Of a DNA stretch of 64,000 nucleotides, positions 1 through 64,000 are shown piece by piece. Source of the stretch: an uncultured bacterium (GTDB lineage Bacteria; Patescibacteriota; Minisyncoccia; Phycocordibacterales; UBA2100). The DNA is taken from the NCBI GenBank assembly GCA_903858755.1, contig CAIOKC010000027.1:2192-66191 (forward strand), given 5' to 3'. The position numbers and the translations under genes are program-made. The notes under the pieces are model-generated. The model was not told the origin of the DNA. It was given only the letters and a program-made list of their open reading frames with translations, and did no database searches. Within the stretch, counting starts at the first letter, position 1; each line of letters begins with the position of its first letter.

Positions 1-258
1 TCGCATACTCACGGCGCCTCCCCGGCGCGCAGCCCCGGGCGCGCGCCGCACCCGGGAAGACGACCTCCTCAGCGCGATGGCCGCCCTCGTCGCCGCTCGT
101 TTGGTCCGCGCTCGCATCCACCGCGACGCGGCAAGACCCGCGTCGAGCACCAGGCACCATCACGCGCACATGCACCGCACGCAGCATCCGTCCCGCCTAT
201 CGCGAGCGATGTCGTCCGCATTATCCCCCTCGGCGGCGTCGAGGAGATCGGTCGCAAC

Positions 259-1869
259 ATGACCGCGATCGAGATCGGCGACGACATATTCGTACTCGAC
301 TGCGGTTTCGCCTTCTCCGAAGACGACACGCCGGGTATCGACTACATCCTGCCCAATACCGGCTACCTCGAAGAGCGCCGCAACAAAATCCGCGGTCTCC
401 TCATATCGCACGGGCACCTCGATCACATCGGCGGCATCCCCTACATCATCGATCGCATCGGCAATCCGACGATCTACACCCGCAAGCTTACGGGCAAGAT
501 GATCCAAAAGCGCCAAGAGGAGTTCGCCGGCTCCGTGGTCACGATCCGCGAAGTGGAGCGCGACGAGGTTATCAAGCTCGGCAATCATACGATCCGCTTC
601 TTCGGCGTGACCCACACCGTGCCGGATTCGATGGGCATCATCATCGAGACCCCATGGGGCGACGTGGTGTTTACCGGCGACATCAAACTCAACCATCTCG
701 ACGGTGAGCCTTCCGACGAGGAGAAACGTGAATTCGGCATATTCAAAGACCGCAGTGTCTTAGCGCTCCTCATGGACTCGACGAATGTATGGCAGCCGGG
801 ATTCTCGATACCCGAGTCGACCGTCTACAAGACGCTCAACAACGTCATAAAGGACGCAAAAGGTCGCCTCATCATCGCGATGTTTGCTTCGCATCTCGAA
901 CGCCTCATCCGCGTCGTGCATTTCGCCGAAGAGTACGGCAAGAAGATCGTCATCGACGGCAGGAGTATGAGGACCAACATCGAGATCGCGCGCGAACTCG
1001 GTCTCATCAAGTACAAGGACGACACGGTGGTCGCGGTCGAAAACATGGGTCAGTACCCGAAAGAGCGCATCATCATCCTCGCCACTGGCGCGCAAGGCGA
1101 TGAATTCGCCTCGCTCGCGAGAATCGGCAACAAAACGCACAAGCATATCCGCCTTGAGCCGACAGACACCGTCGTGCTCTCATCGTCGGTCATCCCCGGC
1201 AACGAACGCGCGGTGCAGAAACTCAAAGACAACCTCTCGCGCCAAGGCGCGCACATCATCACCTACCACGCGAGCGATGTGCATGCATCCGGCCACGGCA
1301 ATCGCGAAGAAGCGGCGTGGATCCACCGGCAGATCAAGCCGAAGTTCTTCATCCCCGTGCACGGCTACCACTACATGCTCCGCGTGCATGCCGATCTCGC
1401 GGTCGAGATGGGCGTCGCACCGGATCACATCGCAATCGCCGACAACTCCACGATCGTGGAGATACGAGGCGGCGAGAAAATCTCCAAGCACGCGATAAAG
1501 GCACCCTCGGAATTGCGCGTGGTCGAAGGATCGACCGTCTCCGAACTCTCCGACGTCCTCATGCGCGATCGAAAAGCGCTCGGACAGGAAGGATTCTGCG
1601 TCGTCGTCGCGACGGTGGACCGCCGCACCGGCAAACTCCACAAATCCCCCGACATCATCTCCCGAGGATTCGTATATCTGCGCGACAACAAAGATCTGAT
1701 GGATCAGACGCGCCTCATCATCCGCAAATCAGTGGAAGGCTCAATGCGCAACCCGCGTGCAGCCGATCTCGACCACGCCCGCGACGACCTCGCAGAATCC
1801 GTCGCCCGCTTCCTCTTGCAGCGGACCATGAAACGACCGATCGTGATTCCGGTGATCGTGAGTATTTAG
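259..1869 (+). CDS. rnj: Ribonuclease J (metallo-beta-lactamase / beta-CASP RNase)
   Basis: HGHLDHIGG metallo-beta-lactamase motif, beta-CASP region and C-terminal domain. The conserved RNase J N-terminus (VRIIPLGGVEEIGRN) is encoded in-frame upstream of the ATG at 259 from at least nt 217, with no ATG/GTG/TTG in frame back to nt 1, so the true start is uncertain. Confidence 0.85.
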   Translation: MTAIEIGDDIFVLDCGFAFSEDDTPGIDYILPNTGYLEERRNKIRGLLISHGHLDHIGGIPYIIDRIGNPTIYTRKLTGKMIQKRQEEFAGSVVTIREVERDEVIKLGNHTIRFFGVTHTVPDSMGIIIETPWGDVVFTGDIKLNHLDGEPSDEEKREFGIFKDRSVLALLMDSTNVWQPGFSIPESTVYKTLNNVIKDAKGRLIIAMFASHLERLIRVVHFAEEYGKKIVIDGRSMRTNIEIARELGLIKYKDDTVVAVENMGQYPKERIIILATGAQGDEFASLARIGNKTHKHIRLEPTDTVVLSSSVIPGNERAVQKLKDNLSRQGAHIITYHASDVHASGHGNREEAAWIHRQIKPKFFIPVHGYHYMLRVHADLAVEMGVAPDHIAIADNSTIVEIRGGEKISKHAIKAPSELRVVEGSTVSELSDVLMRDRKALGQEGFCVVVATVDRRTGKLHKSPDIISRGFVYLRDNKDLMDQTRLIIRKSVEGSMRNPRAADLDHARDDLAESVARFLLQRTMKRPIVIPVIVSI

Positions 1870-1884
1870 GTCCCGTAGCGATTC

Positions 1885-2673
1885 TCATATAAGCCCATCG
1901 CGCTTAAGCGACACCAAGGCCGCACCGATGCGTCTTTTTGAAAAAGGGAGCGATTCCGGATCCTGACCCATATGCGCGGCTTTCAGTATGGCGCCGCGCA
2001 CTTCGCGTAAGCTTCCCTTGAATTTGGACTGCTTCGTGTAGACACGAGTGCGGCTGTTGATCTTGATCCCGTTACGTTTCAGGTACGAGCCGTAATCAAA
2101 CAGCGCAGAGTGCCACTTTCTAGGGTCCTGCCCCTTCGCCGCCATCTTTGCAATAGGCAGCACCTCACTATCGGAATATCGGGAGATCGTATCTCCCGAT
2201 ATTGGGAAGAAGTGGTGGATTAATGCAGTGCGGACATTGGTCTCGATGAGGACATCCGGCTCGTTGAAGGCAAAGACGCGGACGGCTGATGCGGTGTATG
2301 GTCCCATGCCGGATAAAGTTCGGAGTACCGCAAGATCCCTCGGTACCTTTCCCTTATGCGCTCGGACGATTTCTTTCGCCGCATCGTGCACATACTTCCC
2401 TCGCCTGTTGTAGCCAAGTCCACTCCAGACCTTGAGCACCATGCCAAGGGGTGCCCTTGCCAGTGAGCGGACATTCGGAAAAGCTTCCAGGAATTTTTTG
2501 TACTTTTCAATCACCCGCGGCACCTGTGTCTGCTGGAGCATTACTTCGGATACAAGAATCTTGTACGGATCCTTGGTCTTGCGCCACGGAAGGTCGTGCC
2601 GTCCGTTCTTTTTGTAGTGCTCCCAGACGATGCGTCTGAAATCCTCGACCTTAGCGGATGTCATACATGACAT
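1885..2673 (-). CDS. HhH-GPD family DNA glycosylase (MutY/Nth-like, no obvious Fe-S Cys cluster)
   Basis: DLPWRKTKDPYKILVSEVMLQQTQV helix-hairpin-helix signature; 262 aa. Confidence 0.6.
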   Translation of the reverse strand: MSCMTSAKVEDFRRIVWEHYKKNGRHDLPWRKTKDPYKILVSEVMLQQTQVPRVIEKYKKFLEAFPNVRSLARAPLGMVLKVWSGLGYNRRGKYVHDAAKEIVRAHKGKVPRDLAVLRTLSGMGPYTASAVRVFAFNEPDVLIETNVRTALIHHFFPISGDTISRYSDSEVLPIAKMAAKGQDPRKWHSALFDYGSYLKRNGIKINSRTRVYTKQSKFKGSLREVRGAILKAAHMGQDPESLPFSKRRIGAALVSLKRDGLI

Positions 2674-3343
2674 CTTTTCTCTCCACTTTTACACTCCACT
2701 TCATACGCTTCGCGTAGCGGTACAGCTTTGAATTCGGATTGAAGCAAATCGGCTTTGCGACCATTTCCAGGAATGGTACATCGGTCTCCGTATCGCCCAC
2801 CCCCACGGAGTGCGCGAGCGTGAGACCTTCTTTCTCGACCGCACGCTTCACGATATTTGCTTTGTTGAGAATGAGGTGCTCATCGATCACTTTGCCGGTG
2901 AAGCAATCTTGCGGACCGATCTCATAGACCATGCCGTATGTCTTATCAAATCCGAGCCGCGGGCAGAATTTATCGAGCACCGTCTTCGGCGAGTGCGACA
3001 CCGCGAGAAGAAAATACCCGCGCGACCGCAGATCCTTGAGCAGATCGCGCGTATAGCGGTAGGTGCGCTTCCACTGCTCATCGACCACCTCTTCCGCGGC
3101 ATCGGCAAGCGCAGAGTAGTGCACGCCCTTAAGGTGCCCGACGAATGCGCGTACGACCGCATCGATGTATTCCTGGTAGTCGCCCTCGCGATCGAGCCAG
3201 CGCACATGCTCGCGCTCATAGACCCTCCTCGTATCCGGAGGGAACACGCCTTTCTCGATGAGTCGATTGACGACCTGTATCAGAAGGCTGGAGCGGAATA
3301 TCGTACCGTCTACATCAAATATCGCCGCCCGCCGTTTCTCCAT
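2651..3343 (-). CDS. HAD-superfamily hydrolase/phosphatase
   Basis: DVDGT motif I near the N-terminus and GDTETD motif IV. Confidence 0.6.
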   Translation of the reverse strand: MEKRRAAIFDVDGTIFRSSLLIQVVNRLIEKGVFPPDTRRVYEREHVRWLDREGDYQEYIDAVVRAFVGHLKGVHYSALADAAEEVVDEQWKRTYRYTRDLLKDLRSRGYFLLAVSHSPKTVLDKFCPRLGFDKTYGMVYEIGPQDCFTGKVIDEHLILNKANIVKRAVEKEGLTLAHSVGVGDTETDVPFLEMVAKPICFNPNSKLYRYAKRMKWSVKVERKDVMYDIR

Positions 3344-3652
3344 GCCGCCATGGTACCAGAAGCATGGATTTGCGATACTCGTACAGCTGTGGCACGATGC
3401 ACCAGACCACTAGCACCAAGGAGATGATCGTGAAGACAGTTCTTTCCGATACGAAATGCCCGAAGCATAAGTGCAAATGCGTCCTCCGCGGCGGGCAGGT
3501 CGTCTGCCTCAAATGCGAGGATGAGAAAAATCAGAAGCAATTCTCAAATCAGCCCGGTCACGGTCCTGCCAAACAGCAGACGTAGCGGTGCGCGTGAAAA
3601 AGCAAAGGGTGCCCCGTGGTGCCCTTTTTGTTTTTTGGCGATAGGCTATTGT

Positions 3653-4726
3653 ATGGATATGAAGCGCAAGATACGCGTCGGCATTCTATTCGGAGGGAAA
3701 TCCGCCGAGCACGAAGTATCTATCCGCTCCGCGCGAAATGTCGCCGAAGCGATAGACAAAGAAAAATACGAGGTGCGACTTATCGGTATCGACAAAAAAG
3801 GTCATTGGCTGGCTCCGCAAAAATCAGCCGCACTTATAGGGGCGACGAGCATCCCTACATCCGATGTAAAAAGTATTGTCCTCGCACCTGAGAGCGACGG
3901 CGATATAACGAGCTCCGAAGGCGAGGAAAAAATCGACGTGGTCTTCCCTATTCTCCACGGACCGTTTGGCGAAGACGGAACAGTGCAAGGGTTGCTTCGA
4001 ATCGCCAATGTCCCTTTCGTCGGCGCGGGGGTGCTTGGCTCCGCGATCGGCATGGATAAGGACGTGATGAAGCGGCTCCTCCGGGATGCGGGCATCTCTA
4101 TTGCCAAATTCATTGTCGCAACGGAATCGGCTCCGGTTTCGTTCAAACAAGCGCACTCCGAGCTTGGTCTACCCCTCTTCATAAAACCCGCAAACCTCGG
4201 CTCGTCGGTCGGAGTCAGTAAAGTGACGACGGAGGAAGAGTACGCGCCGGCGATCAGAAAAGCGTTTCAATTCGATACCAAGATTCTCATCGAGGAGTAC
4301 ATCGAGGGTCGCGAAATCGAGTGTTCGGTCTTGGGCAACGAGAATCCGATTGCATCAATCCCCGGTGAAGTCATCGTTCACGACGAGTTCTATTCGTATG
4401 ACGCGAAATACATCGACGAGAGAGGCGCGTCGCTCCGTATACCTGCAGATATTCCGCCGGAGACGACACGGCTCGTGCAGGAAACCGCAATCAAGACGTA
4501 CCAAGCGCTCGCATGCGAAGGCATGGGTCGGGTCGATTCATTCCTTACACTAGACGGTCGCGTCGTCGTGAATGAGATCAACACCATCCCCGGATTTACC
4601 AATATCAGCATGTACCCGAAGATGTGGGAGGCATCTGGAATTTCGTACACGGATTTGATCGACAGATTGATCACCCTCGCGCTGGAACGATTCGAAAAGC
4701 AAAGTCGCCTCAAAACAGCCCGCTAG
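3653..4726 (+). CDS. ddl: D-alanine--D-alanine ligase
   Basis: Ddl N-terminal and ATP-grasp motifs (RVGILFGGKSAEHEVS; EIECSVLG; VNEINTIPGFT). Start placed at ATG 3653 (MDMKRKIRV); the longer upstream ORF extension looks non-coding. Confidence 0.85.
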   Translation: MDMKRKIRVGILFGGKSAEHEVSIRSARNVAEAIDKEKYEVRLIGIDKKGHWLAPQKSAALIGATSIPTSDVKSIVLAPESDGDITSSEGEEKIDVVFPILHGPFGEDGTVQGLLRIANVPFVGAGVLGSAIGMDKDVMKRLLRDAGISIAKFIVATESAPVSFKQAHSELGLPLFIKPANLGSSVGVSKVTTEEEYAPAIRKAFQFDTKILIEEYIEGREIECSVLGNENPIASIPGEVIVHDEFYSYDAKYIDERGASLRIPADIPPETTRLVQETAIKTYQALACEGMGRVDSFLTLDGRVVVNEINTIPGFTNISMYPKMWEASGISYTDLIDRLITLALERFEKQSRLKTAR

Positions 4727-4786
4727 ACCGCTATTGTTTATCAGTACCTATAGGACGAGATAAACAATAGCGGTGTATATCAGCAA

Positions 4787-5455
4787 TCACTTGATCCTTG
4801 GCCACCGTGTGGCGGCTTTGGGGTAGAGCTTCGTGAGCGGGTGCTTCGTGCAGTCATGCGGACGGGCGGGGCATACGTAGCGACCGTAGAGGACGAGTCC
4901 GTTGTTTACGTACTTCCAATCTTTCTTCGGGATGAGGCGTTCAAGGTCGTGTGAAATCTTTTTAAGGTCGTCGTGATCCGTAAGATCAAAACGCTTCGCA
5001 AACCGCTTCACATGCGTGTCGGTCGGGATGCCTCCCCACGTATCGTGAAGCTCGCCAAGGATTACGTGCGCCGTCTTGTAGCCGACGCCGGGGAGTTTCT
5101 GCAGGTCATTCTCGTCGCGCGGCACTTTTCCCCCGAAATCACGCGATACCATCTTCGCCGCGGCGATAATATGCTTTGCTTTGTTGCGAAAGAAGGTGAT
5201 GGAAGAAATCTCGCGTTCAAACGTCCGTGGATCCGCATCCGCGAAACACGACGGCTTCTTGTATTTCTTGAAAAGCGTTTCGTTCACCCTATTTACCGCC
5301 TTGTCGGTGCACTGCGCCGACATTACGACCGCGACAACAAGCTGGAATGGCGTCGAATACCGCAGCTCCGTCTTCGGCTTCGGATACGTCCGCTTAAGAT
5401 ACGCGACGATTTTCCGCGCGCGCGCTCTCCTCTCCTTGAGTCGTTCAGTCTTCAC
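4787..5455 (-). CDS. nth: Endonuclease III family DNA glycosylase/lyase
   Basis: HhH-GPD fold with the LPGVGYKTAHVIL motif and C-terminal Cys residues. Confidence 0.8.
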   Translation of the reverse strand: MKTERLKERRARARKIVAYLKRTYPKPKTELRYSTPFQLVVAVVMSAQCTDKAVNRVNETLFKKYKKPSCFADADPRTFEREISSITFFRNKAKHIIAAAKMVSRDFGGKVPRDENDLQKLPGVGYKTAHVILGELHDTWGGIPTDTHVKRFAKRFDLTDHDDLKKISHDLERLIPKKDWKYVNNGLVLYGRYVCPARPHDCTKHPLTKLYPKAATRWPRIK

Positions 5456-5459
5456 CCGG

Positions 5460-5915
5460 CTACTCTAGCACAATCGGTACGTCGAGATGGTCGTCGTTTT
5501 CCGGCAATCCGGAAGGGTTGTCTCTCTTGAGTACGAGCTTTGCCGCTCCAGCATAATTCCCGGTGAGCGCGACATCGGCGAGGAACGGCACGAGATCTGT
5601 CGTCATCCAATCCGATTGTGCCTGCGCGATCACCGTCGCGAGCACGATCCCGTTTGCATCCTGTACCTCTATCGGGAACGATGCTTCAAAATACCAGTTG
5701 CCCGGAGCCTGCCCCATAACGACAAAATCCTTCCCGACGGTCGCGTTGTTCTGCGGGCTCAAGACAGAAACCTTCGAGTGCAGAGGCTCTTCGCCATTCT
5801 GCATTCCGGTCGTCGGCGCAGTGACGGGTGCGGGGATCGCGAAGAGTACCCACGCAAGTCCGATGATGATAATCGAGAGGACGGTAATAACGCTCCACAT
5901 GATCTTTGCGTTCAT
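5460..5915 (-). CDS. Secreted/membrane-anchored Gmad2 (GerM-like immunoglobulin-like) domain protein
   Basis: N-terminal TM/signal sequence (MNAKIMWSVITVLSIIIIGLAWVLF) followed by a Gmad2-like beta-rich domain. The longer upstream ORF extension overlaps the yvcK-like gene and was trimmed to ATG 5915. Confidence 0.5.
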   Translation of the reverse strand: MNAKIMWSVITVLSIIIIGLAWVLFAIPAPVTAPTTGMQNGEEPLHSKVSVLSPQNNATVGKDFVVMGQAPGNWYFEASFPIEVQDANGIVLATVIAQAQSDWMTTDLVPFLADVALTGNYAGAAKLVLKRDNPSGLPENDDHLDVPIVLE

Positions 5916-5982
5916 TGCCCCAGTATACCAGGCTGACGCGCAGGTGCAGTAGCCGGGTATTTCTGCTACTATTGCCCGCATT

Positions 5983-6981
5983 ATGGCTACGCGCGCACAA
6001 CGCAAGAAAGTCGTGGTGATTGGCGGCGGCACGGGCACGTTCACCGTCCTGTCCGGTCTCAAAAAATATCCACTCGACCTCACCGCAATCGTTGCCATGT
6101 CCGACAACGGCGGCTCGACAGGGGTACTGCGCGACGAGCTCGGCGTCCTCCCACCGGGCGACGTACGCAATTGCCTCGTCGCACTCTCGACATCCGACAG
6201 GCTGATGCGCGCGCTCATGGGATACCGCTTCCAAGAGGGCAAGCTCAAAGGACACAGCTTCGGCAATCTGCTCCTCTCTGCGCTCGAGAAAGTGACGGGG
6301 AGCTTCGACCATGCGGTCGAAAAAGCGAGCGACATTCTCCGCACCAAGGGTCGCGTCATCCCGGCGACACTCGACAAGGTCACGCTCGTGGCGCAAGTCG
6401 GCAGCCGCACCGTTCGCGGCGAAGAGAAAATACAGACGACAAAGCTCAATGGCTCCCTCAAGGACCTCTGGCTTGAGCCTCACGGGCGCGCAAATCCGAA
6501 AGCGCTCGAGGCGATACGAGCAGCCGATCTGATCGTGATCGCGCCGGGCAATCTGTATGCAAGTCTTGTGCCAAATCTTCTCGTGCGCGGCATACCCGAA
6601 GCGATCAAACGAAGCCGGGCGAAAAAAGTATTTGTATGCAACCTCATGACCAAGGTCGAACACACAAAAGATTTCTCCGTCGCCGATTACACGGAAACGT
6701 TGGAAAAGTATCTCGGCTCGCCGCTCGACATCGTCATCTACAACAACGCAACCCCGGATGCGGAGCTTGTGAAGCGCTATGCGCGCGAGGGAGACACCCT
6801 CATCGCGTGGAATCATCTTCCAAAAAATCCGAAATTCCTCGGTGCAAATCTGCTCGCACGTCAGTACCACTCGCCAAACAAGGTCGGCACCGCGAGCAAA
6901 GAGAGTTCGCTCGTGCGCCACGACCCTGCGCGGCTTGCGCACACGATCGCAAAGATCATTGGAGTCCGGAAACAGATCTAG
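5983..6981 (+). CDS. YvcK/CofD family protein (gluconeogenesis factor-like, UPF0052)
   Basis: VVVIGGGTGTFTVLSGLKKY and AMSDNGGSTGVLRDELGVLPPGDVRNCL signatures. Confidence 0.8.
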   Translation: MATRAQRKKVVVIGGGTGTFTVLSGLKKYPLDLTAIVAMSDNGGSTGVLRDELGVLPPGDVRNCLVALSTSDRLMRALMGYRFQEGKLKGHSFGNLLLSALEKVTGSFDHAVEKASDILRTKGRVIPATLDKVTLVAQVGSRTVRGEEKIQTTKLNGSLKDLWLEPHGRANPKALEAIRAADLIVIAPGNLYASLVPNLLVRGIPEAIKRSRAKKVFVCNLMTKVEHTKDFSVADYTETLEKYLGSPLDIVIYNNATPDAELVKRYAREGDTLIAWNHLPKNPKFLGANLLARQYHSPNKVGTASKESSLVRHDPARLAHTIAKIIGVRKQI

Positions 6982-7009
6982 TTGCTTCCACAGAAGCGAC
7001 CTGGTACTA

Positions 7010-7165
7010 TTTCGATACAACTGAATATCGTATCAAGAGTGTGGGGAGAGTTCCGGCTCACCGATCCACCGGCAGCGTACTCGAAAGAGCAATGTGCCCC
7101 TTCCGGTCCTTCGGGAAGATACTTTTATTAGCTAATCTCCCGTCGGGGAGATATTTTCGTTGCAC
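7010..7165 (+). ncRNA. Candidate SAM-I-like riboswitch with intrinsic terminator, leader of metK
   Basis: TATCGTATCAAGAG...GGGGAGAG...GTGCCCCTTCC...GGGAAGATAC resembles the S-box consensus (UUAUCAAGAG, GGAGGGA, GGUGCCAAUUCC, AAGAUGAG). It is followed by the hairpin ATCTCCC-GTC-GGGGAGAT plus ATTTTCGTT directly before the metK ATG. Confidence 0.45.
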
Positions 7166-7167
7166 GC

Positions 7168-8220
7168 ATGTTCCATCTTTTAGAAAGATACACGACGGAA
7201 TCGGTCACCTCCGGTCATCCCGACAAAGTATGCGATCAGATATCAGATGCGATTCTTGATGCCTGCCTCGCACAGGACAGAGACGCGCGCGTCGCCGTCG
7301 AATCATTCGGCAGCCACGGCACCCTCATGCTCGGCGGTGAAGTGAAAACTTCAGCGTCAGTCGATTTCGAGAAAATAGCGCGGGATGTGTACACCGGTAT
7401 CGGCTACGACGACGAGTTGAAGATTTTAAACACTATCGCTCAGCAATCCCCCGACATCGCACAAGGCGTCGATACCGGCGGCGCCGGAGATCAGGGCATC
7501 ATGTACGGATACGCGACCGACGAGACGAAAGAAATGCTCCCCCTCGGGGTCGTCCTCGCACACGCGCTTGCCCGCAGGCTCGAGATACTCCGCCGCGACG
7601 GTACGCTCACATGGCTCAAGCCCGATGGCAAGACGCAGGTCACGATTGCACAGGGCAAAGTCATCACTGCGCTTACCTCTACGCAGCATGCGGAAGAAAT
7701 CTCCCAAGAGGATATTCGAGCGGCTTTGATCGAACATCTTTTCACTCCGATTCTTGGCTCGGTCGAGCATATCGAAATACTCGTGAATCCGACGGGCAAA
7801 TTCGTCCTTGGCGGATTCACTGCTGATGCAGGTCTCACCGGTCGTAAGATAATGGTCGACACCTACGGCGGCCTTATGCCGCACGGCGGCGGTGCCTTCT
7901 CCGGCAAAGACGCGACCAAGGTTGATCGCTCAGCTGCCTACATGTGCCGCTTCGCGGCTAAGAATCTCGTGGCAAACGGCTACGCGAAGAAAGCGCTCGT
8001 CTCGGTCGCTTACGCGATCGGTCGCGTCGAGCCCGTGATGATCGAAGCGTTTGACGATACTGGCAAGAATCTTACCGACGTCGTTGTCAAGAATTTCGAT
8101 TTCAAACCGCGTGCCATTATCGAGCGCCTCGGGCTCACCCGCCCCATCTTCCGCGATACAGCTGCCTACGGGCACTTCGGCGTCGACGGTCGTCCGTGGG
8201 AAGCAATTGAGAGAATCTAG
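7168..8220 (+). CDS. metK: S-adenosylmethionine synthetase
   Basis: ESVTSGHPDKVCDQISD and GGGAFSGKDATKVDRSAAY motifs. Confidence 0.9.
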   Translation: MFHLLERYTTESVTSGHPDKVCDQISDAILDACLAQDRDARVAVESFGSHGTLMLGGEVKTSASVDFEKIARDVYTGIGYDDELKILNTIAQQSPDIAQGVDTGGAGDQGIMYGYATDETKEMLPLGVVLAHALARRLEILRRDGTLTWLKPDGKTQVTIAQGKVITALTSTQHAEEISQEDIRAALIEHLFTPILGSVEHIEILVNPTGKFVLGGFTADAGLTGRKIMVDTYGGLMPHGGGAFSGKDATKVDRSAAYMCRFAAKNLVANGYAKKALVSVAYAIGRVEPVMIEAFDDTGKNLTDVVVKNFDFKPRAIIERLGLTRPIFRDTAAYGHFGVDGRPWEAIERI

Positions 8221-8511
8221 GTTGCGCCATCGCCAGTGTAATGTATCCTCAAGAGAGCCGTCAGAAATGGCGGTGGTTAGAAGTGGAGAGCGAATGTATT
8301 CTAATGAGCGTGTGGCCCCTTATCGGGGATACGAGGAGAGGGGTTGGGATATACCCAACAATCGGACATGCGAACTCGCATAGTATCTGCGGAAACCCTC
8401 CGGTAGTCTCCCTACCGTAACGTTTTTCGGAAAACCTGCCGGTAACGGCAGACGAAAATGGAAAACGGCAGGAGTCGCTTTTCGTTAATTGCGAGCAATC
8501 GCATATACCAT
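8221..8511 (+). ncRNA. Structured 5' leader of glmS; possible glmS-ribozyme-like element
   Basis: A 290-nt ORF-free leader with AGCCGUCAGAAAUGGCGG (compare the glmS ribozyme P1 AGCGCCAGAACUGGC), ACGAGGAGAGGGG (compare GACGAGGAUGGAGG) and GCGGAAACCCUCCGG (compare GCGGAUGCCUCCCGG) in the same order as the ribozyme core. Confidence 0.3.
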
Positions 8512-10278
8512 ATGTGTGGGATTTTCGGCTACGCAGGCTCCAAGCGGAGCGCAGCGGATGCGGTCTTAGAAGGACTGCAAAGACTTGATTATCGAGGATA
8601 CGACAGTTGGGGCATCGGTGTTGTCGAGAGAAATCTCCACGTGGAGAAAAAGGTCGGGACCGTTGGGCGTACGACTGCATTACCAAAGAGTCCAATTGGT
8701 ATCGGACACACTCGCTGGGCAACGCACGGAGCAGTAACCGCCACCAATGCACATCCGCACTATTCTTCGGACAGGTCGTTCATACTTGCGCACAACGGCA
8801 TCGCCGAGAACGCGGACGCTATCAAGACAACATTGCAATCTGAAGGATATCGCTTCTCAACGCAAACCGATACCGAATCAATAGTCCGCCTCATTGAAAA
8901 GAAGCGATCGAAAAAACTCGACCTTAGTGAAGCAGTGCGGAGTGCATTCAAAGAGCTGACTGGTCGCAACACCATTATCGTCCTCGCGACCGATGGCGAT
9001 ATTGTCGCGGCGCGCAATGGCTCCCCCCTCGTCATCGGCTTTGGATCGAAAAGTTCTGAAGTGTATTTCTCATCTGACATCTTCTCGTGCGCCCCTCATG
9101 TCGAAGAATACATCGTGCTCGACAACGGGCAGATGGCGACGTATCGCAAAGGAATCGTGTCGGTGTTCGATATACAGACAGGCAAGAAAATACGCGCCGT
9201 GCGGGAGAAAAACCTCCTGCGAGATGTCTCGGTCAACAAAGGCAAATACGCACACTTCATGCTCAAAGAAATTCACGAGGCACCATTCGTCGTCCAACAG
9301 GTCACAAAGGAGAATGCAAGAAAATACCGAGGACTCGCCTTGGCGGTCAAGCGTGCACCGAGAGTCTACTGCATAGGGTCAGGCACAGCTGGTGCTGCGG
9401 CAGCGCAAATCGCGTATTACCTCCGCGTATACGGCAATATCCCGGCGACAGCGCTTATCGGAGCGGAGGCGACTGACTACAGAAATCTCATAGGGCCAAA
9501 AGATGTCCTCATCGCACCGTCACAAAGCGGCGAAACAGCAGATGTCCTTGAGGTACTCGAACTGGCGAAAAAGCGCGGCGCGACAATAGCTTCGTTCGTA
9601 AATATGCCGGGAAGCATGATGACGCGCCTCTCCGATTATCCCTTTATGGCGCATGCCGGACCCGAGATATGCGTGATGTCGACGAAGATATTCGTCTCCC
9701 AAATCGCGTGGGGATACCTCGTCGCAAAAGCCGTGCAGGGCGCGCTACCCGAAGGTATCCGACGTCTTAAGAAGACTGCATCACACATCAATGTCCTCTT
9801 GAGCGACACCGCATACATGTCTGAAATCGCGCGTCACGGCAAACGCATGTCGCGCAATAAGCACATCTTCCTCCTGGGCAAAGCTCAGAACCTTCAAATT
9901 ATCAAAGAAGGTATGGTCAAGATGATTGAGGGTGCGTACATTCACGCACACGCAATCGCAGCCGGCGACCTCAAGCACTACGCGATCACTCTCATGGAAC
10001 CGGGCGTAAGCGTTATTGCCCTTGTTTCCGACGACGACGTAAAAAGCGACACACTGAACGCTATCCACGAGGTACGTGCGCGCGGAGCGGAGGTATTCGG
10101 CATCGCGCCGCAGAAAGAGAAGGGCTTCACGCACTATCTCCATGTACCCGACGGAGGCGAGACATCGGCAATCATCAATGTGGTTCCCCTGCAGCTCCTC
10201 GCCTACTCCATGGCGGTTGCGCTCAACAACAATGTCGACAAACCGCGAAATATCGCGAAGAGTGTGACGGTCAAATAG
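8512..10278 (+). CDS. glmS: Glutamine--fructose-6-phosphate aminotransferase
   Basis: Starts MCGIFGY (catalytic Cys2); two SIS domains. Start set at ATG 8512. Confidence 0.9.
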   Translation: MCGIFGYAGSKRSAADAVLEGLQRLDYRGYDSWGIGVVERNLHVEKKVGTVGRTTALPKSPIGIGHTRWATHGAVTATNAHPHYSSDRSFILAHNGIAENADAIKTTLQSEGYRFSTQTDTESIVRLIEKKRSKKLDLSEAVRSAFKELTGRNTIIVLATDGDIVAARNGSPLVIGFGSKSSEVYFSSDIFSCAPHVEEYIVLDNGQMATYRKGIVSVFDIQTGKKIRAVREKNLLRDVSVNKGKYAHFMLKEIHEAPFVVQQVTKENARKYRGLALAVKRAPRVYCIGSGTAGAAAAQIAYYLRVYGNIPATALIGAEATDYRNLIGPKDVLIAPSQSGETADVLEVLELAKKRGATIASFVNMPGSMMTRLSDYPFMAHAGPEICVMSTKIFVSQIAWGYLVAKAVQGALPEGIRRLKKTASHINVLLSDTAYMSEIARHGKRMSRNKHIFLLGKAQNLQIIKEGMVKMIEGAYIHAHAIAAGDLKHYAITLMEPGVSVIALVSDDDVKSDTLNAIHEVRARGAEVFGIAPQKEKGFTHYLHVPDGGETSAIINVVPLQLLAYSMAVALNNNVDKPRNIAKSVTVK

Positions 10279-11266
10279 ATTGGAATACTTGGTCGGCAAT
10301 ATCGGCGCGGAATCGGAAAATCGCCGAGTCGTCCTTGGGGCGCTTCGGGTATGTGCGGTTGGACAGGATCACAAACGCGATTCCGCGTTCGATATCACAC
10401 ACCGCACTTGTACCGGTAAATCCCGTTTTTCCGAAGGCATGAGCGCTTGCGTGCGTCCCCATGAAGCGCGAGTCGTTCACTTGCCACCCCAATCCTTTTT
10501 GCGCCCCATCGACGATACAGTCGTATTCGCCACGCAAGAGTGCTTCAAGAAAATGAAGCAGGTCGGGCGCATTTGAGAAAAGCCCTGCATGCCCCACTGC
10601 CCTCCCCGCTTTCGCGAAGGTATACGCGCTCTCATCATGCGGCATGCCGCGGACCTCGCCTCTCCACTCGCCAATCTCCGTCGGCGCAATAGTAGTGGTT
10701 TCGTAAACCACTACATGTGTGGAAAACGCCGTGCGCGTCATGCCGAGTGGTGTAAAAAGACGCTCCTGCGCGAGCATGCCCAGCGAGTCGCCCGCCGCAC
10801 GCTCAACAAGTATCCCAAGCAGCAGTGCTGGGAGGTTCGTATACTTCGGCTCGCCGGGAGCAAGGTCGAATCCATGCTCAAAGACGTACGCGAGTATTTC
10901 GTCGAGAGACCTGTCTTTGAGCGTCGAGAGCGGCGTGCCATGCACGCGATAGGTCAAGAGATCTTCTATCGTCGCTCCGTAGTCATTTTGCAATTCTGGA
11001 ATATGCTGTTTCACCGTATCTCCAAGTCGCAACCTGCCTTCGGAAATATATGCGAGCGCGAGCGATGCGGTCGGAATCGACTTCGTTATCGAAGCGAGAT
11101 CATAGATGGTGCGCGCACCGACGAGCGGCGAATCACTTTCGTACGTCAGCCGTCCGAATGGCAGCAATTCGCGCCGACCGCTTGCGCGAACGACTCCGAC
11201 GACACACCCCGGGAATACGTTCTCGCGGATCGCTTTATTCGCCAGTGCTTCAACAGCTTTAAGCAT
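10271..11266 (-). CDS. Serine hydrolase, beta-lactamase/transpeptidase-like family
   Basis: SITKS (S-x-x-K) active-site motif. Start trimmed to ATG 11264-11266 (MLKAVEALANKAI), 2 nt after the stop of the upstream gene. Confidence 0.7.
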   Translation of the reverse strand: MLKAVEALANKAIRENVFPGCVVGVVRASGRRELLPFGRLTYESDSPLVGARTIYDLASITKSIPTASLALAYISEGRLRLGDTVKQHIPELQNDYGATIEDLLTYRVHGTPLSTLKDRSLDEILAYVFEHGFDLAPGEPKYTNLPALLLGILVERAAGDSLGMLAQERLFTPLGMTRTAFSTHVVVYETTTIAPTEIGEWRGEVRGMPHDESAYTFAKAGRAVGHAGLFSNAPDLLHFLEALLRGEYDCIVDGAQKGLGWQVNDSRFMGTHASAHAFGKTGFTGTSAVCDIERGIAFVILSNRTYPKRPKDDSAIFRFRADIADQVFQSI

Positions 11267-12356
11267 CGGGATATGCTGCCAGTATCTCCTTCGCGAGGTA
11301 CGGATTCCACATCGCACCAGTCGCCGCCATGACGGTGTCGGCTCCCGCATCCCGGTAGTCTTTGAAATCCCTCGGGGTCATCACACCGCCGACCCCTTCG
11401 ATAGAAAAGGTGAAGCCGCGTCGCTCTTTGATCGCCTTAAGACGCCGCACGAAATCGAGCCCAGCCCACTTGATGCCGGCGCCGCACACGCCCGAGCGCA
11501 ATCGCGCGGGCGAACCGGGGAGCGCCTGTCCGCCTTCCACATCCCGCACTTCTCCCTGCAAAGTGTTGATGCCTGCGACACTATCTGCATATTCGTTCGC
11601 AATCTCTGCGAATTTCTCGAGCTCGGCGTCGTCTCGGTAGTAGCCGACCTTGAGGATAAGCGGCGTCGAACCGATGACACCCCTGATTCCTTTCGCCACT
11701 TTTTGAGTAGTGTCGAGGTTGTAGCAGACGAGTCCTTCATTGCCGATATTCGGGCACGAAAGATTCGTCTCCAAGACACGCGCGCCCGTCTCAGCGGAAA
11801 GCTTCGCGGCGAGGATATAATCATCTACAAACTCCCGCTCACTCTGCCCTGCGCGCACTGTCCCCATACAGCTCACGACGAGTACCTGACCTTCCCGCGC
11901 CGAAGCGACCGCCTTTTGCACGTCTTCTTGCCACACACCAGCGTCTTTCGACGGTACGCCGAAAGAATTTGTAATCGAAAGTGGCTCCGAATACTCCGCG
12001 TCAGCGATAAGCGGCTTCTTCAAGACCTCGAGCGTGAGATCTCCCTCGGGGTGAATCGCGAGTACGTTCGGAAATGGATGGCATGGAAAAGCGCCGCTCC
12101 GCACCGTCTTGTAGACGCAGATATCGAATCCTTTTTCAAATGCAGCTTTGCAAAATGCGCTGTTGAGCAACGGTCCCGCGGGTATGCCGAGCGGATAACT
12201 CACCGGAATACCGAGAAAATCAAACCGCGCCTCTCCCTCGGGGAAGATCACGTCATCGGAAAATCCGCCGAAAGGACCGTGATCGTAGTTGTCTTCGTAC
12301 GACTGTGTCGGGTCATAGAATGGCGCCTGCAGCATGCGGACAATACTACCACGCAC
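11259..12356 (-). CDS. Dihydroorotate dehydrogenase family flavoenzyme (class 1 PyrD / dihydropyrimidine dehydrogenase-like)
   Basis: NLSCPN motif; TIM-barrel FMN-binding signatures (GGVMTPRDF). Confidence 0.7.
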   Translation of the reverse strand: MRGSIVRMLQAPFYDPTQSYEDNYDHGPFGGFSDDVIFPEGEARFDFLGIPVSYPLGIPAGPLLNSAFCKAAFEKGFDICVYKTVRSGAFPCHPFPNVLAIHPEGDLTLEVLKKPLIADAEYSEPLSITNSFGVPSKDAGVWQEDVQKAVASAREGQVLVVSCMGTVRAGQSEREFVDDYILAAKLSAETGARVLETNLSCPNIGNEGLVCYNLDTTQKVAKGIRGVIGSTPLILKVGYYRDDAELEKFAEIANEYADSVAGINTLQGEVRDVEGGQALPGSPARLRSGVCGAGIKWAGLDFVRRLKAIKERRGFTFSIEGVGGVMTPRDFKDYRDAGADTVMAATGAMWNPYLAKEILAAYPDA

Positions 12357-12390
12357 GCTATTTCATCCGGGCGCCCCCCTTTTCATGCGG

Positions 12391-12945
12391 CTATCCGCCT
12401 CTCTGCCAGGCATCGATACTGGGAAATTGGTGAATGAGGTTGAGCGTATTCAGGATTAGATTATCGCGAATCGAATATCCCACGAAAATCTCAAGCCCCA
12501 CTGCACACGCAAGGACCACCACAAGAGGCAAACGCCACGCGAGAACGAATCCAAACACCATCGCGAGCGAATCGCTGAGAGAGTTTATGATGCTATCTCC
12601 GGTGTACCCTTGCGCAAGCGCCTGTTGCCGATAGTGATCGATGATCATCGGCGTATTCTCGAAGACTTCCCACCCTGCCTCAATACCGAGCGCGAAAAGA
12701 AATCGAAGAGGCATCGACAAACGCGGAAAGAGAAGACCGAGCACGTAAAAGAAGATAATGCCGTGCACAATGTGGGAGAAGACGTACCAGTCCGTGACAT
12801 GCTGCGAATTTCCCGGACTTAAGACCACTCCTTCCCACAGCTTCACGTACCCGCATGTGCAGATAAGGGGCTGCCCCATCGCGTAAAGGACGAGCATCTG
12901 CGCTCCAAGAATGGCGAGTGTGATTCCGATGACACGAGACGTCAT
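12391..12945 (-). CDS. Polytopic membrane protein (UPF0314/DUF2585-like)
   Basis: Several hydrophobic helices, 184 aa. Confidence 0.45.
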   Translation of the reverse strand: MTSRVIGITLAILGAQMLVLYAMGQPLICTCGYVKLWEGVVLSPGNSQHVTDWYVFSHIVHGIIFFYVLGLLFPRLSMPLRFLFALGIEAGWEVFENTPMIIDHYRQQALAQGYTGDSIINSLSDSLAMVFGFVLAWRLPLVVVLACAVGLEIFVGYSIRDNLILNTLNLIHQFPSIDAWQRGG

Positions 12946-12952
12946 AGATGCT

Positions 12953-14734
12953 CTAGCGGCGCGCTTTCGATCGGTCCGTTTCCGTGAGCTGCTGCTTGCG
13001 GAGTCGGACCGAAAGCGGAGTAATCTCCAAGTACTCGTCTTCCGCCATCACTTCGAGACCGCGCTCGATGGTGAGCTCGTACGGCGGAATAAGGACGAGC
13101 GCTTCATCCGTACCGGACGAACGGACATTGGTGAGATTCTTATTCTTGGTCGGATTCACCGTCATTTCCTCTCCCTTTGAGGTGTTGCCGATGACCATGC
13201 CCTCGTAGACTTCGGTCGCTGGATGTATGTAGAGGACGCCGCGTTCCTGCAGATTCCACAGCGAGTACCCGAGCGCTTTGCCGGTTGCCATCGATATCAT
13301 GGAGCCGACCGCCCGCTTCTTGATCTCGCCGACATACGGCGAGAAACCGATGACGCGCGAAGAGAGAATCCCCTCCCCTTTCGTATCAAGGACGAACTGG
13401 CTGCGGTAGCCGAGCAATCCGCGCGTCGGTCCCTCGAAGGTAAGGCGCACCTGATGTTCGTGTACTTTCAAGTCCTTCATCACGAATTTGCGACTCCCGA
13501 GGCGCTCAATGATGACGCCTTGGTACTGCTGCGGCGTATCGACGATTACTTCCTCAAAAGGCTCTTGCGTGCCGCCTGCGTCTTCGCGAACGATGACCTG
13601 CGGCTGCGATACCTGCATTTCGTATCCTTCGCGGCGCATATTTTCAAGGAGGATGGCGATGTGAAGTTCGCCGCGACCAGAGACCTTAAACGTATCCCCC
13701 TCGAAGTCGACTCGGAGACCGACGTTGATCTCGAGCTCGCGCAAAAGGCGCTCGCGTATCTGGCGCGATGTGACGAATTTCCCTTCGCGCCCGGCGAAGG
13801 GAGAATTGTTGACGAGAAAATTGAGCGTGATCGTGGGTTCATCGATCGCGATCGCCGGCAGCAGCTCCACCGACTGATCGGTCGTGATCGTCTCTCCGAT
13901 GAAGATATCGGGAAGACCGGCGATCATCGCGATGTCTCCCGCCGCGACTTCCCGCGACTCCACTTTCTGCAAACCCTTGAAGGTATACATCTTGGTGATT
14001 TTTCCCGTACGCGCCTCGCCGGTCGGCTTCTTGACGACGACCGCGTCGTTCACTCTGAGTACGCCATCGTACACGCGCACGATCGCGAGGCGCCCGAGGA
14101 AGTTGTCGTATCCGAGGTTGAAAGGCTGGAGCACGGCGGGTTTCGTCTCGGCATCGATCTTTGACGCAGTCGGTACATGCGCGAGGATGGTCTCGAGTAG
14201 CGGCGCGAGGTCAGACGATTCGTCGGCGACATTCCTTTTTGCGACGCCGGATTTTCCGATCGCGTAGACGATAGGAAAATCCGCCTGTTCATTGGAGGCG
14301 CCGAGCTCGAGGAACAGCTCGAAGACTTGATCTGCGCATCGAGCGGGATCCGCCGCCGGCTTATCGATTTTATTGATGACGACGATGGGTCGTATGCCGA
14401 GCTCGAGCGATTTCTTGAGGACGAAACGCGTCTGGGGCATGGGACCTTCTTGGGCATCGACGACGAGAAGTACGGAATCGATAGAGCGGAGGACGCGCTC
14501 TACTTCGCTGCCGAAGTCGGCATGACCGGGGGTATCGACGATGTTTATCTTCGTCCCCTTGTAAAAAATAGCGGCATTTTTCGAATAGATGGTGATACCG
14601 CGTTCGCGCTCAAGCGCGTTTGAATCCATCGAGACCCCTTCTTCCGCCGCGCCAGTCTGTCGCAAAAGAGCGTCGGTCAAGGTGGTTTTCCCATGATCCA
14701 CATGGGCTATGATCGCGATGTTTCTGATTTCCAT
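12953..14734 (-). CDS. typA: Translational GTPase TypA/BipA
   Basis: [14 protein letters not shown]1 motif, DTPGHADF; 593 aa. Confidence 0.9.
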
Positions 14735-14811
14735 ACGTGTTTAAACAAAAAGTGCCCAAACGAGGGCACCTCGTGCTTCCATTGTGCCCTATAGAGAGGA
14801 CAAGGTCAAAC

Positions 14812-15540
14812 TCAAAGCTGCTCGTCGATTGCCGTCTGGAATGCCGGGAATTCTACGGCTCCCGGAATAAGGGTCGTGCCCGTGATGAAGCCTGGCGTAC
14901 CGCTTACTCCGAGCGATGTCCCTTCTGCTTTGTCCGCATCATTCATTGCCTGATACGCAGCCATATTCGCCGCGACGTCGGCTTTCACTTTGTCTGCGTC
15001 GATGCCAGCGATACCTCGCGTAAGCTTCACGATGCTTGCCTCGTCGCCGAAGCCCGCATGCTCTTCATCTTGCGCGTGGAACATCGCTTCGTGCCATGCA
15101 TAAAACTTGTCTGGATACAGCTTCCAGATGGCGCGCAGATACAGCGCTGCTGTATCAGAATCCGGTCCCAAGAATGCGTAATTCTTGAACACGATCCTGA
15201 GTTTCCCGGTATCGACATACTGCTGTATGAGAAGCGGCATCGCAGGCTCTATCGGTATCTGCGGTATACCGCCGACATCCACCGCTTTGCAGTACGGACA
15301 CTGGTAATCAAACCAGTATGCGAGAACGACGGGCGCGTCTTCTTTGCCGATGAACGGAGAGCCGTCGAGCTTGACGTCGGCGATATCGACGTCGGTCGGT
15401 CCTTGCCCACCCGCTGGCGCCTGAGACGAGAGCGCGAGGTACAGACCAATACCAATAAGCGCGCCCGCGATCACGATCGCGGCGGGGGTGTAGAGATTTG
15501 AATAATCTTTTGCTGCTGCAGTTGTCTGTTGTTCGGGCAT
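14812..15540 (-). CDS. Membrane-anchored DsbA-like thiol:disulfide oxidoreductase
   Basis: N-terminal TM anchor; CPYC active site (YQCPYCK). Confidence 0.75.
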   Translation of the reverse strand: MPEQQTTAAAKDYSNLYTPAAIVIAGALIGIGLYLALSSQAPAGGQGPTDVDIADVKLDGSPFIGKEDAPVVLAYWFDYQCPYCKAVDVGGIPQIPIEPAMPLLIQQYVDTGKLRIVFKNYAFLGPDSDTAALYLRAIWKLYPDKFYAWHEAMFHAQDEEHAGFGDEASIVKLTRGIAGIDADKVKADVAANMAAYQAMNDADKAEGTSLGVSGTPGFITGTTLIPGAVEFPAFQTAIDEQL

Positions 15541-15580
15541 AGTCAGACCATTCTACACTATCTTTCCCACGCGCAAAGAC

Positions 15581-16774
15581 CTACTTCTTCACACCCGCGA
15601 GCGTCGCCCATATGTTCGGATCCTGCCCGCCGTCGAGCTTGAAGATCGAGACGCCGCGAACTCCGAGCTTCTTCGCGAGATCGATCTTGGTCTGCAATGA
15701 GTGCGCATCAGGCCACACCAACATGCGGAAATCGAGATGCGAGTTGTACGTATCCGCGTAGGCGACCGCCGCGAGCGCAGCGAGCGGGGCGGAATTCGGT
15801 CCAAGTGAAACGGGCGCACTTGAGGTAGCGGCGGGCACGTAGGTGAAATACATTTCCCCGGTGCCATTCCTCTGCGGCGTAATGCCGTACTGCTGCGCGA
15901 GCGGAAGCGCGTAGCCCGGATTGAAAGACCAGAGAATGTCGTACAAGTAGTCGCTCCCCGCGTACGCGGTCACGTCGTACTCATAGCCATAGGTGGGCAC
16001 GCCGATCATGATCTTCGACTTCTTGATGTCTTTCGCGACAAGATTGACGACCTTTTCCACCCACGCCGGATCGGCGACCGGCGCGTAGAGCTGCGAGGAT
16101 GAGGCAGCGACCTGCACGAGCTTTTGGTCGATTCCCTGCTGATCGTACGCCATGATCCGCACCCGATCGCAGTACTTGTTGATCTCTTTGAAGTCATTGG
16201 CATAGATACTTGCGTCTGCGGGAGCAGTGGCGCCGTAGTAGCGTGCTTCAAGCGGCGTACGCGATTCAATCGTGCACATCACCCACTTGTTGCCCATGCG
16301 TTGGTAGAGCCCCTTGAGAAAAGTCGAGAAATACTTCTTGTCTTCCGCCTTTTTCCCCTCGAAATCGATGTCGATACCGTCGAACCCCTTCTCCTTCACA
16401 AGATCGGCGATCGTGTCTTCAAGTGCGATGCGGGATTTCGTATTGCTGAGGAGCGTGTGGAGGAGCTCGGTATTGCTCGTCATGACTGTCGGAATAAAGC
16501 GGATGTTTTTCTTCTTTGCCTCGGCGCGCAGCGTACGCCACGGCTCTGTGTCGAGCGAGCCGTTGTCGACGAGCGTGCCGTCGGATTTTATCGTGTAGAC
16601 GAACGGATTTACTTCCGTGAGCTTGTCGAGATTCGGCAGCACATCGGCAGTCCCCGTCGCGGCGCGCCAGTACGGTATCCACCCCGAGACTTCGAATTTC
16701 CCGGATTGCGCGGCATCCGCCGAGAGCGGAGCGAGAAAAATGAGCACGCCAAATATCGCGAAAAGATATTTCAT
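15581..16774 (-). CDS. Secreted glycoside hydrolase family 18-like protein
   Basis: Signal peptide MKYLFAIFGVLIFLAPLSADA; FDGIDIDFEG resembles the GH18 DGxDxDWE catalytic motif. Start set at ATG 16774. Confidence 0.6.
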   Translation of the reverse strand: MKYLFAIFGVLIFLAPLSADAAQSGKFEVSGWIPYWRAATGTADVLPNLDKLTEVNPFVYTIKSDGTLVDNGSLDTEPWRTLRAEAKKKNIRFIPTVMTSNTELLHTLLSNTKSRIALEDTIADLVKEKGFDGIDIDFEGKKAEDKKYFSTFLKGLYQRMGNKWVMCTIESRTPLEARYYGATAPADASIYANDFKEINKYCDRVRIMAYDQQGIDQKLVQVAASSSQLYAPVADPAWVEKVVNLVAKDIKKSKIMIGVPTYGYEYDVTAYAGSDYLYDILWSFNPGYALPLAQQYGITPQRNGTGEMYFTYVPAATSSAPVSLGPNSAPLAALAAVAYADTYNSHLDFRMLVWPDAHSLQTKIDLAKKLGVRGVSIFKLDGGQDPNIWATLAGVKK

Positions 16775-16808
16775 ACCACGTAGACGAGTGAGTATACCAA
16801 ATCTTTCC

Positions 16809-17597
16809 TCACGATTCATTGCGAGCGAATTGCCCCGTATCACGAGATCGTGTGTAAAGGTACTGGAATACAAACATAGAGAGGATGCAGTAGAGAGACG
16901 CGAGTATAAGTCCCACTCCAAACACACCCCACGCGACATCGCCGTACAAAAGTCCGTAGCGCGCGCCCTCGAATCCGTACGTCGACGGAAAGAAGTATGC
17001 AACGAGCTGAAGAGCACGCGGCATATCCGCAATAGGAAAAAAGGCGGCGGAAAACGGCTGCACGATGGTAATGAGCGACCACGAGAGCGCCTGGATGCGC
17101 GTTCCGTACCGGAAGATGAGCCCGAGAACTACGATCGCGACGGCAAAAGCGAAAATACTGAAAACGAGGAAGGTAAGGAGAAGCGACATCAATCCGACCG
17201 CGAGCATATCGAAACGAAATACGATAGCCGAAAGAAATCCACCGACCGCAAGAAGCGCAACAGCTTTCACACACCCAGAGAGGAAGTGCGCCACGATGTA
17301 CTCCTCAAGCTCAAGCGGCGCGACAAACATGTTGCTCAAATTGCGTGACCAGATATTCCACATACTGCCCACGGCAACCGAGTAAGCGATAATCCAGATG
17401 ATCTGCCAGAGAAGCATGCCGAGGAGAATAAACGCGCCCGCTACGCTATTGTCGTTCCCCACAAGATAGAGCGAAATGAGACCGAAGACGACAATATTGA
17501 TGAGCGGGAAAATAAAGACATCGACAAAGATCTCAAGCGAATGAATGGTCATGTAGTATTCCTGCAGAAACACACCGTAGATTCGTCGGAGATTCAT
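16809..17597 (-). CDS. ABC-2 type transporter permease
   Basis: Six predicted TM helices; adjacent to the ABC ATPase. Confidence 0.6.
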   Translation of the reverse strand: MNLRRIYGVFLQEYYMTIHSLEIFVDVFIFPLINIVVFGLISLYLVGNDNSVAGAFILLGMLLWQIIWIIAYSVAVGSMWNIWSRNLSNMFVAPLELEEYIVAHFLSGCVKAVALLAVGGFLSAIVFRFDMLAVGLMSLLLTFLVFSIFAFAVAIVVLGLIFRYGTRIQALSWSLITIVQPFSAAFFPIADMPRALQLVAYFFPSTYGFEGARYGLLYGDVAWGVFGVGLILASLYCILSMFVFQYLYTRSRDTGQFARNES

Positions 17598-17598
17598 A

Positions 17599-18507
17599 CT
17601 AATTGCGTGCTATTTGCAGGAAGACATCTTCGAGCGTCGGCTTGCGTATCTCGATATCGACGATGGTCGCTCCTACATGGCTGATTGCGAAAAGCAGATT
17701 AGGAATGAGGTTTTCTTCGGAGTGGATTTCCACCACGTTTGGATGCGGTACATCGAATGTCTGACCCGTCTCGCGAAGATGCGCGTGGACTTTCTCAATA
17801 TCACTTAAGAAAACGAGACGAAGTGTAGCCGCTGAAACGCGCCTCGTGAGATTCTGCGGCGTGTCGTGGGCTACAATGCGTCCGCGATCAAGAAAGACGA
17901 CGGTGTCGCAAATACGCGTGATTTCCGCCATGTTATGACTTGTGTAGAGAATGCTGATAGCGCGCTCACTCTGGAGTTCTTCAATGTACGAAAGCGTTTT
18001 GTCTGCAATATCGGGATCGAGCGAAGCGGTCGGTTCGTCCATGAGAATGATCTCAGGATCATTCAGGAGAGACTTTACGAGATTGACACGCGTCCGCTGA
18101 CCGGATGAGAGCCCCCAGTAAAGAGATGACGCGAAGCCATTCATTTCAAATCGTTCGAGCAGTTCATCGATCTTTTTATTCGGATTGGGTATTTGATACA
18201 GCTCAGCAAAGACACGGAGATTCTCGCGGACAGTGATCCTGCCCAAGAGCGTATTGAACGCCGACGCGAAGTTGATCCGCTGCAGACACTCAAGGCGATG
18301 CGCGCGGAAGTCTTTCCCAAAATAGCTGATGGAGCCGCCATTCGCGAGCGTAATGCCAAGCAGCATTTGGATGGTCGTCGTCTTTCCTGCGCCGTTTGGA
18401 CCGAGAAGCCCGACTATCTTTCCCTTCTCCACGGAAAAAGAGATGCCATCGACAGCGACCGTGCCGCGATATTTCTTCCTGAGATTCTTGACTTCAAGGA
18501 CAGGCAT
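17599..18507 (-). CDS. ABC transporter ATP-binding protein
   Basis: Walker A GPNGAGKTT, signature LSSGQR, Walker B ILMDEP. Confidence 0.85.
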   Translation of the reverse strand: MPVLEVKNLRKKYRGTVAVDGISFSVEKGKIVGLLGPNGAGKTTTIQMLLGITLANGGSISYFGKDFRAHRLECLQRINFASAFNTLLGRITVRENLRVFAELYQIPNPNKKIDELLERFEMNGFASSLYWGLSSGQRTRVNLVKSLLNDPEIILMDEPTASLDPDIADKTLSYIEELQSERAISILYTSHNMAEITRICDTVVFLDRGRIVAHDTPQNLTRRVSAATLRLVFLSDIEKVHAHLRETGQTFDVPHPNVVEIHSEENLIPNLLFAISHVGATIVDIEIRKPTLEDVFLQIARN

Positions 18508-18512
18508 TCAGA

Positions 18513-18881
18513 CTACTGTATCACGATGGTTGCGGAGAAATTGTCGTTGGTGAGCGTGCAATTCCCCGCCGCAAGCGCTTCGAGTATGACCGCATACAGC
18601 GGTGGCTCAAGCATGGGCGCCGGCAGCGTCCCCAAAATACCACCGGGTGTGCAGCGCAAATTCGCCTGCGGATTCTTCGTCTCGTCGAAATATGCGGTAA
18701 AACGCGTGCCGACCGCATAGGTAAGCGTCTTTCCGGAATCGCTCTCCTGCAGACCGAGAGGGCACGTGCCGAGCAGACACTGCGGCATCTCGCGCTTCTG
18801 GAAGAAACTGAGCTTGTAGGCGCCGATGGCAAGCCCACCGATGAGGACGAGCGGAACGAGCGCGAGCGTCGAAGTCCGCAT
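18513..18881 (-). CDS. Small secreted hypothetical protein
   Basis: N-terminal signal/TM sequence MRTSTLALVPLVLIGGLAIGAYKL. Confidence 0.4.
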   Translation of the reverse strand: MRTSTLALVPLVLIGGLAIGAYKLSFFQKREMPQCLLGTCPLGLQESDSGKTLTYAVGTRFTAYFDETKNPQANLRCTPGGILGTLPAPMLEPPLYAVILEALAAGNCTLTNDNFSATIVIQ

Positions 18882-18903
18882 ATGCCGCCATTCTAGCACC
18901 GAC

Positions 18904-19524
18904 CTAGTACCAGGTGATCTCTCCGGTGCCCGAAAGTGGATACGGTGTCCCAAGGTATTTCGGCTCCCTTTTCGTCGTCACATCAAGGAGAGCCTTGAGG
19001 GACGCGGGTATTTCGCGCATATATAAAACGAGTGAGCTCTCCCCTCCGCCTGCGATGAGTCCGTCTGCCTTGATCCCGAGCTTCCGAGCGATCCATAGCG
19101 CACGCGGAAGGTGAAAATCTTGCGTCACGATCGTCGCCGAGCGAGCGCCGAATACATCGCGCGCGCGATACATGCTTGAGTATGTATCGAATCCCGCGTG
19201 GTCGAGAAATATATCTTCCGGAGCGACACCCGCATCGAGGAGGTACTTGCGCACGGGCGTCACCTCATCGTGAGAGAGGGCGCCGCTGTCGCCCGTCACG
19301 AGAACTTTCTCCACTTTTTTCGCTTTGTAGAGAAGGATGGCTGCATCGGCTCGCTTCGCAAGCACGGGCGACGGCTCGCCGCGCACGACCGAAGCGCCAA
19401 GTACTATCGCCACCTCCGCGGAAGGTACCTCATCGACCGATGCATGAATGAAGCGTGCAATCGAGATCCGCATCGCAATAGGGACAAGGAGAGAAAGAAC
19501 CGCGCAAGCAAGGAGCGCGAGCAT
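18904..19524 (-). CDS. SanA/YdcF (DUF218) family membrane-associated protein
   Basis: N-terminal TM anchor followed by a DUF218-like core (AIVLGASV...VLVTGDSG). Start trimmed to ATG 19524. Confidence 0.6.
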   Translation of the reverse strand: MLALLACAVLSLLVPIAMRISIARFIHASVDEVPSAEVAIVLGASVVRGEPSPVLAKRADAAILLYKAKKVEKVLVTGDSGALSHDEVTPVRKYLLDAGVAPEDIFLDHAGFDTYSSMYRARDVFGARSATIVTQDFHLPRALWIARKLGIKADGLIAGGGESSLVLYMREIPASLKALLDVTTKREPKYLGTPYPLSGTGEITWY

Positions 19525-19625
19525 GCTCCGATATATGAAACGACGCGACGTCCTCACCGCACCATTATGCACCAAAGCGGCACCCCGCCGTAGGCGGGGT
19601 GCCGCTTCCCCAGAGAATATCTCAC

Positions 19626-21314
19626 TTACTGAACCTGGAACGTAAGCGTGTTCGATGTTCCCGAAGCATTGCTGACCGATACCTGGATAGGACCCGGCAT
19701 CACCTGCTGGATGCTCTGCGTGCAAAGCGTGCCCGGAGCCGCAAGGTCGCATGGCGAGACATACCACGGAATAGTGTAGTAGATGGTCGTGCCGTTGACG
19801 CTCGGGACATGCTGCGTGCCGCCCATACCGAAACGCACGGTATTATCGTTGTTGAATCCTGATCCGGTGATGATGAGCTGCGTACCGCGCGCACCAGTCG
19901 ATGGTGAGAGATACGAAATGGTCACGGGATTGTACGTGCCCGAGCCAGAGACAACGACGCTCGCCGAAGCGGAGTTCTGTTGAGCCGAAGCATTGCTCAC
20001 GGTGAAGGTCGGTGAGTACGTGCCATTGGCGTAGTACGTGTGCGTGAAAGTGAGCGTCGTCTGACCCTGCGAATAGATGGTCTGTGGAGCGACCGCGCTT
20101 GCGCCATACACATATGCATCACCCCAATTCACGGACGCGGTAAGATACGAGCCGCCCGGATTATTGACGACCAGCGTCCACGTGCCCTGCACGCCGGATT
20201 GCAGCGTAGTCGGACCGTTCACGCTCGTGATCGACGGCGCAACGCCGCTCGAGATTGAAGTGATGGTAAACGGAAGTGCGTTGCTCGAAAGACCGGCGCT
20301 ATTGGAGACGGAGACATCGTAGGTCCCTGCGACAATCGCCTGCGAGCCGAAGCCGGTGAGCTGCGCGGGAATGACGAAGGACACCGAGCGACCGTCGGGA
20401 GAATTCAGGTTGCCGATGATGCCGTTGCCGAAGTGGACGCTGTTGCCGGTCGTAGAGAACCCGCTACCGAAGACGGTGACCCATGTGCCCACAGTGCCTG
20501 AATTCGGCGAAAGGTAGCTCGCGACCGGAATGCCGTTTGTCGCGCCGCAGCCGTATCCGCCAAACGAACATCCGCATCCGTACGAGCCGCCGTACGAGTA
20601 TGTGCTGCATGGATACTGATTGTATTGGTTGTACGGATAGTACGTGCCGTAGGGGTAGAGCGTGAAGGTCATCTTATTGCTCGTACCGCGCGAATTCGAG
20701 ACGTAGAGTTCCACGCTCTGATTCTGACCATAGGAATACGTGGCGGGAACGACGAACGTGAGCGAGGTGCCATTCGAAGAGACTCCGGAGACCGCTTGCG
20801 AGCCGAAGTAGACGATGTTGTTGATCGGATCAAAACCGATTCCGTAGAGCGTGACCGTGTTGCCCGGTACGCCGGTGTTCTGCGACATCGACGTGATCGA
20901 GAGAGTGCCGGTCGGATACGTGGAATACGCCGGGTAGACAGAAGTGTACGGATACGCATTGAAGTTGTAGCTGAACGGATTGTACGCGGAGGAAGATGCG
21001 CCGAGATATCCGCAGCTCGCGGCATTGATTGCCGCGCGCGTCGCGCTGTCTACCGAGCCGGTCATCGCGAGACCCTGCGCTTGCTGGAAATTACGCACCG
21101 CAGCCGCGGTCGCCTGACCATAGTAGCCGGTTACCATCCACGACCCACCGCCCGGATAATTCTGGGAGACGAGAAAATTTTGAAGATTCGTGACCTGTGA
21201 ACCGCGAGAGCCAGTCGAGAGATCGCTGGTGAGCGAAATGCAGGTCTGCGCAGAGGCGACACTCGCGCCGAAAAGAGCGACTATGAAAAGGGCAGAGGGA
21301 ATAATTTTGTTCAT
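19626..21314 (-). CDS. Secreted surface protein with peptidoglycan-binding domain and IPT/TIG-like S/T/G/Y-rich repeats
   Basis: Signal peptide; PG_binding_1-like segment (GSRGSQVTNLQNFL...VRNFQQAQGLAMTG); long low-complexity Ser/Thr/Gly/Tyr region with repeated beta-domain motifs. Confidence 0.65.
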   Translation of the reverse strand: MNKIIPSALFIVALFGASVASAQTCISLTSDLSTGSRGSQVTNLQNFLVSQNYPGGGSWMVTGYYGQATAAAVRNFQQAQGLAMTGSVDSATRAAINAASCGYLGASSSAYNPFSYNFNAYPYTSVYPAYSTYPTGTLSITSMSQNTGVPGNTVTLYGIGFDPINNIVYFGSQAVSGVSSNGTSLTFVVPATYSYGQNQSVELYVSNSRGTSNKMTFTLYPYGTYYPYNQYNQYPCSTYSYGGSYGCGCSFGGYGCGATNGIPVASYLSPNSGTVGTWVTVFGSGFSTTGNSVHFGNGIIGNLNSPDGRSVSFVIPAQLTGFGSQAIVAGTYDVSVSNSAGLSSNALPFTITSISSGVAPSITSVNGPTTLQSGVQGTWTLVVNNPGGSYLTASVNWGDAYVYGASAVAPQTIYSQGQTTLTFTHTYYANGTYSPTFTVSNASAQQNSASASVVVSGSGTYNPVTISYLSPSTGARGTQLIITGSGFNNDNTVRFGMGGTQHVPSVNGTTIYYTIPWYVSPCDLAAPGTLCTQSIQQVMPGPIQVSVSNASGTSNTLTFQVQ

Positions 21315-21383
21315 GGCTAATGTATGGCTCTACGTAAGGGTTTTAGCCCTGATGAGCGGTTAGTGATAAGGATTAATGTCGGT

Positions 21384-21412
21384 ATTATACACCGAAATCT
21401 CGCCTAACGCAA
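21384..21412 (-). promoter_or_regulatory. Sigma70-like promoter (TTGCGT, 17 bp, TGtATAAT) upstream of the surface-protein gene
   Basis: The minus strand reads TTGCGTtaggcgagatttcggTGTATAAT, about 75 nt upstream of the ATG at 21314. Confidence 0.45.
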
Positions 21413-21418
21413 GCCCCA

Positions 21419-21880
21419 TTATTCGACCGATAGATCCCCGCGAAACTCCTGCCGGATATGTTTCTGCAACCGTCTATTCCGCGAGTGAGACAGGATACCG
21501 AGATACGATTCTCTGCTCTGCGTAAGCGCCATTTCGTCGATGAGTCCTTGTCGCAGCGCCTCGCTTCGTTCATGCAGTTTCCGCATCATCCGTTTCTTCG
21601 TTCTCGTACGGACGACGCGATGGTGCGGGAAGTGGACAAAGCCGAGAAAGTCGATACCTTTGCCGATCGTACCGAATCGCACTTTGTGCGGGTGCAGGGT
21701 CATAGACAATCGCTGTTCCAAAAACTCGCGTATCAAAGGCAGCAATCGTTCGAGTTCCTTTTTGTCGCGACTCAAAATGACGAAATCGTCGTTGTACCGG
21801 AGATACTGCTTGCAGCCTAACGTGCGCTTTACGTATTGATCCAGCGGATCGAGATAGACATTCGCAAAAACCCGCGAGGA
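21419..21880 (-). pseudogene. 5'-truncated DGR-type reverse transcriptase remnant (only RT motif 5 YxDD onward plus thumb)
   Basis: The frame encodes VYLDPLDQYVKRTLGCKQYLRYNDDFVILSRDKKELERL...GIDFLGFVHFP.... An in-frame TAA stop lies immediately upstream, within the loop of a terminator hairpin. There is no room for the RT fingers/palm domains before the TR. Confidence 0.6.
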
Positions 21881-21889
21881 TTAGTCGCG
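21851..21889. terminator. Bidirectional hairpin (A5-CCCGCGA/TCGCGGG-T5) between the TR and the RT remnant
   Basis: Perfect 12-bp stem AAAAACCCGCGA-CTAATCC-TCGCGGGTTTTT. Confidence 0.5.
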
Positions 21890-21906
21890 GGTTTTTGCCA
21901 ACCGTT

Positions 21907-22021
21907 CGGGAGAGGCAGACGCCAATGAACTCGTTGGTGATCCTCGGGTTGTTCCTGTTCACGTTCGCGCCGTCTCGATCGAAGTTGCCGACATACACGA
22001 GGTTGCCGTCGGAATCACGCC
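21907..22021 (-). repeat. DGR template repeat (TR)
   Basis: A 115-nt repeat homologous to the C-terminal coding end of the gene at 22280..24253. Of 20 mismatches, 18 fall at adenines of this copy on the coding strand. AAC-rich: NFDRDGANVNRNNPRITNEF. Confidence 0.8.
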
Positions 22022-22212
22022 TGCCGTTTGGCTCGGAGCCATCTGTGTAAGACCGCTGCGGATCCGAAGACCAGGCTGCGGCCTTGTGGGGTATACGATG
22101 TGCGCGATCACCCCCGTATCAGACTTCCGCGCCAGTTCCAAGCCAAAGCATGGTTGTATGGCGACCGGCATCCGTAAACGCCGGTTCATGAGCCATGCCT
22201 ATCATAGCAAAA

Positions 22213-22242
22213 ATTTTTCGGATGCATCGGCTCTAACCGAGC
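22213..22242 (-). terminator. GC hairpin plus T-run about 40 nt downstream of the VR/target stop codon
   Basis: GCATCGGCTC-GGTTA-GAGCCGATGC followed by ATCCGAAAAATTTTT on the minus strand. Confidence 0.45.
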
Positions 22243-22279
22243 CGATGCGACTCAAAAGGCAAAACACAAGGCACAAAAA

Positions 22280-24253
22280 TCACATGCGGGAGAGACAGAC
22301 GCCAAGGAACTCGTCGGTGAGCCCCGGGCTGTGCCCGCGCACGAACGCGCCGTCCCGAGCGAAGCTGCCGACACACACGAGGCTGCCGCCGGAAGTACGC
22401 CCTGAAGTCCATGTATATATACTGGGCAACAATTTCTCCGATCGCGCCTGATCGTTGAGGACAAGGCGGTACATCGCTTCAACGGGCCGCTCGCGAGTCA
22501 GCTTCGTGATCGCAAGCTCGCTCAATCGCCTCGAACCCTCTTGCCACTCGGAAATAGTGCTCGACGTGGCAAGGCGTGCCAGTTCCGTTTTCTGTCGATT
22601 GAAGTCATCTATCGCCGTACCGAAGGTCGGAGGAAGGACACGCCCCTTGAACACGTCGTTTTTCAAATGTGCAATTACCGTCTCCGTTTGTTGCACGTAA
22701 TTCTGCGACAGAGAATTGGGCACCACTTCGTCAGAGGTAAGGTGCCAGCCCACGCGGGGCTTCTCGCTTTTGAAAAACTCCTCGTTGTTGTACCAGTCCT
22801 GATCGTAATACATCGGATTACCGTCGTGCGCTTTTGCAAACTTCTCTTTCATATTTTTGAGCGTCACATCGACAATCTCGGACGCACCTTTGCGTCCGGA
22901 CCGTCCCGGCTTCTCCATCACCATCTTGTCGGTGTAAAGAATCAATTTTTGACCAAGGCGCTTTGCGTTTTCCAGATCGGCTCGCGAGAACTGGATCGGA
23001 TCCGTGCGATCGACGCCGAAGACGCGCCTTACATCCGCATATCCGAACACTTTTTCTTGTCCCATGATGCGCTCGGCTTCTGCGATCGTCATACCTTCGA
23101 CCCCTGCCTCGGGTGCTGTCGGCGGAGCTTCGGCTGGTATCTCTTGCGCCCCCAACTCGCGGCGTTTCGTGTTCTGCGGAGGCGCGTAGACGACCGTGTT
23201 GATGAGCGCCTGAATCTTGTCGCGATCGGCCTGATCGCTCACGCGGTTGGTGTAGTAGTAGCGGAGCGCGTCTTGGAAGGTTTTGTTGATGTCGCCGCGA
23301 TAGAATCGTTGCACGAACTCGAATATGCGCTTGTCGTCGCGGGGAGTGGCAAACGCGACCGGTTGCGGCTGACCTCGTGCGATCGTCCGGTTCTCCACTT
23401 CATTCCGCAGCGCTTCCGATACTTCCACGTACCGCGCAAGCAACTCTTCGATGCCAGGAATCGTGGCGACCTCCGCTTCGGAGAGCATTTCGCCTTGCGC
23501 GAGATACTCCTCTTTCGGAATATTAATCCTATTGTCCTTGCCCAAACGTCCCAAAAGACGTGCCGTGCGTGTTTTCTCATCGAGACGATCCGGTTCTTTG
23601 ATATACACGAAGCGATCGATCTGCGCGGGGTCGAGCACTTCACGATCACCATATGAGCCGCCCGGAGGATTCTGCGCCGCGACGATGCGAAATTCGGGAT
23701 GTACTTTCACTATCTCGCTATTATTTTCGGTGAGTACGATCTCGCCTTTGCCGCGAAGGATCGAATCGAGGACTTCGTGCAGACGGCCACGGGTATCGCC
23801 GCGCATGAAATTGTATTCGTCGAGAAAGAGCACCCCGCCCTGGCGAGCCGCTTGCAATATCACGCCGTCTTTCCAGCCGAAGCCGCTTTTGGTGTCTTCG
23901 CGCACCGTCTGCGACCCGATCAGCGTGTCCGCATCATAGTCGTGGCAGTTGGCATAGTACGTTTCTCGGTTGAGTTCGGCGCACATACGATCCACCGTCT
24001 GCGATTTACCAAGACCGGAACCGCCTTCGACAAGCACGGGCTGATTGAGCGAGAGGCCGACCGCGATCTTTTGCGAGAGGCGCAGATCGTATTCGGTGAG
24101 CGTGTCGTTCTTGAAGCGATCGAGATTCGGGACATTCACGCCGCCTACGCCCTTCATCACTTCCGTGCCGAGATACGAGACAGATTTTTCTTTGTCCTCA
24201 AAAGGCGGAGGGGCATCTTTTCGCAACTGTTCCGGTTTGAATCGCTCGATCAT
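22280..24253 (-). CDS. MoxR-like AAA+ ATPase (AAA_5) fused to a C-terminal FGE/C-type-lectin-like domain carrying the DGR VR
   Basis: Walker A VLVEGGSGLGKSQ, Walker B VLFLDEYNF, sensor AAQNP. The C-terminus has an RTSGGS...GVCLSR FGE/CLec-like end containing the VR. Confidence 0.8.
   Translation of the reverse strand: MIERFKPEQLRKDAPPPFEDKEKSVSYLGTEVMKGVGGVNVPNLDRFKNDTLTEYDLRLSQKIAVGLSLNQPVLVEGGSGLGKSQTVDRMCAELNRETYYANCHDYDADTLIGSQTVREDTKSGFGWKDGVILQAARQGGVLFLDEYNFMRGDTRGRLHEVLDSILRGKGEIVLTENNSEIVKVHPEFRIVAAQNPPGGSYGDREVLDPAQIDRFVYIKEPDRLDEKTRTARLLGRLGKDNRINIPKEEYLAQGEMLSEAEVATIPGIEELLARYVEVSEALRNEVENRTIARGQPQPVAFATPRDDKRIFEFVQRFYRGDINKTFQDALRYYYTNRVSDQADRDKIQALINTVVYAPPQNTKRRELGAQEIPAEAPPTAPEAGVEGMTIAEAERIMGQEKVFGYADVRRVFGVDRTDPIQFSRADLENAKRLGQKLILYTDKMVMEKPGRSGRKGASEIVDVTLKNMKEKFAKAHDGNPMYYDQDWYNNEEFFKSEKPRVGWHLTSDEVVPNSLSQNYVQQTETVIAHLKNDVFKGRVLPPTFGTAIDDFNRQKTELARLATSSTISEWQEGSRRLSELAITKLTRERPVEAMYRLVLNDQARSEKLLPSIYTWTSGRTSGGSLVCVGSFARDGAFVRGHSPGLTDEFLGVCLSRM
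22287..22401 (-). repeat. DGR variable repeat (VR) at the 3' end of the AAA+ target gene
   Basis: Encodes SFARDGAFVRGHSPGLTDEFLGVCLSRM*. It differs from the TR almost only at TR-adenine positions (N to S, F, R, H, S, D). Confidence 0.8.
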
Positions 24254-24669
24254 ACTTGTTCGATGAGTCCCACCTTTTCCCGGACGGAGAAGCCGCTTGT
24301 TTCTATTTTCTCAAGATCACCAACGCTCACTAGAACAACAAAATGGGTGTGAAGAGGATCGAACTGTGCAGCCTTGTATTCCATTGTTTCTTTGTCCATC
24401 AGCTGCACCATGCCGCCCCGCTCGGTGTATTGCGCGATGAAATCGTACCACTGTTTCAAGAGCGGATGAGAAATCGTGGCGACCACGGACTTTCCGGCTT
24501 GCATAAGATCGAGAGCATCAACCGGTGAACTGGTTCGGGTAAAGCCCGCATCCACGAGTACTCGCCCCGCATCAATCAGGTCCGTGTATTCGTCGCAGAC
24601 GATGAGAGCCGCCTCTTTTTGCTTCTGCACATATCCGATAAATTCGGACAGACTGTTAGAATTCGTCAT
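24250..24669 (-). CDS. Small hypothetical protein coupled between the vWA and AAA+ genes
   Basis: Its stop overlaps the AAA+ start (ATGA). It shows no recognisable motifs and has a possible small alpha/beta fold. Start is ATG 24669 or TTG 24687. Confidence 0.45.
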   Translation of the reverse strand: MTNSNSLSEFIGYVQKQKEAALIVCDEYTDLIDAGRVLVDAGFTRTSSPVDALDLMQAGKSVVATISHPLLKQWYDFIAQYTERGGMVQLMDKETMEYKAAQFDPLHTHFVVLVSVGDLEKIETSGFSVREKVGLIEQV

Positions 24670-26812
24670 ACCGCTCGATTGCGTCAAGTATAAGGTCTGC
24701 CAGCTTTTCCGCCATCTCCTCTACGCTCACATTCGCTATGCTGTTTGGGTAGTATTGCCGGACGTGCTCGGTGCCGCGTCCTAGCCCGAGGCCGATGAGC
24801 TTTTGGTCGGTTTCCGCTTCAATGCGCTTCACGACTGATTCCAGGTCATATTGCGGTCCCCTGCGGTGAGGGGAAGGGACAGGAAGACCGTCTGATATTG
24901 GAATAAGGAACTTCTCACTTGCATCCGCCTGCGCAAGCCGTTTCGATGCCTCCGAGAGTGCCCACCCGTCGTCGTTCCATCTCGCATGGCCCGTCTTCAC
25001 TTCTTGCAGCATGCTGCCCATGTTCTCACGCACTGCGTCGGAAAGCGGAGCGCTGAATCTGCGGTATTCTCGCAGCTCATCGTGAAAACCCAGAATCTCG
25101 GTTTTTATCGAAAGCCGGTTGAGCGCTTCGGTGAGCGCTACCGCGCCTTGGAATGCGGCGCGAATCTTGTCTCCGCGAGACATGGAGCCGGAGAGGTCCA
25201 CAAGGAGCGTAAAGGCATGGTCTTTTTCGATCGGCTTGTCGCGCCTTTGCCACGCACGGCTTTTTGGCGCAGGAACGTCTTTGGCGATCTCTTGAATGCG
25301 TTTCTGTATGCGGATGCGGGGACCGGACTTCTTGCCGGGCTCCCATCCGCGAGCTTTGCGGGCACGGAATATGTTGCGCAAATCGTTTTCGAGGCGGTTG
25401 ACGACATCCGCGACTTCCCGCAATGCTTCGTCGTATGCGTCTCTTTTGCCTTCGAGAATATCCCGTATCTGGTCTTGCACGCTCGATCGGTCGAATCCTT
25501 CGAGCGGATCGCGGAGACTGGTCGTATCTGTATCTACTGGTTGTTTTCTTTCCGCCACTTGATCTGAAAGTTTACCCTTCAGTTTCTCACCGAGCTTGTC
25601 CTCGATATCCCGAATTGCTTGCCTCGCCTTTTCTTCGAGTTCGCGTCTCTTCTCTTCCGGCAACGATTCAACGTACTCTTTGATCTTTTCTTTCGTCTCG
25701 GGCGAAAGCAAATCCATATCGATCACAACATCGTTGCCGCCTTGCTTTTCGTCTTGATTTGATCGCTTGCCCTGAGCTTGTCGAAGGGCTTCGCGTATCG
25801 CACCCTCGATTTCCTTTTGCTGATCCGGCGTCAGGTTGTCTTTCAATTCCTGCGGCAAATTCGGTTGTCCTTGTCCGCCTTCGCCCTGCTGCATTTCCTG
25901 TATCGCTTTCTGCGTACGCTCGTCTTTCATATCCTCGTCGACGAGCCTCTTGTACTCCGGCCAGATATTGTCGCGGTTGATCTCGTATGAGCGTTTCGCG
26001 TACGCTTCAATCGTCGCTTCGCTTTGATCGGCCTCGTCTTTCGACGGATAGCGCCACCAGGAATCCTGCGCGGCTGAGAGCGTTTTCTGCACGACCGCTT
26101 TCACATCGTCGGGGAGCGTCTTGTCGATCTCAAACTCTTTTCCATGCACTTCGCGGAACCACTGTTTGATGTATTCGAGCCCTGCTCGCGCGAAGCGGGG
26201 CGTGAAACCCAATTTTTTCTTCGTTTTTTTCATTTCAGCCTCGAACTCCTGATCGAGCGTGTATGTCGCGTCGCGGTCGGCGGAGAGCGCAGGATACGCC
26301 TCGGTGATGAAATTGTTGTCGCGAGGATCTTCGATCGCGTTGGACATGAACGCAAACCCCGGTTGACGCCACACGTCGTCGGGAATAAAACTCGTGCGAC
26401 TAATGCGACGGTGCCCTCCTTCATGCGCCGTCACCCAGCGGGAGTACGAGAGCGGCTTTTTGAGCAAATCCTTCGGGTCGACCTTGATGTGGTTGTCCTT
26501 GAAGTTCCAGTGCCAACCCGCGCCCGGACGATTCAGAAGCACGGGAATCTCGAAGTCCTTGCCGATAAAGTACGCGATGGACGATAGAACGCGCTGCTTG
26601 TACCTGATCTCTTGTCGCTGCGACTCGTTGAATCCGGCAAGTATCTGTTCGTCCTCGTTGCGATTTGGTCCCTCCTGTCCTCGCGGTCTGCGCGGTCCCA
26701 TTGCTTCGAGACGGTTCAAGCCTTTCATGGGCGAATTGTGGCACATCAAAAGCCCCTCTGACAGCCGGTATGGGATAACCATCAACATTGCTCTTTGAAA
26801 CGGCTGTTGCAA
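24656..26812 (-). CDS. vWA (von Willebrand factor A) domain protein with N-terminal HEGGH zincin-like motif and Lys/Glu-rich coiled-coil
   Basis: C-terminal vWA domain with MIDAS DLSGSMS. N-terminal WVTAHEGGHRR (HExxH). Central charged low-complexity region. Start is TTG 26812 or ATG 26788. Confidence 0.75.
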   Translation of the reverse strand: MQQPFQRAMLMVIPYRLSEGLLMCHNSPMKGLNRLEAMGPRRPRGQEGPNRNEDEQILAGFNESQRQEIRYKQRVLSSIAYFIGKDFEIPVLLNRPGAGWHWNFKDNHIKVDPKDLLKKPLSYSRWVTAHEGGHRRISRTSFIPDDVWRQPGFAFMSNAIEDPRDNNFITEAYPALSADRDATYTLDQEFEAEMKKTKKKLGFTPRFARAGLEYIKQWFREVHGKEFEIDKTLPDDVKAVVQKTLSAAQDSWWRYPSKDEADQSEATIEAYAKRSYEINRDNIWPEYKRLVDEDMKDERTQKAIQEMQQGEGGQGQPNLPQELKDNLTPDQQKEIEGAIREALRQAQGKRSNQDEKQGGNDVVIDMDLLSPETKEKIKEYVESLPEEKRRELEEKARQAIRDIEDKLGEKLKGKLSDQVAERKQPVDTDTTSLRDPLEGFDRSSVQDQIRDILEGKRDAYDEALREVADVVNRLENDLRNIFRARKARGWEPGKKSGPRIRIQKRIQEIAKDVPAPKSRAWQRRDKPIEKDHAFTLLVDLSGSMSRGDKIRAAFQGAVALTEALNRLSIKTEILGFHDELREYRRFSAPLSDAVRENMGSMLQEVKTGHARWNDDGWALSEASKRLAQADASEKFLIPISDGLPVPSPHRRGPQYDLESVVKRIEAETDQKLIGLGLGRGTEHVRQYYPNSIANVSVEEMAEKLADLILDAIERYDEF

Positions 26813-26903
26813 AAAAGGTGTAAGAATGCACGCACATCCACCGTCTCCCTCTACGCGCGGAGCAACATCCGCGTCATTACCAAATTAGCAACAATAAAAT
26901 ACC

Positions 26904-27419
26904 ATGAACACTCTCAAAAAGATTCTCGGGACGACTACGCTCGCGGTGCTTGTGTGCATGCCAATCGCGGCTTCGGCTGATTCTATCGGCGCACGCGGGG
27001 GCACAGGCGTCTTCGTCGGAGAAAACGGCGTCGTTCACGTACTTGGCGCACAAGTATCTGCGATTTCAGGCAATGTCATCAGTGCATTCACCTCAATCGG
27101 CAACGTCGTGATGAATTGGACGATCAATGCATCGAGCGACACGAAGATAGCCGGCGGCGGCTCGAAAAGCGCGACCGTCGCTGACCTTCACGTCGGCGAT
27201 AAGATCGCTTTTTCCGGCACCAATAGCACGAGCTCGCCTCTCACGATCTCGGCTCGCAAGATTGTCGACATCACGACCACTCCGCCGCGTACGCATAAGA
27301 CCGACACCATGAGCGACGATGAAAACGGCGACAAAAAACGCGCTTGGGGGCGCGGCTCAGGGAAATTCTTCGGCGGTCTCCACTTCGGGCTTGGCGACAG
27401 GCACGGTAAAGACGACTAA
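26904..27419 (+). CDS. Secreted hypothetical protein
   Basis: Signal peptide MNTLKKILGTTTLAVLVCMPIAASA; Gly/Ser-rich. Confidence 0.5.
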   Translation: MNTLKKILGTTTLAVLVCMPIAASADSIGARGGTGVFVGENGVVHVLGAQVSAISGNVISAFTSIGNVVMNWTINASSDTKIAGGGSKSATVADLHVGDKIAFSGTNSTSSPLTISARKIVDITTTPPRTHKTDTMSDDENGDKKRAWGRGSGKFFGGLHFGLGDRHGKDD

Positions 27420-27435
27420 TCGCTCCGACCCACAC

Positions 27436-27460
27436 AAAAAGCCCCTCGAAGGGGCTTTTT
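27436..27460. terminator. Bidirectional rho-independent terminator
   Basis: AAAAAGCCCCT-CGAA-GGGGCTTTTT between convergent genes. Confidence 0.7.
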
Positions 27461-27535
27461 GTCCGTAATTCGCGTTCTCAGGCGATTCTTTTTCTCTGTC
27501 GACTACATAGCCTCTCGTACTCCAAGTGTGCCAAA

Positions 27536-27769
27536 TCAGCGTTCAAGCGAATTCCCCCGCACAAACGGCTCGCTGATCCAGCCGATATCGTCGAAAAAAG
27601 GAGCAAGGACGCCGAGCGCGATCGTCGCAAGTATCGCAGAGCCGACAAAAAACCCGATCCCATACACGATGCCAGCGACGAACATGCGTGAGAGCGAGTT
27701 CTGCCGCGCGACCTGCTTATTGAGCAAGTCCAGGTGCTCGATCACTTTCGCATCATTCGCTGGTTCCAT
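27536..27769 (-). CDS. Small membrane protein
   Basis: 77 aa with one or two hydrophobic helices. Confidence 0.4.
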   Translation of the reverse strand: MEPANDAKVIEHLDLLNKQVARQNSLSRMFVAGIVYGIGFFVGSAILATIALGVLAPFFDDIGWISEPFVRGNSLER

Positions 27770-27781
27770 ACGGGAAGTATA

Positions 27782-28258
27782 TCAGCCGACGACCGCGCGC
27801 TCGATACTCATCGGCTCTACGGGGCGATCATTCGCATCGGTCGGCGTGCTCTCTATCGCCTCCACTATCTCCATGCCGGAGACCACTCTGCCGAAGACGG
27901 TGTGCTTGGTGTCCAAAAAGTTGTTCGGAGCGACGTTGATGAAGAATTGGCTGCCGTTGGTATTTGGTCCTGCGTTTGCCATAGCGATAGTCCCCACTTC
28001 ATTCCGATTGTTCGCATGAATCTCATCGTCACATTGGTAGCCAGGTCCGCCCGTCCCCCAGCGCGCTTTCTGGGCATCATCTTTGCTCTGCGGATCGCCG
28101 CCCTGGATCATAAAATCCTTGATCACGCGGTGGAATTTGGTGCCGTCGTAAAACCCTTCGCGCGCGAGCTTCGCAAAATTCGCAACCGTATTCGGCGCAT
28201 CTTTCTCCATCATCTCGATCCCGATCTCCCCTTTGTTCGTATGCAATGTGATTTTCAT
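27782..28258 (-). CDS. ppiB: Peptidyl-prolyl cis-trans isomerase, cyclophilin type
   Basis: Cyclophilin signatures: FHRVIKDFMIQGGDP and MANAGPNTNGSQFFI. Confidence 0.9.
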   Translation of the reverse strand: MKITLHTNKGEIGIEMMEKDAPNTVANFAKLAREGFYDGTKFHRVIKDFMIQGGDPQSKDDAQKARWGTGGPGYQCDDEIHANNRNEVGTIAMANAGPNTNGSQFFINVAPNNFLDTKHTVFGRVVSGMEIVEAIESTPTDANDRPVEPMSIERAVVG

Positions 28259-28288
28259 ATGGAGAGCAGTGTACCAGGCTTTTTCTCT

Positions 28289-29296
28289 TTATTGCCCAGC
28301 ACTGGAAGATCCTCGCACGAAATCTTTCAGGTCGTCTCGTATTTTTAGTGCTATGTGCTTCGCGAAAGAGACCGGCACGGCATTGCCTATCATTTTGTAG
28401 CCGTCTGCCACGTTTTCGTATTTAAGTATAAACGTGTCGGGAAATGCCTGGATTCGCGCACACTCGCGGACCGAAAGCCGCCTGTATAGACGCTCCTTAC
28501 CGGGCACAAAAATCCGCTTGTTTTGTTCGACAAATTTCATCTTCGGAGCTTGCGGATGGATCGGGGCGTGTCGCCCTCCGGCTTGAATCGTGAACGAAGG
28601 CTCGTCCCACCCTCGAACACGGTTGCGGGACATGTAGATGGTGGAAAACCCGCCCGTCATATATTCGTGATTTGGTACCTTCAGCGACCTGTTTGCTTTG
28701 TTGGACGGTTTTGCGGGCACGGCATCTTTCAAATCGGAGATCGCATCGCCGAGGACAGGTCTTTCCGAAAGCGGTCGCGGGGGAATGAAATCTCTTCCGA
28801 CTTTCTTGTGATAGCCGACGATAATGACGCGCCACCGCTCTTGCGGCACTCCGTAGTCGTTGGCATTCAACAGGTTGTAAGTGACGCGGTACCCCACGTC
28901 GCTAAAACTCTTCAGGATATCCTCGAAAGCACTTTTATGACGCGGATGCAGAATGCCCGAGACATTCTCGGCTAGGAAAAACAGCGGCTGCTTGTCGCGA
29001 AGAACGCGGATGTACTCATAAAAAAGCTTGCCTCTGCTGTCGTGTATCCCCCTTCCCGCTCCCGCTTCGCTCCAACTCTGGCATGGCGGACCCCCTATGA
29101 TCCCGACTGCTGCGGGCACATCTTCAGATGGCACGTCGATAATACTGCGCTTGTCGAGATGCGTATGGGGGAAATTGTGCTCGAATGTCGACCATATAGA
29201 AGGATCGTATTCATTCGCCCAGTCCACATCAAAACCCGCCTGCTCGAAACCGAGGTCGAGACCGCCAGCTCCCGTAAAGAGTGAGACGAGTTTCAT
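28289..29296 (-). CDS. DNA (cytosine-5)-methyltransferase
   Basis: Motif I FTGAGG, motif IV GGPPCQSWS, ENV (LAENV), QERWRVIIVG. Start trimmed to ATG 29296, which overlaps the stop of the upstream gene (ATGA). Confidence 0.85.
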   Translation of the reverse strand: MKLVSLFTGAGGLDLGFEQAGFDVDWANEYDPSIWSTFEHNFPHTHLDKRSIIDVPSEDVPAAVGIIGGPPCQSWSEAGAGRGIHDSRGKLFYEYIRVLRDKQPLFFLAENVSGILHPRHKSAFEDILKSFSDVGYRVTYNLLNANDYGVPQERWRVIIVGYHKKVGRDFIPPRPLSERPVLGDAISDLKDAVPAKPSNKANRSLKVPNHEYMTGGFSTIYMSRNRVRGWDEPSFTIQAGGRHAPIHPQAPKMKFVEQNKRIFVPGKERLYRRLSVRECARIQAFPDTFILKYENVADGYKMIGNAVPVSFAKHIALKIRDDLKDFVRGSSSAGQ

Positions 29297-30147
29297 CGTG
29301 TATATCGTACCAGCTTCGCTCGGAGCGACTTCGCCGCGTTGTTCGGGGATTGTATCTCGATATCTTCGATACGAAGCCCTGGGATCTTGGAGTTCTCGAG
29401 TGTTTTTCGGCTTTCTTTCGGGAAAGATTCGTATTTTTCTTTGAGCATCACTGCCGTAAGAGCAAAGTCCGCTTCCGACGACACCTCCGGAATATGCCTG
29501 AAGACTCTCGAAGGGTGCTGTATTGACCACATGCCCCGTATACGTAAATCCGTTATCCCTAGAGGATCAACTCTGTTCACTCTCCCCAATTCGTTGGTCT
29601 CTCCAAATTCAATATCCGGCAAGGCATCAATGCCGCCAGCTATAGAGTCTCGTATCTTTTCATACGTATCTCGACTCGCTGCATAACAATCCCCATACAC
29701 GAACCATAGAGACTTTACCCTATTGTCCTCAATGCCTCCTATCGCATAGAGCATATCCTTCCTCGTCCACTCTTCGCACTCACGGCAACTTGCTGTAATC
29801 ATGGGACTGTCTGCGTACAGGTAGTCTTTTGGATACGAGCTGTTGAGAGCGATCCCATTCGAGCGTCTGCCGATGTACTTTTTCACTTCGATCGCATCGC
29901 CCTCTCGTATGATAGCGTCCGGAGGGTTGTTCTGATTTCCCAAGTACGAGAAAAACTGAGGGTAGATTTTCTCTTTCTCCGACAGCCTCTTTCCAGAAAG
30001 AGTGCCGCTGAACGCGTCTTTGACGTAAAACTCCAAAGCGGCGCCCATCGCATTTGCTCGATTGGGAGCGGTCTTTCGGGGTGATGCCAGACTAGGCGCT
30101 GGCTCCGATGCGATATTCCGTATAGCAATCAACAAATCGGTTTTCAT
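29293..30147 (-). CDS. Putative type II restriction endonuclease partnering the m5C methyltransferase
   Basis: Translationally coupled upstream of the methyltransferase. Contains a PD-(D/E)xK-like segment (GDAIEVKK). Family not assignable by eye. Confidence 0.45.
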   Translation of the reverse strand: MKTDLLIAIRNIASEPAPSLASPRKTAPNRANAMGAALEFYVKDAFSGTLSGKRLSEKEKIYPQFFSYLGNQNNPPDAIIREGDAIEVKKYIGRRSNGIALNSSYPKDYLYADSPMITASCRECEEWTRKDMLYAIGGIEDNRVKSLWFVYGDCYAASRDTYEKIRDSIAGGIDALPDIEFGETNELGRVNRVDPLGITDLRIRGMWSIQHPSRVFRHIPEVSSEADFALTAVMLKEKYESFPKESRKTLENSKIPGLRIEDIEIQSPNNAAKSLRAKLVRYTR

Positions 30148-30896
30148 GACTCAAGGTGATACCGAGAATCATCCCACAAATCCCTCGTTTGAGGAACGGC
30201 AAGGAAATCGGGCGGGAGAGGCGCGGAAAACGCGTACGGAGTACCCATATATTCTAGTGAGATGCTCGAGGCATGCAGGGCAGGGCGCGTGAAGCCGAGG
30301 ATCGGGCGCTTTTCCGGAGCGTATACATGGTCGGCGACGAGCGGATGCCCTATCGACGCACAGTGTACGCGTATCTGATGCGTACGCCCGGTCAGTGGTC
30401 GGGCTTCTATATATGCCGCATCCTCGTCGAGATTCATCAAAAGTTTCCACGCCGTAATCGCGGCGCGCACGTCTGATTCTCCACATGGTCGCGCGTACCA
30501 TCTTTTTGGCGGTATGCTGCTGCGCACTATTTCCGCTACGATTCTCCCTTCGCTTTCTGCCATGTGCCCATGCACATACGCGAGATAGATCTTTTGTATG
30601 TTCCTTTCTTTAAATAATGTCTTCAGTTGTGCAAACGCCTCGGGAGTTTTTGCGATAAGCATAGCGCCGCTCGTCGAGCGATCGAGTCGGTGGACGATTC
30701 CCGGACACGGCACGCGCTCGCCTTGCGGAGAGATCCATGACTCACCGACGCTTGCGAGCGCGGGGTAATTTCCCAGTATCCAATCCGCAAGCGACGGCTC
30801 TACCGTCCGCCCGTCGCTGTGTACAATCAGCCCGGCTGGCTTATCAACGACGAGGAAATCCTCAGTCTCTCCTATCACCCTCGGTGCATCCATCAT
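30144..30896 (-). CDS. RluA-family pseudouridine synthase
   Basis: VVDKPAGLIVH and HRLDRSTSGAMLIAK catalytic motif. Confidence 0.8.
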   Translation of the reverse strand: MMDAPRVIGETEDFLVVDKPAGLIVHSDGRTVEPSLADWILGNYPALASVGESWISPQGERVPCPGIVHRLDRSTSGAMLIAKTPEAFAQLKTLFKERNIQKIYLAYVHGHMAESEGRIVAEIVRSSIPPKRWYARPCGESDVRAAITAWKLLMNLDEDAAYIEARPLTGRTHQIRVHCASIGHPLVADHVYAPEKRPILGFTRPALHASSISLEYMGTPYAFSAPLPPDFLAVPQTRDLWDDSRYHLES

Positions 30897-30903
30897 GCTT
30901 TTC

Positions 30904-31185
30904 CTATTTCAGTCTTTTGCAAAACACTAGAATAGACTCCGCACGCGACGTAAGCTTGTGACGCACTGCGCTACCCACATTCCGCTTGAGGACGAGCCCC
31001 GCCACGGCGAGTTTGCGCATGTGGTCCGATGCATTTTGATATCCGATATTGAGACGCTCCGACACTTCTTCTACCGATAGCTCCGGATCACGCCTCAAGA
31101 GCTCCAATATTTGAATGCGCCGATGATTTGCGAATCCTTTGATGATTCGCTCCAGCTTCCGATATGGATTCCCCTCTGCCATACG
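30904..31185 (-). CDS. ArsR/SmtB-family transcriptional regulator
   Basis: HTH: RRIQILELLRRDPELSVEEVSERLNIGYQNASDHMRKLAVAGLV. Confidence 0.6.
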   Translation of the reverse strand, partial: RMAEGNPYRKLERIIKGFANHRRIQILELLRRDPELSVEEVSERLNIGYQNASDHMRKLAVAGLVLKRNVGSAVRHKLTSRAESILVFCKRLK

Positions 31186-31228
31186 ACAATGATACCTTAT
31201 GCCAGTGTTTTGCAAAAGATTGGCATAG

Positions 31229-31537
31229 TTAGGGAGCGAGGACGGTGAGGGTGAAAGTGATACTGTCGCCTGCGCCAATTCCTTCGGCACGGCGGACATG
31301 CGCTTTCAGCGGCAGAAGGTACGTCCCAGAGCGTTTGTCGGGGAATATCGAAGTCTTCCACGAAGTCTTGCCGAGGACCACTGCGACCGGAATCGATCCG
31401 AAACCCCGCTTCTGCTTGGTGTATTTTTCTTTCAGCTCGACCGACTGCTTCTTGTCAACATTGGCAAAATGCCAGGCAGCACTCTCTCCTGGATACAGCC
31501 ATACTTGTGATCGCACGAGATATTTCTTTTTCGCCAT
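31229..31537 (-). CDS. DUF1905 domain protein
   Basis: Typical DUF1905 length and MAKKKYLVRSQVWLYPG...ITFTLTV pattern. Confidence 0.5.
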   Translation of the reverse strand: MAKKKYLVRSQVWLYPGESAAWHFANVDKKQSVELKEKYTKQKRGFGSIPVAVVLGKTSWKTSIFPDKRSGTYLLPLKAHVRRAEGIGAGDSITFTLTVLAP

Positions 31538-31605
31538 ACGCTATCATCATCTCATGAAAAAACCGGCTTTGGCAGCCGGTTTTCTCTCGAGTACTGGAGT
31601 AGGCG

Positions 31606-32202
31606 TCAGCGTCCGTACCACGCAGCGCGCCACGCGCGCATCATCTCGATCTCGCGAGTCTGCGAGGTGTCGATATTGTCGGCAAGCACCCTCATCTCGC
31701 CACGCTCCGTCGATGCCCGCAGCATTTGCGCCATGACGACCGCCATCTCGTGATGCGGGATCATCTGATCGATGAATTCGCGGTCGAAATCCGCCGCGGC
31801 GATTGTCTTCAGGACGTCTGCATTTCCCTCCATCCCGTCCATGTGCATCATGCCCATACCGCCCGCAGGAGGAGCGGAGCCAAACCACGATTGGTGCCAG
31901 GATTGCATGTCGCGTATCTCTTTTTCCTGCGCCTCGATGATGCCTCGCGCAAGTGAGATAACCTCCGATCGCTTCGAGCGTTCAAGCGCAATCTTCGCCA
32001 TCGCGATCGCCCCCTCGTGGTGCGGGATCATCTGGGTGATGAAGTGCTGGTCGATATCTCCGCTCATCATCGAGCCATCTCCCATCATGTGCACACTTCC
32101 GCTCCTCTCGCCGCTCTGCTGGTATCCGAGGTAGTATCCCGCTCCCGCAAGAGCAATCATCAGCACCCCGATTGCCACTGTCTTTGTTTCCATAGATTTC
32201 AT
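31606..32202 (-). CDS. Secreted DUF305 (ferritin-like, copper-stress-associated) protein
   Basis: Signal/TM sequence followed by a duplicated MIPHHEGAIAMA / MIPHHEMAVVMA motif. Confidence 0.6.
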   Translation of the reverse strand: MKSMETKTVAIGVLMIALAGAGYYLGYQQSGERSGSVHMMGDGSMMSGDIDQHFITQMIPHHEGAIAMAKIALERSKRSEVISLARGIIEAQEKEIRDMQSWHQSWFGSAPPAGGMGMMHMDGMEGNADVLKTIAAADFDREFIDQMIPHHEMAVVMAQMLRASTERGEMRVLADNIDTSQTREIEMMRAWRAAWYGR

Positions 32203-32213
32203 CCTGTTATCTT

Positions 32214-32666
32214 CTAATTGAATCTCAACTCAATTCTATCCTTATCCTCCATGACGTAATTCTCGTACTCGGTGTTTTCAACACCGTTGACCGTCATGCG
32301 CATGTCTGCACCAAATCCGCGCATATCTCTGCCCCACACCCTGAAGAATTGACCGAGGGTGATGTCTCCCCTGCGCACTACTCCGCCCGCAAACTCAAGG
32401 TGTATGAGCGGAAGATCTTCGTGAGTGTGTATCGGCGCCATCTGCATGCTCTGGTCGAATCCGGAGATGCTCGAGTACTCGACCCCAATCCCGATATTCG
32501 CGGGGATTTCCTGCCGCACGCCTTTCACATAGATGGCAAGTTCCGGGTGCGCGTGCAAGCCGTTGCGAGCGACCACATCAGGATCACGCTCCGTCCGATC
32601 ACTCGACCACCAAATACCTCCAAGAAGAAGCGCGACCACAATCGCGATACCAAGTGATAGTTTCAT
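32214..32666 (-). CDS. Membrane-anchored hypothetical protein
   Basis: N-terminal TM helix; His-rich (HAHPE, HTHEDLPLIH). Confidence 0.4.
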   Translation of the reverse strand: MKLSLGIAIVVALLLGGIWWSSDRTERDPDVVARNGLHAHPELAIYVKGVRQEIPANIGIGVEYSSISGFDQSMQMAPIHTHEDLPLIHLEFAGGVVRRGDITLGQFFRVWGRDMRGFGADMRMTVNGVENTEYENYVMEDKDRIELRFN

Positions 32667-32707
32667 TGTTTTTAACTAACGCTGTGTAAGTACGCCACAA
32701 GCGCTCG

Positions 32708-33076
32708 TTAAAACACTTTTGTGTGAAGTATTCCTCTTGAAAAGAGCTCTTGCATGAACGTCGGCTTGTGAGGAGCCCGACCTTGCACGCGAATCCGCGC
32801 AGGAGCGTAGCCCGACAACGGTCTGCTCCCCCACTGCGAGATGCGCGCATACAAGAGAGCAGCGGCGATGAGTAGCTCGGCGAGAATGGTCGCAAACGCG
32901 ATCTGCCAATGCTTGACGTGCTCAAAGACGCTCGTCGCGCACAGCGCCGCTTGTCCGATCGCAAACGGGCAACCTGCCTCGTGATGCGTCGGACCAGCAA
33001 GCACGAGCGGCATGCCGAGAACGGCGACGAGAAGAAATCCCGTGAGAAGGAACGGCGCAAATACACGAATATTCAT
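32708..33076 (-). CDS. Small membrane protein with HHEAGCPF motif
   Basis: Two TM helices; possible metal-binding His/Cys residues. Confidence 0.4.
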   Translation of the reverse strand: MNIRVFAPFLLTGFLLVAVLGMPLVLAGPTHHEAGCPFAIGQAALCATSVFEHVKHWQIAFATILAELLIAAALLYARISQWGSRPLSGYAPARIRVQGRAPHKPTFMQELFSRGILHTKVF

Positions 33077-33126
33077 ACAGCAACTCTACACCGCGACTTT
33101 CTGAGCGCAAGGAGCGGACGGTCGTT

Positions 33127-33873
33127 TTACTGGATGTGCTTGTACGTGAGGGCTCCGCCGCGGGTCATGTAGATGAGTTCGAGGCTCTCAGGAGTTAATT
33201 TCGTAATCTTGAAGTCGAGCGTGTCTGCTTGCGTACCCTTCTCGGTAAGCTGGAGATACACGGAGCTTTCATCAATCGGGAACGCGACCATCTTCGGCGC
33301 ATTTGCCTTCGTGTACGCGACCCAAAGACCCGAGGAGACCTGCTTGTTGTCGTACCACTCGATGATCGTGCCGTCCGCCTTGAACTCGCGGACAGATTTC
33401 GCATCCGTCGTGCTCTGCCACTTGCCGACGATCGATTCGCTCACGATGAGCGACGTATCTTGTTTGACGCTTCCTCCGCCTTCGCCCGCGTCGCCCCAAT
33501 TCCATGGCGCCATGTCTGTACTTGGCTTCGGATTGCAGACCATGGTGCGACCGCCGGTCGTAAGCTGTACTTCCTCACCAGCGCCGACGAAGACGATGCC
33601 GCCACCTTCGAAGCGCGCACCTGCGGTCGACTGTGTCGAAGCAAGCGTCGTCTCGCCGAAGGTCGCGTTCGCGCCCGGCGTGACTTTCACTGTCGATACA
33701 TCCGACGAAGGACTCATCGAGAATTCGACGCCGCCTTCGCACGCATACGCATATGAACCCATGTCGCTCTCTTGCATTGTCGTCGAGTCGAGAGATTTCG
33801 ACTTCTCCACATACCAGTACCCTCCGATGATAATGACTGCTAAGACTACTACCCACATGAATGCGGTTTTCAT
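33127..33873 (-). CDS. Secreted protein with MliC-like (lysozyme-inhibitor/lipocalin-like) N-terminal domain
   Basis: TM/signal MKTAFMWVVVLAVIIIGGYW; the YACEGGVEF...VKV pattern resembles MliC. Confidence 0.45.
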   Translation of the reverse strand: MKTAFMWVVVLAVIIIGGYWYVEKSKSLDSTTMQESDMGSYAYACEGGVEFSMSPSSDVSTVKVTPGANATFGETTLASTQSTAGARFEGGGIVFVGAGEEVQLTTGGRTMVCNPKPSTDMAPWNWGDAGEGGGSVKQDTSLIVSESIVGKWQSTTDAKSVREFKADGTIIEWYDNKQVSSGLWVAYTKANAPKMVAFPIDESSVYLQLTEKGTQADTLDFKITKLTPESLELIYMTRGGALTYKHIQ

Positions 33874-33959
33874 ATTGAGCAAGTATCGCACTCCGTGTCT
33901 TCGTGTCAAATCGCCCGAGAGAGTGAAAAACGGTCGATTTCTGCTACAATGCCGACCAT

Positions 33960-34033
33960 TGCGGGATCGTCTAATGGTAGGACATCTGCCTCTGGAGCAG
34001 AGTATCTTGGTTCGAGTCCAAGTCCCGCAGCCA
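33960..34033 (+). tRNA. tRNA-Gln (CUG)
   Basis: Cloverleaf with U1-A72 acceptor pair, anticodon loop CUCUGGA, T-loop TTCGAGT, and encoded CCA. Confidence 0.85.
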
Positions 34034-34113
34034 ATCTGGACACCTGTACCCGTGACCTAGACGGATTAGGGGGTCTAAGGAACTTATGAAAGCAGGTACT
34101 GTATACTCGCCTC

Positions 34114-34698
34114 ATGAGTAAGCGGTTGATGGGCATTGTCGCAGCTATTGTCTTTCTTGTGGGGGGCTTCTTTGCGATTAATTCATACGTCCACCGACCA
34201 ACACAAGCAGTGGCGACAGCCGGCTACATGGACGCAGCATTCACTATCGACGGCGCGCGCGTAAAGCTTGAGAGTGGCACGGCAGAAACGGAAGCCGCTC
34301 CTGGTTCTGCGTCCAAGATCATTACACGATACTTCGGCAACGAGCTAAAGACCGACCTCGATGGCGACGGGCGAGAAGATATCGCGTTCATTCTCACCCA
34401 AGAGACCGGCGGCTCCGGCACTTTCTTCTATGCGGTTGCCGCACTCAATACAGATCGGGGGTATATCGGCTCCGACGGCTACCTTCTCGGCGACCGTATC
34501 GCACCGCAATCGACCACCCTGAGTCCGCATCCAAGGCATGTGCGCGTCGTGGTCTTCAATTACGCCGATCGCGGAGCAGGTGAACCCATGACCGCGCAGC
34601 CTTCAGAGGGCAAGAGCGTGTATCTCAAACTGGATCCAACGAGCGTACAGTGGGGTATCGTAGAGCCTGACTTCGAGGGCGAATCCCGAGGTCTATGA
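34114..34698 (+). CDS. Membrane-anchored hypothetical protein
   Basis: N-terminal TM helix; 194 aa. Confidence 0.45.
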   Translation: MSKRLMGIVAAIVFLVGGFFAINSYVHRPTQAVATAGYMDAAFTIDGARVKLESGTAETEAAPGSASKIITRYFGNELKTDLDGDGREDIAFILTQETGGSGTFFYAVAALNTDRGYIGSDGYLLGDRIAPQSTTLSPHPRHVRVVVFNYADRGAGEPMTAQPSEGKSVYLKLDPTSVQWGIVEPDFEGESRGL

Positions 34699-35846
34699 AA
34701 TCATTTTCATTCAAGGTATTGAAACAATCGAAAAAGAGTCGCGCGCGGCTTGGCGTGATATCCACTCCGCACGGCGAGATAGAGACACCCGCGTTCATCC
34801 CCGTCGCGACACGGGCGACAGTGCGTACGCTCGATACCGATGAAATCGCGGAAGTGGGCTCTCAGATGCTTATCGCAAATACCTATCACCTCCACCTCGC
34901 TCCGGGCGAGACTATCGTCAAGAAAGCGGGGGGTATCCACGGCTACATGCAGTGGGACAAACCGCTCATGACGGATTCCGGCGGCTTCCAAGTATTTTCT
35001 CTCGGCTTCGGTCGCGATCATGGAGTGGGGAAGATCCTGAAAGACGAGAAGGATCGCTCCATAGAGACAGGCACGCAGCCCGTCGCAGTGAAGATCACGG
35101 AAGATGGCGTGCATTTCCGCTCCCCCATCGACGGCAAAGAGCAGTATCTCTCCCCGAAGATTTCTATCGGCATTCAGGAAAAACTCGGTGCGGATATCAT
35201 ATTCGCATTTGATGAGTGCCCATCCCCTCTCGCGAACGAAGAGTACGTGCGCACCTCGCTCGAAAAAACTCACCGCTGGGCGAAAGAGTCGCTCGACGCG
35301 CGCAAGAATACGGGGAGGCAGGCGATGTATGGAATCGTACAGGGTGGAGCGTTCAAGGCACTCCGGCTCAAAAGCGCGGAAGTGATCGGTGCCATGGACG
35401 GATTCGAGGGCTTCGGCTTCGGTGGTGAATTCGGCTACAACAAAACGCAGCTCAAGAAAGGAATCGGCGAGGTTGTCGACACACTCCCCTCACACAAGCC
35501 TCGCCATGTGCTGGGTATCGGTCATCCCGAGGATTTCCCTATAATAGCAGAGAGCGGCGGCGATACATTTGATTGCATCGCTCCCACGCACTACGCGCGG
35601 CGCGGCATCATCTTCACTTCGAAAGGTCGCATCGACCTTCGGAAACCGCGATTCCTCAAAGAATTCAAGCCGCTCGATGCGCGCTGTGCCTGCATGATCT
35701 GCAAGACGTACACGCGCTCGTACATCTCCCACCTTCTGCGCGGACACGAGCTCTCCGGTCTCAAGCTCGCGACCTACCACAATCTTTTTTACTTCAACGC
35801 GCTCGCGGCGCAGATGCGGGAAAGAATACAGAACGACGAGCTCTAA
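34695..35846 (+). CDS. tgt: Queuine tRNA-ribosyltransferase
   Basis: TIM-barrel Tgt motifs (LMTDSGGFQVFSL) and C-terminal zinc site CACMICKTYTRSYISHL. Confidence 0.9.
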   Translation: MKSFSFKVLKQSKKSRARLGVISTPHGEIETPAFIPVATRATVRTLDTDEIAEVGSQMLIANTYHLHLAPGETIVKKAGGIHGYMQWDKPLMTDSGGFQVFSLGFGRDHGVGKILKDEKDRSIETGTQPVAVKITEDGVHFRSPIDGKEQYLSPKISIGIQEKLGADIIFAFDECPSPLANEEYVRTSLEKTHRWAKESLDARKNTGRQAMYGIVQGGAFKALRLKSAEVIGAMDGFEGFGFGGEFGYNKTQLKKGIGEVVDTLPSHKPRHVLGIGHPEDFPIIAESGGDTFDCIAPTHYARRGIIFTSKGRIDLRKPRFLKEFKPLDARCACMICKTYTRSYISHLLRGHELSGLKLATYHNLFYFNALAAQMRERIQNDEL

Positions 35847-36316
35847 TCGGCTGGCGCATCCACCACTTCCTGATAGGCGACGATCTTCCACTCCCCGCTC
35901 TCGCGGACGACCTGGATATACACGGGCGTAATACCGGCGCTCTCTTCACTGCCTTCTGCGAGAAATACAAGAGCTCCCTGCACGAGATAGCCCGCACCCT
36001 GCGGTACCATTTGCGTGATTTCTATACGGTCTGGCCACGGACTCGACGTAGTGCGCCCAGGCGCTTTCGAGGGATCACTCTGCCAGAGTGCGATGAGAGC
36101 GGGAGACACGAAGTCTCGATACTCGCTCGCGATTGAGTCGGGGGCATCCGGCGAAAGAAGCGATACTTTCTGCATACGCTCCCCGAAATCTTCCACCAGC
36201 GAGCGCACGCCGCGCTCATTGGCGCGGATCGAGATCTCATCCCAGAAGAAGTAGCCCACTGCCGCAATCGCAGCACATAAGAAGAGAAGAGCGGCGGTAG
36301 TGCGGATCGATAACAT
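35843..36316 (-). CDS. Membrane-anchored hypothetical protein
   Basis: TM helix MLSIRTTAALLFLCAAIAAVGYFFW; start trimmed. Confidence 0.4.
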   Translation of the reverse strand: MLSIRTTAALLFLCAAIAAVGYFFWDEISIRANERGVRSLVEDFGERMQKVSLLSPDAPDSIASEYRDFVSPALIALWQSDPSKAPGRTTSSPWPDRIEITQMVPQGAGYLVQGALVFLAEGSEESAGITPVYIQVVRESGEWKIVAYQEVVDAPAD

Positions 36317-36327
36317 GTCCAGATAGT

Positions 36328-37299
36328 CTACTGTGCGGATGAGGTCGCTGTGATGCCAGTCTGTGTGGATACGCATGTGCGCCGATCCCGCCCGAGCTCG
36401 ACCGGTATTTCCTGCACCCACTCGACGCCGTGCGGGGTAAACGCCACCTCAAGGAGAAGACCGCTCATCACCTTCTCGTCCCAATACTGGTCGAAAATGA
36501 AATTGCCGAGAGAGTAGTATATGTATCTGTCGTGGTAGTACTCCCGCTCTTGGACGATATGCGGATGCGAGCCGATCACCATATCCGCCCCCGCATCGAC
36601 GAATTGGCGCGCGAGGATCTTCACCCGCTCAGGGGGCGGCACGTATTCTTCTCCCCAGTGCGTATAGACGAAGACGATGCGCCCCGCATCGCGCTCTGCG
36701 CGCACCGCCCCGGTGATATGATATATCATATCACCGGCACTGGGAGCGAATTCGTTGTAGTTGATGAAGGAGACGGGGATTCCTTTCATCTCGAGGCGAG
36801 CGACGCGGTCGGATTCCGGCGCATCGGGATCGCCGAAATACCCGACACCTGCCGCATTCAGAAATGCTTTGGTCTGCACAAGACCATCCCGACCGAAATT
36901 CATGATGTGATTGTTGCCCAGGTGTACAAGCCGGATATTGTGCCGCGCGAGCAGAGATGCGGTCGAGGTGGCAAAAGTGAAGGTGAAATTATTCTCCCCT
37001 CCCGGCTTTGAGCCGATGCTCTTGGAGGCGAATTCCGTGATCGGACCTTCGAGATTCGCGACGACGAGATCGGCTTTCCCGAGCAGAGGCGTAATGCACG
37101 AAAAAACAAAGTCATCCCCTTTTTCCTCCATCGTCGTCCTCACCGACCTGTCAAACATCATATCGCCGCCGAAGACGATGTGCGCTTGCGGTATGGGAGC
37201 GAATATATGCGGGATGGGAGCTTCAGCGGCAAGCGGCGCTGCGCCGAGACTGAAAAACCCGACAAGCGCGGCGATAAAACTCGAGAGGAATTCGAGCAT
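36328..37299 (-). CDS. CapA-family metallophosphoesterase (poly-gamma-glutamate synthesis protein-like)
   Basis: Signal peptide; VANLEGPI, HWGEEY and IGSHPHIVQ motifs. Confidence 0.75.
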   Translation of the reverse strand: MLEFLSSFIAALVGFFSLGAAPLAAEAPIPHIFAPIPQAHIVFGGDMMFDRSVRTTMEEKGDDFVFSCITPLLGKADLVVANLEGPITEFASKSIGSKPGGENNFTFTFATSTASLLARHNIRLVHLGNNHIMNFGRDGLVQTKAFLNAAGVGYFGDPDAPESDRVARLEMKGIPVSFINYNEFAPSAGDMIYHITGAVRAERDAGRIVFVYTHWGEEYVPPPERVKILARQFVDAGADMVIGSHPHIVQEREYYHDRYIYYSLGNFIFDQYWDEKVMSGLLLEVAFTPHGVEWVQEIPVELGRDRRTCVSTQTGITATSSAQ

Positions 37300-37302
37300 G
37301 CG

Positions 37303-37650
37303 CTACTGCAACGAGCGCATGTACGCGCGGGAAAGAGCGAGACCGAACGCTGCGCGCTCGCGTTTCGTGTCAATCCAGTCGGGTAGCTCTATCTTGCGAT
37401 TCCGCAATGCATTGAAAAGCCTTTCTGTAAGCTCGTCCTGCTCCAGCCCTTCTCGTGCCACAGTGATATCCTTTGCGAAACGACTCAATTCATCTTTGAT
37501 GACCATTTGGTCTTCGCCACTCAGCATACCGTTGACATGCGCAGCGAACTCGTGAGAAATCTCATCGAGGGTCTTCTTCTGTCGACTCTGTTCCTGCTGC
37601 CGCCGCATGTGTCCTTCCGGAGTCTTTCCCATCTTTGCTTCAAATGTCAT
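37303..37650 (-). CDS. Hypothetical protein
   Basis: 115-aa charged helical ORF, co-directional and tightly spaced. Confidence 0.4.
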   Translation of the reverse strand: MTFEAKMGKTPEGHMRRQQEQSRQKKTLDEISHEFAAHVNGMLSGEDQMVIKDELSRFAKDITVAREGLEQDELTERLFNALRNRKIELPDWIDTKRERAAFGLALSRAYMRSLQ

Positions 37651-37654
37651 ACGA

Positions 37655-38416
37655 TCAGTATACCAGCTTGAGCTCCCCCCTCTTTTGCACAGTGGCGACT
37701 AGCGCGCAGTGATCAGAGACCCCCGGGACCATGCGCACATGAGACACGCGGTAGCCCGGAGTAGAAAACATGCCGTCGACCATCTTGTCGGCAAGTTCGT
37801 GGGGGCGATCCTTCCCCGCTCTATGCAGATCGAGATCAAGGCTCGTCGCATACTGAGGAGGCACGTTGTCGTGGTATGTCTCCAAAAGCATGGAAAAGAT
37901 CTCTCCCCCACGAGGCGCATTGAAATCACCGCAGAGCACAAGCTCTCCGAAAGGCTGGAGAATCTCGAGCAGCTTCCTCATGGAAATTCGCTGAAGGTCG
38001 GTCGCTTGCCCGCGCTCCGACCAGACGAAGTGCGTCGCAGCGATGCGAAATGCCTCTTCCTCGCCCACCTCGACGACGACCACCGCGTGATTCCCGCATG
38101 TATCGGGAAGCTCTTCTCTCGGGATAACCGCAGGATCTCCCACGTAGTAGTGGATATTCTGCGTGGCGATGGGAAGCTTCGAGAAGACCGCTTGCCCGAT
38201 GACCGCTTTGAAGCCATCCGAGCGATGCTTGATAGCGGGAGCAAATACATACGTATCCGAAAACAGCTTCGCAAATATCTGGACATCGGGCTCGCGCACT
38301 TCTTGCAGGCAGAGCACGTCTGGCTTCTCTGCGATCACGAAGGGCACCACTCGATCGAGGTGGAGATCCCGCTCGATATTGATAGACACCAGCTTGATCG
38401 AAGCGCGAGTATTCAT
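37655..38416 (-). CDS. Endonuclease/exonuclease/phosphatase (EEP) family protein
   Basis: DVLCLQEV N-terminal motif and C-terminal GVSDHCAL. Confidence 0.7.
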   Translation of the reverse strand: MNTRASIKLVSINIERDLHLDRVVPFVIAEKPDVLCLQEVREPDVQIFAKLFSDTYVFAPAIKHRSDGFKAVIGQAVFSKLPIATQNIHYYVGDPAVIPREELPDTCGNHAVVVVEVGEEEAFRIAATHFVWSERGQATDLQRISMRKLLEILQPFGELVLCGDFNAPRGGEIFSMLLETYHDNVPPQYATSLDLDLHRAGKDRPHELADKMVDGMFSTPGYRVSHVRMVPGVSDHCALVATVQKRGELKLVY

Positions 38417-40068
38417 TTCCCACTCCGGCTGATTGCAGCCCTGATGAATGCGGTGAAAAGCGGATGCGGTGAAAGCGGACGCGCTTTCAGCTCGGGATGG
38501 AATTGCGTCCCCACGTAGAAAGGATGCACCGATTTCGGGAGCTCGGCGATTTCCTTCAGGTCACCCTCCGTCCATCGACCGGAAAAAACGAGTCCTTTCT
38601 CCTCAAGCTCTTGTACGTACTTCGGATTGATCTCGTAGCGGTGGCGGTGGCGCTCGGACACCTCAGCTACGCCGTATGCATCGCGAACCACGCTTCCCTC
38701 CGAAAGCGCGCAGGGATACGCGCCGAGGCGCATCGAGCCGCCGTAATCCTTGCGCGCCAATCTCTCGCGCTGCTCGGGAAGGATATCGATGACGGGATAC
38801 GGAGTGTCTTGATTGATCTCGGTAGTATTCGCGCCCTCCATACCCGCGACATGGCGGGCATACTCGATGACGAGCATGTGGAGTCCGTAGCACAGACCGA
38901 AGTACGGTATCGCGTGCTCTCGCGCATACTGCGCCGCGCGGATCTTCCCTTCGATACCCGTCTCGCCGAAACCGCCCGGCACGATGATGCCGTCGTATGC
39001 GCCAAGCTCCTCGATGGGCAGCGCTCCGCTTTGGATATCTTTCGCATTGATCCAATCGATCTCCGCTTTCGCGTCTTCCGCGTATGCGGAGAATTTGATC
39101 GCCTCGATGACCGAGAGGTACGCATCGGAGAGTACAAAATCGCCCGTATCAAAATACTTGCCGACGATGCCGATCTTCACTTTTGTGCCGCCGTTGTGCG
39201 CGCGCTTCGCAAAATCTTTCCAGTCGGACAGATCGACCGGTTTCTTCGCTTCAAGGTCGAGGATTTCGAGGAATACGTCGGAGAGCTTATCGCGCTCGAA
39301 ATTGAGGGGCACGTCGTAGATCGAATCCACATCGGGAGCGGAGATGATGTGCTCCGGGCGCACGCTGCAGGATATCGCGAGCTTGTCCTTGCGCTTCTGA
39401 TCGAGCGAATGCGCCGAGCGCGCGATGATGATATCGGGCTGTACGCCATATGAATTCAATTCTCGCACCGCGCTTTGCGTCGGCTTGGTCTTCATTTCGC
39501 CGAGCGTGCCGGGGATCGGCAGGTAGGACACCATGACAAAAAGCACGTCATCGGGATACTCGAGCTTCATCACGCGCGCCGCGTCGAAATACAACGCATT
39601 CTGGAAATCGCCGACCGTGCCTCCCACTTCGACGACGGTGATGTCTGTCTTGCCGAGCTCTGCGGATTTCTTGATGCGCTCGATGATCTGGTCGCGCACG
39701 TGCGGAATCGCCTCCACGCATTTGCCTTCGTACCCGAGATTGCGCTCTCGCGCGATGACCGAAGCATACACCATGCCGCTCGTCATATAATCCTCGGGTC
39801 CGAGATCGCGGCCCAAGAAGCGTTCATAATTGCCCATATCCTGATCGGTCTCAAGACCGGAATCGAGCACGAACACTTCGCCATGCTCCGTCGGATTCAT
39901 GGTACCCGCATCTACATTGAGGTACGGATCGATCTTCATCAGATTCACGCTGAGCCCGCGCGCCGCGAGCACCTTGCCGATTGATGCCGAGGCGACGCCT
40001 TTGCCGACGCCCGACATGACGCCTCCCACAACAAAAATATACGTATGACCTGAGCGCGCACGTCTCAT
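38413..40068 (-). CDS. pyrG: CTP synthase
   Basis: GGVMSGVGKG and glutamine amidotransferase domain (GLCYGLH). Confidence 0.95.
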   Translation of the reverse strand: MRRARSGHTYIFVVGGVMSGVGKGVASASIGKVLAARGLSVNLMKIDPYLNVDAGTMNPTEHGEVFVLDSGLETDQDMGNYERFLGRDLGPEDYMTSGMVYASVIARERNLGYEGKCVEAIPHVRDQIIERIKKSAELGKTDITVVEVGGTVGDFQNALYFDAARVMKLEYPDDVLFVMVSYLPIPGTLGEMKTKPTQSAVRELNSYGVQPDIIIARSAHSLDQKRKDKLAISCSVRPEHIISAPDVDSIYDVPLNFERDKLSDVFLEILDLEAKKPVDLSDWKDFAKRAHNGGTKVKIGIVGKYFDTGDFVLSDAYLSVIEAIKFSAYAEDAKAEIDWINAKDIQSGALPIEELGAYDGIIVPGGFGETGIEGKIRAAQYAREHAIPYFGLCYGLHMLVIEYARHVAGMEGANTTEINQDTPYPVIDILPEQRERLARKDYGGSMRLGAYPCALSEGSVVRDAYGVAEVSERHRHRYEINPKYVQELEEKGLVFSGRWTEGDLKEIAELPKSVHPFYVGTQFHPELKARPLSPHPLFTAFIRAAISRSGK

Positions 40069-40080
40069 AAGCCTAGGATA

Positions 40081-41010
40081 TCACGTCCGCAGGTAGCGGC
40101 GGACGGCGAGATAGCTGGACAACGCGCCGAGAGCGATGCCAGAGCCCATGACGACGAGGAAAAAGAGCGGGAACGACCCGAGGTAGTAGCTTGCGACGTT
40201 GAATGTACCCAGGAAACGCTCTGAGCCCGGTCCGAGCCAGAGGGTCAATGGATAGAGTATGAGCAATACCACCGCTGCGGAGACCACCCCATAGAGGACG
40301 CCCGCGATCATAAAAGGACCGCGGACATACCAGTGGGAAGCCCCCACAAGATTCATCACGCCGATCTCGTCGCGCGTAGTGTAGATCGCGAGGCGGATGG
40401 TATTAAACGCGATAAGCAGGGTCGCGAGCCCGAATATGATGGCAAGACCGATGCCAAGGCTGCGAGCAGTCTCGATGATGGTGGTGAGCCGGTCGATCGC
40501 GGTCTTGTTCTGGTAGAAATTCACCTTGTCGATACCGGTCGAGGCGCTTGTGCCGGACTCTTGCTGCGTCTCCAGATACTTCGCGATCGCCTCGTATTGC
40601 GAAGTCTGCTTCGCGCGGATTTCGAGGGAAGCGCCGAGCGGATTCTCCCCCAATTCCTGCAGCGCCTGCATCGTGAGCTGATCGTTTTTGTGGCGCTCCT
40701 CGAAATCCGCGAGCGCTTCTTCCCGCGAGACGAACGAGACCGAAGCGACTTCGGGAAGCGCTTCGAGCGATGTCCTCACCTGCGCGATCTGCTCTTCGGT
40801 CGCACCTGTCGTGAAGTACACCGTGACGTCGACCTTGTCGGTCAATTGCTTGAGCACGGAATTGAGCGCGGCGCCGGAGATCAAGAGACTCGCAACGACA
40901 AAGAGTGTGATCGTCATGATAAGCACCGCCGCGAGTGAGACGAATCCATTGCGGATGAAACCGACAAGCCCGTACCTTGCCACCCTCTTCGTTGTTGTCC
41001 ACCATGTCAT
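40081..41010 (-). CDS. ftsX: Cell division permease FtsX
   Basis: Four TM helices; adjacent and coupled to ftsE. Confidence 0.8.
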   Translation of the reverse strand: MTWWTTTKRVARYGLVGFIRNGFVSLAAVLIMTITLFVVASLLISGAALNSVLKQLTDKVDVTVYFTTGATEEQIAQVRTSLEALPEVASVSFVSREEALADFEERHKNDQLTMQALQELGENPLGASLEIRAKQTSQYEAIAKYLETQQESGTSASTGIDKVNFYQNKTAIDRLTTIIETARSLGIGLAIIFGLATLLIAFNTIRLAIYTTRDEIGVMNLVGASHWYVRGPFMIAGVLYGVVSAAVVLLILYPLTLWLGPGSERFLGTFNVASYYLGSFPLFFLVVMGSGIALGALSSYLAVRRYLRT

Positions 41011-41019
41011 ATCCTCATT

Positions 41020-41703
41020 TTACAGTACGTATTTGCCCTGCTTGTCGTCGCGGACGATGCGGCCTTGATCCATGGTGACCACGCGTCGACCGATCGAATC
41101 CACCACCGATTTATTGTGCGTGGTAAGGAGGACGGTCGTACCGAGATCGTTGATCTTCTTCAGAATCTCGACGACGTCGTGGGCATTGATAGGATCAAGA
41201 TTGCCGGTAGGCTCGTCGGCGATCAAGACATCGGGCTGATTGACGATCGCGCGAGCGATCGCGACGCGCTGCTGCTCGCCGCCGGAGAGCTCGCGCGGGA
41301 AATTCCAGATCTTGTCGGCAAGACCGACCAAATCGAGCACGTGCGGGACGTCGCCGCGGATGTCTTCATCGGATTTCCCGGCGACTTCAAGCGCAAACGC
41401 GATGTTTTCATACACGTTCTTCGTCGGAATAAGCCGGAAATCCTGGAAGACTGTCCCGATATTGCGACGAAGCTCGAGCAGATCCTTGCTTTTGAGCTGG
41501 GGTATCTCGCGAGAGCCGAAATACACCGTGCCTTCCGTCGGGAGGACTTCGGCAAATAGCATTTTGAGAAGCGTGGTCTTGCCCGCGCCCGAATGACCGA
41601 CAATGGAGACGAATTCGCCCGGATCGATGCCGAGCGTTATATCTTGCACCGCGGGCGAGACGCCCTCGAAATACACCTTGGTCACCTTGTCGAAATAAAT
41701 CAC
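41020..41703 (-). CDS. ftsE: Cell division ATP-binding protein FtsE
   Basis: Walker A GHSGAGKTT, LSGGEQQRVAIARA, Walker B LIADEPTGNLD. Confidence 0.9.
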   Translation of the reverse strand: MIYFDKVTKVYFEGVSPAVQDITLGIDPGEFVSIVGHSGAGKTTLLKMLFAEVLPTEGTVYFGSREIPQLKSKDLLELRRNIGTVFQDFRLIPTKNVYENIAFALEVAGKSDEDIRGDVPHVLDLVGLADKIWNFPRELSGGEQQRVAIARAIVNQPDVLIADEPTGNLDPINAHDVVEILKKINDLGTTVLLTTHNKSVVDSIGRRVVTMDQGRIVRDDKQGKYVL

Positions 41704-41711
41704 GAGCTCAA

Positions 41712-42608
41712 TTATACCCGATTCGCGGAGGCATCCAAATCCTTTTCCGCATCGACGAACGACTGTATGTCTCCGCCGAGCACCTTTTCGATATCGCGGC
41801 GCTCATGATCGGTGCGATGATCTTTCACCAGCTGGTATGGGTGGAGGACATAGGAACGTATCTGGCTCCCCCATTCGATCTTGGTCGACGCACCACTTGA
41901 AAGACCCCGCGACTCTTGCGCCTGCGCCGCTTCCTTCATCTGGAAGAGCTTGCCGCGTATCATTTCGAGCGCTTTTTCCTTGTTTTGCGCTTGGGAGCGC
42001 TCCGATGTGACGTGCACACTGATTCCGGTCGGCGTATGCGTCATGCGCACCGCCGTGTCGCGCTTGTTGACGTTCTGACCGCCGGGACCGCCGCTCCTCG
42101 CCACCGTTATCTCAAGATCGCTCTCCGGGATGTGCGTCTCCCCGACATCGGGCAACCTCGGCAAGACCTCGACAAGGGAGAACGACGTCTGGCGCTTCCC
42201 CGCCGAATTAAAAGGCGACATGCGGACGAGGCGGTGCACGCCGCTTTCTTTTTTCAATGCACCGTACGCGCCGCTCCCGACGACGTCGAACGAAATGCTC
42301 CGATACCCGCCCATTGAATTCTGATTGGAGGAAAGCAGAGCTATGTTCCATCCCCGACCAGTCGCGTATTTTCCATACATCTCAAAAAGCATGCGCGAAA
42401 AATCCTCCGCATCATCTCCCCCCGCGCCGGACACAATGGAAATAATCGCATCGCTCGCGTCGTGCCCGCCCCCGCCCGCAAGCCGGGCTTTGAGACTCTG
42501 GTACTCTCGGAGAGTAGCCTGTGCCTTCTCTTTGTCGCTCCAAAAGTCGGCAGATGTCATTGCTGCTTCTATTTCGAGTATGCGCTTTTCAGCGTTTGCC
42601 TTGTCCAT
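41712..42608 (-). CDS. prfB: Peptide chain release factor 2
   Basis: SPF motif ([14 protein letters not shown]) and GGQ motif ([11 protein letters not shown]). The N-terminus is short and there is no room for the usual +1 frameshift leader, because tRNA-Thr ends 2 nt upstream. Confidence 0.8.
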
Positions 42609-42610
42609 GA

Positions 42611-42682
42611 GCCGCCTCGGAGATTCGAACTCCGGACCTACCCCTTACGAAGGGGTTGCTCTACCAGCTGAGCTAAGGCGGC
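42611..42682 (-). tRNA. tRNA-Thr (CGU)
   Basis: Cloverleaf GCCGCCT...anticodon loop TTCGTAA...T-loop TTCGAAT...AGGCGGC. Confidence 0.85.
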
Positions 42683-42751
42683 GATGCGCTAAGAATATAC
42701 CACAGGATTGCTGGCTTTGGGTGGAGCCGCGCCGCCCGCGCATTCGCCTGC

Positions 42752-43018
42752 CTACCGGCTCATACTATCGCCCTTCATCATCTTGTCTCCTTCGTTTGTC
42801 ATCACCCCATCTTTCTCCATCATCGCGCCATCTTTCATCATATTCTCTCCTTCGTTCGCCATCGTCCCGTCTTTCTCCATCATCGTGTCGCCCTTCATCA
42901 TCTTGTCCTCTTTTGTATTCATAGCAAAGGAAAGTATTCCTACTGCCAATACTGTGAGCATTGCCAAGAGCGCCACCCACCACACAGAACCCTTTTTGTC
43001 CTCCATGATTGTTTCCAT
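42752..43018 (-). CDS. Small membrane-anchored Met-rich tandem-repeat protein
   Basis: TM helix followed by repeats MMEKDG(T/V)M(A/T)NEG(E/D)xMMK(G/D). The DNA shows imperfect tandem repeats of about 21 and 36 nt. Confidence 0.45.
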   Translation of the reverse strand: METIMEDKKGSVWWVALLAMLTVLAVGILSFAMNTKEDKMMKGDTMMEKDGTMANEGENMMKDGAMMEKDGVMTNEGDKMMKGDSMSR

Positions 43019-43072
43019 ACTTTTTACGAGTTTGATTAGTACTGTTAGTAATATGTAAAGTCTACTTTACAT

Positions 43073-44140
43073 TTACCCAAACGTAAAGGCATACGCCTCA
43101 AGACCGGGGCTGTGGATACGCACTTCGAGCGTATGCGCGCCCGCCGCCGCCCCGGATACAAGCGTGTACAGCGTATTCGGTCGTATCGTCTGTGTATTCG
43201 CGTATTTTCCGTCGACAAACACGCTGATTTCGACCGGTTTTTCCGCCCCAGCGACGAAATACACGTCCGCAGCGTCAAATCGGTATACGATCCTTGCGTC
43301 TACCCCGACGTTTTTTGCGTACTCGCTCGTGATCTCCCACGTCCCTTCGAGGTACAGCGTGTCCATCTGCGCCGTTTGCGGAGCGGTGAGCACCTGTGTT
43401 CCGCGCGACCCTCTCGTGCCGTTGCCGAGATACTCGTTCCGGTCGGAGCCGAAATAGGTCTCTGGACTGCGCGCACTGACCCGTACCCGCGCGACCGCAT
43501 CCACGGCGAGTCCGTCGTGCACTCCCATTTCTTCGCCCAACACTTGCGCGCGCTCGGCCAACAGCTCGCGGATGTTCGCCTCGGTTTCCTCGTATGCGCC
43601 TTCGCCGATGTGGTCGTAGACGACATTGCCATGGATATCTATCAAGTATTTCCTCGGCCAGTAGCGATTGCCGTACGCGTTCCATGTCGCATAGTCATTG
43701 TCCAAGACGATCGGATGGGTGATGCCAAACTTCTGCATCGCCTCGCGCACAGTATTGATATCTTTCTCAAACGCGAACTCGGGCGTGTGGATGCCGATAA
43801 TGAGGAGCCCCTGGTCGCGGTATTTCTCGTCCCACGCGTTCAGGTACGGGAATGTCCGCTGGCAATTTATACAGCTGTAGGTCAGAAAATCGAGAAGGAT
43901 TACTTTCTTTCCGATAAACTGCCCGATGGTTATTGGATCGGTGTTGACGAAGCCGGACGGATCGACGATTTCTTTGTATGGTTCGCCGCTCCGTTTCATC
44001 ACGTCCATCGTTTGCGGAGGGCACGACCCGCTCGCTTCGCATATCGCCACCTTGCCTCCCGGCAACAACAAGAACGCAAGTCCTGCTCCGACGAGGACCA
44101 CCAACACTGCGCCGATTGTGTATACCTCTTTCATACTCAT
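43073..44140 (-). CDS. TlpA/ResA-like thiol-disulfide oxidoreductase (thioredoxin fold) with extra C-terminal domain
   Basis: TM anchor; CxxC active site SCINCQ. Confidence 0.7.
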   Translation of the reverse strand: MSMKEVYTIGAVLVVLVGAGLAFLLLPGGKVAICEASGSCPPQTMDVMKRSGEPYKEIVDPSGFVNTDPITIGQFIGKKVILLDFLTYSCINCQRTFPYLNAWDEKYRDQGLLIIGIHTPEFAFEKDINTVREAMQKFGITHPIVLDNDYATWNAYGNRYWPRKYLIDIHGNVVYDHIGEGAYEETEANIRELLAERAQVLGEEMGVHDGLAVDAVARVRVSARSPETYFGSDRNEYLGNGTRGSRGTQVLTAPQTAQMDTLYLEGTWEITSEYAKNVGVDARIVYRFDAADVYFVAGAEKPVEISVFVDGKYANTQTIRPNTLYTLVSGAAAGAHTLEVRIHSPGLEAYAFTFG

Positions 44141-44859
44141 TGGACTTTTTGCAAGAGCGCCTGTTCGACCTCGGTACTGTCAAAGCCGCTGTCGAGAAGT
44201 CGCGCTTCCAGTTTCTTTTCGTACCCTGTCGCTACCAGCAAACCCAAAACGACAAACGCGACGCCGATGGTGCGCTTCACCGTACCGCGCGAATCAGCCA
44301 CCGAGGACAGCCGATCGGCAAAACGCTGACCGAGAAGTGCGATGAGGAGCAGGATGAGGGAGAGACCGAATACATACGCGAGAAGGTACAGCGTGCCAAG
44401 CGCAAACGATACCGGGAGCACGGAAGCGAGAATGACGAAATAGGTCGGCGAACAGGTGGAAAAGACCGGACCAAGCGCCGCGCCGATAATCACATCGCCG
44501 AGAGGGCTCTTGTTCTTATACCCTGCCCCCACCAGCGTATGCGAACCCACCGAGAGCTTGGCAATTCCCGGCATCTTTTCCCAGAGTACGGGAAAGACGA
44601 GCGAGAGACCGAACAGCATGAGAATGCCGCCTGAAAGATACGCCCACAATTCCGGCGGCATCATCACGAACGCCGTAGATACTTTAAGGAGGTAGGTGAA
44701 TAGTACGACGGAGACGGCAAGGGAGCCGACGACGATGTACGGTGTACATGTGCTTCTTCCCGAAGCCGACGAACCGACAACGACTGGCAAGATCGGCAAG
44801 ACGCACGGCGCAAGAACCGTGAGTACCCCCGCAATGAACGAAACAATAAGAAATGCCAT
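44137..44859 (-). CDS. ccdA: Cytochrome c biogenesis/thiol-disulfide transporter CcdA (DsbD core)
   Basis: VLAPCVLPILPVV and a second conserved Cys in the TM domain. Confidence 0.8.
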   Translation of the reverse strand: MAFLIVSFIAGVLTVLAPCVLPILPVVVGSSASGRSTCTPYIVVGSLAVSVVLFTYLLKVSTAFVMMPPELWAYLSGGILMLFGLSLVFPVLWEKMPGIAKLSVGSHTLVGAGYKNKSPLGDVIIGAALGPVFSTCSPTYFVILASVLPVSFALGTLYLLAYVFGLSLILLLIALLGQRFADRLSSVADSRGTVKRTIGVAFVVLGLLVATGYEKKLEARLLDSGFDSTEVEQALLQKVQ

Positions 44860-44916
44860 GCCTCCAGTGTAGAGGATATCGCGGACAATGTAAAGCCGGT
44901 TTTACACAGCGCTGCG

Positions 44917-45288
44917 CTACTGATAGCGGTCGGAGTAGAAATGCGCGACGACTTTTGCAACGACCATGGCACCGAGCGTTATCAAAATCCACGGATCTAT
45001 CGCATGAGCGAGACCTTGTACGATAAGCGCAAGGGTGAGGGCGGCAATACCCGCGAGATACGAGATGCGCCCGGCATTGAGGCGATGCAGGAGGTCGCGC
45101 TCATCGCCGCCGTTCTCTTGCATAACGAACCCGGCAAACATAATGAGAAGCACTGTCGCGGCAAGCAACGCTACCATAGCGCCCATCGGCGGCATCCAGC
45201 CAAGCGGATCGGCGAGGAGCACGAGCAGCACCGCGAGCGACAGCGTGATGAAGTACGGACTGACTGTATCAAATAGTTTATTTCTCAT
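44917..45288 (-). CDS. Membrane protein (partner of the XRE regulator)
   Basis: Three or four TM helices; start trimmed to MRNKLFD. Confidence 0.4.
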   Translation of the reverse strand: MRNKLFDTVSPYFITLSLAVLLVLLADPLGWMPPMGAMVALLAATVLLIMFAGFVMQENGGDERDLLHRLNAGRISYLAGIAALTLALIVQGLAHAIDPWILITLGAMVVAKVVAHFYSDRYQ

Positions 45289-45490
45289 GGCGGATTTTGA
45301 ATGCGTCCTCGACGCCGACCTTAAACACATTGGCAATCTTAAGCGCCAGCAGAACGGACGGCGTGTAATTCCCTCGCTCGATCGAGATGATCGTCTGCCG
45401 CGAGACGCCGACGCGCTCCGCCAACCCTTCCTGCGTCATTCCCCTATTTGTGCGAAGCGTGTGCACGGTACTTGAAATATATTCTGCCAT
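45278..45490 (-). CDS. XRE-family HTH transcriptional regulator
   Basis: RTNRGMTQEGLAERVGVSRQTIISIERG. Confidence 0.7.
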   Translation of the reverse strand: MAEYISSTVHTLRTNRGMTQEGLAERVGVSRQTIISIERGNYTPSVLLALKIANVFKVGVEDAFKIRHEK

Positions 45491-45499
45491 GGGAGCATC

Positions 45500-45886
45500 T
45501 TACTTTTTACTCTCATCAGACGCTAAGTCAAGGCATACGGAGTTGAGGCAGTAGCGTTTGCCGGTGTCCGTCGGACCGTCATCAAAGACGTGCCCAAGAT
45601 GCGAGTCGCAGGTCGCGCAAATAATCTCAGTGCGGCGCATTCCGTGGCTCGTGTCCGCGAGCTCGCGGACGCTCCCCGGGAGCGCCTGATCGAAAGACGG
45701 CCAGCCCGTCCCTGAATCAAACTTCGCGTCCGAGCCGAAAAGCGGAGCGCCGCACACCTTGCAGTTGTAGGTACCGCTCCTTTTTTCATGCAGAAGTTTC
45801 CCCGAGAATGGCGCTTCGGTACCTTTTTCACGCAAGACGCGATATTCCTCCGCCGTCAGTGTATGTTTGAGCTCCTCTTCGTCCAT
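45500..45886 (-). CDS. msrB: Peptide-methionine (R)-S-oxide reductase
   Basis: Two CxxC zinc motifs and catalytic RYCLNS. Confidence 0.9.
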
Positions 45887-46039
45887 GAGACTATGTTACC
45901 AGCTGCGCGGAAGCCCTGCCTACCGGCAGGCAGGCGTAGCCGCCGCGACTCTGGCACATTGCATTCCAGGATTCGGTTGCTCTAAGCCGTAGCCGCCGCA
46001 TCGCCAAAGATTTCAGAACTATCATATCAAAACGAAAGA

Positions 46040-46085
46040 CCCCTTGGATTCCGGCATAGTGCCAGAGTGTCCAAGGGGACAATGC
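46040..46085 (-). terminator. Rho-independent terminator downstream of the methyltransferase gene
   Basis: On the minus strand: GTCCCCTTGG-loop-CCAAGGGGTC followed by TTTCGTTTTG. Confidence 0.5.
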
Positions 46086-46288
46086 GCCCGCCGAGGGCGG
46101 GCGCACAAAGTTGCAATCGGTCAGTTGCGGGAGCCAAGCCGGACGCCATCGCGCCAATCGTCGTCGAGTGGCCACGTGTAGACGTTCCACTCACCGCAAA
46201 TATTTGATTGCTTCTTGGTGCTTGCCAGCGTTCCGCAAGTCGTCGGCAATATTCATCATCCCCTGAGCTTCGATGTCTCGCATATCGA

Positions 46289-49200
46289 TTACAGGGCAGT
46301 TTCAACAATCCTAACCTCCTCGTCTGTAAGGTCGTAAAGCTTATACACGAGCTGATCAATTTGCTTTTCATAAACTTTAACCTCTTCTTGTTTCTTGAAA
46401 TTCTCCAAATAATCGCCGGATGTGGTAATTGCCAAGATTTTATCAACGATTTCAATAAAGGGCTTTTGTTCAGTTTCTGAAACTCTTTTAATTGGGACTT
46501 CTGATAGTGGTTGCTGATAAAGCTCCAACATTTCTCCCTTTCTTTTGCCTCGCTGATACAACCAAAAATAATAGAGCCTAGAATTGAGCAGTGCCAACAC
46601 ATATTTAAGCGAAAATGACTTATCTTTCTCTGTAATAAAATATACATCCGCGCTCGCATACCAGTCGCTCGCGTTATATCCAAACGTATTGCTCGTACTG
46701 CGTTGGGGCGCGACTATTTTTGCGCCTTCAAATATGTCTTGTTGTCTAGATCTATGAAGGTCAAACCAGCGATACGCATATTGGGAAACAATCGCCTCAA
46801 ATTTGGAAAGGTGTTTGAGAATATTCGGGTATGTTTCTATATTCTTAATTGTTTCGCCGTTTGAGTAAATAACGGCAGAGCCTGTTTTATCTTGGGTATA
46901 CCACTTGTGCACGTCAGAGTTCTTAAACCATGGCTTCAAAATTGTTTTCTCGTCATCAGTTAAATTGATATTTTGCATTTCTTCCTCACTTAGAATAAAG
47001 ATACCGTCTCCAATGCGTGCGCTCACTTTATGTTTTTCAAGGTGTTTCCTGGATACTTTATCAGCGCCGGTAACAATTCCTTGGTTTGCATTGCAAATCG
47101 TCCCCAAGGCCTCACCCTGGCTCTTTAGCTTATTTAATGTCGTTTGTATTGGATTGCGACTTTCTATTGAGGTTCCCGATAGCCGAATATTGTAATTATC
47201 GCCATCGTATAAATCGTCTTGAGCTACTCTAAAGTATTCGGTTTTTTCGTCTTGGCCACCAACAATTCTTTCCAAGATAATCGAAGTGGCATCACCAGTG
47301 CGTTTGGTAATACAAGTTTCGGCTATAACCTCTTTATAGTGCCCTTTACTCAAAATACTCACCATGTTGTGCTGGCCTAGGGCAGATTTGAAAACCTTGA
47401 GTTCGTTAAAGTTAACTAGCTTTTTGACTGTCGCCCTATTTTTAAAATCCTCTCGAAGCTTTCGTGCACCCAATGCTGTTGGATAGTAATTCGTCGTTAT
47501 ATACGCCATCACGCCGCCGTTGCATAAGTAATCCAGAGCTGTGTGAAAGAAAAAGTAAAAAAGGTCCATCTTGCCTTGATAATATCTCTTCCCTAAGGGA
47601 GAATTCTTGATTTTCCTAAACATGTCCTTGTGTCCCTTCTCCCCAATATACGGGGGGTTCCCGATAACAATATCGAATCCCCCCTTTCTATAGACTGCGG
47701 GAAAGAAATACCTGGTGTCGAAAAAACCAACCGGCTTGTTTTGGAAAATATTTTCGTAACTTCCCCATAGCTCGTTTATTCGCATGCGTTCATCGGTCTC
47801 CGCTTCATTCTTCTTCGCCAACAATCGTTTATGATTTCTATCTTTGATTCCGCTAAATGACTGTACGATACTCTCCAGCTCTTTCTTAGTTTTTTCACTA
47901 ATAAGCTGTTGCAATTTTCTTGCGGTGTCCAATTTGTGCACTTGGTCGACCGGCGCGAAGTACTCGTCAATAAGCTCCCCAAGAGCCGCAGCGAATTCAT
48001 CACCGAACAACGGACCTTCGTGCACCGGTGGCTTTATGAGCGTATTGGCGCAAACAAATTTGAAATCTAGATTCGGTAGCGGCTCAATTCCTCTGTTCGG
48101 AGCACTATCATCGACTTGTTGATCCACAACGAGTGTCAAAAAGCATCGTAGCCGCGATATATCAGTTGCGACGGGTTGAATATCTATACCGTGAATACAT
48201 TCCCTGATGACCCCGAGTTTTCGAACATATGTAAGGTTATGTTTTTGAAGTTGCCTGCGAGCCTCCGCAGGAAATTTGTTGAGATAGATTGAACAATCGG
48301 GGTCAAGAATCCCTAGCATATGTACCATGCGCTGAAGCACGCCTATTGGAAATGCGCCGGAACCACAGGCTGGGTCTAAGACAGCAGCATTATGAATAGC
48401 GTCAACGAGTACTTTCCTGTCATTGATAGAAAAGGGATACTGAACATCATCCTCCAAATCGTACGATGAAAGCACGCGTAATTTCTCTTCAGGTATTCCG
48501 GTCTTTGTCTTTAGGTGAGCAACGAGCGACTCTTCAACCATGAAGTCCACAATTTCTCTGGGTGTGTAAAAACTTCCTGTCGCTTTTCGCGCACTTGCGC
48601 CTGTTTCCGGGTTTACTTCTGCCAAAAGGTTTTCAAAGATACGACCGAGCATCTCAGGGTCGATTGAAAGCTCGGTATCGATTGACGTATTTTCGTCAAT
48701 TGTGAAGTTATATTCCTCAAAAATACCGAGCATCTCCATAAACCACCCATCCGGAACAGCCACAACGCCGCGTCGCTCACTCAACCCGGTAGTGCGGTTA
48801 AATTTGTGATTATCCTCGGCGTGGTCCTGAAACAATCCTCCATTGAGAAACGGGACCTTGTTGAACAATTCTGAATGCGCGAAAAATGCGGGCCGAGAAC
48901 TTGGAGGCTTATTGAGCACCTCAAAAAAGAGAGGTGCGCACAGGGAGTGGTAATAATCCGAATTCTTTGAGACGGCGGCAACAGAAAGAAGCTCGTCAGG
49001 GATTAATGGAACACCCTGACTACCTTTCTTCTGTTTAAGAAACCAGCAAAAAACTAACCGGCCGATGAGCCGAATTGCAAAATTTGCATACACTGTGTCA
49101 TCCGCGCTTCCAAGTTCAAGGGTCCTCTCGTAAGTTTCTGCGCGCCTGCCTTCTCCTCTTGTGCCCCCAACGAGTTTTGAATATTGAGCGGCTATTCGCG

Positions 49201-49702
49201 TATAAAACTCCTTACTCACAACCGCCAAAGAGAACTTGTTTTCGAGGTCCTTAGTTGTAGTGATGATACCAGTTAGCATCATGCTCGGCGTTAACACTTT
49301 TACGTCTGGTCCAAGAAGATAGGAGAACCTGCGCGGATTTGAAATGGTCTCCCTGACACCCTCTTTCGTCCTAGTTACCTTTGTTGTAATTAGTGAAAGC
49401 CGCCATTCTTTGGAATCATCCGAGACATAGGCTACCAGAGCATTGGACCGCGCATGACTTTTGAGCACCCCGTAAGTACTCTTTGTAATTTCTACGCGAG
49501 CACTTAGTGATGAGTCAGGCTTAGCAATAAACACGACCAAATCTAAATCGCTGCCACTAGCCTCAGCGACTTGTTGAATTGACTTGAATCCAGACCTAGG
49601 CTCCTCCCGTTTTTTGCTCACGGCTACACTCGGAATGAGCTGCTCAACAAACGCAAGAAAAGCTTCCTCGTTAAATGCGCCAGCAAAAAGCGGGTTTATC
49701 AT
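46289..49702 (-). CDS. Large N6-adenine DNA methyltransferase (NPPY; Eco57I/PglX-like) with N- and C-terminal extensions
   Basis: Motif I LDPACGSGAF and motif IV VIGNPPYIG; 1137 aa; AT-rich codon usage unlike the flanking DNA. Confidence 0.8.
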   Translation of the reverse strand: MINPLFAGAFNEEAFLAFVEQLIPSVAVSKKREEPRSGFKSIQQVAEASGSDLDLVVFIAKPDSSLSARVEITKSTYGVLKSHARSNALVAYVSDDSKEWRLSLITTKVTRTKEGVRETISNPRRFSYLLGPDVKVLTPSMMLTGIITTTKDLENKFSLAVVSKEFYTRIAAQYSKLVGGTRGEGRRAETYERTLELGSADDTVYANFAIRLIGRLVFCWFLKQKKGSQGVPLIPDELLSVAAVSKNSDYYHSLCAPLFFEVLNKPPSSRPAFFAHSELFNKVPFLNGGLFQDHAEDNHKFNRTTGLSERRGVVAVPDGWFMEMLGIFEEYNFTIDENTSIDTELSIDPEMLGRIFENLLAEVNPETGASARKATGSFYTPREIVDFMVEESLVAHLKTKTGIPEEKLRVLSSYDLEDDVQYPFSINDRKVLVDAIHNAAVLDPACGSGAFPIGVLQRMVHMLGILDPDCSIYLNKFPAEARRQLQKHNLTYVRKLGVIRECIHGIDIQPVATDISRLRCFLTLVVDQQVDDSAPNRGIEPLPNLDFKFVCANTLIKPPVHEGPLFGDEFAAALGELIDEYFAPVDQVHKLDTARKLQQLISEKTKKELESIVQSFSGIKDRNHKRLLAKKNEAETDERMRINELWGSYENIFQNKPVGFFDTRYFFPAVYRKGGFDIVIGNPPYIGEKGHKDMFRKIKNSPLGKRYYQGKMDLFYFFFHTALDYLCNGGVMAYITTNYYPTALGARKLREDFKNRATVKKLVNFNELKVFKSALGQHNMVSILSKGHYKEVIAETCITKRTGDATSIILERIVGGQDEKTEYFRVAQDDLYDGDNYNIRLSGTSIESRNPIQTTLNKLKSQGEALGTICNANQGIVTGADKVSRKHLEKHKVSARIGDGIFILSEEEMQNINLTDDEKTILKPWFKNSDVHKWYTQDKTGSAVIYSNGETIKNIETYPNILKHLSKFEAIVSQYAYRWFDLHRSRQQDIFEGAKIVAPQRSTSNTFGYNASDWYASADVYFITEKDKSFSLKYVLALLNSRLYYFWLYQRGKRKGEMLELYQQPLSEVPIKRVSETEQKPFIEIVDKILAITTSGDYLENFKKQEEVKVYEKQIDQLVYKLYDLTDEEVRIVETAL

Positions 49703-52700
49703 AGACGATGCTCTTGTGTAAATAGAAGGAGGTTCGCAGCCTTTGATTCGATATTTTGCTTGTCCAGACTTACTTTCACCTGGTGCTCCGGTGCTATTTC
49801 CATGACTTGTTCGACAACTTGATCAGGAGTGAGAGTCGTATCCTTCGCGACTTTTATTACAGCTTTAAGCTGCCCATCCGAAAGGTCATCAAGATCACTA
49901 ACAACCTTTATTAAGTCGTCACAATAATTTGAGTATTGTGATTCTCGAACACTTCTTAATATGTGCACAACGTCGGTGCGATTTCTCGACATCTGTCCCA
50001 TTGCAGGTTTTTCGAATAACTTTTCCTTTAGCGTATTGAAGACGATGCCAAATTGATCGTCAGCCTTTTCTCCCACCTCCTCACGACCTGCTGCAAAGTG
50101 ATTCAAGACATTTTCCGCATCCACCAATTTGGCCTCCCCGTTGTTTTCAAGAGCATATATTTTATTCTCTCCCCGAATTCCTACTCCGACCCCCAATTGA
50201 GCACTGCGATTTTTTCTTACTATGCGAGCCCGCATGGGTATTTTCCTTGCCAATTCAACAATCTCACTATCGTGCTGTGCTTGCTCGTATGCCTCTCGAT
50301 GTGGAGTATCCCAACTCTGTTCTTCTGTCGTCGCTCTCTTAAATTCGTCCACAAAAAACGATTCTGGGTTCTCGTCTTCCGTGAGCGTTCGAGTGTCATT
50401 ACCGACTACAGAATTAAATATCTTCATTTTGAGCGTGGCCACACCTCTGATGTTTGTCTCTGTTTCACCGAGTTCAGTGGGAAAATAGTTGTCAATAAAA
50501 AGCTCATCGAACATTTTCATGTTTATACGATTAATGCGACCCACGCGTTGTATGACGCGGGTTGGGTTATACGGAATATCATAATTAATCACGCGGCCCG
50601 CCCTATGCAAGCTAATTCCCTCACTCAAAGCATCGGTAGCAACAAGTACCTTGAAATCATCGGCCTGTCTCTCCGGGGGTAGCCCGGCATCGAAGTTTTT
50701 TCTCACAATTTGACGCTCCGTCCGACCATTTTGAGAAGTATAGAAAATTGTTGCGATTCCCGCGCGCTTTAATGCCTCACCGACATAATTGACGGTATCT
50801 GCATACATACTAAAGACCACGATTTTTCTTTTCGGATCCCTTTCAAGGTGGTGCTGTATATCAGAAATAAGTTGATGGAGTTTCGGATCTGGCAGAGACG
50901 CAAAAGGTGAATGCGCACCGAACCACTTATCGTAGATATCTTGGAGAACGGACAAGTCGCGTCTAACTTCTGATACGAACTTCTCGTTGAGATCGTCAAC
51001 GCTAACATAAGCGATCTTTCGACTATTCGGAACGGCCGTGATATCAATTGCAATTTGCTCTGTCATTTCTGCGTCCTCTGCATCTTCTTCCGGTATCTCA
51101 TCGGGTGCCGGAATATATGCCTTCTTTGATATTGGAACGAGGTGGCGTTGCTCCACCCATTCAATGATTTTCTTATGCGAATCAATTACAGTCTGGAGGG
51201 TGCTCTTAAACGCGGCTCTGGAACTCTCAAACCGCATTACTAAAAGCTTTCGCATAAATGATGCGACGTTCTCCTGGGCTGTTCGAATATCCTCCAATTC
51301 GGGGTACTTTTCAGTAAAATTTCCTATATCGCGAGCATAAGTTGTTGGCCTGTATCGGGCACCGGTTAGCCCACCTTCAGTTCTTGAGTCCGGCACTATC
51401 CGCCCTACCGTTTCGAGGTAGATTTCGGTGAATTCGCCCAATTCGTATTCTCGAATCTTTGGGTCGCTCATCTTGGCAAATTCAATCCCTTGCGCATTCA
51501 AATCCTCCCGATATCGTGTAATATTTTCTAGGTCAATTCTTGAGCGCCTGATGATGATTGGTTCGATTAGCCTTCGTAATTCGCTGGCTATAGCATCACG
51601 CCTCATATCCAACTCTTGCCGCTGCTCTGGTGTCATTGTCGTGACTGCGTTAGAGCGTCGAAGTTCTTTATATGCCTTCGCAAGTTCGGTAAATTTTAAA
51701 GACAGGTTATCTACTGTTCGCAGGGTGGCAGCGCCAGGGGTTTGAAAGAGTTTGATAAGGGCAAAAATATCCTTTGGATCATTGTTGAATGGTGTGGCAG
51801 AAAGTACCAATACTTTATTTCCAACGTGACTGCGGGTTAACTGGTGGAGCAACTGATAGTCTTGCGTACTTTCATTTCTATATCTGTGCGCTTCATCTAG
51901 AATAAATAGAAGGGGCTCTGCGGTACTTTTGTATCTATCGTACGCCTCTTCAATCTTTCCTGAGCTAAAGATTCGCACACCCGGTAGCCGAAATTCCTCG
52001 GCGTAGTCCTCCCACATTGGAATAAGGTGGGGCGGGGCAATAATAACTGGCTTCAAGTCGGAGCAATTCGCTGCGACTGTACTTGCGATAATACTTTTTC
52101 CTAGCCCGACCACATCTGCGATAATAGCGCCATCGTAATTTTTTATTCGTGCAATTGCCATTTTTACGGCATCGATCTGATATGAAAGGTCAATATATTG
52201 GCCGCGAGTTGCTCGCGATGCACCAATCACATCGAGCTTATATTCAGCACCAAATATCTCATGTAGTAGTCGGACGTACATAAGGTACGGCGTCGGGACT
52301 ACGTTCATCCAAAGTTCGTCCCGAATCTTATTTAAAAACATGTCTGATTTGCCTTTTTCCTGAATGACAATGTTACGGGCGTCTGACCATCGAATTGAAA
52401 ATTTCTCGCAATACTCTTTGTACTTTTCCTGGGAGTCGAACGCCTCGTCGATCTCTTGCTGTCCAATGAGGCCATTATAGGTAAAATTGCTTGAGCCCAT
52501 AAAAACTTTGCCCGAATTGCCATTGTGAATTACGTAGTATTTGCCGTGCGCCTGTTCTTCAGTCATTTTAATCTCAAGCGATCCATCTTCGAGCTTCTTT
52601 TCTAGAATTGAATACGCTTCTTGTGCCTCCGGCGCGTCGAATATTGATGTTTGATTTGCGAGCTTCTTTATACCCTCGCCGAATGCGCTAACTCTTTCCT

Positions 52701-53004
52701 GCTTTGATTGCGGAACGCTTCTAGGCTGATACGGATCGAGATTTACAGAGGACTTTTTGGTTGTTTCAATTATTAAGGTCGGTATGGCATCTGGATCAAT
52801 ATACGACCCGACCAAGATACGGACCTTGAGTTTGTCGAGTTTCTTAGCCAATAGCTCAAACCCACAAAGGTAAAAATATCCAACCTCAATATCAAGTCCG
52901 GTTGTATTGTCTCCAATCGCGTCAGATATGGCTCGGTAAAGATTGTTTTGCTTGCTATTATCGATGATTTTATTTCCCGAAACCATTGCAGTAAATAATC
53001 CCAC
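49699..53004 (-). CDS. PLD-like (HKD) nuclease domain fused to SNF2-family helicase
   Basis: N-terminal HGKYYVIHN...GSSNFT HKD motif. SNF2 ATPase with GLGKS Walker A and DEAH (ILDEAHRYRN). C-terminal helicase lobe (VLVATDALSEGISLH...QRVGRINR). Overlaps the methyltransferase gene by 4 bp. Confidence 0.8.
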   Translation of the reverse strand: MGLFTAMVSGNKIIDNSKQNNLYRAISDAIGDNTTGLDIEVGYFYLCGFELLAKKLDKLKVRILVGSYIDPDAIPTLIIETTKKSSVNLDPYQPRSVPQSKQERVSAFGEGIKKLANQTSIFDAPEAQEAYSILEKKLEDGSLEIKMTEEQAHGKYYVIHNGNSGKVFMGSSNFTYNGLIGQQEIDEAFDSQEKYKEYCEKFSIRWSDARNIVIQEKGKSDMFLNKIRDELWMNVVPTPYLMYVRLLHEIFGAEYKLDVIGASRATRGQYIDLSYQIDAVKMAIARIKNYDGAIIADVVGLGKSIIASTVAANCSDLKPVIIAPPHLIPMWEDYAEEFRLPGVRIFSSGKIEEAYDRYKSTAEPLLFILDEAHRYRNESTQDYQLLHQLTRSHVGNKVLVLSATPFNNDPKDIFALIKLFQTPGAATLRTVDNLSLKFTELAKAYKELRRSNAVTTMTPEQRQELDMRRDAIASELRRLIEPIIIRRSRIDLENITRYREDLNAQGIEFAKMSDPKIREYELGEFTEIYLETVGRIVPDSRTEGGLTGARYRPTTYARDIGNFTEKYPELEDIRTAQENVASFMRKLLVMRFESSRAAFKSTLQTVIDSHKKIIEWVEQRHLVPISKKAYIPAPDEIPEEDAEDAEMTEQIAIDITAVPNSRKIAYVSVDDLNEKFVSEVRRDLSVLQDIYDKWFGAHSPFASLPDPKLHQLISDIQHHLERDPKRKIVVFSMYADTVNYVGEALKRAGIATIFYTSQNGRTERQIVRKNFDAGLPPERQADDFKVLVATDALSEGISLHRAGRVINYDIPYNPTRVIQRVGRINRINMKMFDELFIDNYFPTELGETETNIRGVATLKMKIFNSVVGNDTRTLTEDENPESFFVDEFKRATTEEQSWDTPHREAYEQAQHDSEIVELARKIPMRARIVRKNRSAQLGVGVGIRGENKIYALENNGEAKLVDAENVLNHFAAGREEVGEKADDQFGIVFNTLKEKLFEKPAMGQMSRNRTDVVHILRSVRESQYSNYCDDLIKVVSDLDDLSDGQLKAVIKVAKDTTLTPDQVVEQVMEIAPEHQVKVSLDKQNIESKAANLLLFTQEHRL

Positions 53005-53047
53005 AAATCTTCATGTTTGGGAATCACGGCACAAAACCCGCCTACGG

Positions 53048-53079
53048 GCGGGTTTTGTGCGACGGGCGTGTCCGTTCGG
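53048..53079. terminator. Perfect 14-bp bidirectional hairpin
   Basis: GCACAAAACCCGCC-TACG-GGCGGGTTTTGTGC. Confidence 0.5.
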
Positions 53080-53179
53080 GCGCTATCTCGGCGTCGCAGT
53101 TCGAATCTTACTGAACCTCAATCGTACCTCCTGCCAATCAAGCTCTACCTACTAGGACACTTTGTCAGTTAGCCACTTT

Positions 53180-53503
53180 TTACTGCTCGTTGCAGACTGT
53201 ATTGAATCTGTTTCTCAAGTCAGTCTCTTCTTGCAGCCTTGCGTCTCGGTTTTCAGAAGAAATATGAGCAAATATGTGTGTCGCCCCATTTTGCCTGGTG
53301 CAGTTCCATTTGTGATGAGAAGGCGTGCATCGTGTGCTCAAGTCCTCACATTCACCGATATATACTGGTGTCCAGCTGTTCTGTTGCAGACTCTTGGCAA
53401 AAATATAATTACCGGGCTTAGCGACAAATGGTTCATTTATCGGATACCCCCAGTAACGGTAACTTTTGCCAGATTTGCCGTGCCAATCCATTTCTACTGC
53501 CAT
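53180..53503 (-). CDS. Small GIY-YIG-like nuclease domain protein (tentative)
   Basis: PGNYIFAK...WTPVYIGECEDLSTR resembles the GIY...YIG...R/E core; 107 aa; low GC. Confidence 0.35.
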   Translation of the reverse strand: MAVEMDWHGKSGKSYRYWGYPINEPFVAKPGNYIFAKSLQQNSWTPVYIGECEDLSTRCTPSHHKWNCTRQNGATHIFAHISSENRDARLQEETDLRNRFNTVCNEQ

Positions 53504-53540
53504 AATCTGTATTCATTTCTCAATTAGTAATTCGACCGAA

Positions 53541-53582
53541 GCAAAAACCCAAAGCCGCATCGGTTGCGTCTTTGGGTTTTTG
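53541..53582. terminator. 14-bp-stem hairpin (GCAAAAACCCAAAG / CTTTGGGTTTTTGC)
   Basis: Inverted repeat with a 14-nt loop. Confidence 0.4.
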
Positions 53583-53978
53583 CTCAAACTCTCGCTTGGG
53601 TAATTACCGGGGGCGCAGGTTACTCGTGTCCGTAGGCATTCGTAACCCCCGATTTTCAGAAACAGATTCTCACTTCTGCTTTCATTTTACCAAGCGCAGA
53701 GAAAATCAAAAAGTGGATAAGTGCCCCGTCCCGCCGCCCATCCCTTTTTGGAACCCACCCCCGCGAAATGGATGAGGATGCCTGTCCGCCTTTGGCGGAG
53801 AGGATTGGCGGCGGGGCGGGGGTCGAGGGCGCGGCGTACTCGCGCGCCCGAGAGAGTCAGCACGGAGTCGAATCGTGACACAGAGTACAAAGCCACCACG
53901 CGCGCGGAGCGCGCGAGATTAGGATTCACTCTGGTAATAGGTTCGAGCGGAGTATAATAGGGACTCAAACTTCGTTTG

Positions 53979-54051
53979 AGCCGATGTCCGGGATTGAACC
54001 GGAGACCTCGTCCTTACCAAGGACGTGCTCTACCAACTGAGCTACATCGGC
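53979..54051 (-). tRNA. tRNA-Thr (GGU)
   Basis: Cloverleaf GCCGATG...anticodon loop TTGGTAA...T-loop TTCAATC...CATCGGC. Confidence 0.85.
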
Positions 54052-54085
54052 GCTTTCTCTGGCACTGCAGAGCGTACCATGTGAA

Positions 54086-54349
54086 GTGTGGATTTTGAAG
54101 TTTCGAAGCATGGTAGACTGTATCTTCATGGGCAAAGAACTTCGCGACTCTCTCAGCTACTTCGCGCAAAATCTTTTCGTCGTCGTCGGTCTCGTCCTCA
54201 TCTGGCGCGGCGTGTGGTACACACTCGACGGCATCGACAACATCTTTTTCGGCGGCGCGCACTGGCTCTCCGCGCTCGCGGGCATCGCTGTCGGTCTCTT
54301 CATCCTCTACTTGCCCGACCACGATCTCAAAGAGATACAGAAACTCTGA
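54086..54349 (+). CDS. Small two-helix membrane protein
   Basis: Hydrophobic stretches FVVVGLVLIW and LSALAGIAVGLFILYL; start ambiguous between 54086 and 54128. Confidence 0.35.
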   Translation: MWILKFRSMVDCIFMGKELRDSLSYFAQNLFVVVGLVLIWRGVWYTLDGIDNIFFGGAHWLSALAGIAVGLFILYLPDHDLKEIQKL

Positions 54350-55132
54350 TCAGACCTGATACCGCTTGAGGTCTGCCACGATGGGGGCGATTTTCTCGTC
54401 TGTTATTTCCTCTGGTCGTATCGAGCACTGCGCGAATAGCTGCGACTCTATATCTCGCGCCGCGTCAGCGAGCCGCGCGAAATCATCTTTGCCGCCCTCG
54501 TCTGCCCACGAACGCCTGCCTCTATAGCGTGCACGACTCTCCGCCAGACGCTCTTCCATGGGAAGAATGCCATGCGGACCGGCGCGCAAGTCGCTGTACT
54601 CGACCACTTTCTGCTCAAACGACGAAGTGTCTCGCACGAATGCGAGCCGCGAAAACCCGACGCCGTCCGCAAGCGCGATGGCGTCATCCGGAAGGCGCAT
54701 CTCTCTCATGATGCTGATCGTCGCCTCGTGAGCCGCATCGCCATATCGCTCGATATACTCGCGCTGTACCTCTTCCCAATACGACCGAGGATGCGGCGCG
54801 AGAAATTCGGGAAATACCGCAAGATCGGATTTGATAATGTTGCCCATGTCGTGGAAGAGACACGCAAGGATCACCGAGCGCGCATCGATCGGCTCCCTGA
54901 AGTGTTCGCAGATCAATTTCCCGACCGCCGCGACACGCAGCTGGTGGATCTGGAGCCCCGGCATGGTGCGGTACTCCGCGTATACATCGGGGGGCGTCCT
55001 CATGAGAGGACATCGTAGCATGTCCGTACAGTGCGCGACCTCGTGGACGCTATTGGAACCAGCATCCGAGGGTACAAAGGGCATATTTACATACCCGATC
55101 TCAAAGGGAAAGTGCCGTGTGCATAGCTTCAT
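54350..55132 (-). CDS. HD-domain phosphohydrolase
   Basis: H...HD motif (LACLFHDMGNI) and additional His/Asp ligands. Confidence 0.7.
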   Translation of the reverse strand: MKLCTRHFPFEIGYVNMPFVPSDAGSNSVHEVAHCTDMLRCPLMRTPPDVYAEYRTMPGLQIHQLRVAAVGKLICEHFREPIDARSVILACLFHDMGNIIKSDLAVFPEFLAPHPRSYWEEVQREYIERYGDAAHEATISIMREMRLPDDAIALADGVGFSRLAFVRDTSSFEQKVVEYSDLRAGPHGILPMEERLAESRARYRGRRSWADEGGKDDFARLADAARDIESQLFAQCSIRPEEITDEKIAPIVADLKRYQV

Positions 55133-55233
55133 TGACTATCCATCTGGGGGGGCATATAGTGCGCCCATACACGCCCCAGCCGACCGCAAGGTTCGCTGGG
55201 GTTTTTCGTTGCCTGTTGCTACAATGTCGAGCG

Positions 55234-55851
55234 ATGCAAACGATACTGCTTATAGACGGCGAAAACATAAAAGGCAAGATCCGCTCCGTGTTCAAGGATG
55301 CCAGTAAGGCGCGACCCGTTTGGCACGAGTACGATTTTCGAGGGCTTTTAGATAAGGTCTTGGACGGCATCAAAATAGACCGGAAGGTATTTTATTTCGC
55401 TCGCATCAAAGAACACGATGATAGCAAGACAAAATCGAAGCAGCTCATCGAGGATCAGCGCCAGCTCAAAACGCACTTGGAAAAACAGGGTTTCGAGGTG
55501 ATTTTGAGCGGACGCGTGCGCGGGCAATTTGAGGACGGACAGGGAGGCAAGAAAATCCTCGTGTTCAAAGAGAAGGGCGTGGACGTGAAGATCGCGGTTG
55601 ATATGGTCAGCTTATCGTGCGACAAGAAGGTCAAAGAGATAATCCTCGGCAGTTCCGACAGCGACCTTCAACCGGCAATCAAGGAAGTGCGCGACCGGCA
55701 GGTCAGCTGCGTGTATCTTGGGTTTGAGGCGCAGCCGAATAAGGGAATGACGTTTACGACGAACAGGACTATTTTGATACGGAATGCTGAACTTTTTGAG
55801 TTTGAGAACATCCAACCAACACTCATCAAATCTGATCCGCCCCGTTATTAG
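55234..55851 (+). CDS. NYN-domain (LabA-like, PIN-fold) protein
   Basis: MQTILLIDGENIKG at the N-terminus and ILGSSDSDLQPAI. Start trimmed to ATG 55234, preceded by a TACAAT -10-like box. Confidence 0.65.
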   Translation: MQTILLIDGENIKGKIRSVFKDASKARPVWHEYDFRGLLDKVLDGIKIDRKVFYFARIKEHDDSKTKSKQLIEDQRQLKTHLEKQGFEVILSGRVRGQFEDGQGGKKILVFKEKGVDVKIAVDMVSLSCDKKVKEIILGSSDSDLQPAIKEVRDRQVSCVYLGFEAQPNKGMTFTTNRTILIRNAELFEFENIQPTLIKSDPPRY

Positions 55852-56102
55852 TGCTCTTTAACACTTTTTCAAGAGCGTTTCCCTACAAGGACGAAAAGAG
55901 AACCTTGACTCTCTTCGTCCCGACTTGCGCGAGTGACGGGACTCGGCTAAGCGCTCACTCGTCGCCGTCGCTCCTCGTTCCGCTTAGCCATGCTCGCCCC
56001 GCTCCATCTGCTGATGGAGCCTCCGGCGCTCGCCTTCGAGTCCCGTCTCGCTGTAAAACAGTAAGACCCCGATGCTTCGCATCGAGGCCTAACTGTTTTA
56101 AG

Positions 56103-56176
56103 CGCGAGTGACGGGACTCGAACCCGCAGCCTCTCCCGTGACAGGGGAGTGCTCTAACCAATTGAGCTACACCCGC
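56103..56176 (-). tRNA. tRNA-Asp (GUC)
   Basis: GCGGGTG...anticodon loop CTGTCAC...T-loop TTCGAGT...CACTCGC with G73 discriminator. Confidence 0.85.
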
Positions 56177-56217
56177 ATGAGCGAACGAGCGAAGAATACC
56201 GCGTCTGAGAGCTTTTT

Positions 56218-56490
56218 TCAATTGCGGCGGCGCTTCCTGTGTCCCCTACCGACACAGTATCGAAGCGTATCGATACCGGAGACGAGCGCCCAGACGCTGT
56301 TGGTGATCACAAACGGCCACACATGATTCGACGCCGCATACCAGAGCAATCCGAGACTCGCGACGAAATTCACTCCATCATACCACACACTCTCGCTCGA
56401 GAGCTTGCCGTACTCGTTGAGGACGAATGCCGAGAGGACAAGAAGCGCCGATCCGATACCCAACAATTCAAGAGGTTCCATAACCGCCAT
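56218..56490 (-). CDS. Small membrane protein (tentative)
   Basis: Two hydrophobic helices; lies between two tRNA genes. Confidence 0.3.
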   Translation of the reverse strand: MAVMEPLELLGIGSALLVLSAFVLNEYGKLSSESVWYDGVNFVASLGLLWYAASNHVWPFVITNSVWALVSGIDTLRYCVGRGHRKRRRN

Positions 56491-56500
56491 TTTAGCACTG

Positions 56501-56573
56501 TGCCGGCGGCAGGGATCGAACCTGCGACCTAGCCCTTATGAAAGGCTCGCTACTACCACTGAGCTACGCCGGC
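56501..56573 (-). tRNA. tRNA-Met (CAU), elongator type (or tRNA-Ile2 if lysidinylated)
   Basis: GCCGGCG...anticodon loop TTCATAA...T-loop TTCGATC...CGCCGGC with G1-C72 paired. Confidence 0.8.
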
Positions 56574-56637
56574 TTACCTTGGAAAACTACTATATTTCAG
56601 TCCTTCAATCAATTCGTGGATACGGTACACTACTCTC

Positions 56638-56814
56638 ATGTGGGACACGATCCTCAATATCAATTCGATCCTGACCATCATCGCGAGTGTCTACGGCATC
56701 TACGCGATCGGCTCCGGGATTCTCGCGTGGGACTGGAAGCAAATCGCGCTCGGCGTGTTCGTCGCCGCGTTCTTTCTGACAGCGCAGATCGTCATCGGAG
56801 CATTCGCGGATTGA
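56638..56814 (+). CDS. Very small hydrophobic ORF (58 aa; not in the supplied track)
   Basis: ATG 56638; MWDTILNINSILTIIASVYGIYAIGSGILAWDWKQIALGVFVAAFFL... Confidence 0.25.
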   Translation: MWDTILNINSILTIIASVYGIYAIGSGILAWDWKQIALGVFVAAFFLTAQIVIGAFAD

Positions 56815-56861
56815 TGTAATTTGCGCGTGCATTCCTTCCATAGTAGAGTAAACGCCTTGCT

Positions 56862-56933
56862 AGCGGGGTGGAGCAGGAGTAGCTCGCAAGGCTCATAACC
56901 TTGAGGTCGCGGGTGCAATTCCCGCCCCCGCAA
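56862..56933 (+). tRNA. Initiator-like tRNA-Met (CAU)
   Basis: aGCGGGG...CTCATAA...CCCCGCA with unpaired positions 1-72; resembles E. coli tRNA-fMet. The T-loop (TGCAATT) is atypical. Confidence 0.6.
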
Positions 56934-57077
56934 CAAATACAGAAAGGGCTCCCGCTTGGGAGTCTTTTCTGTATTCGATGCCGCGGGGAGCGAGGCAACT
57001 GCTTGCCTCGCGTGCGGAATTGCACGGCAGTGCGCTGTGCACGCACCGCACTGCCGCGGTCCCGGAGGGAAATTCCC

Positions 57078-57200
57078 GCCCCCGCAACACGATTGTGATA
57101 GCCGGAACCAGTACCGCCTCCCGTCAAAGGTAGTACGGTATCGACCGGCGTCACAGGCAGAAACAACGCAAAAGCCGCGACTTTCATCGTGGCTTTTGCG
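57078..57200 (+). repeat. About 125-bp direct repeat, copy A, beginning with a copy of the tRNA-fMet 3' end
   Basis: CCCGCCCCCGCAACAcgATTGTGA...GGTACGGTATCGAC...GAAACAaCgcAAAGCCGCGACTT; about 75% identical to copy B. Confidence 0.6.
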
Positions 57201-57226
57201 TTGGATCTACTCCAGAGATAGCATAC

Positions 57227-58306
57227 CTATATTTTCCGATATCGTGTTGCCCGACCAAGTCCGATTCGCTTGATCAAGCCTCGCTTCAGCAGCGTTTCGA
57301 GCGCTTTCCCGACGGTGGGGAGAAGCAGCCCTGTCGCGGCGGCTATCTCAGCCCTGCTTCCTTCGTTTGCTTTTGCGAGGTATTCGAATACCGCCTTTTG
57401 CTTCGGAGAGAGCGCATCTTCTTGTGCCTCTTTGTCGACAAACGCGAGCGCTTTCTCGGCCTGTTCTTTGACGACCGACAAAAAGAAATTGAGCCACGGG
57501 GCTATCGACTCTCCCTCGCCGACTGGATTCTTTTGCGATCGGAATGTTTCTTGCGAGGCGCGCAGAGCGAAATAGTACTCCTCCTTTCGCGACTCAACGA
57601 TTTGTTCGTGAGAGACGTACTCGATAAACAAGTACCCAGATCGCAACAAGAGCAGGTTTGTGAGTACGCGGGAAAGGCGTCCGTTGCCGTCCTCAAACGG
57701 GTGTATTTTTAGAAACTCAATGATAAAGTTTGCGATGATGAGGAGCGGATGGAAACGTTCTTTCTCCAAGGCCTCGTGCGCCCACTCGATAAGCTCAGTC
57801 ATTTCTTTGCTGGTAAGATACGCGGGCGTCGTCTCAAACATGATGTGCGCCACTTTTCCGTCCTCTCTCAGCACACCGACGATATTCTCCTTTCGTTTCC
57901 AGTCGCCGCGATGCAGGTCATCTTTCGTGGAGTACTTGAGAAGTTCCTTGTGCAATGATTTTATCAGCCCTTCTCGAAGCGGCATGGTTTTGTAATTTTC
58001 GAAGACGTGTTGAAGCGTTTCGAGGTATCCCTGCACCTCTTGCGAATCGCGGTCGGCAAACCGTTGTATTTTCATTCCTTGCATGATCTTTTTGACCTCC
58101 TCGTCGGAAAGTCTTGACCCCTCGATACGGGTGGAGGCGCCTGCCGATGTTATGAGTACTGATTTTCGGAGCGTCGTTATGGCTTCAGGTGTCATGCGCA
58201 GTCCCGCTCGAAAAACTCCGCGCATTTCATCGATTGCCGCAAGGAGTGCGACAATGCGAGGGCTTGGGTGTTCGATCCTGTGGTCAAATGTACCGTGAGC
58301 GGGCAT
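57227..58306 (-). CDS. Fic-family protein (AMPylase-type, class II with N-terminal inhibitory SxxxEG helix, C-terminal wHTH)
   Basis: HPFEDGNGRLSR Fic motif; STRIEGS inhibitory motif; C-terminal winged helix. Confidence 0.85.
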   Translation of the reverse strand: MPAHGTFDHRIEHPSPRIVALLAAIDEMRGVFRAGLRMTPEAITTLRKSVLITSAGASTRIEGSRLSDEEVKKIMQGMKIQRFADRDSQEVQGYLETLQHVFENYKTMPLREGLIKSLHKELLKYSTKDDLHRGDWKRKENIVGVLREDGKVAHIMFETTPAYLTSKEMTELIEWAHEALEKERFHPLLIIANFIIEFLKIHPFEDGNGRLSRVLTNLLLLRSGYLFIEYVSHEQIVESRKEEYYFALRASQETFRSQKNPVGEGESIAPWLNFFLSVVKEQAEKALAFVDKEAQEDALSPKQKAVFEYLAKANEGSRAEIAAATGLLLPTVGKALETLLKRGLIKRIGLGRATRYRKI

Positions 58307-58403
58307 AATTTCCTGCTACTTTATGTGTATTAGATATTATTAGATCTTATGAGAAAGGTCAAGTGGCTCTATTTCAGGCCATTTACGGGGCACAAGACTT
58401 GCA

Positions 58404-58547
58404 CCAGCGTAATGCGCGCCCCCCGCAACAGCATTGTGACGCTCGGAACTCGTTCCGTCAGGCATTAAAGGGTGTCGAGAAGCCGGTACGGTATCGACTG
58501 GCATCAGGCCGCCTAGAAACACCAAAGCCGCGACTTGGGACTCACCC
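58404..58547 (+). repeat. About 125-bp direct repeat, copy B
   Basis: GCGCCCCCCGCAACAgcATTGTGAcgctCGGAAC...GGTACGGTATCGACtGGC...GAAACAcCAAAGCCGCGACTT. Confidence 0.6.
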
Positions 58548-58665
58548 TCGCCGGTGGGTTTCCCGTTTATCATCTTCGAGTAAGTGGACTAACTCCGTCC
58601 TTCCTTCGTACTTCACCTTTGTGCTGGGGTTAGTTATAGTAGCAACAGAAAAACCTCAGGAGAAG

Positions 58666-59016
58666 ATGCCGATGAGTCCTTTTGAAGAGCTCTCGAACGA
58701 AATCGACCAAATCTCCAAGCTGCACTCAAAAAGCAGGCTCGTCAGAGTCTTGCGCCGCATCGAATATTGGAGGCGTCGGTACTGGACCAACGAAACGATC
58801 CCCTTCGAGTGGGTTGGCGAGGGTGGTGCGCCCGTTGGAGAACCCATCGAGGTCGTTCACATGACACTCTACGACATGATGGAACACCAAGTCGGGGGGA
58901 TACTTACACGCAAGATTTTGCTCGAAGGGTTGCGCGTCAATGCGGTGCAGAAGCTTGGTTTCGAGCGTCTGGACCAGTGGCATGGTAAGACTACTGTCCA
59001 GCCTCGCTGGGTCTAG
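58666..59016 (+). CDS. Hypothetical protein
   Basis: AGGAG RBS 5 nt upstream of ATG 58666; 116 aa. Confidence 0.4.
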   Translation: MPMSPFEELSNEIDQISKLHSKSRLVRVLRRIEYWRRRYWTNETIPFEWVGEGGAPVGEPIEVVHMTLYDMMEHQVGGILTRKILLEGLRVNAVQKLGFERLDQWHGKTTVQPRWV

Positions 59017-59116
59017 CACACATTTCCCCTCTTTCGATTTCAGCCGCATGGTTCGCCCAGCGGCTTTTTCGCTTGAAACAATGATGGTATCTTCAACGCG
59101 GACAATCGAGGATACA

Positions 59117-59707
59117 ATGGGACACATGTACGACTACCACGCAGTTCTCGGCGCCGTCGCGCTCGCTGTCGGCGTAGCAGGATACATTCCTTACATCTCC
59201 AATACGCTGAAAGGGACTACAAAACCGCACCCGTTCACGTACCTTATCTGGGCACTGATCGGCGCGATCTCGTTTGCAGCCCAGCTTGCGGAAAACGGTG
59301 GTCCGGGCGCATGGGCGATGGGAATTCCCGTCCTATTCGGCATCGTGATCGCAGCGCTCTCGCTCACAAAAGGCGAGAAATCTATCACAAAAAGCGATTG
59401 GCTCTGCCTGATCACGGCGCTTGGAGCAATAGCGATCTGGCAGCTCACCGACGACGCGCTCTACGCAGTCATCATCGTGATCGGGATCAACACCCTCGCA
59501 TTCGTTCCGACATTCCGGAAAGCGTACTCCAAACCCGACGAGGAAACCGCTCTATCATACGCGCTTGGCGTATTGAGAAGCGTCATCTCGATTCCGGCAC
59601 TCCTTTCGTTCAATGTGGTGACCGTCTTACCTCTCGCATACCACATCCTTTCGAACCTGGCGCTTGTGGTGATGCTCATTGTACGAAGAAAAAACCTCGG
59701 AAGATGA
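59117..59707 (+). CDS. Polytopic membrane protein
   Basis: Five or six hydrophobic helices; GAGGA RBS upstream of ATG 59117. Confidence 0.45.
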   Translation: MGHMYDYHAVLGAVALAVGVAGYIPYISNTLKGTTKPHPFTYLIWALIGAISFAAQLAENGGPGAWAMGIPVLFGIVIAALSLTKGEKSITKSDWLCLITALGAIAIWQLTDDALYAVIIVIGINTLAFVPTFRKAYSKPDEETALSYALGVLRSVISIPALLSFNVVTVLPLAYHILSNLALVVMLIVRRKNLGR

Positions 59708-59757
59708 TATTCCTCCTCACGCGAATAATCCCGCTCTCTGCGGGATTATTTCTTGTA

Positions 59758-60468
59758 TCACTCGATGAAGCGAAATTCACGGAATACCTTTTCGTAGAGC
59801 GACATGATGCGGCGGACTTCGCGTGAATTCAATTCGTGCGCGGTCCCCGAATGTGCGATTTTATTGCGGATCTTGTGCGCCTCCCATGCAAGATCAATGG
59901 TGTTGAATGTCGCGCGGTCGACCGATTTCATTTTGTCTGCCATGGTCTCGCCTCTGTAGCCAAGCGTGTCGAGCAATTCGTTGAGCATGATATCCGCTTC
60001 GAGAATCGCGAGGCGCCAGCTTTGATCGTTCTCGGAATGGGCTTGATCCAGGACGCGATGCCATCGCAGGTGCGTCTTCGGGACATCGTGCGAAGCGACG
60101 GTGCGCTGCATCGCCGCGAATCGTTTGCGCTCCATCTGGCGCACTTGGAAAATACGGATCGAGCAGTAGATGATGAGCGCCGCCAGCAGTAGCGAGATGA
60201 AGAGCGAGAAAGCGACAAAAACGCTCCAGCGATGGAACAGCGCATCGTACACACCCGGGCTCGAAGCGTACTGAAGGTACTCGACGACCTGAGGGGCGGT
60301 CACCGGCTCCGTGATAGGGCGCAGTAGCACCGACGACTGCGTAGAGTCGCCCGGCACGCCTGTCTGAACGAACGTGACGACGGTACCAGGCACCCACTTG
60401 AAAGCGAGCTCGCCCAAGAACCAAAATACCCACGCAAAGGCGCTGCCGAGACCGGGTTCGGGAGTCAT
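59758..60468 (-). CDS. Membrane protein with C-terminal HEPN-like (Rx4H; DUF4145/Abi-like) domain
   Basis: TM helices followed by LAWEAHKIRNKIAHSG (R-x4-H). Confidence 0.4.
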   Translation of the reverse strand: MTPEPGLGSAFAWVFWFLGELAFKWVPGTVVTFVQTGVPGDSTQSSVLLRPITEPVTAPQVVEYLQYASSPGVYDALFHRWSVFVAFSLFISLLLAALIIYCSIRIFQVRQMERKRFAAMQRTVASHDVPKTHLRWHRVLDQAHSENDQSWRLAILEADIMLNELLDTLGYRGETMADKMKSVDRATFNTIDLAWEAHKIRNKIAHSGTAHELNSREVRRIMSLYEKVFREFRFIE

Positions 60469-60481
60469 GCAGAAAAGTATA

Positions 60482-61891
60482 CTACGCCTTCTCTACCTGC
60501 TCGCCGATTTTAAACAATGTCTCTTCGCTTCCGTGCGCGCCGATGAGCTGGAAACCTACCGGAAGCTTCTTCCCCTCCCTCTCTACGGTGCCGCTCGGTA
60601 CCGAAATAGCGGGCACTCCCGCAAGATTCGCCGGGACAGAGAAGATATCCTCGGCATACATGGCGAGAGGATCCGATTTCTCGCCGAATTTGAATGCGGG
60701 AGAGGCGGTCGTGGGAAGCGCGATCGCATCGACCGATTCAAAAGCGCGCGCGAAATCATTTCGTATGACATCACGCACGGCGCGCGCTTTTCGATAGTAT
60801 GCATCGGCGTAGCCAGATGAAAGCACGAAGGTGCCGAGCAAGATTCTGCGCCGCACCTCCGGTCCGAATCCCGCACCGCGCGTCTTTGTATACACTTCTC
60901 CGATCGAGTCCGCCGGTACGGAGAGACCGTAGCGGATGCCGTCGTACCGCGCAAGATTCGTCGATACCTCAGCCGGGCAGACGATGTAGTACACCGCGAG
61001 CGAATGCGGAAGGTGCGGCATGCTGATGTCGCGCACCGCATATCCCGCCGCACGGAGCGTATCGAGAGCGGCTTCGAACATCTGGAGCACATCCGCATCT
61101 ACTCCTTCCGCAAGGAAATCTCGCGGCACGCCGACGGTCTTCGGAGTGGGACTTTGGGCTTCCGTGTCCGGCAGTGAAGTGCTGTCTTTCGGGTCGTTGC
61201 CCTTCAGTACGTCGAAGAGGATCCTCGCATCTCCGACCGTGCGCGCGAGAGGGCCTATCTGATCGAGCGACGAACCCATCGGCATAAGTCCGAAACGCGA
61301 TACGGCGCCATAGGTAGGCTTGAGCCCCACGAGCCCCGTATGCGCTGCGGGCTGCCGTATTGAGCCGCCCGTGTCAGACCCGAGCGCGGCGAGCGCCATG
61401 CATGCGGCGACAGCCGCGGCAGAGCCGCCCGAAGATCCTCCCGGGATGCGCGCAGTGTCGTGGGGATTTTTCGTCGGACCAAACGCGGAATTCTCCGTGG
61501 AACTTCCCATCGCGAATTCATCCATATTGGTGCGACCGAGGAATACAGCGCCTTGTGCCTTCAGCTTCGCGATAGCGGTCGCATCGTAGGAAGCGGTGTA
61601 GTGCTCAAGTATGTGCGAGGCGGAGCTCGCGACGCGCCCTTCGATAAGGATGTTGTCCTTGATCGCAATCGGTATGCCTGTCAGCGGCTGCGATGTCCCC
61701 GCCGCGATCATTGCGTCTGCTGCGCGCGCCTCTGCGCGCGCAGCATCTGCCCACACCTCCAGATAGGCGTGAATGTCGATATCTTTTTCCGCGATACTCT
61801 CCAGATACGCGTTCGTGAGATCGAGTGCCGAGTACTCTCTCGCATCGAGCGCGCGGCGTGCTTCCGCAATCGTAAGATTGGAGAGATCCAT
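60482..61891 (-). CDS. gatA: Glutamyl/aspartyl-tRNA amidotransferase subunit A
   Basis: Amidase signature GGSSGGSAAAVAA. Confidence 0.9.
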   Translation of the reverse strand: MDLSNLTIAEARRALDAREYSALDLTNAYLESIAEKDIDIHAYLEVWADAARAEARAADAMIAAGTSQPLTGIPIAIKDNILIEGRVASSASHILEHYTASYDATAIAKLKAQGAVFLGRTNMDEFAMGSSTENSAFGPTKNPHDTARIPGGSSGGSAAAVAACMALAALGSDTGGSIRQPAAHTGLVGLKPTYGAVSRFGLMPMGSSLDQIGPLARTVGDARILFDVLKGNDPKDSTSLPDTEAQSPTPKTVGVPRDFLAEGVDADVLQMFEAALDTLRAAGYAVRDISMPHLPHSLAVYYIVCPAEVSTNLARYDGIRYGLSVPADSIGEVYTKTRGAGFGPEVRRRILLGTFVLSSGYADAYYRKARAVRDVIRNDFARAFESVDAIALPTTASPAFKFGEKSDPLAMYAEDIFSVPANLAGVPAISVPSGTVEREGKKLPVGFQLIGAHGSEETLFKIGEQVEKA

Positions 61892-61892
61892 A

Positions 61893-62189
61893 CTACTTCT
61901 TTTTTCGAGAGATGACCTGCTTCACCGCAATGCGGTCGCCCTCGCGCATCGGCGCGGCACTCAAGAGCTTCTCTGTGTGTGCGCCGCTTTCATGCGGCGC
62001 CTCATCTGCACGCATCACATTGCGCAGCCCCTTCGGCATAGAGGTCGACGACGTATCGACGCTCTGGATCGTCTCTATAAAACGAAGAATGCCGGGTATC
62101 TCCTTTTCGAGCCGCGCAAGCTCCTCGGGCGCAACCTCGATGCGCGCCAGTCTCGCAAGTGCCCCGATATCGACTTTTCCATCGCTCAT
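61893..62189 (-). CDS. gatC: Glu/Asp-tRNA amidotransferase subunit C
   Basis: Small GatC-like protein immediately upstream of gatA; start trimmed to MSDGKVDIGALARLARIEV. Confidence 0.75.
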   Translation of the reverse strand: MSDGKVDIGALARLARIEVAPEELARLEKEIPGILRFIETIQSVDTSSTSMPKGLRNVMRADEAPHESGAHTEKLLSAAPMREGDRIAVKQVISRKKK

Positions 62190-62245
62190 CCAGACACTAT
62201 ACCCCAAAGTCGGATTGCATTCGACGAGAAACGCGAGAACACGCC

Positions 62246-64000
<1,755 letters not shown>

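Follow-up and report, generated by a model that had tools for sequence, protein, structure and literature searches.

A fic gene between two diverged repeat units at the 3' end of an initiator tRNA gene in Patescibacteria

The initiator tRNA gene and the repeat units

The window (the whole 64-kb stretch of DNA that was analyzed) carries an initiator-type tRNA-Met gene with a CAT anticodon at 56862..56934 on the plus strand, found with ARAGORN and with Rfam (tRNA, 56.5 bits). Direct reading of the sequence showed the initiator features, namely an A11:U24 pair, a 1:72 mismatch, and the 3' end ...CCCCGCAACA. The inserted material begins at 56936, past the 3' end of the gene, and leaves the gene intact, as in genomic islands at tRNA genes. 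Exactly three copies of the core CCCCCGCAACA are present in the 64 kb (56925, 57079, and 58420), all of them on the plus strand. Together with the similarity of the two repeat units described below, these three co-oriented cores provide the direct repeats containing the tRNA 3' end that are looked for in an island.

The first core copy is formed by the last 19 nt of the tRNA (AATTCCCGCCCCCGCAACA, 56917-56935, plus strand). The second, at 57071..57089 on the same strand, repeats this 3' end perfectly (100% identity, 154-nt spacing), and in the alignment a weaker similarity to the tRNA T-arm reaches back to about 57058. This perfect 19-nt repeat was missed in the initial annotation. It closes a 135-nt non-coding, hairpin-rich insert on the plus strand, E0 (56936..57070), that lies between the tRNA and the second core copy. 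E0 opens with a terminator hairpin (56936-56975) and finishes with a T-arm-like stretch; its minimum free energy is -82.4 kcal/mol (z = -7.9), and it had no match in Rfam. Two related loci, L084 and L101, have the trailer directly 3' of the tRNA and are thus empty sites for E0, and E0-related inserts with a covarying hairpin occur at the same place in L087 and L097.

The repeat unit is built from the 3' end of tRNA-fMet, a trailer of about 65 nt that is an imperfect palindrome, and a palindromic terminator. This composition of tRNA end, conserved trailer, and terminator explains why the repeats had appeared long for att cores. Copy A (57079..57208, plus strand) consists of the core at 57079-57089, a trailer hairpin at 57092-57160, and a terminator hairpin at 57159-57208. 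It matched the covariance model of the unit with 73.1 bits (E = 2.6e-16), and its fold had z = -6.65. Its terminator is bidirectional and also ends fic; a minus-strand terminator-like site (57179-57167) and an inverted repeat were detected there. Copy B (58420..~58547, plus strand) has the core at 58420-58430, the trailer at 58433-58513, and of the terminator no more than the left arm (58518-58534). Its match to the model was 39.4 bits (E = 2.3e-7), and it was not significantly structured (z = 0.15). The homology of copy B stops in the terminator loop, and the right half of the hairpin is gone; a search for an isolated right terminator half, a possible attR for this half hairpin, found none. 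The earlier statement that the repeats end in terminator hairpins thus holds for copy A, which is complete, and not for copy B. By coordinate mapping, a 3.3-kb contig of ERZ1426837 with the same flank genes ends at ~58495, inside copy B.

Copies A and B are co-linear and about 75-80% identical, in agreement with the estimate of about 75% given earlier for two co-oriented repeats, and their limits are now 57079-57208 and 58420-~58547. In a gapped global alignment, 86 of the 108 aligned positions matched, with a 12-nt indel. The similarity is found in blocks of 52 nt (71%), 21 nt (90%), and 19 nt (89%), and the longest identical run is only about 14 nt. Searching the whole window with blastn gave E = 4e-6 for a 54-nt block and 0.03 for a 38-nt block, and the local alignment of the parts past the core had z = 12.9 against shuffles. 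The pairwise alignment that the initial annotation had proposed thus put the identity above background, and these values rule out chance similarity. No further copies of the unit were found in the 64-kb window by blastn, pattern search, or the covariance model, which rules out a dispersed repeat within it. Coding of a peptide by the repeats was rejected by inference: reading frames are kept only as far as the DNA similarity predicts, and the ORFs cross the tRNA 3' end.

The fic gene and its product

The only ORF between A and B is fic (57227..58306, minus strand), which encodes a class II Fic/FIDO AMPylase of the SoFic type with 359 aa and a C-terminal wHTH domain, according to Pfam, PADLOC, and PDB matches. 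Pfam gave Fic (E = 1.3e-16) and placed HTH_IclR and MarR_2 at residues 299-357. The translation contains the motif HPFEDGNGRLSR, which fits HxFx(D/E)GNGRxxR, and, N-terminal to the core at about residues 57-62, the inhibitory helix STRIEG, which fits SxxxEG / (S/T)xxxE(G/N). These readings confirm the single minus-strand class II gene with motif, helix, and wHTH that had been recognized from the DNA. The protein matched the PADLOC SoFic profile PDLC03963 with E = 2.1e-42 (residues 44-354 on profile positions 50-347 of 361) and the Fido protein of PDB entry 8uqu with E = 1.8e-35. Look-ups by exact protein sequence gave no record for the Fic protein of the window or for P0001, a Fic cluster. The GC content of fic is 0.49-0.51 vs 0.55-0.62 in the flanks. 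A promoter scan found TTGACC, a 17-nt spacer, and TAATAT at 58334..58362 on the minus strand, with tandem TCTAATA repeats; this architecture of -35 and -10 boxes and tandem repeats is kept upstream of fic homologs at unrelated loci.

SoFic is a single-gene anti-phage defense known from Shewanella oneidensis and as E. coli Sofic (PMC12249575; bioRxiv 10.64898/2026.07.09.737422), and SoFIC was the second most prevalent bacterial defense family in groundwater MAGs (PMC12259885). Like SoFic, the Fic protein of the window has the catalytic motif, the N-terminal SxxxEG helix, a C-terminal winged-helix domain, and a length of about 360 aa. The kinship is at profile level only, and the defense role and the EF-Tu target are known from the literature on SoFic. 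Judged by its sequence, the protein is a candidate anti-phage defense protein of the SoFic type and would be expected to act as a self-inhibited toxin in abortive infection. Unlike the system in the literature, the fic gene of the window is not followed by a 47-aa AS1-like gene. There is no room for such an antitoxin downstream, because only 19 nt separate the stop codon from the terminator.

Carriage by phages was considered, and four IMG/VR contigs encode Fic proteins 63-67% identical to that of the window. No unit, tRNA, or recombinase was found in these four contigs and the unit pattern was absent from viral contigs; phage carriage of the unit together with fic was rejected on this ground. 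Adjacency to a tRNA is not a general rule for fic either, as a tRNA lies within about 400 nt in only ~6 of 80 homolog loci, and the tRNAs differ.

The unit and the insertion site in related contigs

The pattern CCCCCGCAACANNATTGTGA was found at 29 metagenome loci, in most of them at the end of an initiator tRNA-Met gene and followed by the conserved trailer and the terminator. The best external match of copy A is the unit of L101 (90/109 matches, alignment score 57 vs 35.5 for A-B), and those of copy B are the units of L100 (88/101, score 51) and the first copy of L087 (97/119, score 46). A and B also fall into two architectural classes of trailer. Because each copy matches the units of other genomes better than it matches the other, the alignments indicate that A and B are two diverged alleles, as opposed to a recent duplication in place.

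The closest relative, L084, is syntenic with the window on both sides, with the tRNA cluster on one and the block of X, gatA, gatC, and ligA on the other; its tRNA-Met is 97% and its Fic 79% identical to those of the window. In the window, the conserved flank gene X (236 aa), gatA, gatC, and ligA lie at 59758..63979 on the minus strand (ORFs, L084 gene table). The same block is directly upstream of tRNA-fMet in other relatives, and protein clusters showed the order gatC-gatA-X-tRNA-fMet in 15 metagenome loci. Between copy B and X, the gene calls of the ERZ1426837 contig place two plus-strand genes with function unassigned, of 114 aa (58672-59016) and 196 aa (59117-59707), neither with a Pfam or PADLOC match. 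A member of the 196-aa family (33.5% identity, E = 9e-32) directly follows tRNA-fMet and one unit in L099.

At this site L084 has an island of 6.6 kb, with fic at the same end as in the window and six genes from tRNA-fMet to X: fic, a PrimPol-helicase, an 81-aa gene, a HigB-like gene, NUDIX, and PIF1. Upstream of fic, the distal junction of L084 is a decayed tRNA 3' fragment. The window shares with L084 an island-side junction arm upstream of fic (58363..58419) that ends in a decayed, tRNA T-loop-like ..GCGTAATGCGCGC, and at this position L084 keeps GGTGCAAGTC, identical to its own tRNA T-loop. The blastn homology of the window with L001 and L084 runs from fic to 58435. The content of the island thus varies between relatives, from 6.6 kb and six genes in L084 to 1.3 kb with fic only in the window, and L099 and L101 have other neighbors. 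The flanks and island of L084, with L099 and L101, support the earlier proposal that tRNA-fMet is the attachment site of a mini-island whose cargo resembles a toxin. An attP, a circular form, and an exact empty site in a close strain did not turn up in this analysis.

The arrangement of fic between A and B could also come from a single-gene cassette, promoter plus fic, whose insertion duplicates a long target, for example by template switching during replication or by a circle that recombines in Campbell fashion; in that case A and B would derive from one original unit. Strong locus-specific direct repeats (30-144 nt, 86-100% identity) bracket fic in 6 of 70 homolog loci (L013, L014, L039, L043, L053, and L057), and in the control 2 of 192 gene flanks reached E < 1e-6. 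These repeats include the 3' end of ychF in L014 and that of another gene in L043, similarity between loci at unrelated sites extends only about 60-225 nt upstream of fic, and in the window too fic alone stands between the repeats. However, L084 has six genes between the same junctions, and the closer external matches and distinct trailer classes of A and B do not fit descent from one unit. Moreover, some of the repeats that flank fic are multi-copy intergenic or terminator families (L039, L053, L057), and the fetched loci included no empty sites for repeat-flanked fic. We consider this origin quite improbable.

The covariance model detected two or three co-oriented units 1-12 kb apart in the window and in L005, L086, L087, L091, L100, L106, and L108, and the displaced copies are preceded by decayed tRNA 3' ends. 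The cargo between or beside the units includes restriction-modification (L100), a CBASS CD-NTase (L095), NUDIX and a phosphatase (L086), TauE (L108), and metabolic genes (L087); helicases are also among it.

The window itself has no recombinase gene or remnant, as shown by tblastn with the serine recombinases of L101 and L093, and it encodes no integrase. In L101, a large serine recombinase (Recombinase and Zn_ribbon domains) comes directly after an A-like unit that follows tRNA-fMet. C-terminal remnants of recombinases abut the same terminator in L087 and L105 and lie ~2 kb downstream in L092 and L095, and L093 encodes a full-length recombinase that overlaps a different tRNA at the tRNA's 3' end. 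An island of the tyrosine-integrase kind was rejected, with no such gene in any of the cargo or flank proteins scanned. The best candidate for the enzyme that would have mobilized these elements is a large serine recombinase, because relatives have its gene or a remnant of it right beside the same terminator. Large serine recombinases of the phiC31/Bxb1 type exchange strands at a 2-bp crossover and are not known to need or create long direct repeats; the long module would therefore have to come with the element.

Arrays of this kind might instead be assembled by homologous recombination or transformation, with tRNA-fMet plus trailer serving as a portable homology anchor and no dedicated site-specific recombinase. 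Cargo and order differ among contigs that share units (L087, L100, L106), most arrays have no recombinase inside, and long blocks of identity are possible, as shown by about 96 nearly identical nt in L087. Against this, the left limits of displaced copies lie repeatedly in the tRNA T-arm, where a site-specific crossover would put them; genes or remnants of serine recombinases occupy a fixed position beside the terminator; and A and B share no identical run longer than about 14 nt. In our judgment these points leave homologous recombination with a low probability.

Between genomes with just 33-75% identity in their X and GatA proteins, the unit still shows 80-87% conservation, which favors a functional RNA or regulatory module, such as a 3' trailer or small RNA made with the tRNA, or a terminator, insulator, or processing signal, with both copies under selection. 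Trailers of class I form long hairpins that resemble one another. In the model-based alignment, the paired share of the cells was 66% vs 24-44% with slid partners, and the covariation score was 0.145 vs 0.03-0.07 in the slid controls, a value that 10 of 500 shuffles reached. Many G-U pairs fit only the tRNA-sense strand, and copy A serves as terminator for both the tRNA side and fic. On the other side, one third of the cells are unpaired, RNAalifold gave no consensus on the plain MAFFT alignment, and the Rfam search, which ruled out a known RNA family, returned only tRNA above threshold and no family for the units of seven related loci; the best non-tRNA match of copy A was BSnc120 with 20.7 bits vs a gathering score of 114. 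A structure common to both copies is doubtful, as A and B share no well-supported fold and the stability of A comes from its terminator. The suggestion of a small RNA or regulatory element holds in part for the unit as a class, with its conserved trailer, hairpin, and modest covariation. It fails as the reason for the duplication, because copy B folds no better than its shuffles and half of its terminator is missing. An RNA function would explain the conservation of the tRNA-proximal copy, not the cargo between copies with decayed tRNA ends, and as an account of the locus it is unlikely. For the trailer unit the choice lies between a novel RNA motif linked to the tRNA and an att module that spreads horizontally.

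Origin of the locus and comparison with known systems

The explanation we favor, with moderate confidence, is that the locus is an eroded tRNA-linked defense islet formed by integration of replacement modules, with fic as the only surviving cargo. It would be what is left of an old genomic island next to the 3' end of the initiator tRNA gene, a place that appears to be a hot spot for accessory and defense genes in a clade of Patescibacteria. Integrating elements would cross over in the tRNA gene, at its T-arm or 3' end, and bring a replacement module of tRNA 3' end, trailer hairpin, and terminator; therefore the tRNA would stay intact and terminated while the previous module is pushed downstream. 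We infer the direction and order of events as follows: copy A would be the incoming module, copy B an older module that was displaced and later lost half of its terminator, and E0 a later small insertion that repeated the process with a 19-nt duplication.

The missing recombinase of the window, the lack of an attP, a circular form, or an exact empty site among the findings, and the 2-bp crossover of large serine recombinases all count against the islet explanation. Some observations in relatives also sit uneasily with it. The 11.7-kb segment between units in L087 holds ordinary metabolic genes and only a recombinase remnant, and the unit beside this remnant is B-like, which speaks against a clean rule of A as element and B as host. 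Units could be shuffled by homologous recombination instead of site-specifically. The fic homologs flanked elsewhere by locus-specific repeats without other cargo hint at a fic-specific route of insertion.

In the Patescibacteria, whose genomes are tiny and which rely on host cells, mobile elements and phage defense are little charted. What the window shows is ordinary, apparently a decayed island with one surviving gene. Taken with its relatives, it suggests that the initiator tRNA gene is a recurrent landing site in one clade for SoFic, restriction-modification, CBASS, and helicase systems, and points to a serine recombinase as the likely driver. This site is a concrete place to look for new defense genes and CPR mobile elements.

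Islands at tRNA genes are well known, as is their tandem accretion at one tRNA. In a classification of tRNA-gene integration that Williams is said to have presented in 2002, a block of identity runs from a tRNA loop to the 3' end. As in such islands, the insertion in the window is at the tRNA 3' end, the repeats contain this end, the tRNA is intact, cargo varies between relatives, displaced att copies stand in series, and the GC content of fic is below that of the flanks. Unlike in them, the window has no integrase, the repeat extends ~110 nt past the tRNA through trailer and terminator, and the recombinase of the relatives is a large serine recombinase and not a tyrosine integrase.

In the staphylococcal and enterococcal cassette chromosomes (SCC/ECC), large serine recombinases named Ccr insert islands at the 3' end of rlmH; composite arrays and recombinase-less pseudo-SCC also belong to this group. 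The loci described here resemble them in the serine recombinase (in relatives), the target at the 3' end of a conserved gene, the repeat-bounded cassettes in series, the segments without recombinase, and the accessory or defense cargo. They differ in that the target is a tRNA gene and not rlmH, the repeats have about 125 nt vs 15-18 nt, and no Ccr-type pair was found.

The arrays also resemble integron attC cassettes, as cargo is split by imperfect-palindrome units of about 60-130 nt beside one fixed site. Unlike integrons, they have no IntI, the unit ends CAACA..RTTGTGA do not match the R''/R' core RYYYAAC/GTTRRRY, each unit starts with a tRNA 3' end, and cargo orientation is mixed. With core sites and integrase missing, and no tyrosine recombinase in the cargo and flank proteins scanned, an integron cassette array was rejected. 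A bolder and less probable proposal is that the unit is itself a dedicated recombination module, integron- or SCC-like and served by large serine recombinases, and that SoFic-type fic genes move as single-gene cassettes whose insertion duplicates an unusually long part (20-145 nt) of the target. If true, Patescibacteria would build arrays of defense and accessory cassettes at the initiator tRNA, and fic would insert by a mechanism undescribed so far. Set beside the known systems, the locus has a structure of a familiar kind, here in bacteria that have been little studied.

Repeated tRNA-fMet 3′ ends and the fic gene

The tRNA-Met gene (CAT) at 56862–56934 on the plus strand was labelled only as tRNA-Met by ARAGORN, and its initiator type was assigned by direct reading of the sequence (A11:U24 pair, unpaired 1:72, and 3′ end ...CCCCGCAACA). 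The last 19 nt of this tRNA are perfectly repeated at 57071–57089 and the last 11 nt occur a third time at 58420–58430, both on the plus strand; an exact search of the whole 64 kb gave no match to this core beyond the three copies. Similar co-linear sequence follows the second and third cores to ~57208 (copy A) and ~58547 (copy B), with identities of 71%, 90%, and 89% over blocks of 52, 21, and 19 nt. The similarity had an E value of 4e-6 (blastn against the whole window) and a score 12.9 sd above shuffles, and blastn revealed no further copies in the 64-kb window, where the repeat is therefore not dispersed.

The sole gene between A and B is fic (359 aa, 57227–58306, minus strand), with a promoter at 58362–58334 on the same strand (promoter scan). 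Pfam assigns its product a Fic domain and a winged helix at the C-terminus, and direct reading of the translation showed HPFEDGNGRLSR and STRIEG, so that the Fic and inhibitory motifs described in the initial annotation are intact. The three core copies, the significant A/B repeat, and the lone fic between them therefore confirm what that annotation had observed, a single minus-strand Fic gene bracketed by co-oriented direct repeats that start with the tRNA-fMet 3′ end. The terminator-like hairpins it placed at the repeat ends hold for copy A, which has a complete one, but not for copy B, which has only the left arm (58518–58534) and loses homology in the loop.

Fic belongs to a very large family: there were 7,544 matches, the best 120 of them at 67%–100% identity. 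Among genome contigs, homologs at 62%–79% identity were spread over numerous Patescibacteria lineages and a small number of other phyla, in differing genomic locations. The PADLOC SoFic profile matched nearly the whole length of the protein (E 2.1e-42), and the best solved structural relative was the Fido-domain protein 8uqu. SoFic has been described as a toxic AMPylase of abortive-infection defence (PMC12249575), and in groundwater MAGs SoFIC ranks second in prevalence among bacterial defence families (PMC12259885). From family membership, we infer a putative defence activity for the Fic of the window.

The −35/−10 frame is maintained in the fic promoters (window 58307–58362; 60 nt upstream of fic in loci L001–L083), together with a tandem direct repeat, and this repeat varies in a coordinated way from one lineage to the next (CTAATAgAATCTAATA, CTGATAAAATCTGATA, and GCTATAATCTGCTATA). 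It resembles an operator that evolves together with the winged-helix domain of Fic itself, which would mean that fic is autoregulated.

The site in related genomes

The nearest Fic among genome contigs (79% identity) is encoded in CAZFMA010000027.1 (loci L001, L004, and L084). Synteny between L084 and the window extends to both flanks, through ligA-gatC-gatA-X on one (X being a 236-aa gene), and on the other through a tRNA-Met 97% identical to that of the window, followed by tRNA-Asp, tRNA-Met, and tRNA-Thr. Between these flanks L084 carries six genes (fic, PrimPol-DEAD helicase, an 81-aa gene, HigB-like, NUDIX, and PIF1-type helicase), where the window has fic alone. With a six-gene island at the same site, the mini-island at tRNA-fMet suggested initially is essentially right. 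Homology between the two loci covers fic and the 129 nt upstream of it, ending at the core copy; at that junction L084 has GGTGCAAGTC..CCTGCAACA, a decayed copy of the T-loop and 3′ end of its own tRNA. The stretch after the L084 tRNA shows homology to the initial ~30 nt of A (z = 7.8) and of B (z = 5.6). The PrimPol (AEP) and DEAD/SNF2 helicase gene (L084 11087–13207) starts 4 nt past the fic stop codon, and a similar sequence lies downstream of fic in L012. The two genes may together form a conflict module of Fic and helicase that was lost from the window.

The order gatC-gatA-X-tRNA-fMet-unit was found in 15 loci, a unit being the tRNA-fMet 3′ end with its trailer and palindromic terminator. 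From this common order we infer that the window and L084 carry the tRNA-fMet block inverted relative to X, so that the initiator tRNA points toward X. The inverted block runs from tRNA-fMet to a 196-aa gene (window 56862–59707), as compared with gatC-gatA-X-tRNA-fMet-...-tRNA-Met-tRNA-Asp in L096, L099, L102, L108, L111, and L112. A contig of 3,261 nt from ERZ1426837 that shares X, the 196-aa gene, and a 114-aa gene with the window maps to window ~58495–61755. By coordinate mapping its end falls inside copy B, which may be due to heterogeneity among strains or to a break induced by the repeat at the copy B junction.

Missed by the initial annotation was E0, a hairpin-rich insert of 135 nt between the tRNA and copy A (56936–57070; fold z = −7.9), with the perfect 19-nt repeat of the tRNA 3′ end flanking it. 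Comparison of the tRNA 3′ flank showed that E0 is absent in L084 and L101; the L084 tRNA has GCATTGTGATGCCGGAACCAGTTCCGG and the terminator directly after it. Noncoding inserts of this type (85–190 nt) lie exactly at the tRNA-fMet 3′ end in three genomes, bounded by 12–20-nt repeats of that end (window 56936–57089; L087, reverse complement, ~1351–1445; L097, reverse complement, ~3236–3435). They share a terminator hairpin, GGGGAG, a hairpin, and then GTGCGGAATTGCA. The hairpin stem covaries completely over the three genomes (GCGAGGCAA/TTGCCTCGC, GCGAGAGTGT/ACACTCTCGC, and GTGAAGCGC/GCGCTTCGC), and GCGGGG is able to pair with CCCCGC. Possible identities for E0 are a miniature element, a small RNA, and a tRNA-like relic.

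The conserved trailer unit and its arrays

A metagenome scan with CCCCCGCAACANNATTGTGA gave 29 loci, in most of which it forms the terminus of an initiator-type tRNA-Met, with two tRNA body types. Conservation extends beyond the searched pattern to GGAACCAGTACCG, a variable apical part, GGTACGGTACCG, GGCATCAC, and the palindromic terminator AACACCAAAGCCGCGAC-loop-GTCGCGGCTTTGGTGTT. Units are up to 80%–87% identical between genomes, while X and GatA reach only 33%–75%, so the unit is under strong constraint or horizontally spread. Several of the tRNAs, in related Patescibacteria contigs, have a group I intron in the anticodon loop, as does a second tRNA in L093 (locus coordinates: L087 1000–1269; L093 11653–11855 and 5066–5273; L091 1–201; L100 start), and because of these introns they were overlooked by ARAGORN. 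L093, a Patescibacteria-like contig, also has a match to LOOT RNA (RF03000; 2549–2667, minus strand; 59.9 bits against a gathering score of 46.4), unrelated to the fic islet.

Class I trailers, including copy A, form similar irregular hairpins of ~60 nt closed by UGUGA/UCAC. In a model-based alignment of 33 distinct sequences, which was fitted to the structure and leaves a third of the cells unpaired, 66% of cells pair, against 24%–44% with slid partners; G-U pairs are frequent, and the covariation score of 0.145 (slid controls, 0.03–0.07) was reached by 10 of 500 shuffles. RNAalifold found no consensus structure on the plain trailer alignment, and copy B has a second architecture whose stability is no better than shuffles. 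The small RNA or regulatory alternative of the initial annotation is thus plausible but unproven as an RNA motif, and it leaves the duplication unexplained. That units were retained as functional RNA or terminator modules is unlikely as the main account, and is compatible with the insertion model set out below.

The covariance model found two to three co-oriented units, 1–12 kb apart, in the window, L005, L086, L087, L091, L100, L106, and L108. Decayed tRNA 3′ ends precede the displaced units, and the tRNA similarity mostly starts in the T-arm. Cargo includes a DNA methylase and PD-(D/E)XK nuclease (L100), a CD-NTase of CBASS type (L095), cytidylyltransferase, NUDIX, and histidine phosphatase (L086), TauE (L108), and ArsR, DsbD, thioredoxin-like, glutamate dehydrogenase, and other genes (L087). 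Genes of fic type adjoin units in L005 (75% identical Fic) and L093 (44%), oriented as in the window. Copy A best matches the tRNA-adjacent unit of L101 (90/109, alignment score 57), and copy B matches L100 (88/101, score 51) and L087 copy 1 (97/119, score 46), while A against B scores 35.5. We therefore read A and B as two alleles rather than the products of a recent duplication. Shuffling of segments by homologous recombination at the conserved unit seems to us an improbable explanation.

Just before distal units there is a conserved segment of ~330 nt without an Rfam match (L100, reverse complement, ~160–430; L088 ~250–531; L087 ~12770–13099; also L090 and L106). The L100 segment opens with the tRNA 3′ end in inverted form (TGTTGCGGGGGCGGGAT) and closes with ..GAGTCTAGCCCCCGCAACA, so its two ends can pair. 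An overlapping 111-aa ORF may be spurious.

Candidate recombinase and origin of the islet

Directly past the unit and terminator in L101 lies a gene on the minus strand that has Recombinase and Zn_ribbon_recom domains and is truncated where the contig ends. Remnants of 44 aa from the C-terminus of this type abut the same terminator in L087 and L105, and others occur ~2 kb downstream of the unit, beyond inserted cargo, in L092 and L095. L093 encodes a complete large serine recombinase, a Resolvase-Recombinase-Zn-ribbon protein of 552 aa (3422–5080, plus strand), and the 3′ end of its gene overlaps that of another intron-containing tRNA on the opposite strand. This suggests that elements of the L093 kind rebuild tRNA 3′ ends from within the end of their own recombinase gene. 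The L101-type serine recombinase is a candidate driver.

We think that the fic islet probably arose by successive insertions, each bringing a replacement module. Elements would integrate by recombination within the 3′ portion of the tRNA-fMet gene and supply a replacement tRNA 3′ end, trailer, and terminator, and each insertion would push the previous module downstream. The window would record at least two events, the fic island and E0; the island would later have lost all but fic, and copy B half of its terminator. The main weaknesses are that tblastn with the L101 and L093 proteins found no trace of such a recombinase in the window, that long repeats are not required by the known types of serine recombinase, and that neither a circular form nor an exact empty site in a close strain was found.

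A fic-only cassette that duplicates its target on insertion is a rather doubtful alternative, kept alive by strong locus-specific direct repeats (30–144 nt, 86%–100% identical) that bracket fic, with nothing else between, at 6 of 70 other loci (L013, L014, L039, L043, L053, and L057; fic ~3980–5060 in each). The threshold for strength was E < 1e-6, reached by 3 of 352 shifted windows and 2 of 192 other genes. The L014 repeat is the duplicated 3′ end of ychF, that of L043 is 144 nt of the 3′ end of another gene, and that of L013 is 30 perfect bases abutting the stop codon. However, the repeats in L039, L053, and L057 belong to multi-copy intergenic families, and no empty sites for repeat-flanked fic were found among the retrieved loci. 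The bracketing at other loci is real but unexplained.

The window locus is best read as a decayed tRNA-linked island, which is a known kind, with a SoFic-type defence gene. Of greater interest as a lead is the wider pattern in Patescibacteria, where a conserved trailer module of tRNA-fMet recurs in arrays alongside defence cargo and remnants of serine recombinases.
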